Part shown: positions 1 to 41,707 of the stretch, piece by piece
Numbering within the stretch: the first letter of the stretch is position 1
Layout of the letters: the number at the start of each line of letters is the position of its first letter
Translations under genes and position numbers: made by a program
Notes under the pieces: generated by a model
What the model was told of the DNA's origin: nothing
Database searches by the model: none
Seen by the model: only the letters and a program-made list of their open reading frames with translations
DNA from: Verrucomicrobiota bacterium
Lineage (GTDB): Bacteria; Verrucomicrobiota; Verrucomicrobiia; Limisphaerales; JADLHS01
NCBI GenBank assembly: GCA_025457745.1
Contig: JALOTT010000013.1
Location: 1 to 41,707 of the forward strand
DNA length: 41,707 nucleotides
Direction: 5' to 3'

Positions 1-11
1 CGGCCCAAAGC

Positions 12-620
12 TTGACCGCCGTGTTGCGGCTGATTCCCGTGGAAATGCAGCGCCTAGTCGCGCTGACCCTCAAAGCTTCCGACCGGCTGCGCAAGCCGGC
101 CACTGAAACCCTGGTCAAGGCCCTCGGCGCGGAACTGGGTTTGACCGGCCTTGAGGAAACGGTGAAAGTGGCGGCTGCCCTGCCCGTTGAAATGGAGCGT
201 GAGCAGGCGTGGGACGAAGTCAAGGAACTCATCACGCGCCGCCGCGAACCCGCCGTCATCGCCGCCGCGATTCGCAACCGGCTGCACGCCCGGTATGACC
301 CCGACGAAGTCAAGCAAAGCTGGCTCACGCTCTGCGAGGCGGACGTGATGACGTTCATCCGGACGTTTTGCCAGTTGCCCTATCTGGCCGACGGCAGCAC
401 CGATTCGGTGGCGCGCGCGGTGATGGAATCGTATGTGACCCGGCTGACGCACGAGAAATACGCGGCCACGTACAAGAAAGTCGTCAACAGCCTGAAGAAC
501 ATGTTCCACGTCAACGCGCACAGCCCCACGCTGGTCAACTTCATGGCCCTGGTGAACTGGGCGGATGCCGACGCGGCGAAGAAACTGAGTTCGGACATCG
601 GGATGCCGGCAACGGCGTAA
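12..620 (+). CDS. hypothetical protein; frame is open to the window edge, so it may be 5'-truncated
   Basis: 202-aa ORF with a plausible, mostly helical composition. No stop codon in frame upstream of position 12. No family recognised. Confidence 0.5.
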   Translation: MTAVLRLIPVEMQRLVALTLKASDRLRKPATETLVKALGAELGLTGLEETVKVAAALPVEMEREQAWDEVKELITRRREPAVIAAAIRNRLHARYDPDEVKQSWLTLCEADVMTFIRTFCQLPYLADGSTDSVARAVMESYVTRLTHEKYAATYKKVVNSLKNMFHVNAHSPTLVNFMALVNWADADAAKKLSSDIGMPATA

Positions 621-730
621 TGCGCCGGGCAACCAGGCCGGATGGCCGGCCTGAAGAGCTTTCAACCGCAAATGAACCCGGATGAACGCAGAGGGAAAGG
701 GGCGATCTTGGCGGTCGCCGCAGACATAGT

Positions 731-877
731 TCAACCTCCCAGCGTCGTTGGATCGCTCACATCACCTTTGTTGTAGTCCGCGTATTCTTCCGTCAAGTCC
801 GCGGCATACATCACGGCGCCGGCCTGGCCGAGATTCGGGTTGATGCGCAATTCAAATTCCTTCGGCGCGCGGTTCAT
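731..877 (-). pseudogene. detached 48-codon copy of the ArgJ C-terminal segment (MNRAPKEFELRINPNLG...DLTEEYADYNKGD...)
   Basis: About 85-90% nucleotide identity by eye to 1549-1691. The peptide matches the canonical ArgJ C-terminus pattern (E-I-x-I-x-V-D-L-G...C-D-L-[ST]-x-[DE]-Y-V-x-I-N). Its ATG overlaps the vapC stop as ATGA. Confidence 0.6.
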
Positions 878-1308
878 CGTTTCCTTTTTTCCACAACCGG
901 CGTGAAGTAGTGGATGCGCGCGTGGCGGTAGCCTTTGAGTTTGGTGTCGGTGGTCAGCAGCGTGAGTTTGTGGACGCGCGCGGTGGCCACGATGAGCTGG
1001 TCGGCGGGGTCGTTGACTGGAAATTCCGGCAGCCGGATGGATTCGACGATGATGTCGGCGGTGAGCGGCAAAACGTGGACGTGCGGGGGCACCGCGGCCT
1101 TGAGCCACGCCGGCAAATCCATCGGCAGTGGAAGTTTTCCCTGTTGATGCTTCTTGGAAACTTCCCAAAGACTAAAAATGCTCAACCCCAGTGTCTCGTC
1201 GGTGTCGCCAACGATTTCTCGAATCTCATCTGGCAAAACCTGCTCGCGCAGAGCGCTCATCAGCCACACGCTGCTGTCGAGCAGATACCTCACTTCAGCG
1301 CCTCCCAT
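874..1308 (-). CDS. vapC: PIN-domain ribonuclease toxin, VapC-like
   Basis: N-terminal YLLDSSVW motif, then a later D and TxD (LLTTD) typical of the PIN fold. Sits directly downstream of an antitoxin-like gene. An alternative GTG start at 1293 would give a GTGA overlap with the antitoxin stop. Confidence 0.75.
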   Translation of the reverse strand: MGGAEVRYLLDSSVWLMSALREQVLPDEIREIVGDTDETLGLSIFSLWEVSKKHQQGKLPLPMDLPAWLKAAVPPHVHVLPLTADIIVESIRLPEFPVNDPADQLIVATARVHKLTLLTTDTKLKGYRHARIHYFTPVVEKRKR

Positions 1309-1517
1309 TGGACATCCACCGGGTCGTCAATGTCTGCCGGAATGGGATGCGGGCTGGGGGTGCAACCGAGCAGGCTCTTGCGCTTGCCGCCGCTCTTGGG
1401 CACGAGGTCGGCCACATGCTTGCCGCGCTTGATGATTTCAATGGTCTCGCCCTTGTCCAGCCACTTGGTGAGGCGGGCAAAGTCGTTGCGGAGGTCGCGG
1501 ATGGTCGCCGTTTTCAT
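1290..1517 (-). CDS. Phd/YefM-type antitoxin, partner of the PIN toxin
   Basis: 75 aa. The N-terminus MKTATIRDLRNDFARLTKWLDKGETIEIIKRGKHVADLVP is typical of prevent-host-death family antitoxins. It overlaps the downstream PIN gene. Confidence 0.7.
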   Translation of the reverse strand: MKTATIRDLRNDFARLTKWLDKGETIEIIKRGKHVADLVPKSGGKRKSLLGCTPSPHPIPADIDDPVDVQWEALK

Positions 1518-1548
1518 GGTGATACATTTGTATCACGAACGGAAAATG

Positions 1549-1740
1549 TCAACCGCCAAGTGTCGTCGGGTCGGTTACGTCGCCTTTGTTGTAGTCCACG
1601 TATTCTTCCGTCAAGTCTGCGGCATACATCACGGCGCTGGCCGGGCCGAGATTCAGGTTGATATGCAGTTCAAATTCCTTCGGCGCGACGGCGAGGCAGA
1701 GTTGCTTGAACGTCGCCTTCGTCGGTTGGCCGCGTTTCAA
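1549..1740 (-). pseudogene. argJ: ArgJ C-terminal segment, encoded in a different frame from the argJ body
   Basis: KRGQPTKATF...EFELHINLNLGPASAVMYAADLTEEYVDYNKGD aligns to the canonical ArgJ tail (KNGQP...EIxIxVDLGxG...CDLTYDYVKINA). It is offset by one nucleotide from the 1670-2848 frame. Confidence 0.6.
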
Positions 1741-2848
1741 GCTCCATACGCCCCCAATTCGGGTCGCCGCCGTGCCAGCTTGTCTTCACGAGCGGGCTGT
1801 TGGCCACCGCGCGCGCGGCGGCATCGGCGTCCTGAACCGTCTTCGCGCCGCACACGCGCACGGTCACGACGCGGTGAACGCCCTCGCCATCGCGCACGAT
1901 CATCTTCGCAAGTTCCAAGCACACATGGTTGAGCGCGGATTGGAATGTCGCCACGTCCCGTAGCGGCCGACGTGAGCCGGCTCGAATTTTGTTTCCGTTT
2001 CTAAAAGTGAGCCGACTGACGTCGGCTGCTACGAGCGTTGGATTTCCTGCTTCGCCATTCGCCAGCACCAGCACCGTGTCGTTGGTGCTCATGTCGCCGT
2101 CCACGGTGATGCGGTTGAAACTTTGGGCGACGGCGTCTTGAAGACATTGACGAAGCGCAAGTGGTGAAATGAGCGCGTCCGTCGTGATGAAGCAAAGCAT
2201 AGTCGCGTGAAGCGGCAGCGCGGCTGGGCGTTTGCCGGTCGCCGACATTCCCGGCTGAATCATCCCCGCGCCTTTGCAGATGCCGCCGATGCGAACGGTC
2301 TTGCCATCCTGTTTGAACTCAACCGCGATCTGCTTGGGCCGCGTGTCACTGGTCATGATGGCTTCCGCAGCATTCGCCGCGTGGCCGGCGCTTGTGCCAA
2401 GCAGCGTGGCGGCTTCGATGATTCCGGCGCGGATATTGTCCATCGGCATGGTGACCCCAATGCGGCCCGTCGAACCGACGAGCGCAGAACCGGCTGGCAA
2501 ATTGAGTGCCTGTTCAGTGAAGCGCACCATCTCCCGCGCGTCCTTTAGGCCTTGCCTGCCGGTGCAGGCGTTGGCATTGCCAGAATTCACGACGAGGACA
2601 TGCGCGCGGCCACCTTTGACCCTTTCAACACAGATTTTGACGGGAGCGGCGCAGACCTGATTGGTCGTGAACATGCCGGCGACGGTCGCCGGCACTTTGG
2701 ACACGATGAGCGCGAGGTCGCGTTTCGGGCCTTTGTTCGAGCCTTTGCCGGTGCCGAGACGTTTGATATCGCAGAACACGCCGCTGGCGAGAAAGCCTTG
2801 TGGCGCGGTGATCGAGCCGTGAATTTCTTTGAACGATTTAGTGCTCAT
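1670..2848 (-). CDS. argJ: bifunctional ornithine acetyltransferase/N-acetylglutamate synthase ArgJ; body intact, 3' end disrupted
   Basis: Autoproteolysis site context HATMLCFITTD, NSGNANACTG, TNDTVLVLANG, MIVRDGEG and NSPLVKTSWHGGDPNWGR motifs. After DPNWGR the ORF runs into 31 non-homologous codons and a stop. Confidence 0.8.
   Translation of the reverse strand: MSTKSFKEIHGSITAPQGFLASGVFCDIKRLGTGKGSNKGPKRDLALIVSKVPATVAGMFTTNQVCAAPVKICVERVKGGRAHVLVVNSGNANACTGRQGLKDAREMVRFTEQALNLPAGSALVGSTGRIGVTMPMDNIRAGIIEAATLLGTSAGHAANAAEAIMTSDTRPKQIAVEFKQDGKTVRIGGICKGAGMIQPGMSATGKRPAALPLHATMLCFITTDALISPLALRQCLQDAVAQSFNRITVDGDMSTNDTVLVLANGEAGNPTLVAADVSRLTFRNGNKIRAGSRRPLRDVATFQSALNHVCLELAKMIVRDGEGVHRVVTVRVCGAKTVQDADAAARAVANSPLVKTSWHGGDPNWGRMELETRPTDEGDVQATLPRRRAEGI
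1963..2029. repeat. imperfect palindromic element (21-nt arms, AT-rich 25-nt spacer) lying in frame inside argJ
   Basis: Left arm gcggccgacgtgagccggctc (1963-1983) against right arm gagccgactgacgtcggctgc (2009-2029), with 18/21 complementary plus one G-T. The right arm alone also folds as gccgac-tgac-gtcggc. Confidence 0.55.
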
Positions 2849-2884
2849 TTTGCGGCGTGAATTTGCGGGCGCGGCGGGAAGTTT

Positions 2885-3805
2885 TCAAATCTTAACCGCG
2901 TCAATTTCCAACCGCACCATCCGAACGTGGATATTCCCGGATTCGTCCGGCGGGTGTTTTGCGACGTAACGGGCAGCGATGGCGGCAATGAATTCTTCGC
3001 GCAAAGCTTCCGGCACGCGTTGCGTGTAGGGCAGCCACGTCGTGCGGAGCCACGCAGCAAAACCCATGGTGCTGTTGTAGGTCACGTCTTTCGGTGCAAG
3101 TTCGACCCGGCAGGATTTGAATCCAAAGCGCGGCAGCCATTTCTTGTAGTCCTCCGGCGCGTGGAAAAAGTAGGGCTTCGGCATCTTACCAAAAAATTTC
3201 CGCCAGCGCGCCAGCCGCATCTCCGGACGCAGGGCGACGAAAACGTCCTGCGCGTTGCCCTTGCCGCCGCAGGAGATGATGAGTCGCCCACCGGGTTTCA
3301 GAACCGCCGCCGCGCCGCGCAGAATCGCCTGATGGTCGTCCACCCAATGCAAGGCCGCGTTGGAGAAGACGACATCAAATTGCCGGGACAGTGAGGTAGG
3401 GCGCGTCACTCCGTGCGCGCCGTTGGCTTTCCCACGATAAGCCGGCGCGCACGGAGTGACGCGCCCTACCAGCGATTGAAGTCGTCGGGCATCCATGACT
3501 TGGAAACAGAGGCTTGGATGTTTCGTCGCAGGAAAAGCTCGCTTCGCGAAGGCGATCATCTGTCGCGACGCATCCACGCCGGTGACTGAACCGCGCGGAA
3601 CGGCCTGGGCCATTTCCGCGGTGACTTTGCCGTCGCCGCAGCCAACGTCGAGGATGTGCTCGTCGCCACGCAGCTTGACCTTGGCGATGAGTTCACGCGC
3701 CCACACTTGTTGGACGGCGGAGTTTGCGGCGTAATCGGCCGCGTTCCATTTGGTGGTGTTGGCGGGCACGATCAGACCAACCCGGCGGTTTCCGGGAAGC
3801 CGCAC
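2885..3805 (-). CDS. class I SAM-dependent methyltransferase (Tam/trans-aconitate methyltransferase-like) carrying an in-frame palindromic insert
   Basis: Motif I LDVGCGDGKVT, post-I DASRQMI, VFSNAALHWVDDH and a C-terminal Tam-like region. The start is uncertain because the ORF overlaps the argC 3' end by 34 nt. Confidence 0.75.
   Translation of the reverse strand: MRLPGNRRVGLIVPANTTKWNAADYAANSAVQQVWARELIAKVKLRGDEHILDVGCGDGKVTAEMAQAVPRGSVTGVDASRQMIAFAKRAFPATKHPSLCFQVMDARRLQSLVGRVTPCAPAYRGKANGAHGVTRPTSLSRQFDVVFSNAALHWVDDHQAILRGAAAVLKPGGRLIISCGGKGNAQDVFVALRPEMRLARWRKFFGKMPKPYFFHAPEDYKKWLPRFGFKSCRVELAPKDVTYNSTMGFAAWLRTTWLPYTQRVPEALREEFIAAIAARYVAKHPPDESGNIHVRMVRLEIDAVKI
3395..3470. repeat. perfect 27-bp inverted repeat with 22-nt spacer (REP/RPE-like element), copy 1, inside the methyltransferase CDS
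   Basis: ggtagggcgcgtcactccgtgcgcgcc (3395-3421) and its exact reverse complement ggcgcgcacggagtgacgcgccctacc (3444-3470). A second copy lies at 11875-11951. Confidence 0.85.
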
Positions 3806-4839
3806 AGAATGTTCATGCTTTGGACGGCCTGACCGCTCGCGCCTTTGATCAAATTGTCCTCGGCGCTCATGACGATGAGCCGGCCCGTGCGCGCGTCCAA
3901 GCGCCAGGCGATTTCGATGACGTTCGTGCCGACGACATTCTTGGTGTCCGGCAACGCCTTGCCTTCGAGCAGGCGCACGAACGCCGACTCGGAGTCGGGG
4001 TAGGCGGCGTGGTAGCAGGCTGCGACTCTTTCGCCGAGCGAGGCCGCACCCGCCGCGTCGTTGAAATGTTCCGTTGGCGCGAGGTAGAGCGTCGTCAAAA
4101 TACCGCGGTTCACCGGAATCAGATGCGGGGTGAATTGAATCGTCACCGCTGTCCCGGCAGCGAATGAAATTTCCTGTTCAATCTCCGAGAGGTGGCGATG
4201 TTTCGGCACGCCGTAGGGCCGGACGCTTTCGTTGCACTCGACGAACAGATAATCCAGCTCGGCCTTGCGACCCGCGCCGCTCACGCCGCTCAACGAGTCG
4301 GCGATGATGCTCCTCGGATTGATGAGTTTCGCCTTCAGCAGCGGAATCACCGGCAGCAGGATGCTGGTCGGGTAGCAGCCCGGCGAGGCGACAAGCGAGG
4401 TCTTTTTGATTTGTTCGCGGTAAATTTCGGGCAGGCCGTAAACCGCCTGGCTCAACAAGTCCGGCGCGGGATGGTCGTGCCCGTAGAATTCCTTGTAAAC
4501 CGCGGCGTTCTTGACGCGGAAATCCGCGCTCAGGTCAATGACCACGTTGCCATGTTGAATCAAGGGAGCGGCGTATTCGGCGGCGACGCCGTGGGGCAAC
4601 GCGAGGAACACAACCCCGGCCTGTTTGGCCAGTTGTTCCGCGTTCGGCTCGGTGAAGCGGATCGTCTTGGATTTGGGATGGTTCGCAAACCGGGGGAAAA
4701 TCCGGGCGAGCGTTTGCCCGGCGTATTGGCGCGAGGTCACGACGGCGAGTTCGACGTGCGGATGCGAGAGCAGCAACCGCACGAGTTCCTCGCCCGAGTA
4801 ACCGGACGCGCCGACGATGGCGACTTTTTTCGTTTTCAT
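3772..4839 (-). CDS. argC: N-acetyl-gamma-glutamyl-phosphate reductase
   Basis: MKTKKVAIVGASGYSGEEL Rossmann N-terminus, active-site PGCYPTS, SGVSGAGRK and the ED NLIKGASGQAVQ tail. Start taken at the MKTKK ATG (4839), although the ORF extends to 4878. Confidence 0.9.
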   Translation of the reverse strand: MKTKKVAIVGASGYSGEELVRLLLSHPHVELAVVTSRQYAGQTLARIFPRFANHPKSKTIRFTEPNAEQLAKQAGVVFLALPHGVAAEYAAPLIQHGNVVIDLSADFRVKNAAVYKEFYGHDHPAPDLLSQAVYGLPEIYREQIKKTSLVASPGCYPTSILLPVIPLLKAKLINPRSIIADSLSGVSGAGRKAELDYLFVECNESVRPYGVPKHRHLSEIEQEISFAAGTAVTIQFTPHLIPVNRGILTTLYLAPTEHFNDAAGAASLGERVAACYHAAYPDSESAFVRLLEGKALPDTKNVVGTNVIEIAWRLDARTGRLIVMSAEDNLIKGASGQAVQSMNILCGFPETAGLV

Positions 4840-4936
4840 CAGACCTTTCACCTGGCGCGGCGACGGGCCGCGCAACATTGCCGCTGGAGTTCACGCGCTG
4901 GCGTGTTTCCCGGCCAAGCTAAAGCTTGGACACCAA

Positions 4937-4967
4937 CAAAAAACCCCGCCGGAGTAAACCAGCGGGG
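4937..4967 (-). terminator. rho-independent terminator downstream of rpsI
   Basis: On the minus strand: stem ccccgc/gcgggg with a 12-nt loop, followed by TTTTTTG. It lies about 20 nt after the rpsI stop. Confidence 0.55.
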
Positions 4968-4987
4968 CTTGGAAATTTCCAGCGCTA

Positions 4988-5404
4988 TTAACGTTTCGAG
5001 TATTGGAAGCGTTTGCGCGCGCCCGGCTGGCCGTATTTCTTGCGTTCGCGCATGCGCGGGTCGCGGGTCAGCAGACCCTCAGCCTTGAGCGCGGGGCGGA
5101 GATTCGCGTCGAACCGCAACAGCGCGCGGGCGATGCCGTGCCGCACCGCGCCGGCCTGGCCATTCGGCCCGCCGCCGGTGACGTTGACGCGAACGTCCAG
5201 TTTGCCCTCGGTGCCGGTGACGGTCAGCGGCTGGGTCGCCGTGCCGCGCAAGGTATCCACGGGAAAATAGGTTTCAAACGCCCGGCCGTTCACGGTGATC
5301 TTGCCGGTGCCAGTGGCCAGACGCACGCGGGCAATGGCGGTCTTGCGACGGCCGGTGCCCAGATATTCGGGGGCTTTAGGTTCGGTAGCTTTGATTTCGG
5401 CCAT
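4988..5404 (-). CDS. rpsI: 30S ribosomal protein S9
   Basis: [12 protein letters not shown], [19 protein letters not shown] and the C-terminal [18 protein letters not shown]. Confidence 0.95.
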
Positions 5405-5444
5405 GGTGGAAAAGAGTCGTTAAAAGGTTAAAGCGTCAAAACAT

Positions 5445-5828
5445 TCAGGCCGCGGCTTTGAGTGCGGCGGGCATTTGCGCCGCGTGCGGATGGTTCGGGC
5501 CTTTGACAACTTTCAGTTTGGTCAGCAATTGCTGGCCGAGCCGGTTCTTGGGCACCATGCCCTTGACGGCGTGGTGGATGAGTTTCTCCGGATGCCGTGC
5601 GCGGATTTCGGCCACGGTCCGGTATTTCTCGCCGCCTTTCCAGCCGGAATAGGTCATGAACTGCTTGTCGGTTTCCTTCTCGTCAAGGTGGGGGGTGTAA
5701 ACCGGTTTGTTCTTCCCGCGCAGAATGTCGGCAACCTGCACGGCCAGGCGGCCGAGCACGGCGCCATCGGCATCCACAACGTGCCATTTGCGCTGGTCCA
5801 AATTCACTTTAGGCAAAAACGTTTTCAT
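5445..5828 (-). CDS. rplM: 50S ribosomal protein L13, unusually short
   Basis: MKTFLPK...RKWHVVDA.G..LGRLA...LRGK.KP.YTPH and AVKGM(V)PKN.LG...L.KLKV motifs. The canonical rplM-rpsI order is kept. About 16 residues after TPHxD appear to be absent. Confidence 0.85.
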   Translation of the reverse strand: MKTFLPKVNLDQRKWHVVDADGAVLGRLAVQVADILRGKNKPVYTPHLDEKETDKQFMTYSGWKGGEKYRTVAEIRARHPEKLIHHAVKGMVPKNRLGQQLLTKLKVVKGPNHPHAAQMPAALKAAA

Positions 5829-6023
5829 TTCTTTCCCGTTCAAAGGGCGGAAAAAGTACCAGACGAGCAGATGAAGTCAATAGCCCATTTCGTTTGTTGT
5901 TTGGCTTTCCTCCAAGTCACCTATCAATTTTGAGCGGGTAATCTTGGGGTGACACGCCCCACAAAAAGCCCCACAAAAAGCATTTGAGGAAATTCGTCTG
6001 CGCCCGTAAGCTGCGGCGGTAGT

Positions 6024-6100
6024 GCGCGAGTAGCTCAATTGGATAGAGCGTCGGCCTCCGGAGCCGAAGGTTGTGGGTTCGACCCCCGCCTCGCGTACCA
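6024..6100 (+). tRNA. tRNA-Arg (anticodon CCG)
   Basis: Hand-folded 77-nt cloverleaf: acceptor GCGCGAG/CTCGCGT, D stem GCTC/GAGC, anticodon stem TCGGC/GCCGA, loop CTCCGGA, T arm GTGGG-TTCGACC-CCCGC, encoded CCA. Confidence 0.85.
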
Positions 6101-6467
6101 TCTCCTTCATTTCTTGGATGGGAACAACGATCTCCCGATCGGCGCTTTGCTCAAATACCACGATCCTGCTCACCTCGCGCTGAACCGGAGTTCAGCGCTC
6201 CAATCCCACGGCCACAATCCGGAAGTTGCTTTTCACAAACAGTTAGAGCGAGAGGATGGATCCAGCACCCGCGCCGTGTTGTGAATGAGCACTTCCGGGC
6301 AGTGCTTGTAAAGGGGGTCAAATCCGCGTGGACATCCATCGTCAGCTTGATCTGCTGGTATTGCGGTTGGGTTGAAGTTTCGCAGCGATTCCGCAACGAT
6401 TGATTAAAGGCACGACGGGCATGGGGTTCTGAGCAGATTCGCGCGTTTCCAGCAGATTCTTTTTCGC

Positions 6468-7184
6468 TTGCCCCGGCCCCGGCCCGGGCTATCTTTGCGT
6501 TATAAGTGGCTAGCTTCATTTTTTGTGTGGCCGCAGGACGGGAAGCTCGTCGTGGGCGGATTGAAGACCGAGGTGAAGGGGGTTTGGCTGTTGGCGGATA
6601 AGGCCAGCAAGACCGGCCAAAAATTGAAAGTTGTTCGCTTAAACCGGCTCGATGTGAGCATCGAGGGATTGCCGCTGGTGGCGTCGGACGAAAACGATTC
6701 CGTGATTGTGCTCGATTGCGCGGGTGAGTCGCAGGCAGATCCAGCCCGGCTGCTTTCGCCGGCGGTTGGGACGGACACGCTCCGCAGCTTTGATGCAAAG
6801 CTGGAGGGGAAATTACAGTTCGGTGCCGGCAAAACCGGAGCTGCGCGGGTCAGCAACTGGAAGCAGACGAATGACGCCGTCGTATGGCTCGTGCGGTTGA
6901 ACGAGGTGGCCACCTTTGAGGCGACGCTGGTTTATGACGCGCTGACGTATTTGAAGCGCCATCGCGTGTTCGAAGGTGCCGCCGGAAAAGAACTCCAGCG
7001 TGGCAGCTCCGAAGCAGCGGGGATTTACACCGTAACCGCAGGCAGGCAAACCTTCGCCAGGTCGGTCAAGGCTGGCATCCAAGTGCGGGAAACGCTGGGC
7101 CGCGTGAAGTTGCCGCCGGGCCGCTATGAGTTCCGGGTGGCGGCGAAAGCAATTGCCGGTGAGGAATTATTCCGCCTGCGCTAA
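6468..7184 (+). pseudogene. 5'-truncated remnant of a GH29 alpha-L-fucosidase (C-terminal beta-sandwich plus CBM-like domain only)
   Basis: VWPQDGKLVVGGLKTEVKGVWLL...VVRLN... parallels NWPADGNLVVPGLKNSVKSARLL...VVLRIKG of the intact paralog at 9629-11389. No catalytic domain is found upstream. Confidence 0.55.
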
Positions 7185-7247
7185 TTGAATCTGAAGCTGG
7201 TGAGTAAATAATGGTTCTAAAAACGTGAATCAATCCGAATTGTTTCC

Positions 7248-9548
7248 ATGAAAAAAACGTTATTCTGTTTGGCCTTGATGGCGGCTTCCTGCCTGCAAAA
7301 TTTTGCGGCTCCGGCTGAAACTTCCGCGCAACGCGACGCCCGCATGGCGTGGTGGCGCGAGGGGCGGTTCGGAATGTTCATCCACTACGGCCCGGTCGCA
7401 CTGACCGGCAAGGAGATCAGTTGGTCGCGGGCGAATTCGAACACCAACTGCCCGAACAAAGGCCCGACGCCGGTTGCGGTTTACGACAACCTTTACAAGG
7501 AATTCAACCCGACTAATTTCAATGCCGCCGACTGGACCGGGATCGCCAAGGCTGCGGGAATGAAATATGTCGTGCTCACGGCAAAACATTGCGACGGCTT
7601 CCTGTTGTGGGACTCCAAGGTGGACGCCTACAATATCACCGCCACGCCGTTCCAGCGCGACCTGTGCGCGGAATTGGCGCGGGCGGTGCGGGCCGATGGG
7701 TTGAAGCTCGGCTGGTATTTTTCGCCGATGGACTGGCGCGACCCGGATTTTCGCACGGAGCGGAACGGCGCGTTCATTACGCGGATGCAGGGGCAACTGC
7801 GCGAATTGCTGGGCCACTACGGCAAGGTTGATCTGCTGTGGTTCGACCACGATGACCGCGAAGCCGTCTATGACCAGACCAATACCTATGCGCTGGTGAA
7901 AAAATTGCAGCCGCAAATCGTCATTAATAACCGGCTCGACTTGGGCGTCAACCAGGGCAATCGGCTCATGCTCCATCCCCATGCCGATTACTACACGCCC
8001 GAGCAGCAAATCGGTGGTTACGACGACCAGCGCCCGTGGGAAACCTGTATGACGCTCGGTACGCAATGGTCCTGGAAGCCGAACGACAAAATCAAATCGG
8101 CTGCCGAAGTCGTCCGCATTCTCGCCCGCACCGTCGGCGGCGATGGCAACCTGCTTCTGAACGTCGGCCCGATGCCTGATGGCCGCATCGAGCCGCGTCA
8201 GGTGGAAGTCCTCCAAAAGGTCGGCGCGTGGATGGGTGTGAATGGCGAGAGCATTTACGGCACGCGCGGCGGCCCGTGGAAACCGACGGAACAGCTCACC
8301 AGCACGCGCAAGAGCGACGTGGTTTATGTTCATGTCTTGAAGGCAGACGGCGACACGCTGGAACTGCCCGCACTGCCGCGCAACATCAAATCCGCTTCCG
8401 TCCTTGGGGGCGGCGAAATCAAAACCGAAACCAACGCCGGAAAATTCATCCTGCATCTGCCGGCGAAACGCGGTCCGCTGGCCATGGTCATCAAATTGGA
8501 ACTGGACGGCTCGGCGATGAACATTCCCGCAATCACTTTGCCCGAGATTAAGCCAGCCCAGTCTAGTCCCAAAAATGTTCCTATGGTGAGCGCGGCCCGC
8601 GTGAAGCAGTTGCAGGATTTGCAATGGGGCATGTTCATCTGCTGGAGCTTCAGCACGTTCTCCGGCAAGGAGTGGACGCCCGGCGTCAAGGACGTGAGCT
8701 TCTTCAAGCCGACCGGCTGCGACACCGACCAGTGGGTCAAGACCGCCAAGGAAGCCGGCATGGGCTACATCCTGTTTCTCACCAAACACCACGACGGCTT
8801 CTGTCTCTGGGATACCCAGACGACGGATCGCAAGGTGACGAAGAGTCCGCTGGGCCGCGACGTGCTGGCCGACTTGAAAAAATCCTGCGAGAAGCACGGC
8901 CTCAAAATCGCGCTCTATTTTTCCGAGGGCGAGTGGCGTCAACCGGGCGGGCTTGAAGATCCGGCCACTCCCGCGCCGAAGAAGCGCAACCAGGGCGGCT
9001 CAAACGCGGAGCTTAAAAAAGCGCAACTCAAGGAACTGCTCACCCAATACGGCCCGATCGAATACATCTGGTTCGATCACGCCATCGGTGACGGCGGCCT
9101 CAGCCACGCGGAGACCCTCGCATTCTGCAAATCGCTCCAGCCGGACTGCTTCATCGGCTTCAATCACGGCGACCAGACGGGCGCGGACATCCGGCTCGGC
9201 GAGATGGGCCGGCCCGGGCCGCTCAACGATCACGCCGCTGCCGGGCCGCACATGAAAGACGCGCCGAGCCAGAGCTACCGGCTCGCGGAGTTCACCTACC
9301 CGATCCTACCGAAGCACAAAGGCGGCGCGAACTGGTTCTATTCGCTGCCGGAGCACGACCAACTCTGCCTACCAGCGGAGAAGCTTTATGCGGATTATCT
9401 CGGCGCGGTAAAACACGGCAACCTCTTTGCGCTTGATGTCGGCCCGGATTACGCGGGGAAGCTCCGGGACATTGACGTGAAGACGCTGCGCCAGGTCGGC
9501 GAAATGATCCGCAACGGACAGAAAACCGCCCCACCCACCAAACCGTGA
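7248..9548 (+). CDS. secreted protein with two tandem GH29 alpha-L-fucosidase catalytic domains
   Basis: Signal peptide MKKTLFCLALMAASC. Domain 1: WWREGRFGMFIHYG, KYVVLTAKHCDGFLLWDS, VDLLWFDHD. Domain 2: LQWGMFICWSF, GYILFLTKHHDGFCLWDT, IEYIWFDHA. Confidence 0.8.
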   Translation: MKKTLFCLALMAASCLQNFAAPAETSAQRDARMAWWREGRFGMFIHYGPVALTGKEISWSRANSNTNCPNKGPTPVAVYDNLYKEFNPTNFNAADWTGIAKAAGMKYVVLTAKHCDGFLLWDSKVDAYNITATPFQRDLCAELARAVRADGLKLGWYFSPMDWRDPDFRTERNGAFITRMQGQLRELLGHYGKVDLLWFDHDDREAVYDQTNTYALVKKLQPQIVINNRLDLGVNQGNRLMLHPHADYYTPEQQIGGYDDQRPWETCMTLGTQWSWKPNDKIKSAAEVVRILARTVGGDGNLLLNVGPMPDGRIEPRQVEVLQKVGAWMGVNGESIYGTRGGPWKPTEQLTSTRKSDVVYVHVLKADGDTLELPALPRNIKSASVLGGGEIKTETNAGKFILHLPAKRGPLAMVIKLELDGSAMNIPAITLPEIKPAQSSPKNVPMVSAARVKQLQDLQWGMFICWSFSTFSGKEWTPGVKDVSFFKPTGCDTDQWVKTAKEAGMGYILFLTKHHDGFCLWDTQTTDRKVTKSPLGRDVLADLKKSCEKHGLKIALYFSEGEWRQPGGLEDPATPAPKKRNQGGSNAELKKAQLKELLTQYGPIEYIWFDHAIGDGGLSHAETLAFCKSLQPDCFIGFNHGDQTGADIRLGEMGRPGPLNDHAAAGPHMKDAPSQSYRLAEFTYPILPKHKGGANWFYSLPEHDQLCLPAEKLYADYLGAVKHGNLFALDVGPDYAGKLRDIDVKTLRQVGEMIRNGQKTAPPTKP

Positions 9549-9628
9549 ACTCGAATCGGGAATCACCCGCGCCGCGCTCAGTATGCGCGGGCCGAAAAAG
9601 CAGATTCTTATCAGTAATACGGCGGCGC

Positions 9629-11389
9629 TTAAGGGGACGTCGGTTCCAGTTTCAGCGACCTTAAGTTCATTGGTTGCCAGCCTTCCGCAACGGGCTTCAC
9701 CGTCAGCGTCACGCTGCCAGCGGCAAGAAGCAGCGTGCCCGTTAAATTGGTGCGTTTGAATTTGGTGTAATCTTTTGTGGCCGGTGCTGTGCCTTGAACC
9801 TTCTGTCCGCTGGCGAGCACCTCAAATTTCCCTGCGGCTTGCGCCGCGATCTCTGCGGACACCTTGAACTTGCCCGGGCGATCCACTCTGAAAGTCCAGC
9901 TCGCGGAGTCTTCCGGGTTGATCCAATAGCCGATGTTGTCCTTGCCTGCCCCGGATTCGTATTGCAGACCGCCGTGGAGGTTGGCCTCGTTCGCCATCAA
10001 CCGCACCGAGCCGTCGGATTCCTGGACGATGGGGGACATGCCGACCTCCGGCGTGCCTTTAATTCTCAGAACCACTGTCGAAGAGATCTTGTCCGGCGCG
10101 GTCGCGGGAACCTCCACGACCACTCCATCGGCCGTGTTGCGGAATTTCAACTTCCTTCCGCCCGCCAGCAGTCGCGCGGACTTCACGGAGTTCTTCAGGC
10201 CTGGCACGACGAGGTTTCCGTCCGCAGGCCAGTTGAAGACGTGCAGGTAAAGCGTTGTTTCGCCACCGGAGACCTTTTGGGTGCAACGTCCCCACGGCAG
10301 GCGCTTGAACGGCGTCGCCGTCGTTGCGTAAATCGCCTCGCCGTTTACCTTCATCCACGCGCCGACGGCTTTGAGGCGTTCGATGCTCGGATCGGGAATC
10401 AGGCCCTCACGCGTCGGGCCGACGTTGAGCAGATAATTGCCACCCTTGCTGGCGATATCCAAGAGGTTGCGGATGATCGTTTCGGTGGACTTCCAGTTAT
10501 GGTCATAGCTCTTGAACCCCCACGTGTCGTTCATGGTCATGCACGTTTCCCAATCGCGACCGGGAAAACCGGTCGCGGGGATGAACTGCTCAGGCGTTTC
10601 GGTGTCGCCCCGGTAGCCGCCGCCGAGCCGGTTGTTATGGATGATGCCGGGCTTGAGCTTGAGTAGCGGGAGCAGTTTCTCCGCGCGCTCCTGATTCATG
10701 TCCGTGGGTGTGTCCCACCATAACACGACGGGAAACTCGCCGTAGTTCGACAGCAGTTCCTTCACTTGCGGCACGGCGACCTTGTCGATGTAATCGTCCA
10801 TGCTGTGTTGTTGCGCCTTGTCCCATTTACCACCCGCCGCCGCGCCGCCGTTATTCCAGTCCTGCGCTTGCGAATAATAGAAGCCGAGTTTCACGCCGTG
10901 TTTGCGGCATGCGGCAGCGAGTGGCTTCAGCACGTCTTTGCCGTAGGGTGTGCCGCGAACGATGTTCCAGTCATTGACCTTGGAATCAAAATTCGCGAAG
11001 CCGTCATGATGCTTGGCGGTGATGACGATGTATTTCATGCCGGCTTCCTTCGCCAGCCGCACCCACTCATCGGCATTGTATTTCGTGGGGTTGTATTCCT
11101 GTGCGTAACCCTGGTATTCGGCCATGGGGATCTTGCCGTCGTGCATGATCCACTCGCCGATGCCGGAAATCTGCTTGCCGTTGTAAGTCCCCGCCGGAAC
11201 CGAATACACGCCCCAGTGGATGAACATCCCAAACCGCGCCTCGCGAAACCACTTCATGCGGGCGTCGCGTTGCGCGGGGGTTTCGTTGGCGTAGGGATCG
11301 GGTGATTCCGCGCCGGTGGTGAGCGATGGAACGAGCGCCGCCAGCAGCAGGCTCGCCAGGACGAGTTTGGTCTGGATGTCTTTGATCAT
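9629..11389 (-). CDS. GH29 alpha-L-fucosidase with C-terminal carbohydrate-binding-like domain
   Basis: Signal peptide; WFREARFGMFIHWGVYS, KYIVITAKHHDGFANFDS, VVLWWDTP, GGNYLLNVGP. Confidence 0.85.
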   Translation of the reverse strand: MIKDIQTKLVLASLLLAALVPSLTTGAESPDPYANETPAQRDARMKWFREARFGMFIHWGVYSVPAGTYNGKQISGIGEWIMHDGKIPMAEYQGYAQEYNPTKYNADEWVRLAKEAGMKYIVITAKHHDGFANFDSKVNDWNIVRGTPYGKDVLKPLAAACRKHGVKLGFYYSQAQDWNNGGAAAGGKWDKAQQHSMDDYIDKVAVPQVKELLSNYGEFPVVLWWDTPTDMNQERAEKLLPLLKLKPGIIHNNRLGGGYRGDTETPEQFIPATGFPGRDWETCMTMNDTWGFKSYDHNWKSTETIIRNLLDIASKGGNYLLNVGPTREGLIPDPSIERLKAVGAWMKVNGEAIYATTATPFKRLPWGRCTQKVSGGETTLYLHVFNWPADGNLVVPGLKNSVKSARLLAGGRKLKFRNTADGVVVEVPATAPDKISSTVVLRIKGTPEVGMSPIVQESDGSVRLMANEANLHGGLQYESGAGKDNIGYWINPEDSASWTFRVDRPGKFKVSAEIAAQAAGKFEVLASGQKVQGTAPATKDYTKFKRTNLTGTLLLAAGSVTLTVKPVAEGWQPMNLRSLKLEPTSP

Positions 11390-11580
11390 AGCTTCTTCGT
11401 TGGTCCGTTGGTGAGTTCGGTTTGAGTCATAACTTCGCCGGCAGGATGCCGAGTTTCACTTTGTCGTCGAACATATTCTTGGTGGTCTTCTGCGCCCGGC
11501 CGGCTTTGGCTCGTCCTCCGATTCACCAGGACCCCGCGTGTGATTGTTTCCGCATAGAGGGGTCAATAAAGGCAAAGGTG

Positions 11581-11765
11581 TCAATCCCCCTTCATGACCC
11601 ATTCACCTTTACGTGCGACGTTGTATTCGTCGCCGCCTTCCCAGACCTTGAATTCGGCGCCGTGCGCACGCGGCCTTCGCCGGGATCGAGGCGCAGCATG
11701 ATTTCATCCAGCGCCAGCAGGTCATGGGCGCACGAGCCGGCGGGTTTGACTTCAAAATTTGCCAT
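11581..11765 (-). pseudogene. N-terminal remnant of a PfkB-family sugar kinase (KDG-kinase-like), frameshifted and truncated
   Basis: MANFEVKPAGSCAHDLLALDEIMLRLDPGEGRVRTA, then a 1-nt frame change, then EFKVWEGGDEYNVAR. Homology stops there and a stop codon follows. Confidence 0.55.
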
Positions 11766-11874
11766 AAGTTCCCAAGTGGAATTTCAAATCCGAGTTTTCG
11801 GACGTCACAGAATCTGGAAAGAAAACCGGCCAGACTCACCTGTTTTCCAGAAGTTTGAGTTTGGGGTTGGCACT

Positions 11875-11951
11875 GGTTGAGCACGTCACTCCGTGCGCGC
11901 CGTTCGTTTGGAATTTTCAGGGCCGGCGCGCACGGAGTGGCGCGCCCTACC
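11875..11951. repeat. REP/RPE-like palindromic element, copy 2 (degenerate left arm), intergenic
   Basis: ggttgagcacgtcactccgtgcgcgcc, 23-nt spacer, ggcgcgcacggagtggcgcgccctacc. Same arm sequence as 3395-3470. Confidence 0.75.
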
Positions 11952-12132
11952 CAATCCAACGCAAACAAAATCAATTGCCGGCGCGTGGGGTCGGAGGCCC
12001 CGCCTCCGTCGCAGTTGAGCGGGTGCGAAACCAGGTTATCCGAAACAAGGTTTGCCTTGGCGCACGGCGTGTGGTTTATTTTCGCACCGCTTCGCTGGGG
12101 CACGTTGCCCGCGCGTTCGGGTAGAATAAATT

Positions 12133-12546
12133 ATGATAACTCAAGCCAACGGAAACGCGGTCCTCGAAAAAACGCGCGAATTGTGTGAGGCCATCGTGGC
12201 CGCGCCAAAAATGATTTCCATCCGCGAGCGCATCAGCACGTTCATGGCGGACAATAAATCGCGCACGCAGTATGAATCGTTGATGACCAAAGGCCAGGCT
12301 TTGCAGGAAAAACAACAGGGTTCCCTGCCGTTGGCCGGCGAGGAAGTTTCCGAGTTCGAGCGCCTGCGCGAGGCATTGCTCGCCAATCCCGTGGCAACCG
12401 GCTTCCTCGACGCACAGCAGGAACTGCACGAGGTTCAGCAATCCATCCACAAGCATATCTCCAAGACGCTTGAACTGGGTCGCGTGCCCGCGCCTGAAGA
12501 GATCGAGGAAGGTTCGTGCGGCCACGGTTGCGATTGCCATCACTGA
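12133..12546 (+). CDS. YlbF/YmcA-family (DUF964-like) helical protein with a C-terminal Cys/His tail
   Basis: Helical 137-aa protein with a pattern recalled from the YlbF family (..FM.d...r..ye.l..k...LqekQ..G.....eE...fe.l......np....f..Aq). Ends in SCGHGCDCHH. Confidence 0.55.
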   Translation: MITQANGNAVLEKTRELCEAIVAAPKMISIRERISTFMADNKSRTQYESLMTKGQALQEKQQGSLPLAGEEVSEFERLREALLANPVATGFLDAQQELHEVQQSIHKHISKTLELGRVPAPEEIEEGSCGHGCDCHH

Positions 12547-12576
12547 ACCGACGGTCACGACCAACCCCTGCCGGCG

Positions 12577-13434
12577 ATGCCGCGTTCTCCGCAAAAGCAT
12601 CGGTTGCTCGAAGGCGCGCGCGTTTATCTCTCCGGGCCGATGGATTTCGTGGCGTCGCGCGCGGTGGAAAAACAATCCGGCTGGCGCAATCGCGTAAGCC
12701 AGTTTCTCCAGGAGATGGGCGTGACGGTGTTCGATCCCTGGTTCAAACCCGACGTGCGCGGCCTCCACGAATATGGCCGCGAGGACGTGAAGAGCGGCGA
12801 GCGCATCCGCAAACGCTGGACTTACGCGAGCGGCAAAAAAGGTGCGCAGGCGCGGTCGTGGTGCGCGCGGCAGTTCTGGGAGACGTTGCACATTGACCTG
12901 CGGATGGTGGATACCAGCGACTTTTCGATTTCATATTGCCCGACGAACATCTACAGCGTGGGCACGCCGCACGAAATCATCATGGCCACGCTCCAGCACA
13001 AGCCGGTGCTCTTTGTCAGCCCGCCGATTGTGTTCCCGACGCTGCACGAATTGCGCGAACGCTTAAAGAATGACCCGGCCGGCAGCGAAATGTTGAAACG
13101 ATTGGAGGCTGAGATTCCCATCAAGGAAAACCCGCGGGGTATTCCGAGCCTGTGGTACATCCCGCTGGTTGGCGGCGAGAATTTCTTCGACGGTTTTGGG
13201 TTCGCTCCGTATCGGAAACGGTTTGGCTGGCGGACGGAGATCGCCATTGACCGGCACGAAAAGCGATTCCCGCCGCAACGTCCGCTGCTGCCGTTCGTGG
13301 AAAAACTGAACACGCGGCTGCCAAAGAAATGGGACCGCAAGCTCAACCGCTTCGTGCCCGACGACGATTGGCTGCTGTGGGATTTCAACGCGAAGCAGAT
13401 TCGCGGCAAACACGTCGAGTCGGTGCGCAAGTAA
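12577..13434 (+). CDS. hypothetical protein, possibly with a nucleoside 2-deoxyribosyltransferase-like fold
   Basis: VYLSGPMDF near the N-terminus and later SVGTPHEIIMATLQHKPVLFV resemble the NDT-like Rossmannoid pattern. The C-terminal half is unassigned. Confidence 0.45.
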   Translation: MPRSPQKHRLLEGARVYLSGPMDFVASRAVEKQSGWRNRVSQFLQEMGVTVFDPWFKPDVRGLHEYGREDVKSGERIRKRWTYASGKKGAQARSWCARQFWETLHIDLRMVDTSDFSISYCPTNIYSVGTPHEIIMATLQHKPVLFVSPPIVFPTLHELRERLKNDPAGSEMLKRLEAEIPIKENPRGIPSLWYIPLVGGENFFDGFGFAPYRKRFGWRTEIAIDRHEKRFPPQRPLLPFVEKLNTRLPKKWDRKLNRFVPDDDWLLWDFNAKQIRGKHVESVRK

Positions 13435-13498
13435 GCTGATTCAGATTGGAACCGCAGCCGGCTGGCGAACGGCATCCGTTGGTGCGTGCCAGACTTCT

Positions 13499-14137
13499 TC
13501 AGCGTTGATTCCGCCAGTCTTCCATCCGGGCGGCGATCTCCGCTGGTTGCGTTTCGCTGCCCACCTTGACGTTGAGAATGTTCGTGCCGCGTTCGCGATA
13601 GTGGTAGAGTAGGGGCCGCGTCCGCTCCTCGTAAATGACCAGCTTGCGGGCGACCAATGCTTCCGAATCGTCCTGGCGCTGCACCCGGTCTCCGCCGCTG
13701 TTGCGCTTCAAACGTTCGGCAACGGTTCGGGCATCACAGTCCAGTTGAACCACGCCGATGACCGTGATCTTCCAGTCAAGCGCGCAGGCCTGTTGCAGGT
13801 GGCGGGGCAATCCATCGAGCACAAGCAGGTCCGATGGTTGCACGCCTTTTTGAGCAACGAAGGCATCGAGAATTCGGGTGGCCAGCGGGAAATGTTCGTC
13901 CTCGAGCAAAGCGCCTTCTTCGAGGACGCGCCGCAGAAAGCGGACTTCTTCCATTGTGAAAACGCCCGCTCCCTGGCCGGCCACCACCGCGCGAAGATTC
14001 GCGCCAAAGTCGAAATGGTGGCAGCGCCGGCCCCACAACGAAACCTGTTCCAGCCAATCGCCCAGCGGCGATTTGCCGGAGCCGGTTGGGCCCAGGAGCA
14101 GAATGCCCTGAAGATTCATGCGGTCGAATTGCTTCAA
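13499..14137 (-). CDS. adenylate-kinase-like P-loop NTPase (nucleoside monophosphate kinase family)
   Basis: Walker A LLLGPTGSGKSP, an LVLDGLPRHLQQA (AK-like DGFPR) motif and an RxDD segment. An alternative start at 14119 (MNLQG) is possible. Confidence 0.65.
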   Translation of the reverse strand: MKQFDRMNLQGILLLGPTGSGKSPLGDWLEQVSLWGRRCHHFDFGANLRAVVAGQGAGVFTMEEVRFLRRVLEEGALLEDEHFPLATRILDAFVAQKGVQPSDLLVLDGLPRHLQQACALDWKITVIGVVQLDCDARTVAERLKRNSGGDRVQRQDDSEALVARKLVIYEERTRPLLYHYRERGTNILNVKVGSETQPAEIAARMEDWRNQR

Positions 14138-14170
14138 GACGGCTGACGGGCGCGGAGCTTCGGGCCGTCC

Positions 14171-14659
14171 CTACCGCTCTGGGTTGCTGACGTTCGCCAC
14201 GGTCAGGAGCGTATAGCGTTCCTGGTTGTGAACCAACGGGGTGGCCAGCACTTGGAGATGCAGCGTTTCGGCTTTGCCATTCCTTGATCGGGTCAGGTGA
14301 CATTCCTCCATGGCCCGACAACCCTTCAGTCCGCTCAGGATAACGTGGACCGCTCCACATCGGCTGCAAAACCGGCTCGTGCCGCAACCGCTCTCACACT
14401 CGCCGGCATGGATGCATCCCAGCGCCTCGCCAGGACGCAGGCCGATGATCTGGTCCATCGTCTTGTCGGGGACAAGCTCCAAGACATTCTCGCTGGCCAT
14501 CACAATTTGTCGCCGGGAGTTCAGCACGAACAAGTAGTTCAGCGTCGCATTCAGGAGCGTCCGGGCCACGGGCGCCCGGCTGAAGCTGCCGGCCTGCCGA
14601 TGAACTACTTCCAGTGACTCCCGTTCCGCCGGGGCGAAGAAGGTGATTGGAACTTTCAT
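14171..14659 (-). CDS. stand-alone PAS-like sensor domain protein with Cys cluster C-x5-C-x3-C-x5-C-x2-C
   Basis: LLNATLNYLFVLNSRRQIVMASENVLEL...GLRPGEALGCIHAGECESGCGTSRFCSRCG. Start taken at the MKVPITFF ATG, although the ORF extends to 14737. Lies 33 nt upstream of the AK-like gene. Confidence 0.5.
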   Translation of the reverse strand: MKVPITFFAPAERESLEVVHRQAGSFSRAPVARTLLNATLNYLFVLNSRRQIVMASENVLELVPDKTMDQIIGLRPGEALGCIHAGECESGCGTSRFCSRCGAVHVILSGLKGCRAMEECHLTRSRNGKAETLHLQVLATPLVHNQERYTLLTVANVSNPER

Positions 14660-14848
14660 GGGTTTCTCAGCCGTGCTTGTTGCCGCGCGCTTCAAGCACC
14701 GCGTGGTCAATCTCGGCCGTGCGGCGACATTTGGCAATCCGAAACCTGCGCTGAAAATGACTGGCTAACATCCGGGGCGCTTCCTGCGCTCAGGGGTTGA
14801 CGGAAGCTGCCGTCACGTTGCACGGTCCGGCTTTGCGCGACCCGTAAG

Positions 14849-14880
14849 AAAAAAGAGCGGCTTGGTTTTCCAAGCCGCTC
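14849..14880 (-). terminator. intrinsic terminator oriented for the minus strand, with no annotated gene upstream of it
   Basis: Perfect 11-bp stem gagcggcttgg/ccaagccgctc with a 4-nt loop. On the minus strand it is followed by TTTTTT. Confidence 0.5.
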
Positions 14881-15181
14881 CCAACCCCAACCTTAACAGA
14901 AAGAATAGTTACGTCATCAGGCTCTCACGAGAACCGGGCCGTGACAATTCAGGGCAACGCTGGAAATCATCCAGGGGATTCACCGGGAGCGAGGGGTGGC
15001 GGCTTCAATTGGCAGCCCGCCAATCGGTTCCGACAATTTCGCCGCCGGTTCGGGGTCGGGGCCTGGCGAGACGCGCTGGCTGCGCAAATTTGACTGGCTG
15101 TGCGAAAACTCTCCGTTGACTTTCCATTTCGTCAGGTAAACTGGCCCGGACGAAAAATGCCAGTTCGCCGTTGATCGAACA

Positions 15182-17251
15182 ATGAATCCGCTACCCGCCG
15201 CGAAGCATCTCGCCAGGGCGATGGTTCTAATCTTCGGTTTTTGCCTCGCGGCCAGCAACGTGCGGGCCGCAGTCGTCACGACCGCCAGACAAAAGTCCCT
15301 CGAGGAATGGCGAAACCTGACCGCGCTCACCGCCGAACCGCCCCGGGTTTTCGTCAAAGGCCACCGCGTTCGTTTCTATTTCCAGTGGGAGACCAACCTG
15401 GTCGGTTTTGACGCCAAGTGGAGTCATCACCGGATTCCTCCCGATGGCTTCGCCGCCGCGTCTGCGTTATTGCGCTGGGACAAGGGGTTATCCCGCCTGC
15501 CGGAAGCGAAGCAGGGTTGGCGTGAGGCGACCGTCATCGCCGGCGCGGCGTGGCGGCGCTATGCGACGAATTTGATCGAGGGATTGACGCCGCAAACGCC
15601 GTGGCACGGTGTCTATTACCAGGCGTTTCTCGCGGACCGCGTGTTGTATCGCGACGCGCACGGCACGCCCCACCTTGCGCCCCAGGGCGAACAACCGGCA
15701 CAGGTGATCGTTGACCACCGTTTTCCACTCGAAGAGACGTTGCAAGTCCTCGCCGGACAGGCCGAGAAGTTCCGGGCGGAAAAGCATCCAGATGAAAAGC
15801 TGTTTGTGTTCATGTCCCCGAACGGCGACCGCATGAGCCAGCCGCTGCTGGTGGATCGGGAGAACCGGCAATGCGTGAATCTGCTGCCCGCGGCCTTGCT
15901 CGAATCGCCGGATCGCGGGTTGAGCTTCGCAGCAACGCTCAAAGGCCTGGGTGCGCTCGTGGAAAGCCACACCCTGCCGTTGCTCAAAAATCCCGTGTCC
16001 AGCGCCGCGCGGCTGGCGGACTTGGGCGTCGAAACCGCCGTCGTCGTGCTTCACCTCCGGTTGCCCAGGTCGGCCAGCTTCCCGCCGCTCGCGCAGACCA
16101 ACGGCATGGACCTCGTCGCGTGGGAAAAATGGCTGGACCGCTACACCGGCACGCGTCGGGAAGACGGCTCGGTCCAACTCCTCATTGATGGCGACCGTTT
16201 CTTCACGCGATTGCAACAAGCGATCGGCGAAGCCACCAACCGCATTTCGATGAATGTGTTCATCTTCGACCGCGACGACGTCGCCGTGGGAATCGCCGAC
16301 CAACTGAAACGGCGGTCCGCCGAGCTGCCGGTCAAGGTCATTCTCGATCAGATGGCCAGCATCACAGCCGGAATGGCGCCGCCCACCTCGCCAATGCCCG
16401 TGGACTTTGTTCCTCCCGGCTCGATCACCGGATATCTGCGCCAGGATTCGCGCGTTCGCGTGCGGCCCTTTCTCAATCCGTGGTTTTCCGCCGACCACAC
16501 GAAAGTCCTCCTGGTGGACGGAAACCGCGCCTGGGTGGGCGGCATGAACCTGGGCCGCGAATACCGTTACGAATGGCACGATCTGATGTTTGAACTGCAA
16601 GGCCCGGTGGTGGCGTCGCTGGAAAACGAGTTCAAGCGCGACTGGGCGCACGCCGGGTTGCTGGGTGACCTTGCCTTCGCTGGTGCCGCCCTCAAACAAA
16701 CGGAAGGCGCGAAACCAGCAGAACCCGACCGTTGGATCAAAGTCCGCCGGCTGCCCACGCGCACCGCGTGGAAACCATTCAACGTTGCCGTGCAAACCTC
16801 CATTCGCAAAGCCCGGAGCTACATCTACGTCGAGAACCCCTACATCTTCGACAAACGCGTCATCACCGGTCTCGTGCAGGCGCGCAAACGCGGCGTGGAC
16901 GTCCGCGTCGTGTTGCCGCGCGTGAATGATTTCAAAGCCGGCGCCCGTGGCAACGTCGTCACCGCCAATTACCTCCTCGAACACGGCGTCCGGGTCTATT
17001 TCTACCCCGGCATGACGCACGTGAAGGCAATGCTCGTGGACGGCTGGTCCTGCCTTGGGACGGGCAATCTCAACCACATGAGCCTGCGACTCTGTCAGGA
17101 ACAAAACATCGCCACATCCGACCCGGAGTTTGCCGCGCGGTTGAAAAAGGAACTGTTTGAAGAAGACTTCACCCGCTCCTTCGAATTGCAACAACCCATC
17201 TCCGTGGACTGGGTTGATTTTCTGGCCGACCTGCTGCTGGAAGGATTTTGA
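15182..17251 (+). CDS. phospholipase D superfamily protein (two HKD motifs; cardiolipin-synthase-like) with a long N-terminal domain and signal peptide
   Basis: HKD 1: HTKVLLVDGNRAWVGGMNLG. HKD 2: HVKAMLVDGWSCLGTGNLN. Hydrophobic N-terminal leader. Confidence 0.8.
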   Translation: MNPLPAAKHLARAMVLIFGFCLAASNVRAAVVTTARQKSLEEWRNLTALTAEPPRVFVKGHRVRFYFQWETNLVGFDAKWSHHRIPPDGFAAASALLRWDKGLSRLPEAKQGWREATVIAGAAWRRYATNLIEGLTPQTPWHGVYYQAFLADRVLYRDAHGTPHLAPQGEQPAQVIVDHRFPLEETLQVLAGQAEKFRAEKHPDEKLFVFMSPNGDRMSQPLLVDRENRQCVNLLPAALLESPDRGLSFAATLKGLGALVESHTLPLLKNPVSSAARLADLGVETAVVVLHLRLPRSASFPPLAQTNGMDLVAWEKWLDRYTGTRREDGSVQLLIDGDRFFTRLQQAIGEATNRISMNVFIFDRDDVAVGIADQLKRRSAELPVKVILDQMASITAGMAPPTSPMPVDFVPPGSITGYLRQDSRVRVRPFLNPWFSADHTKVLLVDGNRAWVGGMNLGREYRYEWHDLMFELQGPVVASLENEFKRDWAHAGLLGDLAFAGAALKQTEGAKPAEPDRWIKVRRLPTRTAWKPFNVAVQTSIRKARSYIYVENPYIFDKRVITGLVQARKRGVDVRVVLPRVNDFKAGARGNVVTANYLLEHGVRVYFYPGMTHVKAMLVDGWSCLGTGNLNHMSLRLCQEQNIATSDPEFAARLKKELFEEDFTRSFELQQPISVDWVDFLADLLLEGF

Positions 17252-17288
17252 AGCGGGGATGTTTTTCAGCCAGCGCAAGGCAGCCGCC

Positions 17289-18176
17289 TCACATCAGCGC
17301 CGTGCTGAAATAGCGTTCCGCCCGATCCGGCAGCACGGTGGCAATGTTGCCGTTGACCTGTTGTGACAACTGCCGCGCCGCCCACACGTTCGCGCCGGAG
17401 GAAATGCCCACCAGCAATCCAAAGTCGCTGCCCAGCTTCCGCGTCGTTAGGATTGCATCCTCATCCGTGACCTCAATCACCTCGTCCACCAGCTTCACAT
17501 CGAGCACGGCGGGAATAAAACCGTCACCGATGCCTTGAATCTGATGCAATCCCGGCTCGTGGCCCAGCAGGGCGGAGACGTTTTTGGGTTCCACCGCCAC
17601 AATGCGGACGCCGGGCTTGTGTTCGCGAAGGAATTTGCCGACCCCTTGCAGCGTGCCGCCACTGCCGACGCCCGCCACGAAGGCCGCGATGTCGCCATTC
17701 ATCTGCCGCCACAATTCATGCGCGGTTTCCTCGTAATGCACGCGCGGGTTGTCGGGATTCTCAAATTGCTGCGGCACGAACACGCGCGGGTCTTCGGCCT
17801 GCATCTGCCGCACGCGCGCCACCGCGCCGCCGAGGCTTTCCTGGGCCGGGGTGAGCACCAAGTCCGCACCCAGACTGCGGATCAGTTTCTTGCGTTCCTC
17901 GCTCATGTTCTCCGGCATGACAATGCGGACCTGGTACCCTTTGAGTCGTCCGACCAGCGCGATGCCAATACCTGTGTTGCCGGAGGTGGGTTCGACGATG
18001 ATGGAATCGGGCCGCAACCGGCCATCCCGTTCGGCGCCTTCTATCATCGCCAGCGCGACGCGATCCTTGATGCTGCCGCCGGGATTGAGAAACTCGGCCT
18101 TGGCAAAAATCGGTTCATTCCTCAGCCGGATCAGCGGCGTGCGGCCGATCAAATCTAGAATGTTATCCGTGAGCAT
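17289..18176 (-). CDS. cysK: cysteine synthase (O-acetylserine sulfhydrylase, CysK/CysM family)
   Basis: TPLIRL, the PLP-lysine context NPGGSIKDR, EPTSGNTGIGIA, GVGSGGTLQGVG. K versus M subtype not resolved. Confidence 0.85.
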   Translation of the reverse strand: MLTDNILDLIGRTPLIRLRNEPIFAKAEFLNPGGSIKDRVALAMIEGAERDGRLRPDSIIVEPTSGNTGIGIALVGRLKGYQVRIVMPENMSEERKKLIRSLGADLVLTPAQESLGGAVARVRQMQAEDPRVFVPQQFENPDNPRVHYEETAHELWRQMNGDIAAFVAGVGSGGTLQGVGKFLREHKPGVRIVAVEPKNVSALLGHEPGLHQIQGIGDGFIPAVLDVKLVDEVIEVTDEDAILTTRKLGSDFGLLVGISSGANVWAARQLSQQVNGNIATVLPDRAERYFSTALM

Positions 18177-18190
18177 GGCGGGGCAGGTGG

Positions 18191-18412
18191 TTCTTTTCTT
18201 TCGATGCGGTGTCGCAAGGCGGACGCAGGTTCGTCAGAAGGATCCTGCGGCGCCAAGTCGCCGCGGCAGGCGCGGGCGAGGAGCGAGGGCTTGAGCACGT
18301 CCACCCGCCGTTGCGTCGCACTCAGCCGCGCTTCAATCGGGTCGGCCAGCGCGAACCGGCGCTCCACCCGGCGCACGCGGGCCGGTTGTTCCGAGGGCGC
18401 TGGAAAGTTTAT
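18191..18412 (-). pseudogene. remnant of an hsdS 3' end (conserved C-terminal region only)
   Basis: INFPAPSEQPARVRRVERRFALADPIEARLSATQRRVDVLKPSLLARACRGDLAPQDPSDEPAS parallels the C-terminus of the intact HsdS at 20403-20640 (IPVPVPPLPEQLEIVRRVEGLFALADQLEVRLAKARGQVEKLTPSLLARAFAGQLVPQDPTNEPAE). Confidence 0.65.
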
Positions 18413-18482
18413 GTCTGAGCAGCCCGAACCAGCGGGCCGACACAGAAGATCCGTGTGGTGAGACAGAGAACGAGATTGCGGT

Positions 18483-19985
18483 TCATCTGGCTTTTCCTTT
18501 TCTTGATTTCCTTGGCGGAGCTTCCGCGGCGGCGTTCGCTGGGAAAGCAATCGGCTTCACTTGGTCGGCCAGGAGTTCTGCGACCAGCGGATCGTTGTGT
18601 TCGTGGCCGAACCGCCGAAGTAGTTCCCGGTGTCGGAGAAGAACCTCACGATACCGCGGGTCCGCGGCCAGATCAACCGTTTCGCCCGGATCGGCCTGCA
18701 AGTCCATGAGCGATTCGCGCTGGTGGCCGCGGCTGAAGACGCAATACTTGTATCGCTCCGTCCGCACCATCCGGCCTTCCATTTGCGGCGTCAGCCCATT
18801 GAACTCCCCGGCCTGGCTCAGGTTGTTTTCCACCACCACGTGATCGCGCCAGGCGGTGACTGGTTTTCCGAGAGCCAGCGGCAGGAGGCTGCGGCCGGAG
18901 AGTTTCTTCGGAATCTCCAGACCCGCGAAGTCAAGCATCGTGGGCAAGAGATCAAGGCCGGTGTGCACCAGTTTGTCGGTGGTGCCGGCGACACTCCGGC
19001 CTTTACAAGCGATGATCAGCGGGACGCGCGCGGATTCCTCGTAGAGAACCGTCTTTTGATTGAAGCCGTGCGCGCCGGCGCATTCCCCGTGGTCGGCGGT
19101 GAAGGCGATCAACGTGTTGTCTGCCAAGCCGGCGGTGCGGAGTGCGTCAAGGACTTTGCCGATCTCCGCGTCCACCTTCTCGATCATCCGGTAATAACCC
19201 CAGCGGTGTTTGCGCCAATCCTCCGCCGAAAACTTGCGGACCGGGAACGGACCGGAGTCAACCTGGTATGCGTGGCGCATGAGAGTCATCCCATCCGGCT
19301 CGTTCTTGGGCGGGGCGAAATTGGCCGGCAGCGGCGGCAACTGATCCAGCGGCGGCGGCTCGCCGATTTCACCGCAGTTCAAGACCTGCTGGCGTCCCGC
19401 GAGCCGGCGCGCCCATTCGCAGATGTTGTGCGGATTGAGAAAGCTGGCGACGAGCAGGAATGGCTGGTCGTGCGGGCGAGCAAGAAACTTCACCGCCCCA
19501 GTGGTCACGCCGGCATCGTGATCGCCTTGGACCCGGCCAGTCACGATCTCGAAGCCGTGCGCGCTGGTGTCTTTCGGGTCGTAACAGAGGTGCCATTTGC
19601 CACTGTAAGCGGTGTCATAGCCCGCGTTGCGGAAGTACGTGCCGAGGCAGACGAACTCCTTCGGGTCCAGGCCACCCGGGGGTGCCGCGTTCTTGGTAAC
19701 GCCTGTTTCATGGGGATAACGCCCCGTAAATATCGAGCTGCGCGAGGGCATGCACAGCGGGTTGGAACTGTAGGCCCGCGTGAACAGCATCCCGGTTTGC
19801 GCCAGCCGATCCATCGTCGGCGTGTGGAGGAACTGCTTCCCCATCCGGCAGCTCATGGCGTCGGCCGACTGTTGGTCGGTGATGATAAATAGGATATTGG
19901 GCCGCTTCGCCGGCAGGTCGCCGGCGTCGAGCGGAGCCACCGCCGCCAACAAGAGGGCGGCGAAAACAGGCGGGATTCGATTCAT
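18483..19985 (-). CDS. secreted sulfatase (formylglycine-dependent arylsulfatase family)
   Basis: Signal peptide; NILFIITDQQ; C-x-P-x-R motif CMPSRSSIFTGRYPHETG; GKWH; FTADHGE. Confidence 0.85.
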   Translation of the reverse strand: MNRIPPVFAALLLAAVAPLDAGDLPAKRPNILFIITDQQSADAMSCRMGKQFLHTPTMDRLAQTGMLFTRAYSSNPLCMPSRSSIFTGRYPHETGVTKNAAPPGGLDPKEFVCLGTYFRNAGYDTAYSGKWHLCYDPKDTSAHGFEIVTGRVQGDHDAGVTTGAVKFLARPHDQPFLLVASFLNPHNICEWARRLAGRQQVLNCGEIGEPPPLDQLPPLPANFAPPKNEPDGMTLMRHAYQVDSGPFPVRKFSAEDWRKHRWGYYRMIEKVDAEIGKVLDALRTAGLADNTLIAFTADHGECAGAHGFNQKTVLYEESARVPLIIACKGRSVAGTTDKLVHTGLDLLPTMLDFAGLEIPKKLSGRSLLPLALGKPVTAWRDHVVVENNLSQAGEFNGLTPQMEGRMVRTERYKYCVFSRGHQRESLMDLQADPGETVDLAADPRYREVLLRHRELLRRFGHEHNDPLVAELLADQVKPIAFPANAAAEAPPRKSRKGKAR

Positions 19986-20039
19986 ATTTGAGTTTGCTGG
20001 TTTACCGTCGCTGGCTTTTTGATGCTGACTGCAAGCTCA

Positions 20040-20162
20040 TCCGGCAGCCGGGCCGGGCGGCGTGGACTTGGCAGCCAGCTCGACAGGATGCGCAAGTGCG
20101 CCCACCAGTGGCTGCGTCGCTGCCAGCCGCGCTTCCGGCTCGCCGACCAGCGTAAACCGTCT
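20040..20162 (-). pseudogene. second, more degenerate hsdS 3' remnant
   Basis: RRFTLVGEPEARLAATQPLVGAL resembles RRFALADPIEARLSATQRRVDVL. DNA blocks tgcgtcgc..cagccgcgcttc are shared with 18300-18340. Confidence 0.4.
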
Positions 20163-20214
20163 CCCACTCGGCGCACAATTTGCGTTTGAACCATGGATGA
20201 CGCGGATGAACACA

Positions 20215-20421
20215 GATTCCGTAGTCCCGTCAGGGACGACCGACAATAGCCCGCGGTTTCAACCTTGGGTTGCGGATGTAATGATGACCAAGCCCCACAG
20301 GGGCGAAAGAATCCGTTCGTTGACACAACAAGATTCTTCCGTCCCTCACGGGACTCGTTCCAGCTCCGCGCAAATACCCAGCGATAAATCGCTGGGCTGT
20401 TTTCAAGCGTCCTTGTGGGAC
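20215..20421. repeat. composite multi-hairpin repeat element (GTCCC-N4-GGGAC modules plus a CCCAGCGAT-AAA-TCGCTGGG hairpin)
   Basis: Hairpins at 20224-20237, 20341-20354, 20377-20396 and 20409-20421. Six-frame peptides of the type VVPSGTTDNSPRFQPWV / LGCFQASLWD are characteristic of a dispersed repeat, not of a gene. Confidence 0.55.
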
Positions 20422-21695
20422 TTGGATTCATGGTTTGATTTGATGCGCTCCAACAAATCCTCCGCCGGTTCGTTGGTGGGGTCTTGGGGGACGAGTTGGC
20501 CGGCGAAGGCGCGGGCGAGGAGGGACGGCGTGAGCTTCTCCACTTGCCCGCGCGCCTTGGCCAACCGCACCTCAAGCTGGTCGGCCAGCGCAAACAATCC
20601 CTCCACTCGCCGCACGATTTCCAGTTGCTCGGGGAGCGGAGGCACTGGAACAGGGATGGTGTTCATGTTTGCCTGATTCAACTTTGGCTGCGCTGTGCCC
20701 GACACATACGGCGCGAGATCAATCGAGTTGATGTAGGCGGCGACGTAGGCGTTTGGGAACGAGTGCTTGCACCTCAGAACATGGGCGTGGTTGTTGACCC
20801 AAATCCGACCCTTCGCGAGAAATGCGATGGGTGTCGAACGTGAGAGCAAGTTCGCGCCGTCCTCGCCAATCAGCACGAACTCACCTTCGTGTGTGAAGCC
20901 GTCAATGGAATCGATAACTCCTGACGCTCCGTAATATGGGAACGCACCCTTTCGTGTTTCACGCAGCTTCGATGAAATGGGAACACGTTTGCCATCGAGA
21001 TTCTCAACGTAATCGCCTAGCGCGCACCAAGCCCAGCCGGATGGCAAGTCATCGGCAGGCTTGGCGGCTGCGATGACTTCGCTTGCTGGCTGAACATTTG
21101 AACTGTCCTCCCGCCAATCGGCGGTAAGGCGGCCGGAGCAGGCGGCGGCGAGGACGGATTGGCGAAAGCGTTTGAGCAGGACGGGCATCTTCGCCAGTCG
21201 CTGCTGGCTGGCGTCCACTTTGCCCAACAGCGTCTCCAGCTTCGCCACAATCCGCCGCTGCTCGGCGAGCGGAGCGAGCGGGACTTCAAGATTCCAGAAA
21301 ACTTCTGGGTCAACGTGAGGGATGCCCGTGCCGCGAGTGTTGTTGTTGAGAGTTTGAAACTGGCTGGCGATAAAGTGACGCAGATAACTCGACTCCACTT
21401 GTCGCGCCGTCAGCGCCATGATGGTTGAGCCAATCGCTCCTGTGATACCACCACCAATCCAGCCGCTTCGCGCACCGTCCCAAACGACGAACAAATCGTC
21501 TTTGGCGGCGAGCCTCGATGATTTCACTTCCGCAAACTGCCGAACTGCCTTCTTTTCGATTGCGTGGATGTCGAGGTATGGAACGAATCCATCGGCTGGA
21601 CTGTCGCGCAGGACAGCGGGCTTCTTTCCTTTCTTCGCAGCGACGACTTCCTGCAATCGCGCAAAAGCCCACCTATTCGGAAGCTCGTCGCTCAT
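20403..21695 (-). CDS. hsdS: type I restriction-modification specificity subunit HsdS
   Basis: Two target-recognition halves, each followed by a conserved helical region (LPEQRRIVAKLETLL... and LPEQLEIVRRVEGLFALAD...). Start taken at the MSDELPNRW ATG (21695); the upstream part of the ORF is Arg-rich noise. Confidence 0.85.
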   Translation of the reverse strand: MSDELPNRWAFARLQEVVAAKKGKKPAVLRDSPADGFVPYLDIHAIEKKAVRQFAEVKSSRLAAKDDLFVVWDGARSGWIGGGITGAIGSTIMALTARQVESSYLRHFIASQFQTLNNNTRGTGIPHVDPEVFWNLEVPLAPLAEQRRIVAKLETLLGKVDASQQRLAKMPVLLKRFRQSVLAAACSGRLTADWREDSSNVQPASEVIAAAKPADDLPSGWAWCALGDYVENLDGKRVPISSKLRETRKGAFPYYGASGVIDSIDGFTHEGEFVLIGEDGANLLSRSTPIAFLAKGRIWVNNHAHVLRCKHSFPNAYVAAYINSIDLAPYVSGTAQPKLNQANMNTIPVPVPPLPEQLEIVRRVEGLFALADQLEVRLAKARGQVEKLTPSLLARAFAGQLVPQDPTNEPAEDLLERIKSNHESKSHKDA

Positions 21696-21934
21696 TTCTC
21701 CACGCCTCCGTATCCGCTTGGCCCGAAGCGGGCTGCGGCGTCGGCAAATTTCGCTTTGCATTTTATTTGGTGTTCCCGCATATTCTCGGCGGCGACCAGA
21801 GTGGGCCGGATTCACCCGACTCCGAGAAGATTTCCCTGGCCGCACCGATTTAAAGGTCCCGCCCCGGTGACAAGAACCCATTGGGTTCTCTCGCAAGAGT
21901 AGCCGGGGCGGTCATTTTTTCCGGTCTTCATTTT

Positions 21935-22663
21935 TCAGTCGGGAAATCCAGTGCCAGCCTGGAGCACATCCCATTCGCGGCGCACCGCCGCCTGCACCCG
22001 CCGGAAGGAGCGGTCATCGTTGCCGTTCCATTTCCGGTAAATCGCCCAGGTGCAATAATCGGCGATCTGCAAATCGAGGTTGGATTTCGAGGCGTGATGC
22101 AGCACGCGATAGCGCACCGAAGCCGGGAGCATGGCGGCCAGCGTCATCTTCACGCCTTTTTCCACCGCCGCCCGCTTGCGCTGGACCGGCAGACTATCCG
22201 TGAACACGATGACCTCGGCAAATTCAGCCAGTGGATAATGTTGGAGGATCTCCCGCAGCAGAGTGCCCAGCACTTTGGGGAAAAACTGATCTTCGTCGCG
22301 CAGTCTCGCTTCCACCTTGGTTTTTTCCACGATGATGGCGTCCACCGCCACCCCGGCCAGATGCTTCTCGATGATGTCGAAGACGCCGGTGCGCACCGCC
22401 TGGGCGTTCTCCGAGGCATGGAAATATTCCAGCGCCGTGCCGCGCTCCACCTGATCGTATTTGAATTCCGTCAATTCCTTGTAGGCGTGGAACGGCCGCT
22501 CCTTGGTGATGCCGCCCAGCACGAAATACTTCGTGCCGTGCTTGGAGAAATCCAGATTCCCCGCCTCGTCGAGAAAAATATAGAGAAACCGTCCCGCCGG
22601 AGGGATGAGGCTGGCAGCCGGCCTCCCGGACACATGGGGCTGAGGTGATTCTTGGCCGCTCAT
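21935..22663 (-). CDS. DUF3800-family protein
   Basis: N-terminal YIFLDEAGNLDF and C-terminal LQIADYCTWAI match the DUF3800 pattern as recalled. Its ATG overlaps the hsdM stop as ATGA. Confidence 0.65.
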   Translation of the reverse strand: MSGQESPQPHVSGRPAASLIPPAGRFLYIFLDEAGNLDFSKHGTKYFVLGGITKERPFHAYKELTEFKYDQVERGTALEYFHASENAQAVRTGVFDIIEKHLAGVAVDAIIVEKTKVEARLRDEDQFFPKVLGTLLREILQHYPLAEFAEVIVFTDSLPVQRKRAAVEKGVKMTLAAMLPASVRYRVLHHASKSNLDLQIADYCTWAIYRKWNGNDDRSFRRVQAAVRREWDVLQAGTGFPD

Positions 22664-24081
22664 TTCTCCACGCCCTCTTCCTTTTCCACCAACGCGACGA
22701 TTTCGCGGAGGTCGTCCACCACCGCCTCCAGCTCCGTGATGGCTTCGGCGGCGAGGTCCTGCGGTTCGGGCAATTCGTCGGCGTCTTCGAGCGAGTCGTC
22801 CTTGAGCCAGGTCACGTCGAGCTTGTAGCCGCGTTCCTTGATTTCGCTGATATGGAATTTGCGGAAACGGCCCGTCTCGCCGGTGTCGGTGCGCCTGCTC
22901 AGGCCGTTGGGGTCTTTGCCGTAAACTTTTTCAAACTCGGCGAAGTGTTGCGCGGTGAGCGGGCGGTCTTTCTTGGTGATGCCCGGCACGTTGGAGCGCG
23001 CGTCGAAAATCCAGACCGCGTCGGTGGGCCGGCCTTTCTGGAAGAAGATGACGTTCGCCTTCACCCCCTGGCTGTAGGGCGTAAACGTGCCGCGCGGCAG
23101 GCGCAGGACGGTGTGCAACGCGCAATCCTGCATGAGCAACTCGAAGACTTCGCCGGCCTTGCCCTCGAACAGGCAGTTGTCCGGCAGCACCATCGCGGCG
23201 CGTCCGCCGGGCTTGAGCGTGGTCATGACGTGCTGGACGAAGTTGAGCTGTTTGTTGCTGGTCTCGATGGTGAAGTCGTCGCGGTCGGGTGCTTGATTCG
23301 CGCCTTTCGTGCCGAAGGGCGGATTGGTGAGCACCACGTCGTAACGCTCGCCGCGGTCCGGCTCGTAAACGGTATCGCCGAGATAAATGTGCGGCTCGAC
23401 GCCGTGGAGGAACAGATTCATCAGCGCGAGCCGGCGCGGTCGCGGCACGAGATCCTGGCCGATGAAGGTCTGCGATTTGATGCGCCGGGCGTCCGCGCGA
23501 TCGAACACGCCGCCGGAGACTTCCTTCGACACGAGCCATTCATAACTGCACACGAGAAAGCCGCCCGTGCCGCACGCCGGGTCGCAGATGCGGAAGTCCG
23601 GTTTGCCGCGCGGGTCGGGCTTCATCACCGAGACGATGGCCTGGATGAGCGGTCGGGGCGTGAAGTATTGGCCCGCGCCTTTCTTGCCTTCGCTGGCGGC
23701 CTTTTCGAGCAGGCCCTCGAACGCCGCGCCCTTCACGTCCACGTCCATCGCGGACCAATCCTCCTCGTCAATCATGGCGATGACGCGCTTGAGGTTGACG
23801 GGATTGTTAAAGCGCGGCGTGGCCTGCGCAAAGATGTCGGCGAGCAGGCCCCCGGCTTCGCGGAGCTTGCGCAGAATGTCGGCGTAGTGGTCGGTCAACT
23901 GCGTGCCGGACTTGGCCTTGAGCGAGTCCCAATCGCAATCCTTCGGCACCTTCGCGTCGCGTTCATCGGCCATCTTGAGGAACAGCAGGTAGGTGAGTTG
24001 CTCGATGTAATCGCCATAATCCACGCCGTCGTGGCGCAGCGTGTGGCAGAAGCCCCAGAGTTTTTGGACGATGTCGGACAT
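22660..24081 (-). CDS. hsdM: type I R-M N6-adenine DNA methyltransferase subunit HsdM
   Basis: HsdM N-terminal domain (LWGFCHTLRHDGVDYGDYIEQLTYLLFLK), SAM motif DPACGTGGF and catalytic NPPFG. Confidence 0.92.
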   Translation of the reverse strand: MSDIVQKLWGFCHTLRHDGVDYGDYIEQLTYLLFLKMADERDAKVPKDCDWDSLKAKSGTQLTDHYADILRKLREAGGLLADIFAQATPRFNNPVNLKRVIAMIDEEDWSAMDVDVKGAAFEGLLEKAASEGKKGAGQYFTPRPLIQAIVSVMKPDPRGKPDFRICDPACGTGGFLVCSYEWLVSKEVSGGVFDRADARRIKSQTFIGQDLVPRPRRLALMNLFLHGVEPHIYLGDTVYEPDRGERYDVVLTNPPFGTKGANQAPDRDDFTIETSNKQLNFVQHVMTTLKPGGRAAMVLPDNCLFEGKAGEVFELLMQDCALHTVLRLPRGTFTPYSQGVKANVIFFQKGRPTDAVWIFDARSNVPGITKKDRPLTAQHFAEFEKVYGKDPNGLSRRTDTGETGRFRKFHISEIKERGYKLDVTWLKDDSLEDADELPEPQDLAAEAITELEAVVDDLREIVALVEKEEGVEK

Positions 24082-24147
24082 GTTAAGAGAAGGCGTCGAG
24101 CCCGTTCAACCCTGTGCGATACGCGCCTCGAAATCCCAACAATCTCA

Positions 24148-24837
24148 CTAATTTGTTGCTGTCGTCAGAGGTTGTGCGAGCAAATTGTTGGTGGGCGGCA
24201 GGGCTGTCGCCTCGTGCCCAGTTGCGGGCTTCGGTGCGGGCTGAACTAAAGGTTCGACCTTCAGTTCGCTTCCCGGAGTCTGTGGCCCAACCGGTGACTG
24301 ATGACCGCCATTCGGCGCACCAGTTGCTGCGTCAGATTTCCAAAACTTGGCGACTATGCCTGCGCATCCAAGAACCACTGCCAGCATCAATGTGATCGCC
24401 CACCGCTTAGCATCGCGAAATTCTTTGATCTGCGCGCCAGCACTGGTCTCCACTCTTTGGACATCCCTTCTAAGGCCGCCAAGCTCACCCTCTACATTCG
24501 CAAGCTTAGCGAGTTCGCCTTTCGCAGCATTGCTCACACCCTCAACCCTTTGAACGTCTTTCCTCAAATTGTCGAGTCCCTGTTCCACGCTCGCGAGTCT
24601 AGTAATGAGTTGTCCGTTTGATTCACTCGCCCGGAGCTTCAACTCACTATCCATCAGCTTCAGTTTGTCATCGAGTTGACCTCGCGTCACAAGTTCTCCG
24701 ACTTTCTGCGCCAGCGCGATGTCCGCTTGGTTAATCCCTTTGCTCTCGTGTTCGCTCTTTATGTTTAGGGAATTGGGCAACAATAGACCTGACTGACTTT
24801 TGGAGTAGTCGTTTGAATTGAAGTTCGCGTCGCCCAT
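24148..24837 (-). CDS. hypothetical coiled-coil protein with one C-proximal transmembrane helix and a Pro-rich tail
   Basis: Internal repeat LRKDVQRVEG / LRRDVQRVET, TM segment WAITLMLAVVLGCAGIVAKFW, SD-like GGGGGA 8 nt before the ATG. Visibly AT-richer than its flanks. Confidence 0.6.
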   Translation of the reverse strand: MGDANFNSNDYSKSQSGLLLPNSLNIKSEHESKGINQADIALAQKVGELVTRGQLDDKLKLMDSELKLRASESNGQLITRLASVEQGLDNLRKDVQRVEGVSNAAKGELAKLANVEGELGGLRRDVQRVETSAGAQIKEFRDAKRWAITLMLAVVLGCAGIVAKFWKSDAATGAPNGGHQSPVGPQTPGSELKVEPLVQPAPKPATGHEATALPPTNNLLAQPLTTATN

Positions 24838-24851
24838 AGCGATTCCCCCTG

Positions 24852-25268
24852 CTAGGATTGATAAGGCTTGAATCTGCGTTGGTCGTAGTGGAACACCACA
24901 AAATCGCCGTCATCCTCAATAAACCCAACGATCAGGTCCAGCGGTTCACGGAAGTAGGCTGATCCAGATTCGTCTGTCTGACCGAGAACGGGAACTCCCA
25001 ACACCTCGACCACAATTCCCGGCTCGCCATAACGAGGCTTCTTCTTGTTTTGTAGCCCTGGCTTCCACTCCACCAGCATGCCTTTCTCAAATGAGTGTCT
25101 CGTATCGAAGGAGGTCAAGAATTCCTTCAACTTGGTGGCGGTGACTTCAGCTGCCTCCTTTGACACCGGAACGGGGTCACCTTCGGCCTCGACGATTTTG
25201 CGGAGCAGCTCTTTCTTGAGCGGATCTCGGAGTGCTTTTGCCAACTCTAGTTTTTCTATTTCTGTCAT
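24852..25268 (-). CDS. hypothetical 138-aa protein (helical N-terminal half, beta-rich C-terminal half)
   Basis: Clean ORF with an AGGA SD. Its stop lies 14 nt before the next ORF's start. No family recognised. Confidence 0.6.
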   Translation of the reverse strand: MTEIEKLELAKALRDPLKKELLRKIVEAEGDPVPVSKEAAEVTATKLKEFLTSFDTRHSFEKGMLVEWKPGLQNKKKPRYGEPGIVVEVLGVPVLGQTDESGSAYFREPLDLIVGFIEDDGDFVVFHYDQRRFKPYQS

Positions 25269-25322
25269 AACGTAGTTCCTTTCACATTTTCACATTTCAG
25301 TTCAGAATCATTGCTCGTGAGG

Positions 25323-27938
25323 TTACAAGTGGCTCGTGTGCGAGGCAAGCAACCCCGCTTGCGGATTGCAGACCGCCTCGTTGAGTTCCGCGACCACTCG
25401 CGGCAAATCGAGGAACAACTTCCTCGCCTTGGCCTTTCCACCTCGCATCTCCAGCAGCGGCGTCAGATCGAAATCTTCCTCATCCATCGAAAGATTTTTC
25501 ACCAAATGCTCGCGGACGAGCGAGAGCCATTGCATCTGCTCCGGCGTCAGCTTGTGCCCACCGATGAATTTCTCCAGTGCCACATTCACTCGTTCCTCGG
25601 CGGTGAGCAGCGGTGATTGCGCGGTTGACGCGTGCTTGACGATGGAGATTACATCCGCCAGCGCTTTGAATCCTTTGGCGCGGTGGGCGCGCTGGAGTTT
25701 CTCCGGTTCAAACCCGTTTTGATGGAGCGTGCGCTTCAGCTCTTCCATCACGGCGGGCCGCCAGTCGCGCGGGTGTTGGAGCAAAACAGAAAGCGCGGTA
25801 ACTTTGTCGGCGTTGGCTTTCACGAACTCGGAGAAGGCGTCGAGATAATCCTCGGCGTTGTCGAACTGGCCGTAGCGTTCAAGTTTCTGCGACGTGACCA
25901 CGTCCTTGTCTTCGATGGTCGTGAGGAAGGTGCGTTTCGCGCGGGGATATTCCAGCAGCAGCTTCTGAAAGTCAGGATTGCGCAGCAGTTTCATCGTGCC
26001 GGCGAAGTCCTGCTTCAGCCGTTGCGGCAGTTCCTTCGCGAATCGGCCCATGTCGCCCTCGAGAATCCACGCCGAGAACTGGGTGCGGGCGTCGGCGTTC
26101 ATGTCCTTGTCAATCCGCAGGAGGCGCTTGGCTAGGATGCGCACGTGGTAATCGCGGTCCACGTTCTGCCAGATGTTTTCGATGACTTCCGGGAGCGTGA
26201 GCGGGGTTTTGCCCGGCGGTTCGAGGTCGAAGCTGGAGACGTTTCGGAAATACTGGATGAGCGTGCCGTCGAAGCAGTCGAACACGACGAACTTGGACTT
26301 GTTGATATCGGGGCAAAGGCGCGTGCCGCGTCCGAGCATCTGCTCCCACAGGATGCGCGACTTGACCGGGCGCAGGAACACGATGAATTCCAGCGCCGGG
26401 ATGTCCACGCCGGTCGAGAGCATGTCCACGGTGACGACGACCTTGGGATTGGGGCGGTTGCGGAATTCGCGGATGCGCTGGAGGGGGCGGTCCACGTTCG
26501 GGTTGCCGGTGATCTTCTGCACGAAGTCGTCGCCCTGCTTGAAAACGGAGCGGCAGGTTTTGACGAGTTGGTCCGCGTGCGAGGTGTGCGGGAGATCGTT
26601 GACCGCGAAGATGAGGATTTTCGGGAAGTGGCCCGTGGTGGCTTCGAGTTGATCCAGTGCTTTCTGGCCGGTGTCGGTGTCCACGCGCTCGACGGTTTCA
26701 CCTTCATTAAGGAAGACGCCGTTCATGCGTACGTCCGACTTGATGGCCACCGGCTCGTAGTCCACGAGGTAGCCGTCGAGGATTCCCTGCTCCACGGTGT
26801 AACGAAACACCGGCGCGCCAAAGACCGCGGTGGTATGCGCGGCAGGGGTGGCGGTGAGGCCAATCTTGATGGCATCGAAGTGATTGAGGGTGTTGCGCCA
26901 GACGCTCATCTCTTGCGCGGTATAGCCGCGATGGCATTCGTCCGCAATGATGATGTCGAATGCGTGGATGGGAATATCGAGTTTGTCGGCGTCGGCCTCG
27001 GCCTCCGTGTCGCCGCCGGACTGCGCGAAGCAGCCCTCGGCGCCGAACAGATTCCGCGCCATGCGCTGGATGGTGGAGACGTAAACGAAGGTGTGCGTTG
27101 ACTTCGGCGCGGTGAGATACTCGTTGGGCAGCACCTTGGGATCGAATGGATCGTCCTCGCCGAAGTCTTCGCGTTGGAATTTCTGGCTGTAAACCTCGTA
27201 TTCGTTCGCAAACTTGTTGCCTTGGGGTGTGTTGAAGGCGTTGAACTCCCGGACGGCTTGGGCCGCGAGCGCCTTCCGATCCACGAGAAAGAGGATGCGT
27301 TTGGCGAACTTGGATTCCAGCAGGCGATAGATCTGAGCGACGGTCAGGAAAGTTTTTCCGGTGCCGGTGGCCAGGGCGAGGAGGATTTCGCGACGACCGG
27401 CGATGATGGCTTGCTCAGTCGCGATGTTGCAGCGGCGTTGGTAATCCCGCAGGCGGGTGATGAGGTCGGGCGGCGTATCAAGCAGCCAGTCGTACGCCGG
27501 CTTGGGATTGAAGGCGAACATGGCTTCCAGCGCCGGCCCGGTGTGGAAATTGGCGAGCTGGCGCGAGACGGGTTTCTCCCCCCGCACATCGAGAAACCAG
27601 ATGATCTCGCCGTTGGTGGCAAACAGGAAGGGCACCCGGAAGCCATTCCAGTTGCCCGGACCGTTGAATGCGCCGGAGGAATACCGCTTGGCCTGCTCCA
27701 GCACGTTCTGCGGATTCACCGTTACCTTTTTGGCTTCGGTGATGCCGAGGAAGTTGCCGTTGACGAAGAGACCATAGTCAGCGGGGCCGTTCTCCGTGGG
27801 CAATTCTTCGACCGCAACGCAGTGGAGAGTGGATAAATCGAGTCCATCGTGGTAGCGGATGATTTGCCACGGCGGCGTGAGCGCACACAGCCGCCGATCA
27901 ATGCGGCTTTTTCGTGTTTGCCATTCTGTTTCGTGCAT
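25323..27938 (-). CDS. hsdR: type I restriction enzyme R subunit HsdR (EcoEI-like with C-terminal helical domain)
   Basis: N-terminal nuclease region (..PADYGLF..GITEAKK), helicase motif I ATGTGKT, motif II IIADECHRG, TATP, motif VI QMLGRGTRL, and an EcoEI_R_C-like tail. Confidence 0.92.
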   Translation of the reverse strand: MHETEWQTRKSRIDRRLCALTPPWQIIRYHDGLDLSTLHCVAVEELPTENGPADYGLFVNGNFLGITEAKKVTVNPQNVLEQAKRYSSGAFNGPGNWNGFRVPFLFATNGEIIWFLDVRGEKPVSRQLANFHTGPALEAMFAFNPKPAYDWLLDTPPDLITRLRDYQRRCNIATEQAIIAGRREILLALATGTGKTFLTVAQIYRLLESKFAKRILFLVDRKALAAQAVREFNAFNTPQGNKFANEYEVYSQKFQREDFGEDDPFDPKVLPNEYLTAPKSTHTFVYVSTIQRMARNLFGAEGCFAQSGGDTEAEADADKLDIPIHAFDIIIADECHRGYTAQEMSVWRNTLNHFDAIKIGLTATPAAHTTAVFGAPVFRYTVEQGILDGYLVDYEPVAIKSDVRMNGVFLNEGETVERVDTDTGQKALDQLEATTGHFPKILIFAVNDLPHTSHADQLVKTCRSVFKQGDDFVQKITGNPNVDRPLQRIREFRNRPNPKVVVTVDMLSTGVDIPALEFIVFLRPVKSRILWEQMLGRGTRLCPDINKSKFVVFDCFDGTLIQYFRNVSSFDLEPPGKTPLTLPEVIENIWQNVDRDYHVRILAKRLLRIDKDMNADARTQFSAWILEGDMGRFAKELPQRLKQDFAGTMKLLRNPDFQKLLLEYPRAKRTFLTTIEDKDVVTSQKLERYGQFDNAEDYLDAFSEFVKANADKVTALSVLLQHPRDWRPAVMEELKRTLHQNGFEPEKLQRAHRAKGFKALADVISIVKHASTAQSPLLTAEERVNVALEKFIGGHKLTPEQMQWLSLVREHLVKNLSMDEEDFDLTPLLEMRGGKAKARKLFLDLPRVVAELNEAVCNPQAGLLASHTSHL

Positions 27939-28004
27939 ACCCGCTTGAGTTCTTGCCGATGTTTTAAGGGAATCGGAGCGAAGTTCAAAGCGGATTCTGA
28001 AAAT

Positions 28005-28080
28005 TGGTGCCCCGGCTAGGGGTCGAACCTAGGACAAACAGATTAAGAGTCTGCTGCTCTACCAACTGAGCTACCGAGGC
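28005..28080 (-). tRNA. tRNA-Lys (anticodon CTT)
   Basis: Hand-folded 76-nt cloverleaf: acceptor GCCTCGG/CCGGGGC, D stem GCTC/GAGC, anticodon stem GCAGA/TCTGT, loop CTCTTAA, T arm CTAGG-TTCGACC-CCTAG, encoded CCA. Confidence 0.88.
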
Positions 28081-28192
28081 AACCAATCAAGCGCGCAGAG
28101 AATCATGCCATCCGGCGGGTTTGTCAATATCGCGGGAAAAGTTACGCGGGAAAGGTCGCCAACCGGCGAGGCGCGGGCCTGCAAGTTCGCGC

Positions 28193-29395
28193 CTATAGTT
28201 TTCCCGGGTGCGTCATCAAGTCGGCCACGCGGGTAAGCAGGCGGCCCGCCGCGCCGCCGTCGAGGACGCGGTGGTCGAAACTCAACGTGATGTTCGCTTC
28301 TACCACCGGCACGAACTGGCCTGTGGCTTCGTCCCAACGCGGCATTTTGCGGCCGGCACCCAGGCCGAGCACGAGGGTTTGCTCCGGCAGCGGAATGGGT
28401 GTGGCCCACATGAGACCAAACGTGCCGAAGTTGGTGACGGTGGCGGTCGAACCGCCCGTGGCGTCGCCGGGCAGCCTGCGTTGACGCGCCAGTTCGATGA
28501 GTTCGTCGTAACGTGTGACGAGCTCCTTGAGCGGTTTCTTGTCCGCGCTGCGGATCACCGGTACCAGCACCCCATCCTCGGCTTCCACCGCGAAGCCCAC
28601 ATCAATCGCCGACGGGTGAACGATTTTATTGCCGACCAGCCGGCCCGCCGGCGCGCTGTTCTCAGCCAGCGCGATGGCCAGCGCGCGCAACGCGTAAAGT
28701 GCAGGACCGGGTTTCGGGCTGGCCTGTTTGCGGTGTGCCAGCAAGGCATCGAGACAAACCGGCAGCCCAACCGTGGCCAGCGGGCGCGTCCAACTGCGGC
28801 GCATCGCGTCGGCCACGGCCACGCGCATAGTTGAGGCTTGCGTGAGTTTTTGTTTTTCGAGGTTGGCGATGTATTTCTCGAAATCTTGAATCGTGACGCG
28901 GCCCGCCGCGCCACTGCCCGCAATGCCGGACAGGTCGGCGGCGTGCAAGCCGAGTTCGTCCATGCGCGCCTTCATGCGCGGGGACATGTAACTCGCGCCC
29001 GCCGCGTGCGCGGGCACCGGCAGACCGCGAATGGTGGGTTTGACGCCGCGTGTTTCGCCAGCGGCGGATGATGAAGCGCCCGTCGCGCGAACTTGCTCGG
29101 TGTCGCCGGTTAGTTTGGGCGAGGGGGTGTCCAGACCGGAACGCGCGGCTTCCTCCGGCGTGGCCTCGAGGTGTCCGAGCATGGCGCCGACGGCGTAGCT
29201 TTCTTTCAACTGCGCGACAAACTCTTCGATCCGCCCGCGGCACGGCGACGCGACGTTCATGTTCGCCTTGTTGGTCTCGACCTCGATGATGTCCTGGCCA
29301 GCCTCGACTTGATCGCCGGGTTTGACGAGAAAGCTGACGATGGTGGCCTCGGCGATGGATTCGCCCAGTTGCGGCATGATGATGGGGATCTGCAT
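28193..29395 (-). CDS. 2-oxoacid dehydrogenase complex E2 (dihydrolipoamide acyltransferase)
   Basis: Lipoyl domain with the ETNKA lysine, a peripheral subunit-binding domain (SPRMKARMDELGL...GSGAAGRVT) and catalytic SFDHRVLDG. Confidence 0.88.
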   Translation of the reverse strand: MQIPIIMPQLGESIAEATIVSFLVKPGDQVEAGQDIIEVETNKANMNVASPCRGRIEEFVAQLKESYAVGAMLGHLEATPEEAARSGLDTPSPKLTGDTEQVRATGASSSAAGETRGVKPTIRGLPVPAHAAGASYMSPRMKARMDELGLHAADLSGIAGSGAAGRVTIQDFEKYIANLEKQKLTQASTMRVAVADAMRRSWTRPLATVGLPVCLDALLAHRKQASPKPGPALYALRALAIALAENSAPAGRLVGNKIVHPSAIDVGFAVEAEDGVLVPVIRSADKKPLKELVTRYDELIELARQRRLPGDATGGSTATVTNFGTFGLMWATPIPLPEQTLVLGLGAGRKMPRWDEATGQFVPVVEANITLSFDHRVLDGGAAGRLLTRVADLMTHPGKL

Positions 29396-29404
29396 GGTAA
29401 AATT

Positions 29405-29494
29405 AAGAATGAAGAATGAAGAATGAAGAATGAAGAATTGAGGCTGAAGTCAGCCGGAGCGCAATCGGAGTATTTGTTTCTTCATTCTTCATTC
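29405..29494. repeat. heptamer tandem repeat (AAGAATG x4 plus one variant) with a downstream inverted partner; intercistronic hairpin
   Basis: 29405-29439 holds five 7-nt units. 29477-29494 (tttcttcattcttcattc) is complementary to 17 nt of the array. Confidence 0.8.
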
Positions 29495-29518
29495 CGCCTT
29501 CTTCCTTCCCATGATGTT

Positions 29519-30484
29519 TCATTGTCTCAGGAGTTTCCGCGCCGCCGCTGCGATGCTGCGGGCGGTGGGACGATGCGCGGCCCAGAGGTTGGGATGAAAC
29601 GGCACGGGTGTGTCTTTGGCATTGAGACGTTGCGGCGGGGCGTCGAGCAACGCGTAACCCTCGCTGGCGACCCGGGCCATGATTTCGGCGGTCACGCCAC
29701 CCCACGGCCAGGATTCGCCCACGCACAGGAGCCGGCCCGTGCGCGCCACGCTGGCCATCACGGTGTCGGTGTCCAGCGGTTTCACCGAGCGCAAGTCCAC
29801 GATCTCGATTTCCCAGCCTTCGGTCTTGAGCTCATCGGCGACGAGGAGCGCCTCGTGCACCATGGCGCTGTAGGCCACGATGGTGAGGTGACGGCCTTCG
29901 CGCGCGATGCGGGCCTTGCCGACGGGCAGGGCCTCCGTGGGCAACGCCTCGGCCTTGAGATGGTAGTAAAGCAGTTTGTGCTCGCAAAAAATCACCGGAT
30001 CATCAATCGCCACGGCTTCGAGCAGCATGCTGTAAGCGTCTTCCACCGTCGCGGGCGTCATTACGATCAGTCCGGGATAATGCGCGTAAACCGACTCCAT
30101 CGTTTGACTGTGAAACGGGCCGCTGCCGGAAGTGCCGCCGCACGGCAGCCGCACGGTGATGGGGCAGGGGACGTTCGTGCGCCAGAAGAGCGTGGCCGCC
30201 TGGTTCACGATCTGGTTGAAACCGGGCGTGGAAAAATCAGCGAACTGCATTTCGATGATGGGCCTCATGCCTTCAATCGCCGCGCCGACGGCCAGGCCCA
30301 TGATGGCATCCTCGCTGATGGGCGCATCCAACACGCGTCCGGGAAATTCATTGGCGAGATTTTTTGTGGCCTTGAACGCGCCGCCGAACGCGCCTACGTC
30401 CTGCCCGTAAATGAACACGCGCGGGTCGTCGGCCAGCGCCCGGGCTTGCGCTTCGCGAATGGCTTCCAGGTAGGTGATGCTCAC
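29519..30484 (-). CDS. 2-oxoacid dehydrogenase E1 component, beta subunit
   Basis: Typical E1-beta N-terminus (ITYLEAIREA...D.RVF.YGQDVG.FGG.F..T) and a transketolase-like C-terminal domain. GTG start. Confidence 0.9.
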   Translation of the reverse strand: MSITYLEAIREAQARALADDPRVFIYGQDVGAFGGAFKATKNLANEFPGRVLDAPISEDAIMGLAVGAAIEGMRPIIEMQFADFSTPGFNQIVNQAATLFWRTNVPCPITVRLPCGGTSGSGPFHSQTMESVYAHYPGLIVMTPATVEDAYSMLLEAVAIDDPVIFCEHKLLYYHLKAEALPTEALPVGKARIAREGRHLTIVAYSAMVHEALLVADELKTEGWEIEIVDLRSVKPLDTDTVMASVARTGRLLCVGESWPWGGVTAEIMARVASEGYALLDAPPQRLNAKDTPVPFHPNLWAAHRPTARSIAAAARKLLRQ

Positions 30485-30490
30485 GATACT

Positions 30491-30580
30491 GAAAGGATGA
30501 AGGATGAAGGATGAAGGATAAAGTTCTCCAGTTTCGGGAAGCGCGCCATGCCGGTTTCATCACTCATAATTCATCCTTCA
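30491..30580. repeat. heptamer tandem repeat (GAAGGAT, about 4 units) with a downstream inverted partner; intercistronic hairpin
   Basis: 30491-30519 is the repeat array. 30568-30580 (aattcatccttca) is complementary to the array. Confidence 0.75.
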
Positions 30581-30590
30581 GACTTGCTAT

Positions 30591-31646
30591 TCATATTCCT
30601 GCGCCGGGGTTGCCGGCATCGTCGTAAGCTTCGCCGAGATGTTTGGACGCCAGCGCGTGCCAGGTTTCGGCGAACGGGTCGGGCGCCGGTTCGCGCTGCA
30701 CTTTGGCGACGGCTTCCTCGACGGTATGCACCGCCTCGCCGCGCCACGCCGACATCGTGGCGGCATCGGCCCAAGCTTGTTGCAGCGAGAATTCCTCGGC
30801 AACCTTCAGGCAATCACGCCCGACGGGCGAGTTTTTCAACTTTGCGTCCAGGTATTCAGCCGCATCGTGTTCGCCGTGACCGCAGAGCCGCAGCAGGCGC
30901 GCGACGATCAATTGCGCGCCGTGGCCGTCCCGCGCGCGCGCCACCGCATCGCCCACGACTTTCAGGCAGGCGGACAAATCCGTTCCATCCACGCCGCGGC
31001 CTTCGACTCCGTAACCCGCCGCGCGGTCGAGCAAGGAGCGGCACGCGAACTGGCGCGAATTCGGCGTGGAATAGGCGTATTGATTGTTGGCCACGATGAG
31101 CACCAGCGGAAGTTTTTCCACGGCGGCCTGGTTCAACGCCTCGTGAAACGCGCCAGTCGAGGTGGCACCGTCGCCGATGGACGCCGCGCCCACGGTGCCC
31201 TGGACGCCTTTCATGCGCCGGGCGAACAGCGCGCCGTTGACGACGGAAATCATCGCGCCCAAATGACTGATCATGGGGAGGAGACCTTGTTGCGGGCGGC
31301 CCCGATGGACGTTGCCATCGCGCCCGCGCATGGGGCCGAGGGCTGAGCCGAAATAGGTGCGCACCGCGTCGAGAATCGGCTCGCCGAAAGCCATGCGCCC
31401 GGCCTGGTCGCGAATCAACGGCGCGAAAATATCTCCTTTCCGCAATGCCAGGCCGGTCGCGACGCTCAACGCTTCCTGGCCGCGTCCGAGAAAAACGCCG
31501 CCGGTGATTTTGCCGGCGCGATAAAGGCTGGCGAACTTCTCGTCCAGCACACGCGCCAGCAGCATCAGGCGAAACGCCTTGAGGTACGTGGCGCGTATTG
31601 GGGACACATCCGTCACCGGTCCCGGGTTGAGCACCGTCTGAACCAT
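30591..31646 (-). CDS. 2-oxoacid dehydrogenase E1 component, alpha subunit (TPP-dependent)
   Basis: TPP-binding GDG(A)TS...NN motif (IGDGATSTGAFHEALNQAAVEKLPLVLIVANNQYA) and the E1-alpha layout. Confidence 0.88.
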   Translation of the reverse strand: MVQTVLNPGPVTDVSPIRATYLKAFRLMLLARVLDEKFASLYRAGKITGGVFLGRGQEALSVATGLALRKGDIFAPLIRDQAGRMAFGEPILDAVRTYFGSALGPMRGRDGNVHRGRPQQGLLPMISHLGAMISVVNGALFARRMKGVQGTVGAASIGDGATSTGAFHEALNQAAVEKLPLVLIVANNQYAYSTPNSRQFACRSLLDRAAGYGVEGRGVDGTDLSACLKVVGDAVARARDGHGAQLIVARLLRLCGHGEHDAAEYLDAKLKNSPVGRDCLKVAEEFSLQQAWADAATMSAWRGEAVHTVEEAVAKVQREPAPDPFAETWHALASKHLGEAYDDAGNPGAGI

Positions 31647-31922
31647 GCGGAAAATTTACGCAGCCTGGGCCGGGCGTGGCAATGCTTCTTTGTGCGGTGA
31701 CTGTCTTGAAGCCGAATGGATTTGTCTCGTTTCAAGCCAAGGGTACGCGTGACGCATGGCGGAAATCGCACGCGCCGAAATCCCGCGCCACCCAAAGCGT
31801 CTCGAATCAGGAACAAACCCGAAACCCATGGGATTCCTGAAATACGCAGTGGTCTTTCGGCGGGAGTTGGTGTTGAATGTGCTGAAACATCCTGGATTCG
31901 CGCCCTTTAGACCGATGTACCA

Positions 31923-34433
31923 GTGTTTGAACAATGTCAGATTATGAACTTGCCCGCGTCGCAAGTCCTGCTGGTCGAAGACGACCCGAAATTGCCGGAG
32001 TTGCTCACCGCGCTCCTGCAAGACGCCAACATCACGCTCTCGCACGCCACCAACGCGGCGGACGCGATGGTGCTGGTGCGGGACACGCACGTTGATCTGG
32101 TCCTGCTGGATCTCGGATTGCCGGGCGCAAACGGTTTTGAATTCTTGAAGCAGGTGCGTGAGTCGCCGGAGACGCAGCACATTCCGGTGATCGTCGTCAC
32201 CGCGTGGAACGCCACGAGCGACAAGGTGCGCGGCTTCGAACTCGGCGCGACGGATTACCTGACCAAACCCTTTGAATCGGCGGAACTGCGGGCGCGGGTA
32301 TGCGCCGCGTTGCGGGCCAAGCGGCTGCAGGATGAAGTGAGCCAGACCAACCGCGAATTGACCGCCGCGCGGGTGGCCGCCGAAACCGCCGCGCGCGCCA
32401 AGGCGGAGTTTCTCGCCAACATGAGCCACGAAATCCGCACGCCGATGAACGGCGTCATCGCGATGTCGGGCCTGCTGCTGGAGACGGCGCTCACGCACGA
32501 GCAGCGCGGTTACGTGGAAACCATTTACGCCAGCAGCGACGCGCTGTTGACGATCATCAACGACATTCTGGACTTCTCAAAAATCGAATCGGGCAGGTTT
32601 GAACTGGAGACGCAGCCGTTCGATTTGCGCGCGGGCATAGAAGACGCGCTGGATTTGCTCGCGGCCAAGGCGGCGGAGAAGAAACTCGATCTCGCCTACC
32701 AGATGGAAGACGGCATCCCCGACCAAGTGCTGGGCGACGTGACGCGGTTGCGGCAGGTGCTCGTCAATCTGCTCGGCAACGCCGTCAAATTTACGGCGCA
32801 GGGTGAAGTGGTGGCGGGCGTCAGTGTGCTTTCGTCGCCCGAAGCGGGCGCCGGTGCGGCGCGTCCGTGGCATCTGCATTTTACCGTGCGCGACACGGGT
32901 ATCGGCATTCCGGTGGACCGCCTCGCGCAACTGTTCCGGCCCTTCACCCAGGCGGATGCTTCGACGACGCGCCATTACGGCGGCACGGGGTTGGGTCTGG
33001 CCATCAGCAAGCGTTTGGTGGAATTGATGGGCGGCAAAATGTGGGCCGAGAGTCTGCCGGACAAAGGCTCGACGTTTCATTTTACGTTGCCGTTTCACGC
33101 CGCGCCGCAGGCCCCGCGTTACGCGCTGGAAGGCCGGCAACCGCAACTGGCCGACCTGCGGCTGTTGATCGTGGACGACAACGTGACGAACTGCCGGATC
33201 CTGGCGCTCCAGACCACCAAATGGGGCATGATTGCGCGCGGCACCCACAGCGCACAACAGGCGCTCGAATGGTTGCGCGCCGGCGAACGGTTTGACCTGG
33301 CGATCCTAGACATGCAGATGCCCGGCATGGACGGCCTGATGCTCGCCGGGGAAATTCGCAAACTACCCGGCGCGATGACGCTGCCATTGGTGTTGCTCAC
33401 CTCAATGGGCGTGCATACCGACCGTCCTGATTTTGCGAACGCGGCGTTTGCCAGTTGCCTGACCAAACCGCTCAAGCCGACGCAACTTTTCGAATCCCTG
33501 GTGCGCGTCGTCTCCGGCGCGGCCAGACCCGCCGCGAAGACGTCTTCCGGTCCGGCCAAACTCGACCCCAAGCTGGCCGCGCGTTTGCCGTTGCGCGTAT
33601 TGCTGTGCGACGACAACGCCATCAACCAGAAGGTCGCGCTCCGGCTCCTGCAACAAATGGGCTATCGCCCCGACGTGGCCGGCGATGGCGTCGAAGCCCT
33701 CGCCCAGCTCGACCGCCAGTCGTACGACCTGATTTTTATGGACGTGATGATGCCCCGGATGGACGGGCTGGAAGCGACACGCCAGATTCGCGAGCGGCAA
33801 AAAAACCGCGCGCAATTTCCAAATTACAAGACGTCCATCATCATCGTTGCCATGACCGCCAGCGCGATGCCGGGCGACCGGGAGAAATGCCTTGCCGCCG
33901 GGATGGATGATTATCTCGCCAAGCCGGTGCGTCCGGAAGACATCCGTACGGTCGTCGAGCGTTGGGGCGCGATGGCGGGTCAGACGGAAGCGTCTGCGGC
34001 AACCACCCCAGCAACCGCCGCCGCGACCGCGCCGGACGAAACCGCCGCGCCGGCTACGCCCGCCGAAGAACCGCCGGTGGACATGGAGCGATTGAAAGAT
34101 TTTACGGACGGCAACGCGGACAGTTTGCGCGAGTTGATCACGCTTTATCTCCAGCAGACGAGCACGCAGGTCGAGCAACTCGAAGCTGCCGTGGCTGCCA
34201 ACCAGCCGCAGGAAGTGCGGCGGCTGGCCCATAGTTGCGCCGGGGCCAGCGCCACCTGCGGGATGCGCCGGCTCGTCCCCTTGCTGCGCGAATTGGAAAA
34301 ACAGGGCTACGAAGGCCAGTTGACCAACGGTGTTGAGTTGTGTAAAGGCGTGGTGCAGGAATTCGCGCGCATTCGTGAATTTCTCGCGCCGCACCTGCAA
34401 CCGTCGCCGGCGGCGCTGGCGGTTAATTCGTGA
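31923..34433 (+). CDS. hybrid histidine kinase: REC, coiled coil, HisKA, HATPase_c, REC, REC, HPt; no transmembrane or obvious sensor domain
   Basis: LLVEDD...[10 protein letters not shown]; H-box [15 protein letters not shown]; N/G boxes ([25 protein letters not shown]); two further DxxxMDxxMP receivers; an HPt-like [11 protein letters not shown]. An alternative ATG start lies at 31944. Confidence 0.88.
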
Positions 34434-35653
34434 TCATGAACAAAATTCTCATCATCGAAGACGACCAGATCGTGGCCAACATCTATAGGAACAAGCTTTC
34501 CGTGGAAGGCTACAAGGTTGAAGTCGCGCTGGACGGCGAAGTGGGACGCGAAATGATTAAATCATTCCGGCCGGACGCCATCGTGCTGGATCTGATGCTG
34601 CCGAAGATCACGGGCTTGGAGCTGATGAAGGAGATTCGAGCCGAGCCGGGTTTCGAGAAGGTTCCGGTCATCGTCTTCTCAAACACCTACCTCACCAACA
34701 TGGTGCAGGAAGCATGGAAAGCCGGGGCCACCAAATGCCTTTCCAAGGCCAACTGCACCCCCAAGCAGGTGCTGGATGTTGTACGCAGCGCGCTCGGCAA
34801 GAACGGCGACGCGACCACGTCGGCGTCGGCGCCCGCGCCGCCAACCCGCCCCACCCCAGCCGCGCCACGGGACGCAGTCCCGGCGGCTGCCGAGGTCTTG
34901 CCCCCCTGTGATTCTGACGTGGAATTCCAGGCCGACTTGCGCAAATCCTTGCTCGAAAGCTTGCCCGCCACCCTTGCCACGCTCCGCTTGCTGTTGCAAA
35001 GCCTCGTCAAGACCGAGAGCGAGATGGTGCGCCTCAAGCAGATCCACGAGTTATACCGCCGCGTCCATGCGCTCACGGGCAACGCGGGCATCGCCGGCAT
35101 GTTCCTGATTTCGCAAATGGCCGATGCGTTCGAAGCGTTGCTCAAGGAACTTTACGAAAAGCCGAAAAACATCAACGCCTCCACGCTGCGCACCCTTGCG
35201 GTTGCGGTGGATTTCCTCGGCTTTCTTTTTGATCACGGCACGGACGCGAACAAACAGGCGCCATGCCCGGCCAATATCCTGGTGGTGGACGACGAAGCGA
35301 TTTCGCGCCGCGCCGTGACCTACGCGCTGGAAAAAGCCAAGCTGAAATCCGTCAGCGTCGAAGACCCGAACGCCGCCTACGAATTGCTCTTGGATCGGAA
35401 ATTTGACCTGGTGTTCCTCGACGTGGACATGCCCGGAATGAATGGCTTCGAGTTGTGCACCAAGCTGCGCGCGTTGCCGACGTACAAGAAAACGCCGGTC
35501 GTCTTCGTCACCAGCCTCAACGATTTTGAAAGCCGCGCCAGTTCCATGATGAGCGGCGGAAACGATTTCATCGCCAAACCCTTCCTCTTCATCGAACTCG
35601 CCGTCAAGGCGCTCGTTTACGTGCTGCGTGGAAAATTCGACCCGGCGGCGTAG
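34430..35653 (+). CDS. REC-HPt-REC phosphorelay protein
   Basis: N-terminal receiver (ILIIEDD...[10 protein letters not shown]), central HPt-like [14 protein letters not shown]-terminal receiver (ILVVDDE...[14 protein letters not shown]). GTG at 34430 overlaps the kinase stop; the ATG at 34436 is an alternative start. Confidence 0.8.
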
Positions 35654-35705
35654 GGCACTGCGGCAATCCGATTCGGTATCCCGCCGAACTTCGTCGTGAG
35701 ACGGT

Positions 35706-37340
35706 CTATTTTCCCGTCTTCATCACCAGCAGCCAGTCGCCCGGATCGGGCGTGGAAAACTGGCAGGTGTTTCCGCTGACCAACGCGACCGCCGGACTGC
35801 GCCGGCCCGTGCGCGGATTGATCCACGTGATTGACGGCAACGGCGGCAACACCGGCAACGACAACTCCACCGTGCGATCTTCCGGCACGTAAATCACCGT
35901 CAAGTCGCGCGCTTCCGTCGTTGCCACGGCGATGTGCCGTCCCGGCGACTGCAAGCCCGGTTGGCGGGTCAACAAACTCTGCGCCGGCCGGAGCCGCCGA
36001 AAATCAATCGAGCCAAAAATCTCGGCGAGCAGCGCGACGCTTTTGGCGCCGGGCAGGAACAAGGCCTCCCGCCATTGGGGCAGATTTCGCGGCCGGACAT
36101 TTGAGTCCGTCGTGGCGTTGGTGGTCCAGGTCATCACTGGCAACGCGGCATAGCTCACGCCGGCGGTTGGATTCATCAACGAGTTCCACCAAAGCAGATG
36201 GCGCGCATCGTCGCCGTTGGGGGCAGATTCGGCGGGCGGAGAGAGGTTGAGGATCGGGCGCGGTGGCGCTTTTCGCCATTCGACCGATAACGGTCCGGCC
36301 AGCATCCATTGGAGCGAGTCGTCGGTCGTCGTCGTCGCGGGAAAGCCGAAAACATCCACCCACGCTTCGCTACGGAATTCATCGAGCAACCAGTGCGTTT
36401 CGCCGGGGAGCAAAACCACCGGCGCGTGGTCGCGGTCGCCGAACACCGCGCGGCCAATGCGTTTCCAGCGGTCCATGTTTCTTCCGAGGCTGTCCCCCTC
36501 GAACGCCAGCAACCAGGCGATGTGGTTTGCGCCCCAACGGGCGACCGCGTGACGGACGAGCAGGGTGGCTTGGTCTTCCGGCAGTGCGTCGTCCACCAAG
36601 CCAGATTCCTGGAGCGGCACGATGGCGCTCAACAGCCCGGCGCGATTCAACGCGTCCACTTTCTCATCGAGTCGTTGGAAAAAATTCACGTTGATGGCAA
36701 ACCCGTTTGTGATCGTGAACGCGGTGTCACCTTTAACGTCGCGGCCCGGCGCGACCGTCCAGTGTGCCGCGGTGAACCGCTGTTGGGCGCGGATGCTGGC
36801 GTAAAGCCGCCAGTCGTTCAAATCGGAGCGGCGCGCGGCGTCACCGGCCGAGTCGCCCAACCACAGGAACGGCCTGCCGTCCGCGTGTTCAAAGTGGCGA
36901 CGGTCGCGGGCGACGCGCACCGGGCCATGCCGGTCGAGCACCGTCTTGTTCAGCGGCGCGGTGCAGACGAACTCGCCTGTTTGATTGTCCAAACCGGCGT
37001 TTGACTTGTCCGTGCATGAAACCGTGAACATCCAGCGTCCGGGCAGGTCTGGCGAAAAGCGCACGCGCCAGATTTTTCCGCCATCCCAAAAACCGGAAAC
37101 GCGGTTGGTTTCACCCTGCGGCGAAACAAACACCGCGCTCAACGTCACTTCCTGGACGGGGTTGGAATAATTGACGCTGCTCTTAAGCGCCAGCTCGAAG
37201 CGTCCCCACTTGGGGACGACTGGCAGTTGGGATGAACGCGTTGCGGCGGGCGTCTGGGCTGGCATGACCAGTAACGCCGCGAGCGGCAGCCAGACTTTTT
37301 GTCCGGCCACAAAATTTGCAATGCGACGAAAGTTGCTCAT
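35706..37340 (-). CDS. putative glycoside hydrolase (DUF5060 Ig-like N-domain plus DUF4038/GH140-like barrel)
   Basis: Signal peptide. GRFELALKS...VSGFWDGGKIWRVRFSP..GRWMF pattern, followed by PFLWLGDSA. Assignment is from memory of these families. Confidence 0.5.
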   Translation of the reverse strand: MSNFRRIANFVAGQKVWLPLAALLVMPAQTPAATRSSQLPVVPKWGRFELALKSSVNYSNPVQEVTLSAVFVSPQGETNRVSGFWDGGKIWRVRFSPDLPGRWMFTVSCTDKSNAGLDNQTGEFVCTAPLNKTVLDRHGPVRVARDRRHFEHADGRPFLWLGDSAGDAARRSDLNDWRLYASIRAQQRFTAAHWTVAPGRDVKGDTAFTITNGFAINVNFFQRLDEKVDALNRAGLLSAIVPLQESGLVDDALPEDQATLLVRHAVARWGANHIAWLLAFEGDSLGRNMDRWKRIGRAVFGDRDHAPVVLLPGETHWLLDEFRSEAWVDVFGFPATTTTDDSLQWMLAGPLSVEWRKAPPRPILNLSPPAESAPNGDDARHLLWWNSLMNPTAGVSYAALPVMTWTTNATTDSNVRPRNLPQWREALFLPGAKSVALLAEIFGSIDFRRLRPAQSLLTRQPGLQSPGRHIAVATTEARDLTVIYVPEDRTVELSLPVLPPLPSITWINPRTGRRSPAVALVSGNTCQFSTPDPGDWLLVMKTGK

Positions 37341-37373
37341 CCGGCGGTTCTCTCAAACGGCGCGGGTTTCATC

Positions 37374-38300
37374 TCACCTCAATTCGCCGCCGGTGTCAAT
37401 CGGTTGCTGGGTGGTGTGATGTTGACCCACAAAATTACGATCGGAAGTGGATTTTGCTGGAGGGTGGATTGGAGGGGTAAAAATTGTGGGGATCGTGCTT
37501 GGGAAAGATTTTGAGCGGGCGTTTTGCGGTGGGATGAGGTTATGAACTCTCGTTGTGAAGGGTTTGGCGTGGGCGGCGGACACCGTGGTCTTGCGCCAAG
37601 CTTGTCGGCCCCGGCGTTGCGACCAGTTCAACCATGCTCCGGGCACCAGCACCCGCGCCACCCATTGCCGCGAGCCCCGGCTCAACCGTCCCGGCAGGAG
37701 CGCCCGTTTCTTCATCAGCGTCCGGACCCGCCGGCCCTGGCACTCGTCGGTCAAGTCCACCAACTTGATCGCCACCATCAGATCATAGGCCAGCCCAGCG
37801 ATCAGGTAATCAACCCAGTTGCCGATCAGCGCCGAGCAGGGTGGGGCAGGCCCATCCCGTTCAACCCTTCGTCAAAGAATCGTTTCTTCCCACCTTTGAG
37901 ATGATGCCATTCGGCGGTCAACGCCGCGGCGCGCTGATTTTGGTCGCACGCGATGAAGCCGCGGGTTTCAAACGGATTCACTTTGCGCCGTACGGTGGCG
38001 AAGCGGTGCGGCGTGGTGCAGCCCTCGGGTTGACGGCTCATAAAGGGATGATGTGCTTTCCCGCTCGGTTTCCGCGCCGTGGCGGGCAACTCGCACGCCG
38101 TGCGCTCCAACGGCCCGGTCCACTTGTTGTAGCTCACCGTGTCGGGCCAGCCTTCGGCGGCAATTACGGTGATTACCGCCCGGCAATAGTCCTGGAAGAA
38201 AATAACTCCCGCCGCGCACGCCGAGGCGTTTAAGCTGTCGTTTGCCCCCGCGAAAAGGCGCTGCTGGGTCGCGAGCGCGGAAATTGAAACGGAAGGAAGT
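37374..38300 (-). mobile_element. IS1380-like DDE transposase remnant: N-terminally truncated and frameshifted
   Basis: ...AEWHHLKGGKKRFFDEGLNGMGLPHP, then a frame change in the ccccaccc run near 37830-37845, then CSALIGNWVDYLIAGLAYDLMVAIKL...TLMKKRALLPGRLSRGSRQWV. This pattern (E..f.E.k..lgl..lP....aN.....i..lAYnL) is typical of IS1380/IS4-type C-termini. The frame stays open up to the tRNA relic at 38301. Confidence 0.5.
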
Positions 38301-38380
38301 TGGCGGAGAGAGGGGGATTCGAACCCCCGGTAGGGCTTTAGGCCCTACAACGGTTTAGCAAACCTGCTTACATGCTCTCC
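38301..38380 (-). pseudogene. tRNA-Ser(GCT)-derived relic lacking a D-arm; probable att-site remnant
   Basis: The 3' 64 nt are canonical: anticodon loop TTGCTAA, long variable arm GTAGGGCC-TAAA-GCCCTAC, T arm GGGGG-TTCGAAT-CCCCC, acceptor TCTCTCC-G-CCA. A 5' GGAGAG is present, but only about 9 nt separate it from the anticodon stem. Confidence 0.7.
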
Positions 38381-38415
38381 GCACCATTGATTTTACAGTA
38401 TTATCTAAATAGGCT

Positions 38416-38445
38416 TTGACATTTGACCAACGATTTGCCCATAAT
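38416..38445 (+). promoter_or_regulatory. sigma70-like promoter candidate for the integrase gene
   Basis: TTGACA (38416-38421), 18-nt spacer, CATAAT (38440-38445). The integrase ATG lies at 38452, so the leader would be very short or absent. Confidence 0.35.
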
Positions 38446-38451
38446 GCAGGC

Positions 38452-39726
38452 ATGACAATAAGTGCAACCAAGACCGAAGGCAAATCGGTCAAATCCCGCA
38501 AAGGCAAACGCAATCGCGCCCCAGCCAGCAAGGAACGGTTTCATATCAATCACTTCGTCAACCCATCCGGCGAAGCTGTTTTCCGCGTCGCCGGTTACAA
38601 GCCGGACGGTACACGAGTCCGCGAGAATTGGCAGACCGAGGAGGAGGCTGTCGGGCGCAAAGCCGAACTGGACATCGAAGCCGCCAACATCAAGACCGCC
38701 ACGGCCACCCGGCTCAAAGCAACTCGCCTGACCGACGACCAGATTCGTGAGGCCGAAGCCGCTTACACCAAACTCGACGGCAAGCCCTTGCTCGCAATCC
38801 TCGCCTGCGGCCTCGCCAATTACCGCGACACGCTCCGCAAGATCACCGTCGAAGCAGCCTACGATAAGTTCATCGCCGAAAAAGAGAAACAGAACAAACG
38901 CCCGGACACGCTCCGCAACTTGCGCGGTCGGGTTGGCATGTTCAAAAAGCTTTACCCCGAAAAACTCGTTTCCGACATCACGCAGCAGACTTGCTCCGAC
39001 TTCATCTTCCGCGACGGAACTTCGCCCCGCAACCAGGTCAACGACCGCCTCGCCGTCAGCAACTTTTTCGCGTGGGCCGTCCGCCGCGAATACGCCGCCG
39101 TCAACCCGATGGCGAAGGTTGACCGCCCCGAAGTGGACGACACCGAACCGCAAATCCTCGCGCTGGCGGATTGCCGCCGCCTGCTGGCATCCGCCCGCGA
39201 CTACAAAGACGGCTTGCTCCTGCCCTACGTCGCGCTTGGCCTGTTCGCCGGGCTGCGCCCCGCCGAACTGTCCCGGCTGACTTGGAACAAGATAGACCTC
39301 GACGATAGCACCGTCACCCTTGACGGCAGCATGGCCAAGACCCGCCAGCGCCGGATCGTCAAGCTGTCGAAAAACGCCGTCGCTTGGCTCAACCCCTACG
39401 CCGTAGAGCGCCCGCCGTTCACCAGCGCAAACTTCCAACGCCACTTCGCCAGAGTAAAAAACGCCGCCGGGTTCAACGGCAAAGAAGGCGAGAAGGGCTT
39501 GCGGCCCTGGGTGCCGGATTACATGCGGCACACGGCCATCAGCCACCACTTCGCCCACCACAAGCACGAGGGCGAAACCGCGAGTTGGGCCGGCAACTCC
39601 CCGAACGTCATCCACAAACACTACAAGGCGCTCGTCAAGGAAGCCGAAGCCAAAGAGTTTTGGGAAATCACGCCGGAAACCGTCAAAGGCGAAATCACGA
39701 AGCTCCCCACCAAAGCCGCCGCCTGA
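38452..39726 (+). CDS. int: tyrosine recombinase / phage-type integrase
   Basis: Catalytic-domain pattern: GLRPAELSRLTW (Arg I), MRHTAISHH (H-x-x-R), NVIHKHYKA (catalytic Tyr). N-terminal Arm/SAM-like domain. Sits next to the tRNA relic. Confidence 0.88.
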   Translation: MTISATKTEGKSVKSRKGKRNRAPASKERFHINHFVNPSGEAVFRVAGYKPDGTRVRENWQTEEEAVGRKAELDIEAANIKTATATRLKATRLTDDQIREAEAAYTKLDGKPLLAILACGLANYRDTLRKITVEAAYDKFIAEKEKQNKRPDTLRNLRGRVGMFKKLYPEKLVSDITQQTCSDFIFRDGTSPRNQVNDRLAVSNFFAWAVRREYAAVNPMAKVDRPEVDDTEPQILALADCRRLLASARDYKDGLLLPYVALGLFAGLRPAELSRLTWNKIDLDDSTVTLDGSMAKTRQRRIVKLSKNAVAWLNPYAVERPPFTSANFQRHFARVKNAAGFNGKEGEKGLRPWVPDYMRHTAISHHFAHHKHEGETASWAGNSPNVIHKHYKALVKEAEAKEFWEITPETVKGEITKLPTKAAA

Positions 39727-39753
39727 GCGGGTAGTGACGCAGTTTGAGCCGCG

Positions 39754-40326
39754 CTAAACGTCCTTCCCGCAGCAATGCTTAAACTTCTTACCGCTTCCAC
39801 ACGCACATTTATCATTGCGGGCTTGTTTCGGGGCCGAATGTATCGGTTGCGGTTTTACGAAATCAATGCGTTCGGTTGAAGGGCAACGAAACGAGAAGCA
39901 TGTTTTACCGTCTTTGTGGGTTACCGCAAAATCGCCTACGCCAATGATGTCCATCCCGATTAAAAGATGGGTATCTTGAGCCATATCGCCTTTTGTGACG
40001 CGCACATTAGAGCACCGAACCCCATTGGGAAGAATTATGTTAACAAAATACACCTCGGAATTTCTGCTGCCATTTCCGGTATGAACTATTGCCATTCCGA
40101 TTGGCTTTAGTCCGCAGGCATCCACAACCTTTTGCGAAATAACCGAATTGGTTGCGCCGGTATCCCAAATCGCATCGAATTGGACTTGTTGTGGGTGGGG
40201 AGAGGTCGAATTAGGATCAAACGCAGCCGACACATGGGCTGCCGTTTTCAAGACTGAAAGGCGACCGTCAGCCGATAATGTAAAACTCTGCGACCGAATT
40301 GTAGGCGGACTAGGCGAAGGCGACAC
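39754..40326 (-). CDS. retropepsin-like (clan AA) aspartic protease fused to a C-terminal SEC-C metal-binding motif
   Basis: Active-site motif AIWDTGATNSVIS, flap/dimerisation-like LLIGMDIIG, C-terminal CACGSGKKFKHCCG. GTG start overlaps the upstream ORF by 17 nt. AT-rich compared with its surroundings. Confidence 0.7.
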   Translation of the reverse strand: MSPSPSPPTIRSQSFTLSADGRLSVLKTAAHVSAAFDPNSTSPHPQQVQFDAIWDTGATNSVISQKVVDACGLKPIGMAIVHTGNGSRNSEVYFVNIILPNGVRCSNVRVTKGDMAQDTHLLIGMDIIGVGDFAVTHKDGKTCFSFRCPSTERIDFVKPQPIHSAPKQARNDKCACGSGKKFKHCCGKDV

Positions 40327-40567
40327 GGGAATGGTAGGTCTGCGTGTAGCCAGCGCTTCCGGGTTCGCATTTCTGGACTAAAAAAGTCCCAAGCCGGTGA
40401 CTCTTTACAGTTTCTTGGATTGCCTGGACTTCGGAATCGTATGAGCCAATGACTTTTTGGTCTTTGATCACAACATGCTTCCCACCAAATTTTTCTACCA
40501 ATTCGTTTTGGTGTTCCAGGTAATAATTAAATTCTGTTTCGAGCGGATTAGCCATAATCGTTTCCAT
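40310..40567 (-). CDS. small hypothetical protein (85 aa), DUF5678-like by eye; upstream partner of the protease
   Basis: FNYYLEHQNELVEKFGGKHVVIKDQKVIGSYDSEVQAIQ resembles small 'GKWVAI.dg.V' proteins. Same strand as the protease ORF and overlapping it. Confidence 0.5.
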   Translation of the reverse strand: METIMANPLETEFNYYLEHQNELVEKFGGKHVVIKDQKVIGSYDSEVQAIQETVKSHRLGTFLVQKCEPGSAGYTQTYHSRVAFA

Positions 40568-40702
40568 CCACGAAAAGAGTAGTGGAATAGCATGATTCAG
40601 TCAATACATCTGTTTATCTTGATGAATTGATATTGCAACTTTAATCAAGCAGGCCAACGAATTACTGCGTACGTAGAACGGGCCGGGTTTCCATCTCCAG
40701 CG

Positions 40703-40906
40703 CTACCGCTGAATCACGGCCACCCGAAAGCGGTCCAGCCACCCGGCGAGATCAGAATGACGATACCTGATTACCTTGCCGGTAATCCTCAGATGCGGCA
40801 CACCCCGCTTTCTTCGCCATAACCGCAACGTGCGGGGCGTAATTCCCAGGAATCTTGCCGCCTCGATTTCAGTCAGCAAAGTTTGACCGTCCAAGTAAGT
40901 ATTCAT
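40703..40906 (-). CDS. AlpA/excisionase-family helix-turn-helix DNA-binding protein
   Basis: 67 aa. LLTEIEAARFLGITPRTLRLWRRKRGVPHLRITGKVIRYRHSDLAGWLD matches the HTH_17/MerR-type excisionase pattern. The rest of the 110-aa ORF upstream of this ATG is Gly/Ser noise. Confidence 0.7.
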   Translation of the reverse strand: MNTYLDGQTLLTEIEAARFLGITPRTLRLWRRKRGVPHLRITGKVIRYRHSDLAGWLDRFRVAVIQR

Positions 40907-40967
40907 CCGTGTTTCCCCTTTCAGTTTTGTATTTTCTACTTTCTGCTTTCCTTCCCACCCTCCACCC

Positions 40968-41234
40968 TTGCGCCCGATGCAACCGTCGCCCCAGCCGTAC
41001 CCGCAGCCCCGGACGCTCGACGAACTGCTCGCCAACGCCGAGCACTACGCCGACTTCTGCATGCGCAACTCGGGCCGCGTCACGCCCGCGCTTTTCCTCA
41101 TCGGGCCGGACGGCCAGGGCATGGTCTGTCCCGAAAGCCTGGCGGACGACCGCGCCAAAGACGACTTCGCCAATAATGCGCGCCTCGTGTGCATCGCCGC
41201 GCGCGTCTGCCTTGGCAGGTGTTTGCCGAGTTGA
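40968..41234 (+). pseudogene. island-borne hypothetical gene, apparently 3'-truncated near 41195-41215
   Basis: TLDELLANAEHYADFCMRNSGRVTPALFLIGPDGQGMVCPESLADDRAKDDFANNARLVCIA looks protein-like. The last ~12 codons (RVCLGRCLPS) look like read-through into unrelated DNA. Confidence 0.4.
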
Positions 41235-41707
41235 TGCAGCGCGCGTTGCGGCCGCTGGCGCAAGCCCGTCGGCATTGGAAGCTGGTGGAAACCCGGTCGC
41301 CGCGGCGTCGCGGCCAGCCGTTGCCGGCGCTGCCGTTTGTGTTTCACGGTCCGCGCCATTCCCGTCCGGCCGTGGACAAGCTGCCGCTGGCCGACATCAT
41401 CGCCGTCAACCTCGATCACTACCGGCTCGATGCCGATTACAAGCATGGGATTCATTTCACCGCGTTGCCGACGGCGTGGGTGAGCGGCTTCGACAAGAAT
41501 GCCTCGCTGCGGATTGGCAGCAGCACGGCCTGGGTGACGGAAACGGCGGGTGCGACGGCGGGTTTTCTGGAGTTCACCGGTCAAGGGCTGACGACTTTTG
41601 AGCGGGCGATGGATCGGGATGAACGCCTGATGGCGGTCCTGGGTTCGCGCCTGCTGGCCGAACAGAAAAAGGTCGGCGAGACGGCGGAGACGATTGAACT
41701 GCGGCAA
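41177..41707 (+). pseudogene. internal fragment of a phage portal-like protein (DUF4055-type), lacking its N-terminal half and open to the window end
   Basis: PAVDKLPLADIIAVNLDHYRLDADYKHGIHFTALPTAWVSGFD...LRIGSSTAWV...LEFTGQGLTTFERAMDRDERLMAVLGSRLLAEQKKVGETAETIELRQ matches the recalled portal pattern (PPL.DL..lN.aHYr.sAD.e.g.Hf.g.PT.v.sG ... Ma.lGArll). This frame is not in the supplied ORF track because it has no stop. Confidence 0.5.

What the first reader, a model, noticed from the sequence alone, without database searches (positions are those of the whole stretch)
24148..25268. Two-gene AT-rich cassette of unknown function between hsdR and hsdM
The type I R-M operon is interrupted between hsdR and hsdM by two co-oriented ORFs. 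They are tightly linked: a 14-nt spacer with a GGGGGA Shine-Dalgarno, gaps of 54 and 66 nt to hsdR and hsdM, and no terminator seen. The first encodes a 138-aa soluble protein with a helical N-half and a beta-rich C-half. The second encodes a 229-aa protein with a coiled coil carrying an internal LR(K/R)DVQRVE(G/T) duplication, one TM helix and a Pro-rich tail. Neither matches a family I recognise, and the segment is visibly AT-richer than its flanks, which suggests separate acquisition. Accessory defence genes embedded in type I R-M operons have precedent (the PrrC anticodon nuclease in EcoprrI). A small soluble partner plus a membrane-anchored coiled-coil protein fits a sensor/effector abortive-infection layout. 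This is my top candidate for an undescribed system.
Basis: partly seen in the sequence, partly recalled or inferred. Interest (0 to 1): 0.72.

Follow-up and report, generated by a model that had tools for sequence, protein, structure and literature searches.

The report
Unknown gene pair inside restriction operon
Two real but uncharacterised genes, one for a small soluble protein and one for a membrane-anchored coiled-coil protein, form a swapped-in cassette between hsdR and hsdM, at a site where sister bacteria carry other accessory genes, so it is a fair but untested candidate anti-phage or toxin-like module.

Summary
On the minus strand the order is hsdR, A (138 aa), B (229 aa), hsdM, a DUF3800 gene, hsdS. 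The gaps are 54, 14 and 66 nt. GC3 is 0.56-0.60 in A and B against 0.79-0.85 in hsdR and hsdM.

Both genes are under purifying selection. Sister Verrucomicrobial loci with 84-87% identical HsdR lose homology at the hsdR stop and regain it 1 nt before the hsdM ATG. In that slot they carry an FRG protein, an HD-CE/HATPase protein or a DUF900 protein instead. A-B is therefore exchangeable cargo.

A has three helices and an SH3-like barrel. It belongs to a widespread family absent from Pfam and PADLOC (phrog_37886). Phages carry the bare barrel. In bacteria the usual downstream partner is a roughly 750-aa double-AAA ATPase, often with a divergent WYL regulator.

B is nearly an orphan: a cytoplasmic coiled coil, one TM helix and a disordered Pro-rich tail. 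Its few relatives with readable context follow an A gene.

Best reading, not proven: an embedded toxin-antitoxin-like or abortive-infection module. This class is already known (PrrC, TgvAB, guilt-by-embedding candidates), but these two protein families are new to it. Interest is moderate.

The parts
25323..27938 (-). hsdR, type I restriction subunit (871 aa)
   Evidence: Pfam ResIII, EcoEI_R_C and HSDR_N; PADLOC REase_I 7.7e-89. 84-87% identical to Verrucomicrobial HsdR proteins.
25323..25370 (-). Last 14 codons plus stop of hsdR (NPQAGLLASHTSHL), which belong to the cassette side of the breakpoint
   Evidence: Homology to L177, L179 and L181 ends at about 25372, where sister HsdR proteins stop. 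L016 shares the same tail.
25269..25322 (-). 54-nt hsdR-A spacer with an AAAGGAAC Shine-Dalgarno-like site
   Evidence: The core is conserved in L016.
24852..25268 (-). Gene A, 138-aa soluble protein
   Evidence: ORF; 73 homologues; phrog_37886 at 1.5e-9; AF2 pLDDT 85.6.
25101..25268 (-). A residues 1-56: variable three-helix N-terminal region
   Evidence: AF2 helices 3-12, 16-28 and 37-55. Poorly conserved, and absent from the 91-aa phage forms.
24855..25100 (-). A residues 57-138: conserved SH3-like beta-barrel with invariant W68, F106-R-E-P-L110, D129 and R132
   Evidence: Alignment A1; AF2 strands; Foldseek; dN/dS 0.03.
24838..24851 (-). 14-nt A-B spacer with a GGGGGA Shine-Dalgarno site
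   Evidence: Conserved in L016.
24148..24837 (-). Gene B, 229-aa bitopic membrane protein
   Evidence: ORF. Only 3 clear relatives among 1.84 billion representatives. dN/dS 0.28.
24526..24594 (-). B residues 82-104: first copy of the internal repeat (…LRKDVQRVEG…)
   Evidence: Self-alignment.
24433..24501 (-). B residues 113-135: second copy (…LRRDVQRVET…). It lies in a 31-aa insertion absent from relatives.
24343..24399 (-). B residues 147-165: single transmembrane helix, preceded by the basic stretch KEFRDAKRW
   Evidence: Kyte-Doolittle 2.21. AF2 continuous helix 52-170. The juxtamembrane and TM region is conserved in the L020 partner.
24151..24327 (-). B residues 171-229: disordered Pro-rich tail, predicted to be extracytoplasmic
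   Evidence: pLDDT below 50; 11 Pro in 63 residues. Topology is inferred from the positive-inside rule.
24082..24147 (-). 66-nt B-hsdM spacer, the right end of the cassette
   Evidence: Homology to sister loci resumes at 24082.
22660..24081 (-). hsdM, type I methyltransferase
   Evidence: N6_Mtase 5e-64; PADLOC MTase_I 8e-173.
21935..22663 (-). DUF3800 gene, a second cargo cassette, in the hsdM/hsdS slot
   Evidence: PF12686 at 1.4e-11; PADLOC DUF3800_VII at 1.4e-8. Absent from sister loci.
22657..22674 (-). 18-nt junction copy 1 (GGCGTGGAGAAATGAGCG): hsdM stop overlapping the DUF3800 ATG
21689..21706 (-). 18-nt junction copy 2, at the likely true hsdS start (ATG at 21698)
20403..21698 (-). 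hsdS specificity subunit; probable start at 21698
   Evidence: Methylase_S; PADLOC Specificity_I. Homology with the hsdS start of L177.
28005..28080 (-). tRNA-Lys(CTT), 66 nt upstream of hsdR
   Evidence: ARAGORN.

Best explanation
A-B is a horizontally acquired two-gene cargo cassette of about 1.29 kb (window about 25370-24082). It occupies the exchangeable hsdR|hsdM slot of a Verrucomicrobial type I R-M locus. It is most likely co-transcribed with hsdR, and B is most likely translationally coupled to A.

I propose that it is a toxin-antitoxin-like or abortive-infection conflict module that works independently of the R-M enzyme.

- B is the effector. It is a tail-anchored inner-membrane protein. 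Its roughly 95-residue cytoplasmic coiled coil runs straight into the TM helix. Coil-driven oligomerisation would perturb or permeabilise the membrane, as in proteins built like XhlA or holins.
- A is the cytosolic partner. It either holds B inactive or senses the trigger.
- A's variable N-terminal helices would give partner specificity. Its highly conserved SH3-like barrel would bind the common ligand or trigger.
- Phage-encoded bare barrels would then act as decoys or neutralisers.

Shown: both genes are real; the cassette boundaries and the slot variability; the A-B linkage in a second lineage; the fold of A; the architecture of B.

Inferred: co-transcription, physical A-B contact, B's toxicity or membrane action, the trigger, and any anti-phage effect.
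For: - Cassette and slot. Homology with three sister loci (HsdR 84-87% identical) stops at about 25372 and resumes at 24082. In that slot they carry FRG, HD-CE+HATPase_c or DUF900. The hsdM|hsdS slot is also variable: DUF3800 here, HipA_2+DUF3037 in L179. The DUF3800 cassette is flanked by an exact 18-nt duplicated junction.
- Foreign origin. GC3 is 0.56-0.60 against 0.79-0.85.
- Function retained. dN/dS is 0.03 for A and 0.28 for B, with dS above 1, against L016. L016 keeps the same hsdR tail, both Shine-Dalgarno sites and the gene order.
- Linkage. B relatives with readable context follow an A gene: L016 directly, and the P0075 contig has a cut 113-aa gene ending 17 nt upstream of the B homologue. 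A-plus-coiled-coil/TM pairs also occur away from R-M: L015, L020, L017 and L121, with gaps of -4 to +17 nt.
- Coupling. The A-B spacer is 14 nt with a GGGGGA site, and no terminator is predicted.
- B architecture. One helix spans 52-170 including the TM segment; the tail is disordered. There is weak similarity to XhlA (E = 0.035) and to holin phrog_689 (E = 0.004, covering coil plus TM).
- A as a constant module with variable partners. These are a double-AAA ATPase, with a WYL regulator upstream in 20 of the 80 genome loci (38 of 144 non-redundant loci), PD-T4-10-like pairs (4 loci) and small membrane proteins (7 loci). Phage forms are the barrel alone.
- Precedent. Genes embedded in type I R-M systems are often defence genes: PrrC, TgvAB and the 145 PDCs of Payne et al..
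Against: - Neither protein carries a recognisable effector, sensor, nuclease, NTPase or pore domain. Both are absent from PADLOC v2, which includes the embedded-candidate models.
- The XhlA and holin matches are far below threshold and could reflect coiled-coil plus TM composition alone.
- A sample of 150 proteins from within three genes of A (AAA and WYL partners excluded) is mostly housekeeping or without any hit. The L020 pair sits among dnaE, a peroxiredoxin, ydjM and uvrD.
- The B model has low confidence (pLDDT 62) and rests on 4 sequences.
- hsdR-A-B embedding is seen in only two, related, loci.
- No experiment or expression data exist.
- Co-transcription rests on the absence of consensus signals, and the scanner does not cover this phylum's promoters.
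Confidence: 0.4

Rival explanations
1. R-M guardian or regulator, PrrC-like. A and/or B physically associate with the HsdR/HsdM/HsdS complex. They act when the enzyme is inhibited by phage anti-restriction proteins, or they tether or regulate the restriction complex at the membrane.
For: The position is similar to that of prrC, which is embedded in the EcoprrI type I locus. The hsdR reading frame runs 14 codons into the cassette, and this tail is conserved in L016. The hsdR-A-B arrangement has been maintained across dS above 1.
Against: Sister loci with near-identical HsdR and HsdM carry unrelated cargo in the same slot, so no dedicated interface is required. A-plus-B-like pairs occur with no R-M genes nearby (L015, L020). 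There is no similarity to PrrC or RloC.
Confidence: 0.1
2. Addiction or stress module with no anti-phage role. A is an antitoxin and B a small membrane toxin. Their only effect is to stabilise the island or to respond to stress such as DNA damage.
For: The gene order and tight coupling are typical of type II toxin-antitoxin pairs. The A family is multi-copy in some genomes: 5 loci each in Thiorhodococcus mannitoliphagus and Thiocystis minor. The A family is often under a WYL regulator, a class linked to DNA-damage control as well as to defence (own knowledge). The L020 pair lies among dnaE, ydjM and uvrD.
Against: The slot's other occupants are conflict-system domains rather than classical toxin-antitoxin genes. 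Phage-borne A homologues argue for a role in phage-host interplay. The boundary between toxin-antitoxin and abortive infection is blurred, so this rival overlaps the best explanation.
Confidence: 0.17
3. Phage- or mobile-element-derived passenger, or a superinfection-exclusion or anti-defence gene pair, that landed in a permissive intergenic site and gives no defence through membrane killing. For example, B anchors A at the membrane to block DNA entry, or A inhibits a host system.
For: The A family is in PHROGs and in phage genomes, next to replication and accessory genes. One such phage locus also carries Tad2-like and NAD-salvage genes and a methylase. The cassette is AT-rich. B's bitopic shape resembles small phage membrane proteins.
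Against: No other phage or mobility genes lie within the R-M locus (20403-28080). B was not found in viral contigs or plasmids. Both genes are under purifying selection in a chromosomal R-M context in two lineages.
Confidence: 0.15
4. Housekeeping adaptor and scaffold. A is a substrate adaptor or regulator for AAA+ unfoldases, its commonest neighbour. B is a membrane scaffold. Their presence in the R-M slot is incidental, or it modulates HsdR turnover (restriction alleviation).
For: 38 of 144 non-redundant A loci have a double-AAA ATPase immediately downstream. SH3-like barrels are common adaptor folds (own knowledge). Most A neighbourhoods are housekeeping.
Against: No AAA partner is encoded in the R-M locus (20403-28080). 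The distribution is patchy and multi-copy, phage homologues exist and regulation is by WYL proteins; all of these are atypical of core housekeeping genes. The cassette is clearly horizontally exchanged.
Confidence: 0.1

Closest known systems
PrrC anticodon nuclease embedded in the EcoprrI type I R-M locus
   Same: An accessory gene nested among hsd genes on the same strand, with abortive-infection logic layered on restriction.
   Different: PrrC is a single protein with an ATPase domain and an anticodon-nuclease domain (own knowledge). It is held latent by the R-M enzyme. A and B share no similarity with it. They form a two-gene soluble-plus-membrane pair. A-B-like pairs also occur without any R-M system.
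TgvAB, the two-gene GmrSD-like type IV system embedded in the Vibrio cholerae VPI-2 type I R-M cluster (PMC11411939)
   Same: Two co-oriented genes of initially unknown function interrupt a type I R-M cluster and act as an independent defence.
   Different: TgvAB are GmrSD-family modification-dependent restriction proteins. A and B have no nuclease or NTPase domain.
Phage defence candidates found by guilt-by-embedding (Payne et al. 2024, bioRxiv 10.1101/2024.01.29.577857)
   Same: The same inference class: uncharacterised genes embedded in type I R-M, BREX, DISARM or Hma systems. More than half of such embedded genes lack an assigned function.
   Different: A and B hit none of the PDC or HEC models in PADLOC v2.0.0. 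They come from an uncultured Verrucomicrobial lineage outside the RefSeq set used in that study.
Lambda RexA/RexB-type two-gene abortive infection (cytosolic sensor plus membrane effector)
   Same: A proposed working analogy only: a small soluble protein encoded just upstream of a membrane protein that would compromise the membrane (own knowledge of RexAB; architecture).
   Different: RexB is polytopic (own knowledge), whereas B has one TM helix and a long coiled coil. No sequence similarity was found to any PADLOC model. The mechanism is untested here.
XhlA-like and holin-like phage membrane proteins (PF10779, phrog_689)
   Same: An N-terminal cytoplasmic coiled coil followed by a C-terminal TM helix. 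Weak profile hits cover the coil and the TM segment.
   Different: The score is far below the Pfam cut-off (14.7 against 34.7 bits). B is about twice as long as these profiles (67 and 91 positions), has a Pro-rich tail and a conserved N-terminal hairpin motif, and has no lysis-gene neighbours.
Promiscuous antitoxin domains paired with many toxin types (PanA/PanT; own knowledge)
   Same: One conserved small protein family (A) sits next to many unrelated partners, including small membrane proteins, and has phage-encoded copies.
   Different: There is no DUF4065 or other Pfam match. Neutralisation has not been tested. The commonest partner is a large AAA+ ATPase, which is not a typical toxin.

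Membership tests
Defence-system-embedded cassette in type I R-M (guilt-by-embedding class) | Genes nested between the genes of a complete type I R-M system, all on one strand | tested here: met
   The order hsdR-A-B-hsdM-DUF3800-hsdS is all on the minus strand, and all three hsd genes were recognised.
Defence-system-embedded cassette in type I R-M (guilt-by-embedding class) | The embedded genes are neither mobility-associated nor of known non-defence function | tested here: met
   No Pfam, NCBIfam or PADLOC family was found. The only match is a PHROG of unknown function. The mobileOG and eggNOG filters used by Payne et al. were not available here.
Defence-system-embedded cassette in type I R-M (guilt-by-embedding class) | The cargo is exchangeable: related host systems carry other cargo, or none, at the same site | tested here: met
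   L177/L178 carry FRG, L179/L180 carry HD-CE+HATPase_c and L181 carries DUF900. The breakpoints lie at the hsdR stop and the hsdM start.
Defence-system-embedded cassette in type I R-M (guilt-by-embedding class) | Demonstrated anti-phage activity | not testable with these tools
   This needs cloning and phage challenge.
Catalogued PADLOC candidates (PDC/HEC) or any known defence protein | HMM match to a PADLOC-DB v2.0.0 model | tested here: not met
   No family was found for A or for B, even at E up to 1.
PrrC/RloC | N-terminal ATPase domain plus a C-terminal anticodon-nuclease domain in one roughly 400-aa protein (own knowledge) | tested here: not met
   There is no ATPase or nuclease domain, no PADLOC hit of any kind, and the sizes are 138 and 229 aa.
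XhlA (PF10779) / holin phrog_689 | Profile match above the curated threshold | tested here: not met
   PF10779 scores 14.7 bits against a cut-off of 34.7 (E = 0.035). phrog_689 gives E = 0.004.
XhlA (PF10779) / holin phrog_689 | Architecture: cytoplasmic coiled coil followed by a C-terminal TM helix | tested here: met
   AF2 helix 52-170, with the hydrophobic segment at 147-165.
phrog_37886 (A) | Full-length profile match | tested here: met
   E = 1.5e-9; residues 3-134 align to profile positions 7-133 of 140. The phage homologue Bcep22 gp30 was also found by structure and by tblastn.
SH3-like beta-barrel fold (A, C-terminal domain) | Small five-strand barrel with structural matches to SH3/KOW-like domains | tested here: inconclusive
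   The model is confident. The PDB matches are weak (best E = 8e-3): the nitrile hydratase beta chain, YorP (2heq) and ribosomal proteins, labelled SH3/KOW-like from own knowledge.
Type II toxin-antitoxin pair | Two small, tightly coupled genes, the upstream one neutralising the downstream toxin | tested here: inconclusive
   Coupling and gene order fit. Toxicity and neutralisation cannot be tested here. No known toxin or antitoxin domain was found.
RexAB-like abortive infection | Polytopic membrane channel protein plus a cytosolic activator that senses a phage cue | tested here: not met
   B has a single TM helix. No PADLOC hit. Sensing cannot be tested.

The most novel reading that the evidence does not exclude
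The SH3-like A barrel is a previously unrecognised, widely distributed phage-sensing or phage-mimicked module. It is wired to interchangeable outputs: the membrane coiled-coil protein B, WYL-regulated double-AAA ATPases and PD-T4-10-like pairs. Phages carry the bare barrel as a decoy that switches these systems off. On this reading A-B would be the minimal membrane-effector version of a new multi-effector defence superfamily.
Probability: 0.15. Interest if true: 0.75.

Novelty: new variant of a known kind. Interest (0 to 1): 0.45.

Why it matters
If the cassette is functional, it adds a new two-gene system, built from two protein families absent from Pfam and PADLOC, to the set of defences nested in restriction-modification loci.

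It also shows that, in a poorly studied phylum (Verrucomicrobia), both internal junctions of a type I R-M locus act as cargo slots. These slots could be mined systematically.

Separately, the A family is a lead in its own right. Its barrel is highly conserved, it occurs both in phages and in bacteria, and its partners are modular (AAA+ ATPases under WYL control, PD-T4-10-like pairs, small membrane proteins). It could connect several orphan operons.

Tried and rejected
- Family searches. Pfam, NCBIfam and PADLOC gave nothing for A or B. Scanning all 39 A-family members against Pfam found no recurring family. PDB sequence searches with the A and B profiles gave only noise.
- Foldseek of A against the PDB gave only generic SH3/KOW-like or nitrile hydratase beta matches at E of 8e-3 or worse. 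No function can be transferred from these.
- B searches. The word-index search found only B itself. The exhaustive phmmer search found 3 true relatives plus 2 coiled-coil/TM look-alikes at E = 7e-4, which I treat as compositional. B gave no match in plasmids or viral contigs.
- A fold search for B was not run. The model is a single low-confidence helix, so any matches would be meaningless.
- The L017 partner of A has the same architecture as B but no detectable homology. I count it as an analogue only.
- I looked for an att-like repeat of the tRNA-Lys 3' end that would delimit an island. None was found.
- I looked for direct or inverted repeats flanking the A-B cassette. There are none. The 14-nt repeat at 24087 and 25831 is not at the breakpoints and is probably chance.
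- There is no Rfam element in or around the cassette.
- The plus-strand ORFs overlapping the region (24114-24395, 24301-24621, 25045-25275) were not searched separately. I do not treat them as genes, because the conservation pattern fits the minus-strand frames.
- The idea that A-family loci sit mainly in defence islands was tested and not borne out. A sample of 150 nearby proteins (AAA and WYL partners excluded) gave mostly housekeeping families or no hit.
Full report
**1. The observation**

The minus strand carries hsdR (25323-27938), ORF A (24852-25268, 138 aa), ORF B (24148-24837, 229 aa), hsdM (22660-24081), a DUF3800 gene (21935-22663) and hsdS (ORF 20403-21896; probable start at 21698). 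The spacers are 54, 14 and 66 nt. The 14-nt spacer is CAGGGGGAATCGCT.

No terminator-like or sigma-70-like site is predicted on the minus strand between 20000 and 28500. There is no Rfam match in 23800-25600.

The segment is AT-richer than its flanks. GC is 0.51 for A and 0.535 for B, against 0.60 for hsdR and 0.63 for hsdM. GC3 is 0.60 and 0.56 against 0.79 and 0.85.

**2. Both ORFs are real genes**

A has 73 homologues in the large protein collection. B is nearly an orphan. The word-index search found only B itself. An exhaustive phmmer scan of 1.84 billion representatives found three true relatives, P0075-P0077, at 47-57% identity.

One of these lies on contig L016 (the same contig as L097). 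That contig has the C-terminal part of hsdR, then A, then B, in the same order, at 73% nucleotide identity over window 26009-24542. It contains frameshifts.

Against L016, dN/dS is 0.03 for the A C-terminal domain, 0.28 for B and 0.27 for the hsdR C-terminus, with dS above 1. The Shine-Dalgarno sites and start codons of A and B are conserved in L016. The overlapping plus-strand ORFs were not searched separately, and I do not count them as genes because the conservation pattern fits the minus-strand frames.

**3. What A is**

The AlphaFold2 model, built on a 39-sequence alignment, has pLDDT 85.6. It shows three N-terminal helices (residues 3-55) and a five-strand barrel (65-135).

The barrel is the conserved part of the family. 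W68, F106-R-E-P-L110, D129 and R132 are invariant. The helical region is variable, and it is missing from the 91-93-aa phage forms.

Database results:
- Pfam, NCBIfam and PADLOC give nothing for A, and no Pfam family recurs across the 39 members.
- A matches phrog_37886 (function unknown) over its full length at E = 1.5e-9.
- Foldseek against the PDB gives only weak matches to SH3/KOW-like barrels (my own label for these folds), with a best E of 8e-3: the nitrile hydratase beta chain, B. subtilis protein YorP (2heq) and ribosomal proteins.
- Foldseek against the viral structure library gives uncharacterised phage proteins: Burkholderia phage Bcep22 gp30 (E = 8.5e-7) and a protein of Klebsiella phage Pylas.
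- tblastn confirms the homologues in Bcep22 and DC1, where the gene sits after the replication genes.

**4. What B is**

B has one strongly hydrophobic segment at residues 147-165, preceded by the basic stretch KEFRDAKRW.

The AF2 model has low confidence (pLDDT 62, from 4 sequences). It shows:
- a short N-terminal hairpin over the conserved motif YSKSxSGLLLPxSxNIK;
- one continuous helix from residue 52 to 170, which includes the TM segment;
- a disordered tail over 171-229, with 11 Pro in 63 residues.

The LR[KR]DVQRVE duplication is real: two 23-residue copies at 82-104 and 113-135. It lies in a 31-residue insertion that the relatives lack, so it is recent.

There is no signal peptide-like N-terminus, and basic residues precede the TM helix. 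I therefore infer an N-in, tail-anchored topology with the Pro-rich tail outside the cytoplasm.

The only profile similarities are sub-threshold. XhlA (PF10779) gives E = 0.035 and 14.7 bits against a cut-off of 34.7. Holin phrog_689 gives E = 0.004 and covers the coil plus the TM segment. These families share the architecture, but membership is not established.

**5. The key contextual result: a cargo slot**

The closest HsdR relatives are 84-87% identical. Those that carry names are labelled Verrucomicrobia, Verrucomicrobiales or Limisphaerales. They have the same hsdR-to-hsdM-to-hsdS order but different genes between hsdR and hsdM:
- an FRG-domain protein in L177/L178;
- an HD-CE plus HATPase_c protein in L179/L180;
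- a DUF900 protein in L181.

Nucleotide homology with all three runs through hsdR to window position about 25372, where the sister HsdR proteins end. It is absent over 25371-24083. It resumes at 24082, one base before the hsdM ATG, and continues to the hsdM stop.

In the window and in L016, hsdR reads on for 14 extra codons (NPQAGLLASHTSHL). These codons travel with the cassette.

Over 26009-25372 the window is about 90% identical to L177 but only 73% identical to L016. Beyond 25372 only L016 matches. I read this as cassette exchange by recombination at the conserved gene ends.

The hsdM|hsdS junction behaves in the same way. It holds DUF3800 here and HipA_2 plus DUF3037 in L179/L180. The 968-bp DUF3800 cassette is flanked by an exact 18-nt direct repeat, GGCGTGGAGAAATGAGCG. 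This is the hsdM-stop/next-gene-start junction, present once at the DUF3800 ATG and again at the hsdS ATG.

**6. The pair outside R-M loci**

A homologues followed within -4 to +17 nt by a co-oriented coiled-coil or TM protein occur in four further contexts:
- L015: the partner is cut by the contig end but shares the LDDKLR coil motif.
- L020 (Candidatus Nitricoxidireducens): a 155-aa partner. hhalign gives 84% probability over the juxtamembrane and TM region.
- L017/L100: the same architecture, but no detectable homology to B.
- L121.

A different partner of about 152 aa, with two hydrophobic segments, follows A in L046, L115 and L133. None of these loci has hsd genes. The L020 pair sits among dnaE, a peroxiredoxin gene, ydjM and uvrD. 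The module is therefore portable and does not need the R-M enzyme.

**7. The wider A family**

Scans of genomes and metagenomes returned 160 loci, and 12 more came from viral contigs.

- Of 144 non-redundant loci, 38 have a roughly 725-780-aa protein with two AAA domains immediately downstream. 7 have a small membrane protein. The rest are heterogeneous.
- A divergent WYL/WCX regulator lies upstream in 20 of the 80 genome loci. An annotated example is on Thiodictyon plasmid pTs417.
- In 4 loci A abuts PD-T4-10_A/B-like genes.
- Some genomes hold several copies.
- A sample of 150 proteins encoded within three genes of A (AAA and WYL partners excluded) gave mostly housekeeping Pfam families or none. 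Only scattered PADLOC hits appeared: GmrSD/HEC-06, PD-T4-10 and PIN.
- Phage copies lie in early or replication regions. One lies near Tad2-like, NAD-salvage and methylase genes.

**8. Interpretation**

The following points are firmly shown:
- A-B is a foreign, selectively maintained two-gene cassette.
- It sits in an exchangeable slot of a type I R-M locus.
- A is a soluble protein with an SH3-like barrel, from a broad uncharacterised family with phage members.
- B is a lineage-restricted, tail-anchored coiled-coil membrane protein.

The literature supports treating such embedded genes as defence candidates:
- PrrC lies within the EcoprrI locus.
- TgvAB lies within the V. cholerae type I cluster.
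- In the guilt-by-embedding study, more than half of the embedded genes had no assigned function, and even a single embedded instance was judged worth following up.
- A and B match none of the PADLOC v2 models, which include that study's candidates.

I therefore favour, at confidence 0.4, a toxin-antitoxin-like or abortive-infection module. B would be a membrane-acting effector. A would be its cytosolic regulator or sensor. The variable N-terminal helices of A would match it to its partner, and the conserved barrel would bind the common cue.

Contact between A and B, B's toxicity, the trigger and any phage phenotype are all inferred. The rivals are an R-M guardian, a pure addiction or stress module, a phage-derived exclusion or anti-defence passenger, and an AAA+ adaptor or scaffold. 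They are scored in their own section of this report.

**9. Novelty and score**

The category is already known: accessory conflict genes embedded in type I R-M loci. The two protein families, the soluble-barrel-plus-coiled-coil-anchor layout and the two-slot behaviour of this Verrucomicrobial R-M family are not catalogued. I rate the finding a new variant of a known kind, with interest 0.45.

The most novel reading not excluded is that the A barrel is a general sensing module wired to interchangeable effectors and mimicked by phages. I give this a probability of about 0.15.

Noticed in passing
window 21689-21706 and 22657-22674; DUF3800 gene 21935-22663: A second cargo cassette (a DUF3800 gene; PADLOC DUF3800_VII) sits between hsdM and hsdS. 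It is flanked by an exact 18-nt direct repeat that duplicates the hsdM-stop/next-gene-ATG junction (GGCGTGGAGAAATGAGCG). DUF3800 and hsdS therefore both start with ATGAGCG. Sister locus L179 has HipA_2 plus DUF3037 at the same junction.
   Followed up: partly
window about 26640-26650 (hsdR residues 432/433): The window's hsdR has a clean in-frame 35-aa deletion (DERQFDAGAVERDITAPDSNRKIIEEVAKYAYEHE) relative to P0084. About 35 codons are also missing against L177, L179 and L181 in the nucleotide alignments. The deletion lies just before the KILIFA strand of the second helicase lobe. The restriction subunit may be impaired, or this may be an assembly artefact.
   Followed up: partly
window 28005-28080: tRNA-Lys(CTT) lies 66 nt upstream of hsdR on the same strand, which looks like an island inserted at a tRNA gene. 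No integrase-like ORF was recognised in the flanks that were annotated, and no repeat of the tRNA 3' end occurs anywhere in the window. Sister R-M loci sit at other genomic sites.
   Followed up: partly
L003-L006, L021, L022, L024, L060, L065, L183 and others: A recurrent, uncharacterised operon: a divergent WYL/WCX regulator, then an A-family gene, then a 725-780-aa double-AAA ATPase with a conserved N-terminal W(R/K)xDF…RRAARYALQ motif. It occurs in Chromatiaceae, Competibacteraceae, Zoogloea, Thauera and Comamonadaceae, sometimes in several copies per genome. PADLOC matches only the generic AAA domain (IetA/TRIP13-like).
   Followed up: partly
L036 8445-9600; L058 7021-7806; L089 6593-7853; L093 6731-7853: In four loci an A-family gene directly abuts PD-T4-10_A and/or PD-T4-10_B-like genes on the same strand (gaps of 6-38 nt in three loci; 123 nt in L036, where the pair lies downstream of A). 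The B-like hits cover only the first 140 or so of 353 profile positions.
   Followed up: partly
L181 2-6656 and 11257-11641: Upstream of the sister hsdR lies a GASH, DO-GTPase1, DO-GTPase2 and Fic cluster. Downstream of the DUF900 cargo, a 77-nt fragment of the hsdM 5' end is duplicated before the full hsdM start. This looks like a scar of recombination at the slot boundary.
   Followed up: no
L177 14620-14818 and 15841-16029 (both match window 20442-20644): The sister locus carries a second copy of the hsdS C-terminal conserved region downstream of hsdS (a 67-aa ORF). This may be a remnant of target-recognition-domain shuffling.
   Followed up: no
window 39754-41000: A second AT-rich patch (GC 0.49). 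It encodes a 190-aa protein with a retropepsin-like aspartyl protease domain and a C-terminal SEC-C motif. Next to it is a 248-aa ORF with no Pfam match.
   Followed up: partly
L129 about 2084-2730: Two A-family genes in tandem. The second is a 105-aa copy that starts 3 nt after the first.
   Followed up: no
L001 8492-9043; L026 2906-3590: In two Planctomycete MAGs the A gene is followed by, or preceded in the same frame by, a soluble domain of about 180 aa. By eye this resembles YbjN-like chaperone or sensor domains. It was not tested with any profile.
   Followed up: no

Follow-up and report, generated by a model that had tools for sequence, protein, structure and literature searches.

The closest known relatives of the protease described here are APRc of Rickettsia conorii, RimB of Pseudomonas, the Rlo enzymes of P. 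aeruginosa, Ddi1 and the retroviral proteases, and bacterial enzymes of this retropepsin-like type are few and poorly understood. Single-domain enzymes of clan AA act as homodimers. To our knowledge, no characterised retropepsin-like enzyme belongs to a two-gene mobile cassette, nor do we know of any toxin that is an aspartic protease. Literature searches on retropepsins with SEC-C, on aspartyl proteases with antitoxins and on COG5550/COG3577 returned nothing on a pairing of DUF5678 with a retropepsin, and the sole paper naming DUF5678 was irrelevant. The nearest catalogued system is PDC-M08 of PADLOC, a two-gene defence candidate whose B component is, like the protease studied here, a small aspartyl-protease-like (retropepsin-like) protein; no paper naming PDC-M08 was found in the literature. 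The SEC-C motif is represented in the metal-binding domain of SecA, which binds SecB and ribosomes according to bioRxiv 10.1101/613315.

The window (the whole 41,707-nt stretch of DNA that was analysed) carries on its minus strand an overlapping pair of ORFs, gene 1 (85 amino acids, ATG start) and gene 2 (190 amino acids, GTG start), with the following features.

40568..40651, minus strand: 84-nt region that moves with the cassette; beyond 40651 the DNA no longer matches the closest relative
40310..40567, minus strand: gene 1, small acidic DUF5678-family protein (ORF, DUF5678, alignments, model, fold match)
40310..40326, minus strand: 17-nt overlap of the gene 1 stop with the gene 2 start (ORFs and the spacing in relatives)
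39754..40326, minus strand: gene 2, retropepsin-like (clan AA) aspartic protease with core, variable linker and SEC-C tail (ORF, Pfam, model, Foldseek, alignment)
40150..40164, minus strand: catalytic motif D55-T-G-A-T59 (DTGAT), residues 55-59, read from the sequence
39940..39966, minus strand: LLIGMDIIG, L121-G129, the hydrophobic-hydrophobic-Gly motif of clan AA peptidases, residues 121-129, read from the sequence
39763..39819, minus strand: SEC-C zinc-knuckle tail, residues 170-188 (Pfam SEC-C; ligands C174-x-C176-x8-C185-C186)

The cassette as a whole (39754-40651, 898 bp, about 0.9 kb) has a GC content of 0.461 against 0.602 for the whole window. An earlier reading made from the letters alone (the sequence-only reading) had described an AT-rich cassette of two minus-strand ORFs overlapping by 17 nt, and both points stood, the overlap lying at 40310-40326. 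The database gene call for gene 2 on this contig (P0001, 165 amino acids) begins later than the GTG at 40326. This GTG is the sole in-frame start upstream of protease residues F15, T16 and L26, which vary little or not at all among homologues, and the protease of the closest relative is also annotated by NCBI in its 190-amino acid form; for these reasons, the overlap was taken as real, implying a putative translational coupling of the two genes. Gene 1 may alternatively start at its second ATG (M5, 40555), giving 81 amino acids as in most homologues. Spacing from gene 1 to gene 2 in relatives was most often +9 nt within a range of -29 to +23 nt, and a single metatranscriptome contig of 163 nt spans 40304-40465, too short to establish co-transcription. 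Alignment of the upstream regions of relatives showed TTGACT to be invariant at 40599-40604 and an imperfect inverted repeat (40618-40626 and 40641-40649) to be conserved upstream of gene 1; the 84-nt region is probably the promoter and operator of the cassette itself. A scan for consensus sigma-70 promoters and terminators around the cassette returned nothing, and a promoter read by hand (TTGACT-17-TACTCT) has only 3 of 6 matches in its -10 box.

For assignment of the two products, Pfam searches, structure prediction and Foldseek were used. Gene 2 scored 40.6 bits with gag-asp_proteas (gathering cut-off 28.2), 36.3 bits with Asp_protease_2 (cut-off 24.3) and 31.4 bits with SEC-C (PF02810, cut-off 20.4), and gene 1 scored 24.0 bits with DUF5678 (PF18929, cut-off 23.2), a marginal match to model positions 1-34 of 49 only. 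All four models proposed for checking by the sequence-only reading were thus above their gathering cut-offs. The clan AA motif is present with its catalytic Asp (I-W-D55-T-G-A-T), and D55, T56, A58, L122, G124 and M125 are invariant across 117 homologous protease sequences. Foldseek with the AF2 model of gene 2 (pLDDT 91.9) returned APRc (5c9f) first, with an E value of 9e-7, then HIV-1 protease and Ddi1; the FIV and EIAV proteases were also matched, all at a probability of 1.00. As modelled, the gene 2 product is a retropepsin in fold with an intact active site, and activity is predicted. The claim of a clan AA protease core bearing DTGAT and LLIGMDIIG was therefore upheld both by the HMM thresholds, against which the motif was to be tested, and by the fold. 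By analogy, the presence of one DTG per chain points to a homodimer with one active site. Gene 2 falls outside the NCBIfam subfamily TIGR02281, since it scored only 20.8 against a threshold of 57.95, and no membrane or secretion signal of the protease was found in the Pfam scan.

The C-terminal SEC-C zinc motif that had been read at the end of gene 2 was confirmed. Residues 174-187 (CACGSGKKFKHCCG) supply all four ligands in the pattern CxCx8C[C/H], with C174, C176 and C185 invariant in the homologue alignment, and profile matches of the tail to the PDB metal-binding domains of SecA and YchJ gave E values of 2e-9 to 4e-7. The tail bears the whole net positive charge of the protease (+5.9, with the core at about 0), and the pI of the protease is basic (9.0) whereas that of the small partner is acidic (5.7). 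The fusion of protease and SEC-C, which had been put forward as unfamiliar, proved not to be rare: the best 120 protein clusters are all of one size with gene 2, both domains are recorded in nearly all of them, and the labels "SEC-C motif/gag-polyprotein putative aspartyl protease" and "retroviral-like aspartic protease family protein" are already in use at JGI/NCBI. Tails of 124 distinct relatives were of the SEC-C type in 81, Lys/Arg-rich (polybasic) in 29 and of other types in 14. SEC-C is thus not an obligatory part, a Lys/Arg-rich tail substituting for it in about a quarter of relatives. This interchange suggests a role in electrostatic tethering, not in SecB docking specifically, and the swap between a zinc knuckle and a plain polybasic tail offers a testable handle on the role of SEC-C outside SecA. 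A scan of genome contigs with a profile of the full-length protease was dominated by the generic SEC-C pattern; only L001 (Muribaculaceae) was a true member, and L008, L015 and L023 were rejected as YchJ-like proteins.

The likeness of the upstream ORF to DUF5678 proteins, marginal for gene 1 itself, was borne out by its relatives, with 111 of 117 gene 1 homologues matching the model at E<=0.01. The clade to which gene 1 belongs adds two N-terminal helices and a conserved C-terminal tail to the DUF5678 match. In the gene 1 model (pLDDT 80), an alpha/beta core (residues 8-66) is followed by a low-confidence tail (residues 67-85), which is highly conserved and ends in CEPGSAGYTQTYHSRVAFA (YTQTYHSRVAF). 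The predicted fold resembles that of Pandoravirus proteins annotated as DUF5678 in BFVD (TM 0.69). Comparison with the PDB by sequence and by fold gave no significant match; deaminase hits at a TM of about 0.3 were set aside as noise. No HTH, RHH or AbrB domain was found in gene 1 with Pfam, and no DNA-binding fold was recognised via the PDB. Mean column identity was 61-73% for the small partner against 47-51% for the protease.

Conservation of the pair in other genomes, which the sequence-only reading had named as a test, was examined from both sides. The small protein family comprises 712 cluster representatives (50% identity) at E<=1e-10 and is spread over Verrucomicrobiota, Nitrospirota, Chloroflexota, Planctomycetota, Bacteroidota, Alphaproteobacteria and many prophages; the pair itself occurs widely among uncultured bacteria and in prophages. 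Of 56 distinct loci selected through the small gene, 51 showed an intact protease directly behind it (0-30 nt downstream), and of 72 distinct viral loci selected through the protease core, 70 showed a full small gene immediately upstream, so that pair conservation holds. In the remaining 5 of the 56, the protease was interrupted by a frameshift, by an IS insertion or by decay to a remnant, and no intact protease was seen beside a decayed small gene among the loci examined; this excess of broken proteases over broken partners amounts to 5 cases, some of which may be assembly errors. The divergent proteases L216 and L222 lack any partner. A search of the 150 best partner relatives gave no natural fusion of the two proteins; the same set contained one tandem duplicate (P0242) and gene calls extended at the N terminus. 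A chance arrangement is excluded by the hundreds of homologues that each ORF has and by their conserved adjacency.

Gene-neighbourhood analysis of homologous pairs, also proposed at the outset, showed this adjacency to be kept while the surroundings change: no neighbouring gene family occurred in more than 9 of 127 different contexts. The cassette lies beside leuB, beside IS1595 genes or beside Mu-like genes, and at one locus two copies are separated by 4 kb. In the closest relative, DNA identity of 81% extends from the protease stop to exactly 84 nt upstream of the small gene, with unrelated flanks, and the cassette sits between ordinary chromosomal genes. GC content was lower in the cassette than in its flanks in 77 of 87 loci. 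IMG/VR contributed 203 relatives, often close to contig ends and adjoining integrase, endolysin or tail genes, and a divergent version of the pair occurs in Leptospira LE1-like phages. No copy of the partner was found by tblastn in 72,556 PLSDB plasmids, and no match to the small protein in 50,697 GenBank phages, both collections being biased towards cultured hosts. Judged by these comparisons, the two-gene cassette is autonomous and horizontally mobile.

Three features provide the local context of the pair.

38416..39726, plus strand: tyrosine integrase, outside the module (Phage_integrase; phrog_1, E 3.9e-32)
38304..38381, minus strand: tRNA-Ser(GCU)-like pseudo-tRNA without a D arm, read from the sequence
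40703..41035, minus strand: HTH_17/excisionase-like gene (HTH_17 39.5 bits; phrog_66, excisionase/regulator)

The integrase is convergent with the pair, 27 nt separating the two stop codons. The pseudo-tRNA gave a sub-threshold match to the Rfam tRNA clan (31 bits), is not called by ARAGORN and probably represents the junction at which the integrated element meets its attachment site; the true start of the HTH_17 gene is likely M44, at 40906. The surrounding prophage is decayed, its portal gene truncated, yet the protease and its partner are intact; the prophage carries them here as cargo, at the end that bears the integrase. Of the integrase island proposed from the sequence, the adjoining Phage_integrase/phrog_1 gene was verified; the integrase does not belong to the system, since the 81%-identical cassette stands elsewhere among ordinary chromosomal genes.

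We tentatively read the pair as an autonomous toxin-antitoxin or abortive-infection-like module, at a confidence a little short of even, in which the protease would act as effector, held back by the conserved C-terminal tail of the small protein. The original idea of a toxin-antitoxin or defence function, in which the small protein inhibits the protease or serves as its substrate, is consistent with the mobility, tight coupling, variable context and prophage-cargo position of the pair. Strict pairing, autonomy and mobility, carriage as prophage cargo, invariant active-site motifs and the acid/base charge contrast favour a toxin-antitoxin reading, as do the conserved but disordered tail of the partner, the basic tail of the protease and a distant match to PDC-M08B. 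Contrary to it are the greater conservation of the partner than of the enzyme, the lack of a recognisable DNA-binding fold, the lack of copies in the PLSDB plasmids and of small-protein matches in the GenBank phages, the partnerless L216 and L222, the small number of cases behind the excess of broken proteases, and the unconvincing PADLOC scores of the window's own proteins. In the proposed mechanism, gene 1 would be made first and tightly coupled to gene 2, and the protease would act as a homodimer whose basic C-terminal appendage (SEC-C or Lys/Arg-rich) tethers it to a polyanionic cell component. Candidate tether targets are acidic membrane lipids and, as for the metal-binding domain of SecA, the ribosome or RNA. 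The partner tail, YTQTYHSRVAF, would sit in the substrate cleft or against the dimer-interface sheet and so keep the protease silent; were the partner lost or displaced (e.g. when a phage infects or the element is lost), host proteins would be cut by the protease and growth would stop. Physical binding, inhibition, toxicity, trigger and target are the elements that we infer.

Of the rival explanations, the one that survives best keeps the two-gene conflict module and changes the roles, the small protein being a substrate, pro-effector, activator or specificity adaptor, and cleavage or binding of its tail switching on either the small protein or the enzyme. No other component is as conserved as the small protein, and its conservation extends over the whole length, which fits an effector or contact with a target conserved in the host; the modelled tail is extended, exposed and substrate-like; and under this reading, too, loci whose protease is broken while the small gene is intact would do no harm. 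Characterised bacterial retropepsin-like enzymes moreover involve other protein factors, activating or in a cascade, according to PMC11957791. An acidic protein of 81 amino acids with no enzymatic or membrane-active signature is, however, an improbable effector, the small-gene-first order with tight coupling is the usual antitoxin-toxin order, and fusions of the two proteins are absent from the best 150 relatives; we consider this exchange of roles unlikely.

Less likely again, and improbable in our judgement, is that the pair is no conflict system and carries out regulatory proteolysis of the translation apparatus or of another complex, RimB/S6-like, spreading by horizontal transfer for an adaptive benefit. 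RimB, a bacterial retropepsin-like protease, trims ribosomal protein S6 (PMC11957791), ribosome binding by SEC-C domains is described in 10.1101/613315, the pair sometimes lies among housekeeping genes (leuB/leuD, panB), and the partner is very highly conserved across phyla. Against this, patchy distribution, odd GC content, variable contexts, 203 relatives on viral contigs, a two-copy locus and occasional protease pseudogenes are what selfish or defence cargo usually shows, in contrast to a housekeeping function, and the 127 contexts revealed no linkage to genes for ribosomes or translation. A role in the phage life cycle, whether as a lysogeny switch based on cleavage of the small protein by the protease (ImmA/ImmR-like) or as a virion maturation protease with its partner, could be suggested by the position of the pair between the integrase and the excisionase-like gene in the window and by the frequent proximity of viral-contig pairs to integrase, lysis or tail genes, but is very improbable, since the same cassette type occurs with no phage genes nearby, the acidic partner has no recognisable HTH or other DNA-binding domain (the lysogeny switch being rejected on these two grounds), the position of the pair in phages is not fixed, and the pair has stayed intact in a decayed prophage with a truncated portal gene.

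Returning to the toxin-antitoxin reading, its most extended form would make this the first toxin-antitoxin or abortive-infection family with an aspartic protease effector: a dimer delivered by SEC-C or a polybasic tail to the ribosome or another polyanionic target, with the DUF5678 C-terminal peptide plugging the cleft or the dimer interface, and forming part of an ancient, widespread DUF5678-retropepsin conflict module that includes PDC-M08 and the Leptospira LE1-like phage pair. In this extended form, the proposal is rather doubtful. If the toxin-antitoxin reading is right, aspartic proteases would be a new enzymatic class of toxin-antitoxin and phage-defence effectors, and DUF5678 would gain a function. 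The conserved tail of the partner may be a peptide that naturally inhibits an active site or dimer interface of the retropepsin type.

Set against the known systems, gene 2 shares only 11-20% sequence identity with APRc, HIV-1 protease and Ddi1 (Foldseek). Its family differs from the known bacterial retropepsins in four respects: the N terminus is extended by two conserved strands, the tail is basic (SEC-C or polybasic), a small partner encoded upstream is obligatory, and the distribution is mobile/prophage. The SEC-C tails of SecA, YecA and YchJ have the identical ligand pattern (CxCx8C[CH]) and basic residues similar to those of the gene 2 tail; the host of the motif is a protease in gene 2 and a translocase ATPase or NTF2-like domain in the known systems. 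PDC-M08B was matched by 82 of 117 family proteases at E<=0.01 (best 2.6e-7) and by the protease of the window at 17.8 bits (E 6.4e-4). The PDC-M08B models (101-128 positions) leave the tail uncovered, and the tail matches other PADLOC models. The small protein of the window gave no hit at E<=1 to PADLOC models including PDC-M08A, which was matched by 1 of 38 divergent partners (E 0.02). By these component matches, the window pair is not PDC-M08 and would be at best a distant sister family.

In comparison with type II toxin-antitoxin modules, conservation runs the opposite way to that in most such pairs, with the partner ahead of the enzyme; no DNA-binding domain is recognisable in the partner, and no copy was found on PLSDB plasmids. 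As regards an autoregulating DNA-binding antitoxin, the partner is acidic and gave no HTH, RHH or AbrB match in Pfam, and a conserved inverted repeat lies upstream. The genes are adjacent, co-directional, tightly spaced and conserved, as in type II modules (17-nt overlap; 51 plus 5 decayed of 56; 70/72), and the pair is likewise mobile, patchy, variable in context, sometimes multi-copy and often prophage cargo, though with no PLSDB copy. With both type II modules and protease effectors of abortive infection (Lit), it shares the layout of a small coupled operon in which an acidic small gene comes first and a basic enzyme second.

Both genes of the pair were located on the minus strand with an overlap of 17 nt, as the sequence-only reading had placed them, and the low GC ascribed to the cassette was confirmed (0.461 across 39754–40651 against 0.602 for the window).

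40310–40567, minus strand: small gene, ATG start, 85 aa
39754–40326, minus strand: protease gene, GTG start, 190 aa

Cassette GC was lower than flank GC in 77 of 87 loci. A database call of the same contig (P0001, 165 aa) starts the protease gene 25 codons later. The 190-aa form is the correct one because F15, T16, and L26 show no or almost no variation among homologues, the sole in-frame start upstream of these residues is the GTG at 40326, and the closest relative carries a 190-aa annotation at NCBI. Translation of the small gene could begin instead at the second ATG, giving 81 aa, as in most homologues. There is weak evidence for transcription of the cassette, or of a copy nearly identical to it, from a sediment metatranscriptome (run X4), in which a 163-nt contig matches window positions 40304–40465 at ≥99% and reaches from the last part of the small gene into the start of the protease gene.

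Three motifs could be read directly from the protease sequence.

Residues 55–59: DTGAT
Residues 121–129: LLIGMDIIG
Residues 174–187: CACGSGKKFKHCCG

Both protease models of Pfam scored above their gathering cut-offs (gag-asp_proteas, 40.6 against 28.2 bits; Asp_protease_2, 36.3 against 24.3 bits), as did SEC-C (31.4 against 20.4 bits), in agreement with the retropepsin-like core and SEC-C tail first proposed. The predicted structure was confident (pLDDT 91.9), and its top match was the Rickettsia retropepsin-like protease APRc (E = 9e-7), followed by the HIV-1, FIV, and EIAV proteases and Ddi1. Catalytic D55, T56, and A58 and the L122/G124/M125 motif were invariant across 117 homologues, which argues that the protease is under selection for activity. 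The SEC-C tail has a complete set of four ligands, its profile matches the metal-binding domains of SecA and YchJ, and the net charge of the protease sits wholly within it (+5.9), the core being neutral. The fusion of protease and SEC-C, taken at first as unfamiliar, proved to be widespread: a word-indexed search returned 1,188 protease matches, the best 120 of which are all 112–208 aa, with both domains on record in nearly all. A census of 124 distinct complete proteases from fetched loci gave SEC-C tails in 81, unstructured Lys/Arg-rich tails in 29, and a different ending or a degenerate motif in 14. Polybasic tails were found mostly among viral relatives; in Leptospira LE1-like phages the tail is basic and the partner divergent. 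Across these sequences the SEC-C tail is interchangeable with a Lys/Arg-rich one, the common denominator being positive charge, a point beyond the reach of the sequence-only reading. Because charge is what the tails share, the basic tail points to a tether to a polyanion. For the metal-binding domain of SecA, binding to both SecB and ribosomes has been reported (10.1101/613315).

The small partner had been likened to DUF5678 proteins, and it exceeded the gathering cut-off of that model by a marginal and partial match (24.0 against 23.2 bits); 111 of 117 relatives matched the same model. The protein is acidic (pI 5.7) and was modelled (pLDDT 80) as two N-terminal helices, a hairpin, a helix, and a strand, with low confidence over the last ~19 residues. 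These C-terminal residues are among the most conserved of the family (...QKCEPGxxxYTQTYHSRVAF), and mean column identity was 61–73% for the partner versus 47–51% for the protease. A fold search of the PDB with the model returned no relative. Its best structural relatives, from BFVD, are Pandoravirus proteins annotated as DUF5678 (TM 0.69); giant viruses of amoebae are an unexpected place for this domain. For two database relatives, either a genuine fusion or an artefact of gene calling is possible: P0242, in which the small protein is tandemly duplicated within one 181-aa chain, and P0326, which has an N-terminal extension, HicB-like in look.

The word-indexed search gave 766 matches for the small protein, and when 1.84 billion cluster representatives were searched exhaustively with a profile, 2,019 relatives passed E ≤ 1e-3 and 712 passed E ≤ 1e-10, almost all of them standalone proteins of ~80 aa. 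Sampling of metagenomes through the small gene yielded 72 distinct loci, 56 with sufficient downstream DNA. An intact protease lay directly downstream in 51 of the 56 and an interrupted one in the remaining five.

L117 and L133: protease split or start lost
L111: protease cut short
L122, 1974–3441: protease cut after ~70 codons by an insertion sequence, small gene upstream intact
L141: protease remnant

The insertion sequence in L122 has an IS3-like organisation with two overlapping transposase ORFs. Viral contigs were sampled through the protease core (203 relatives, 72 distinct loci), and a full-length small gene was directly upstream in 70; the other two loci have divergent proteases that lack a basic tail. 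The pair is thus very strongly conserved in other genomes, whichever gene is used for sampling. Spacing between the genes ranged from −29 to +23 nt (mode +9). Protease decay was occasional, and a decayed partner beside an intact protease was never seen in the sampled loci. The genome scan also drew YchJ-type proteins (L008, L015, L023), unrelated to the protease family, with SEC-C motifs at both termini flanking an NTF2-like domain.

The DNA shared with the closest relative (81% identity across 39754–40651) starts exactly at the protease stop codon and stops 84 nt upstream of the small gene. The flanks are unrelated, comprising rhamnose-pathway and pilT-like genes in the relative and integrase and excisionase-like genes in the window. 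Among 127 distinct contexts, the top neighbour family, a phage tail protein, occurred just 9 times, with integrases at 8 and amidase at 5; leuB/leuD, an IS1595 transposase, and Mu-like prophage genes were further contexts. The pair forms an operon of two tightly coupled genes that is mobile and self-contained. Locus L169 ('bacterium BMS3Abin10') holds two copies 4 kb apart (7761–8573 and 12255–13091) on an island that also carries an integrase fragment, an NTP_transf_2 protein, and an FRG-domain protein. Two elements were noted upstream of the small gene, within the segment that travels with the pair.

40599–40604, minus strand: TTGACT hexamer, invariant in three diverged cassettes
40618–40649, minus strand: imperfect inverted repeat CTTGATGAA / TTAATCAAG, just upstream of TTGACT

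The repeat and the hexamer may serve a promoter of the cassette itself as operator and −35 box; a consensus promoter scan of the travelling segment gave nothing.

Around the pair, the window contains the following features.

38304–38381, minus strand: tRNA-Ser(GCU)-like sequence, left of and directly beside the integrase
38416–39726, plus strand: tyrosine integrase, left of the pair and convergent with the protease gene
40703–41035, minus strand: HTH_17/excisionase-like gene, right of the pair
40968–41234: 88-aa ORF of unknown family, preceding the portal fragment
41215–41707, plus strand: portal-protein gene fragment (DUF4055; phrog_145 positions 210–367 of 493), first ~200 codons absent

The tRNA-like sequence keeps acceptor, anticodon, long variable, and T arms, with ~9 nt in place of the D arm; ARAGORN made no call for it, and the Rfam tRNA-clan match was sub-threshold (31 bits). 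It is probably an att junction, and the intact tRNA would be expected past the window end. The listed TTG start of the excisionase-like gene yields a Gly-rich 43-aa leader, so M44 (40906) is more likely the true start. Integrase, att-like tRNA, excisionase-like gene, and shortened portal together indicate a decayed or rearranged prophage, in which the pair occupies the cargo position, at the end with the integrase. The integrase island proposed at first stands insofar as the integrase adjoins the pair, but the integrase is only its vehicle, the closest relative lying between unrelated flanks. The protein cluster of that relative contains a protein from a Verrucomicrobiota MAG, and the window sequence is present in wetland metagenomes. 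A full-length Acido-Lenti-1 sRNA match (20377–20422, plus strand; 43.3 against a gathering score of 37) fits a Verrucomicrobiota, Lentisphaerae, or Acidobacteria host. In LE1-like Leptospira phages, which have a cultured host, a divergent pair adjoins the portal gene. Phage LinZ_10 (L253; KF114880) encodes an 80-aa partner at 2142–2384 (E = 6e-12 with the small-partner profile A4) and, at about 2390–2930, a protease with DTGAM and a basic tail that is unannotated in the GenBank record.

We tentatively favor, at slightly less than even confidence, a toxin–antitoxin or abortive-infection-like module, in line with the plausible functional idea of the sequence-only reading. This reading draws on the mobile coupled operon, the intact active site and basic tail of the protease, the acidic partner with its conserved exposed C-terminal peptide, the frequent prophage carriage, and the one-sided decay of the protease. 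The effector would be the protease dimer, silenced by the partner's tail, which would either occupy the cleft as a pseudo-substrate or block the terminal-strand dimer sheet. To our knowledge, aspartic proteases have not so far been seen in modules of this type. Neither a DNA-binding domain in the partner nor plasmid copies in PLSDB were found, and both results count against a classical addiction module. The main rival, rather unlikely overall, keeps the conflict role and makes the partner a substrate, pro-effector, or activator, which its exceptional conservation would suit better than a classical antitoxin. The distribution of the pair makes a regulatory role outside conflict improbable and a part in the phage life cycle very improbable.

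Literature searches found no paper on DUF5678, the protease–SEC-C fusion, or the pair, and public annotations of its proteins are generic. The characterized bacterial retropepsin-like enzymes APRc, RimB, and Rlo share the fold of the protease but lack the partner, the basic tail, and the mobile-cassette biology. The nearest catalogued system is PDC-M08, an untested two-gene phage-defence candidate in PADLOC, whose small aspartyl-protease-like component B drew matches from 82 of 117 proteases of the family (E ≤ 0.01). The window proteins themselves fall short of it (protease against B, E = 6e-4; small protein against component A, no match), and only one divergent partner matched A (E = 0.02). 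PDC-M08 is best regarded as a remote sister system of the pair, which is itself an uncharacterized, abundant, and unusually conserved two-gene module.
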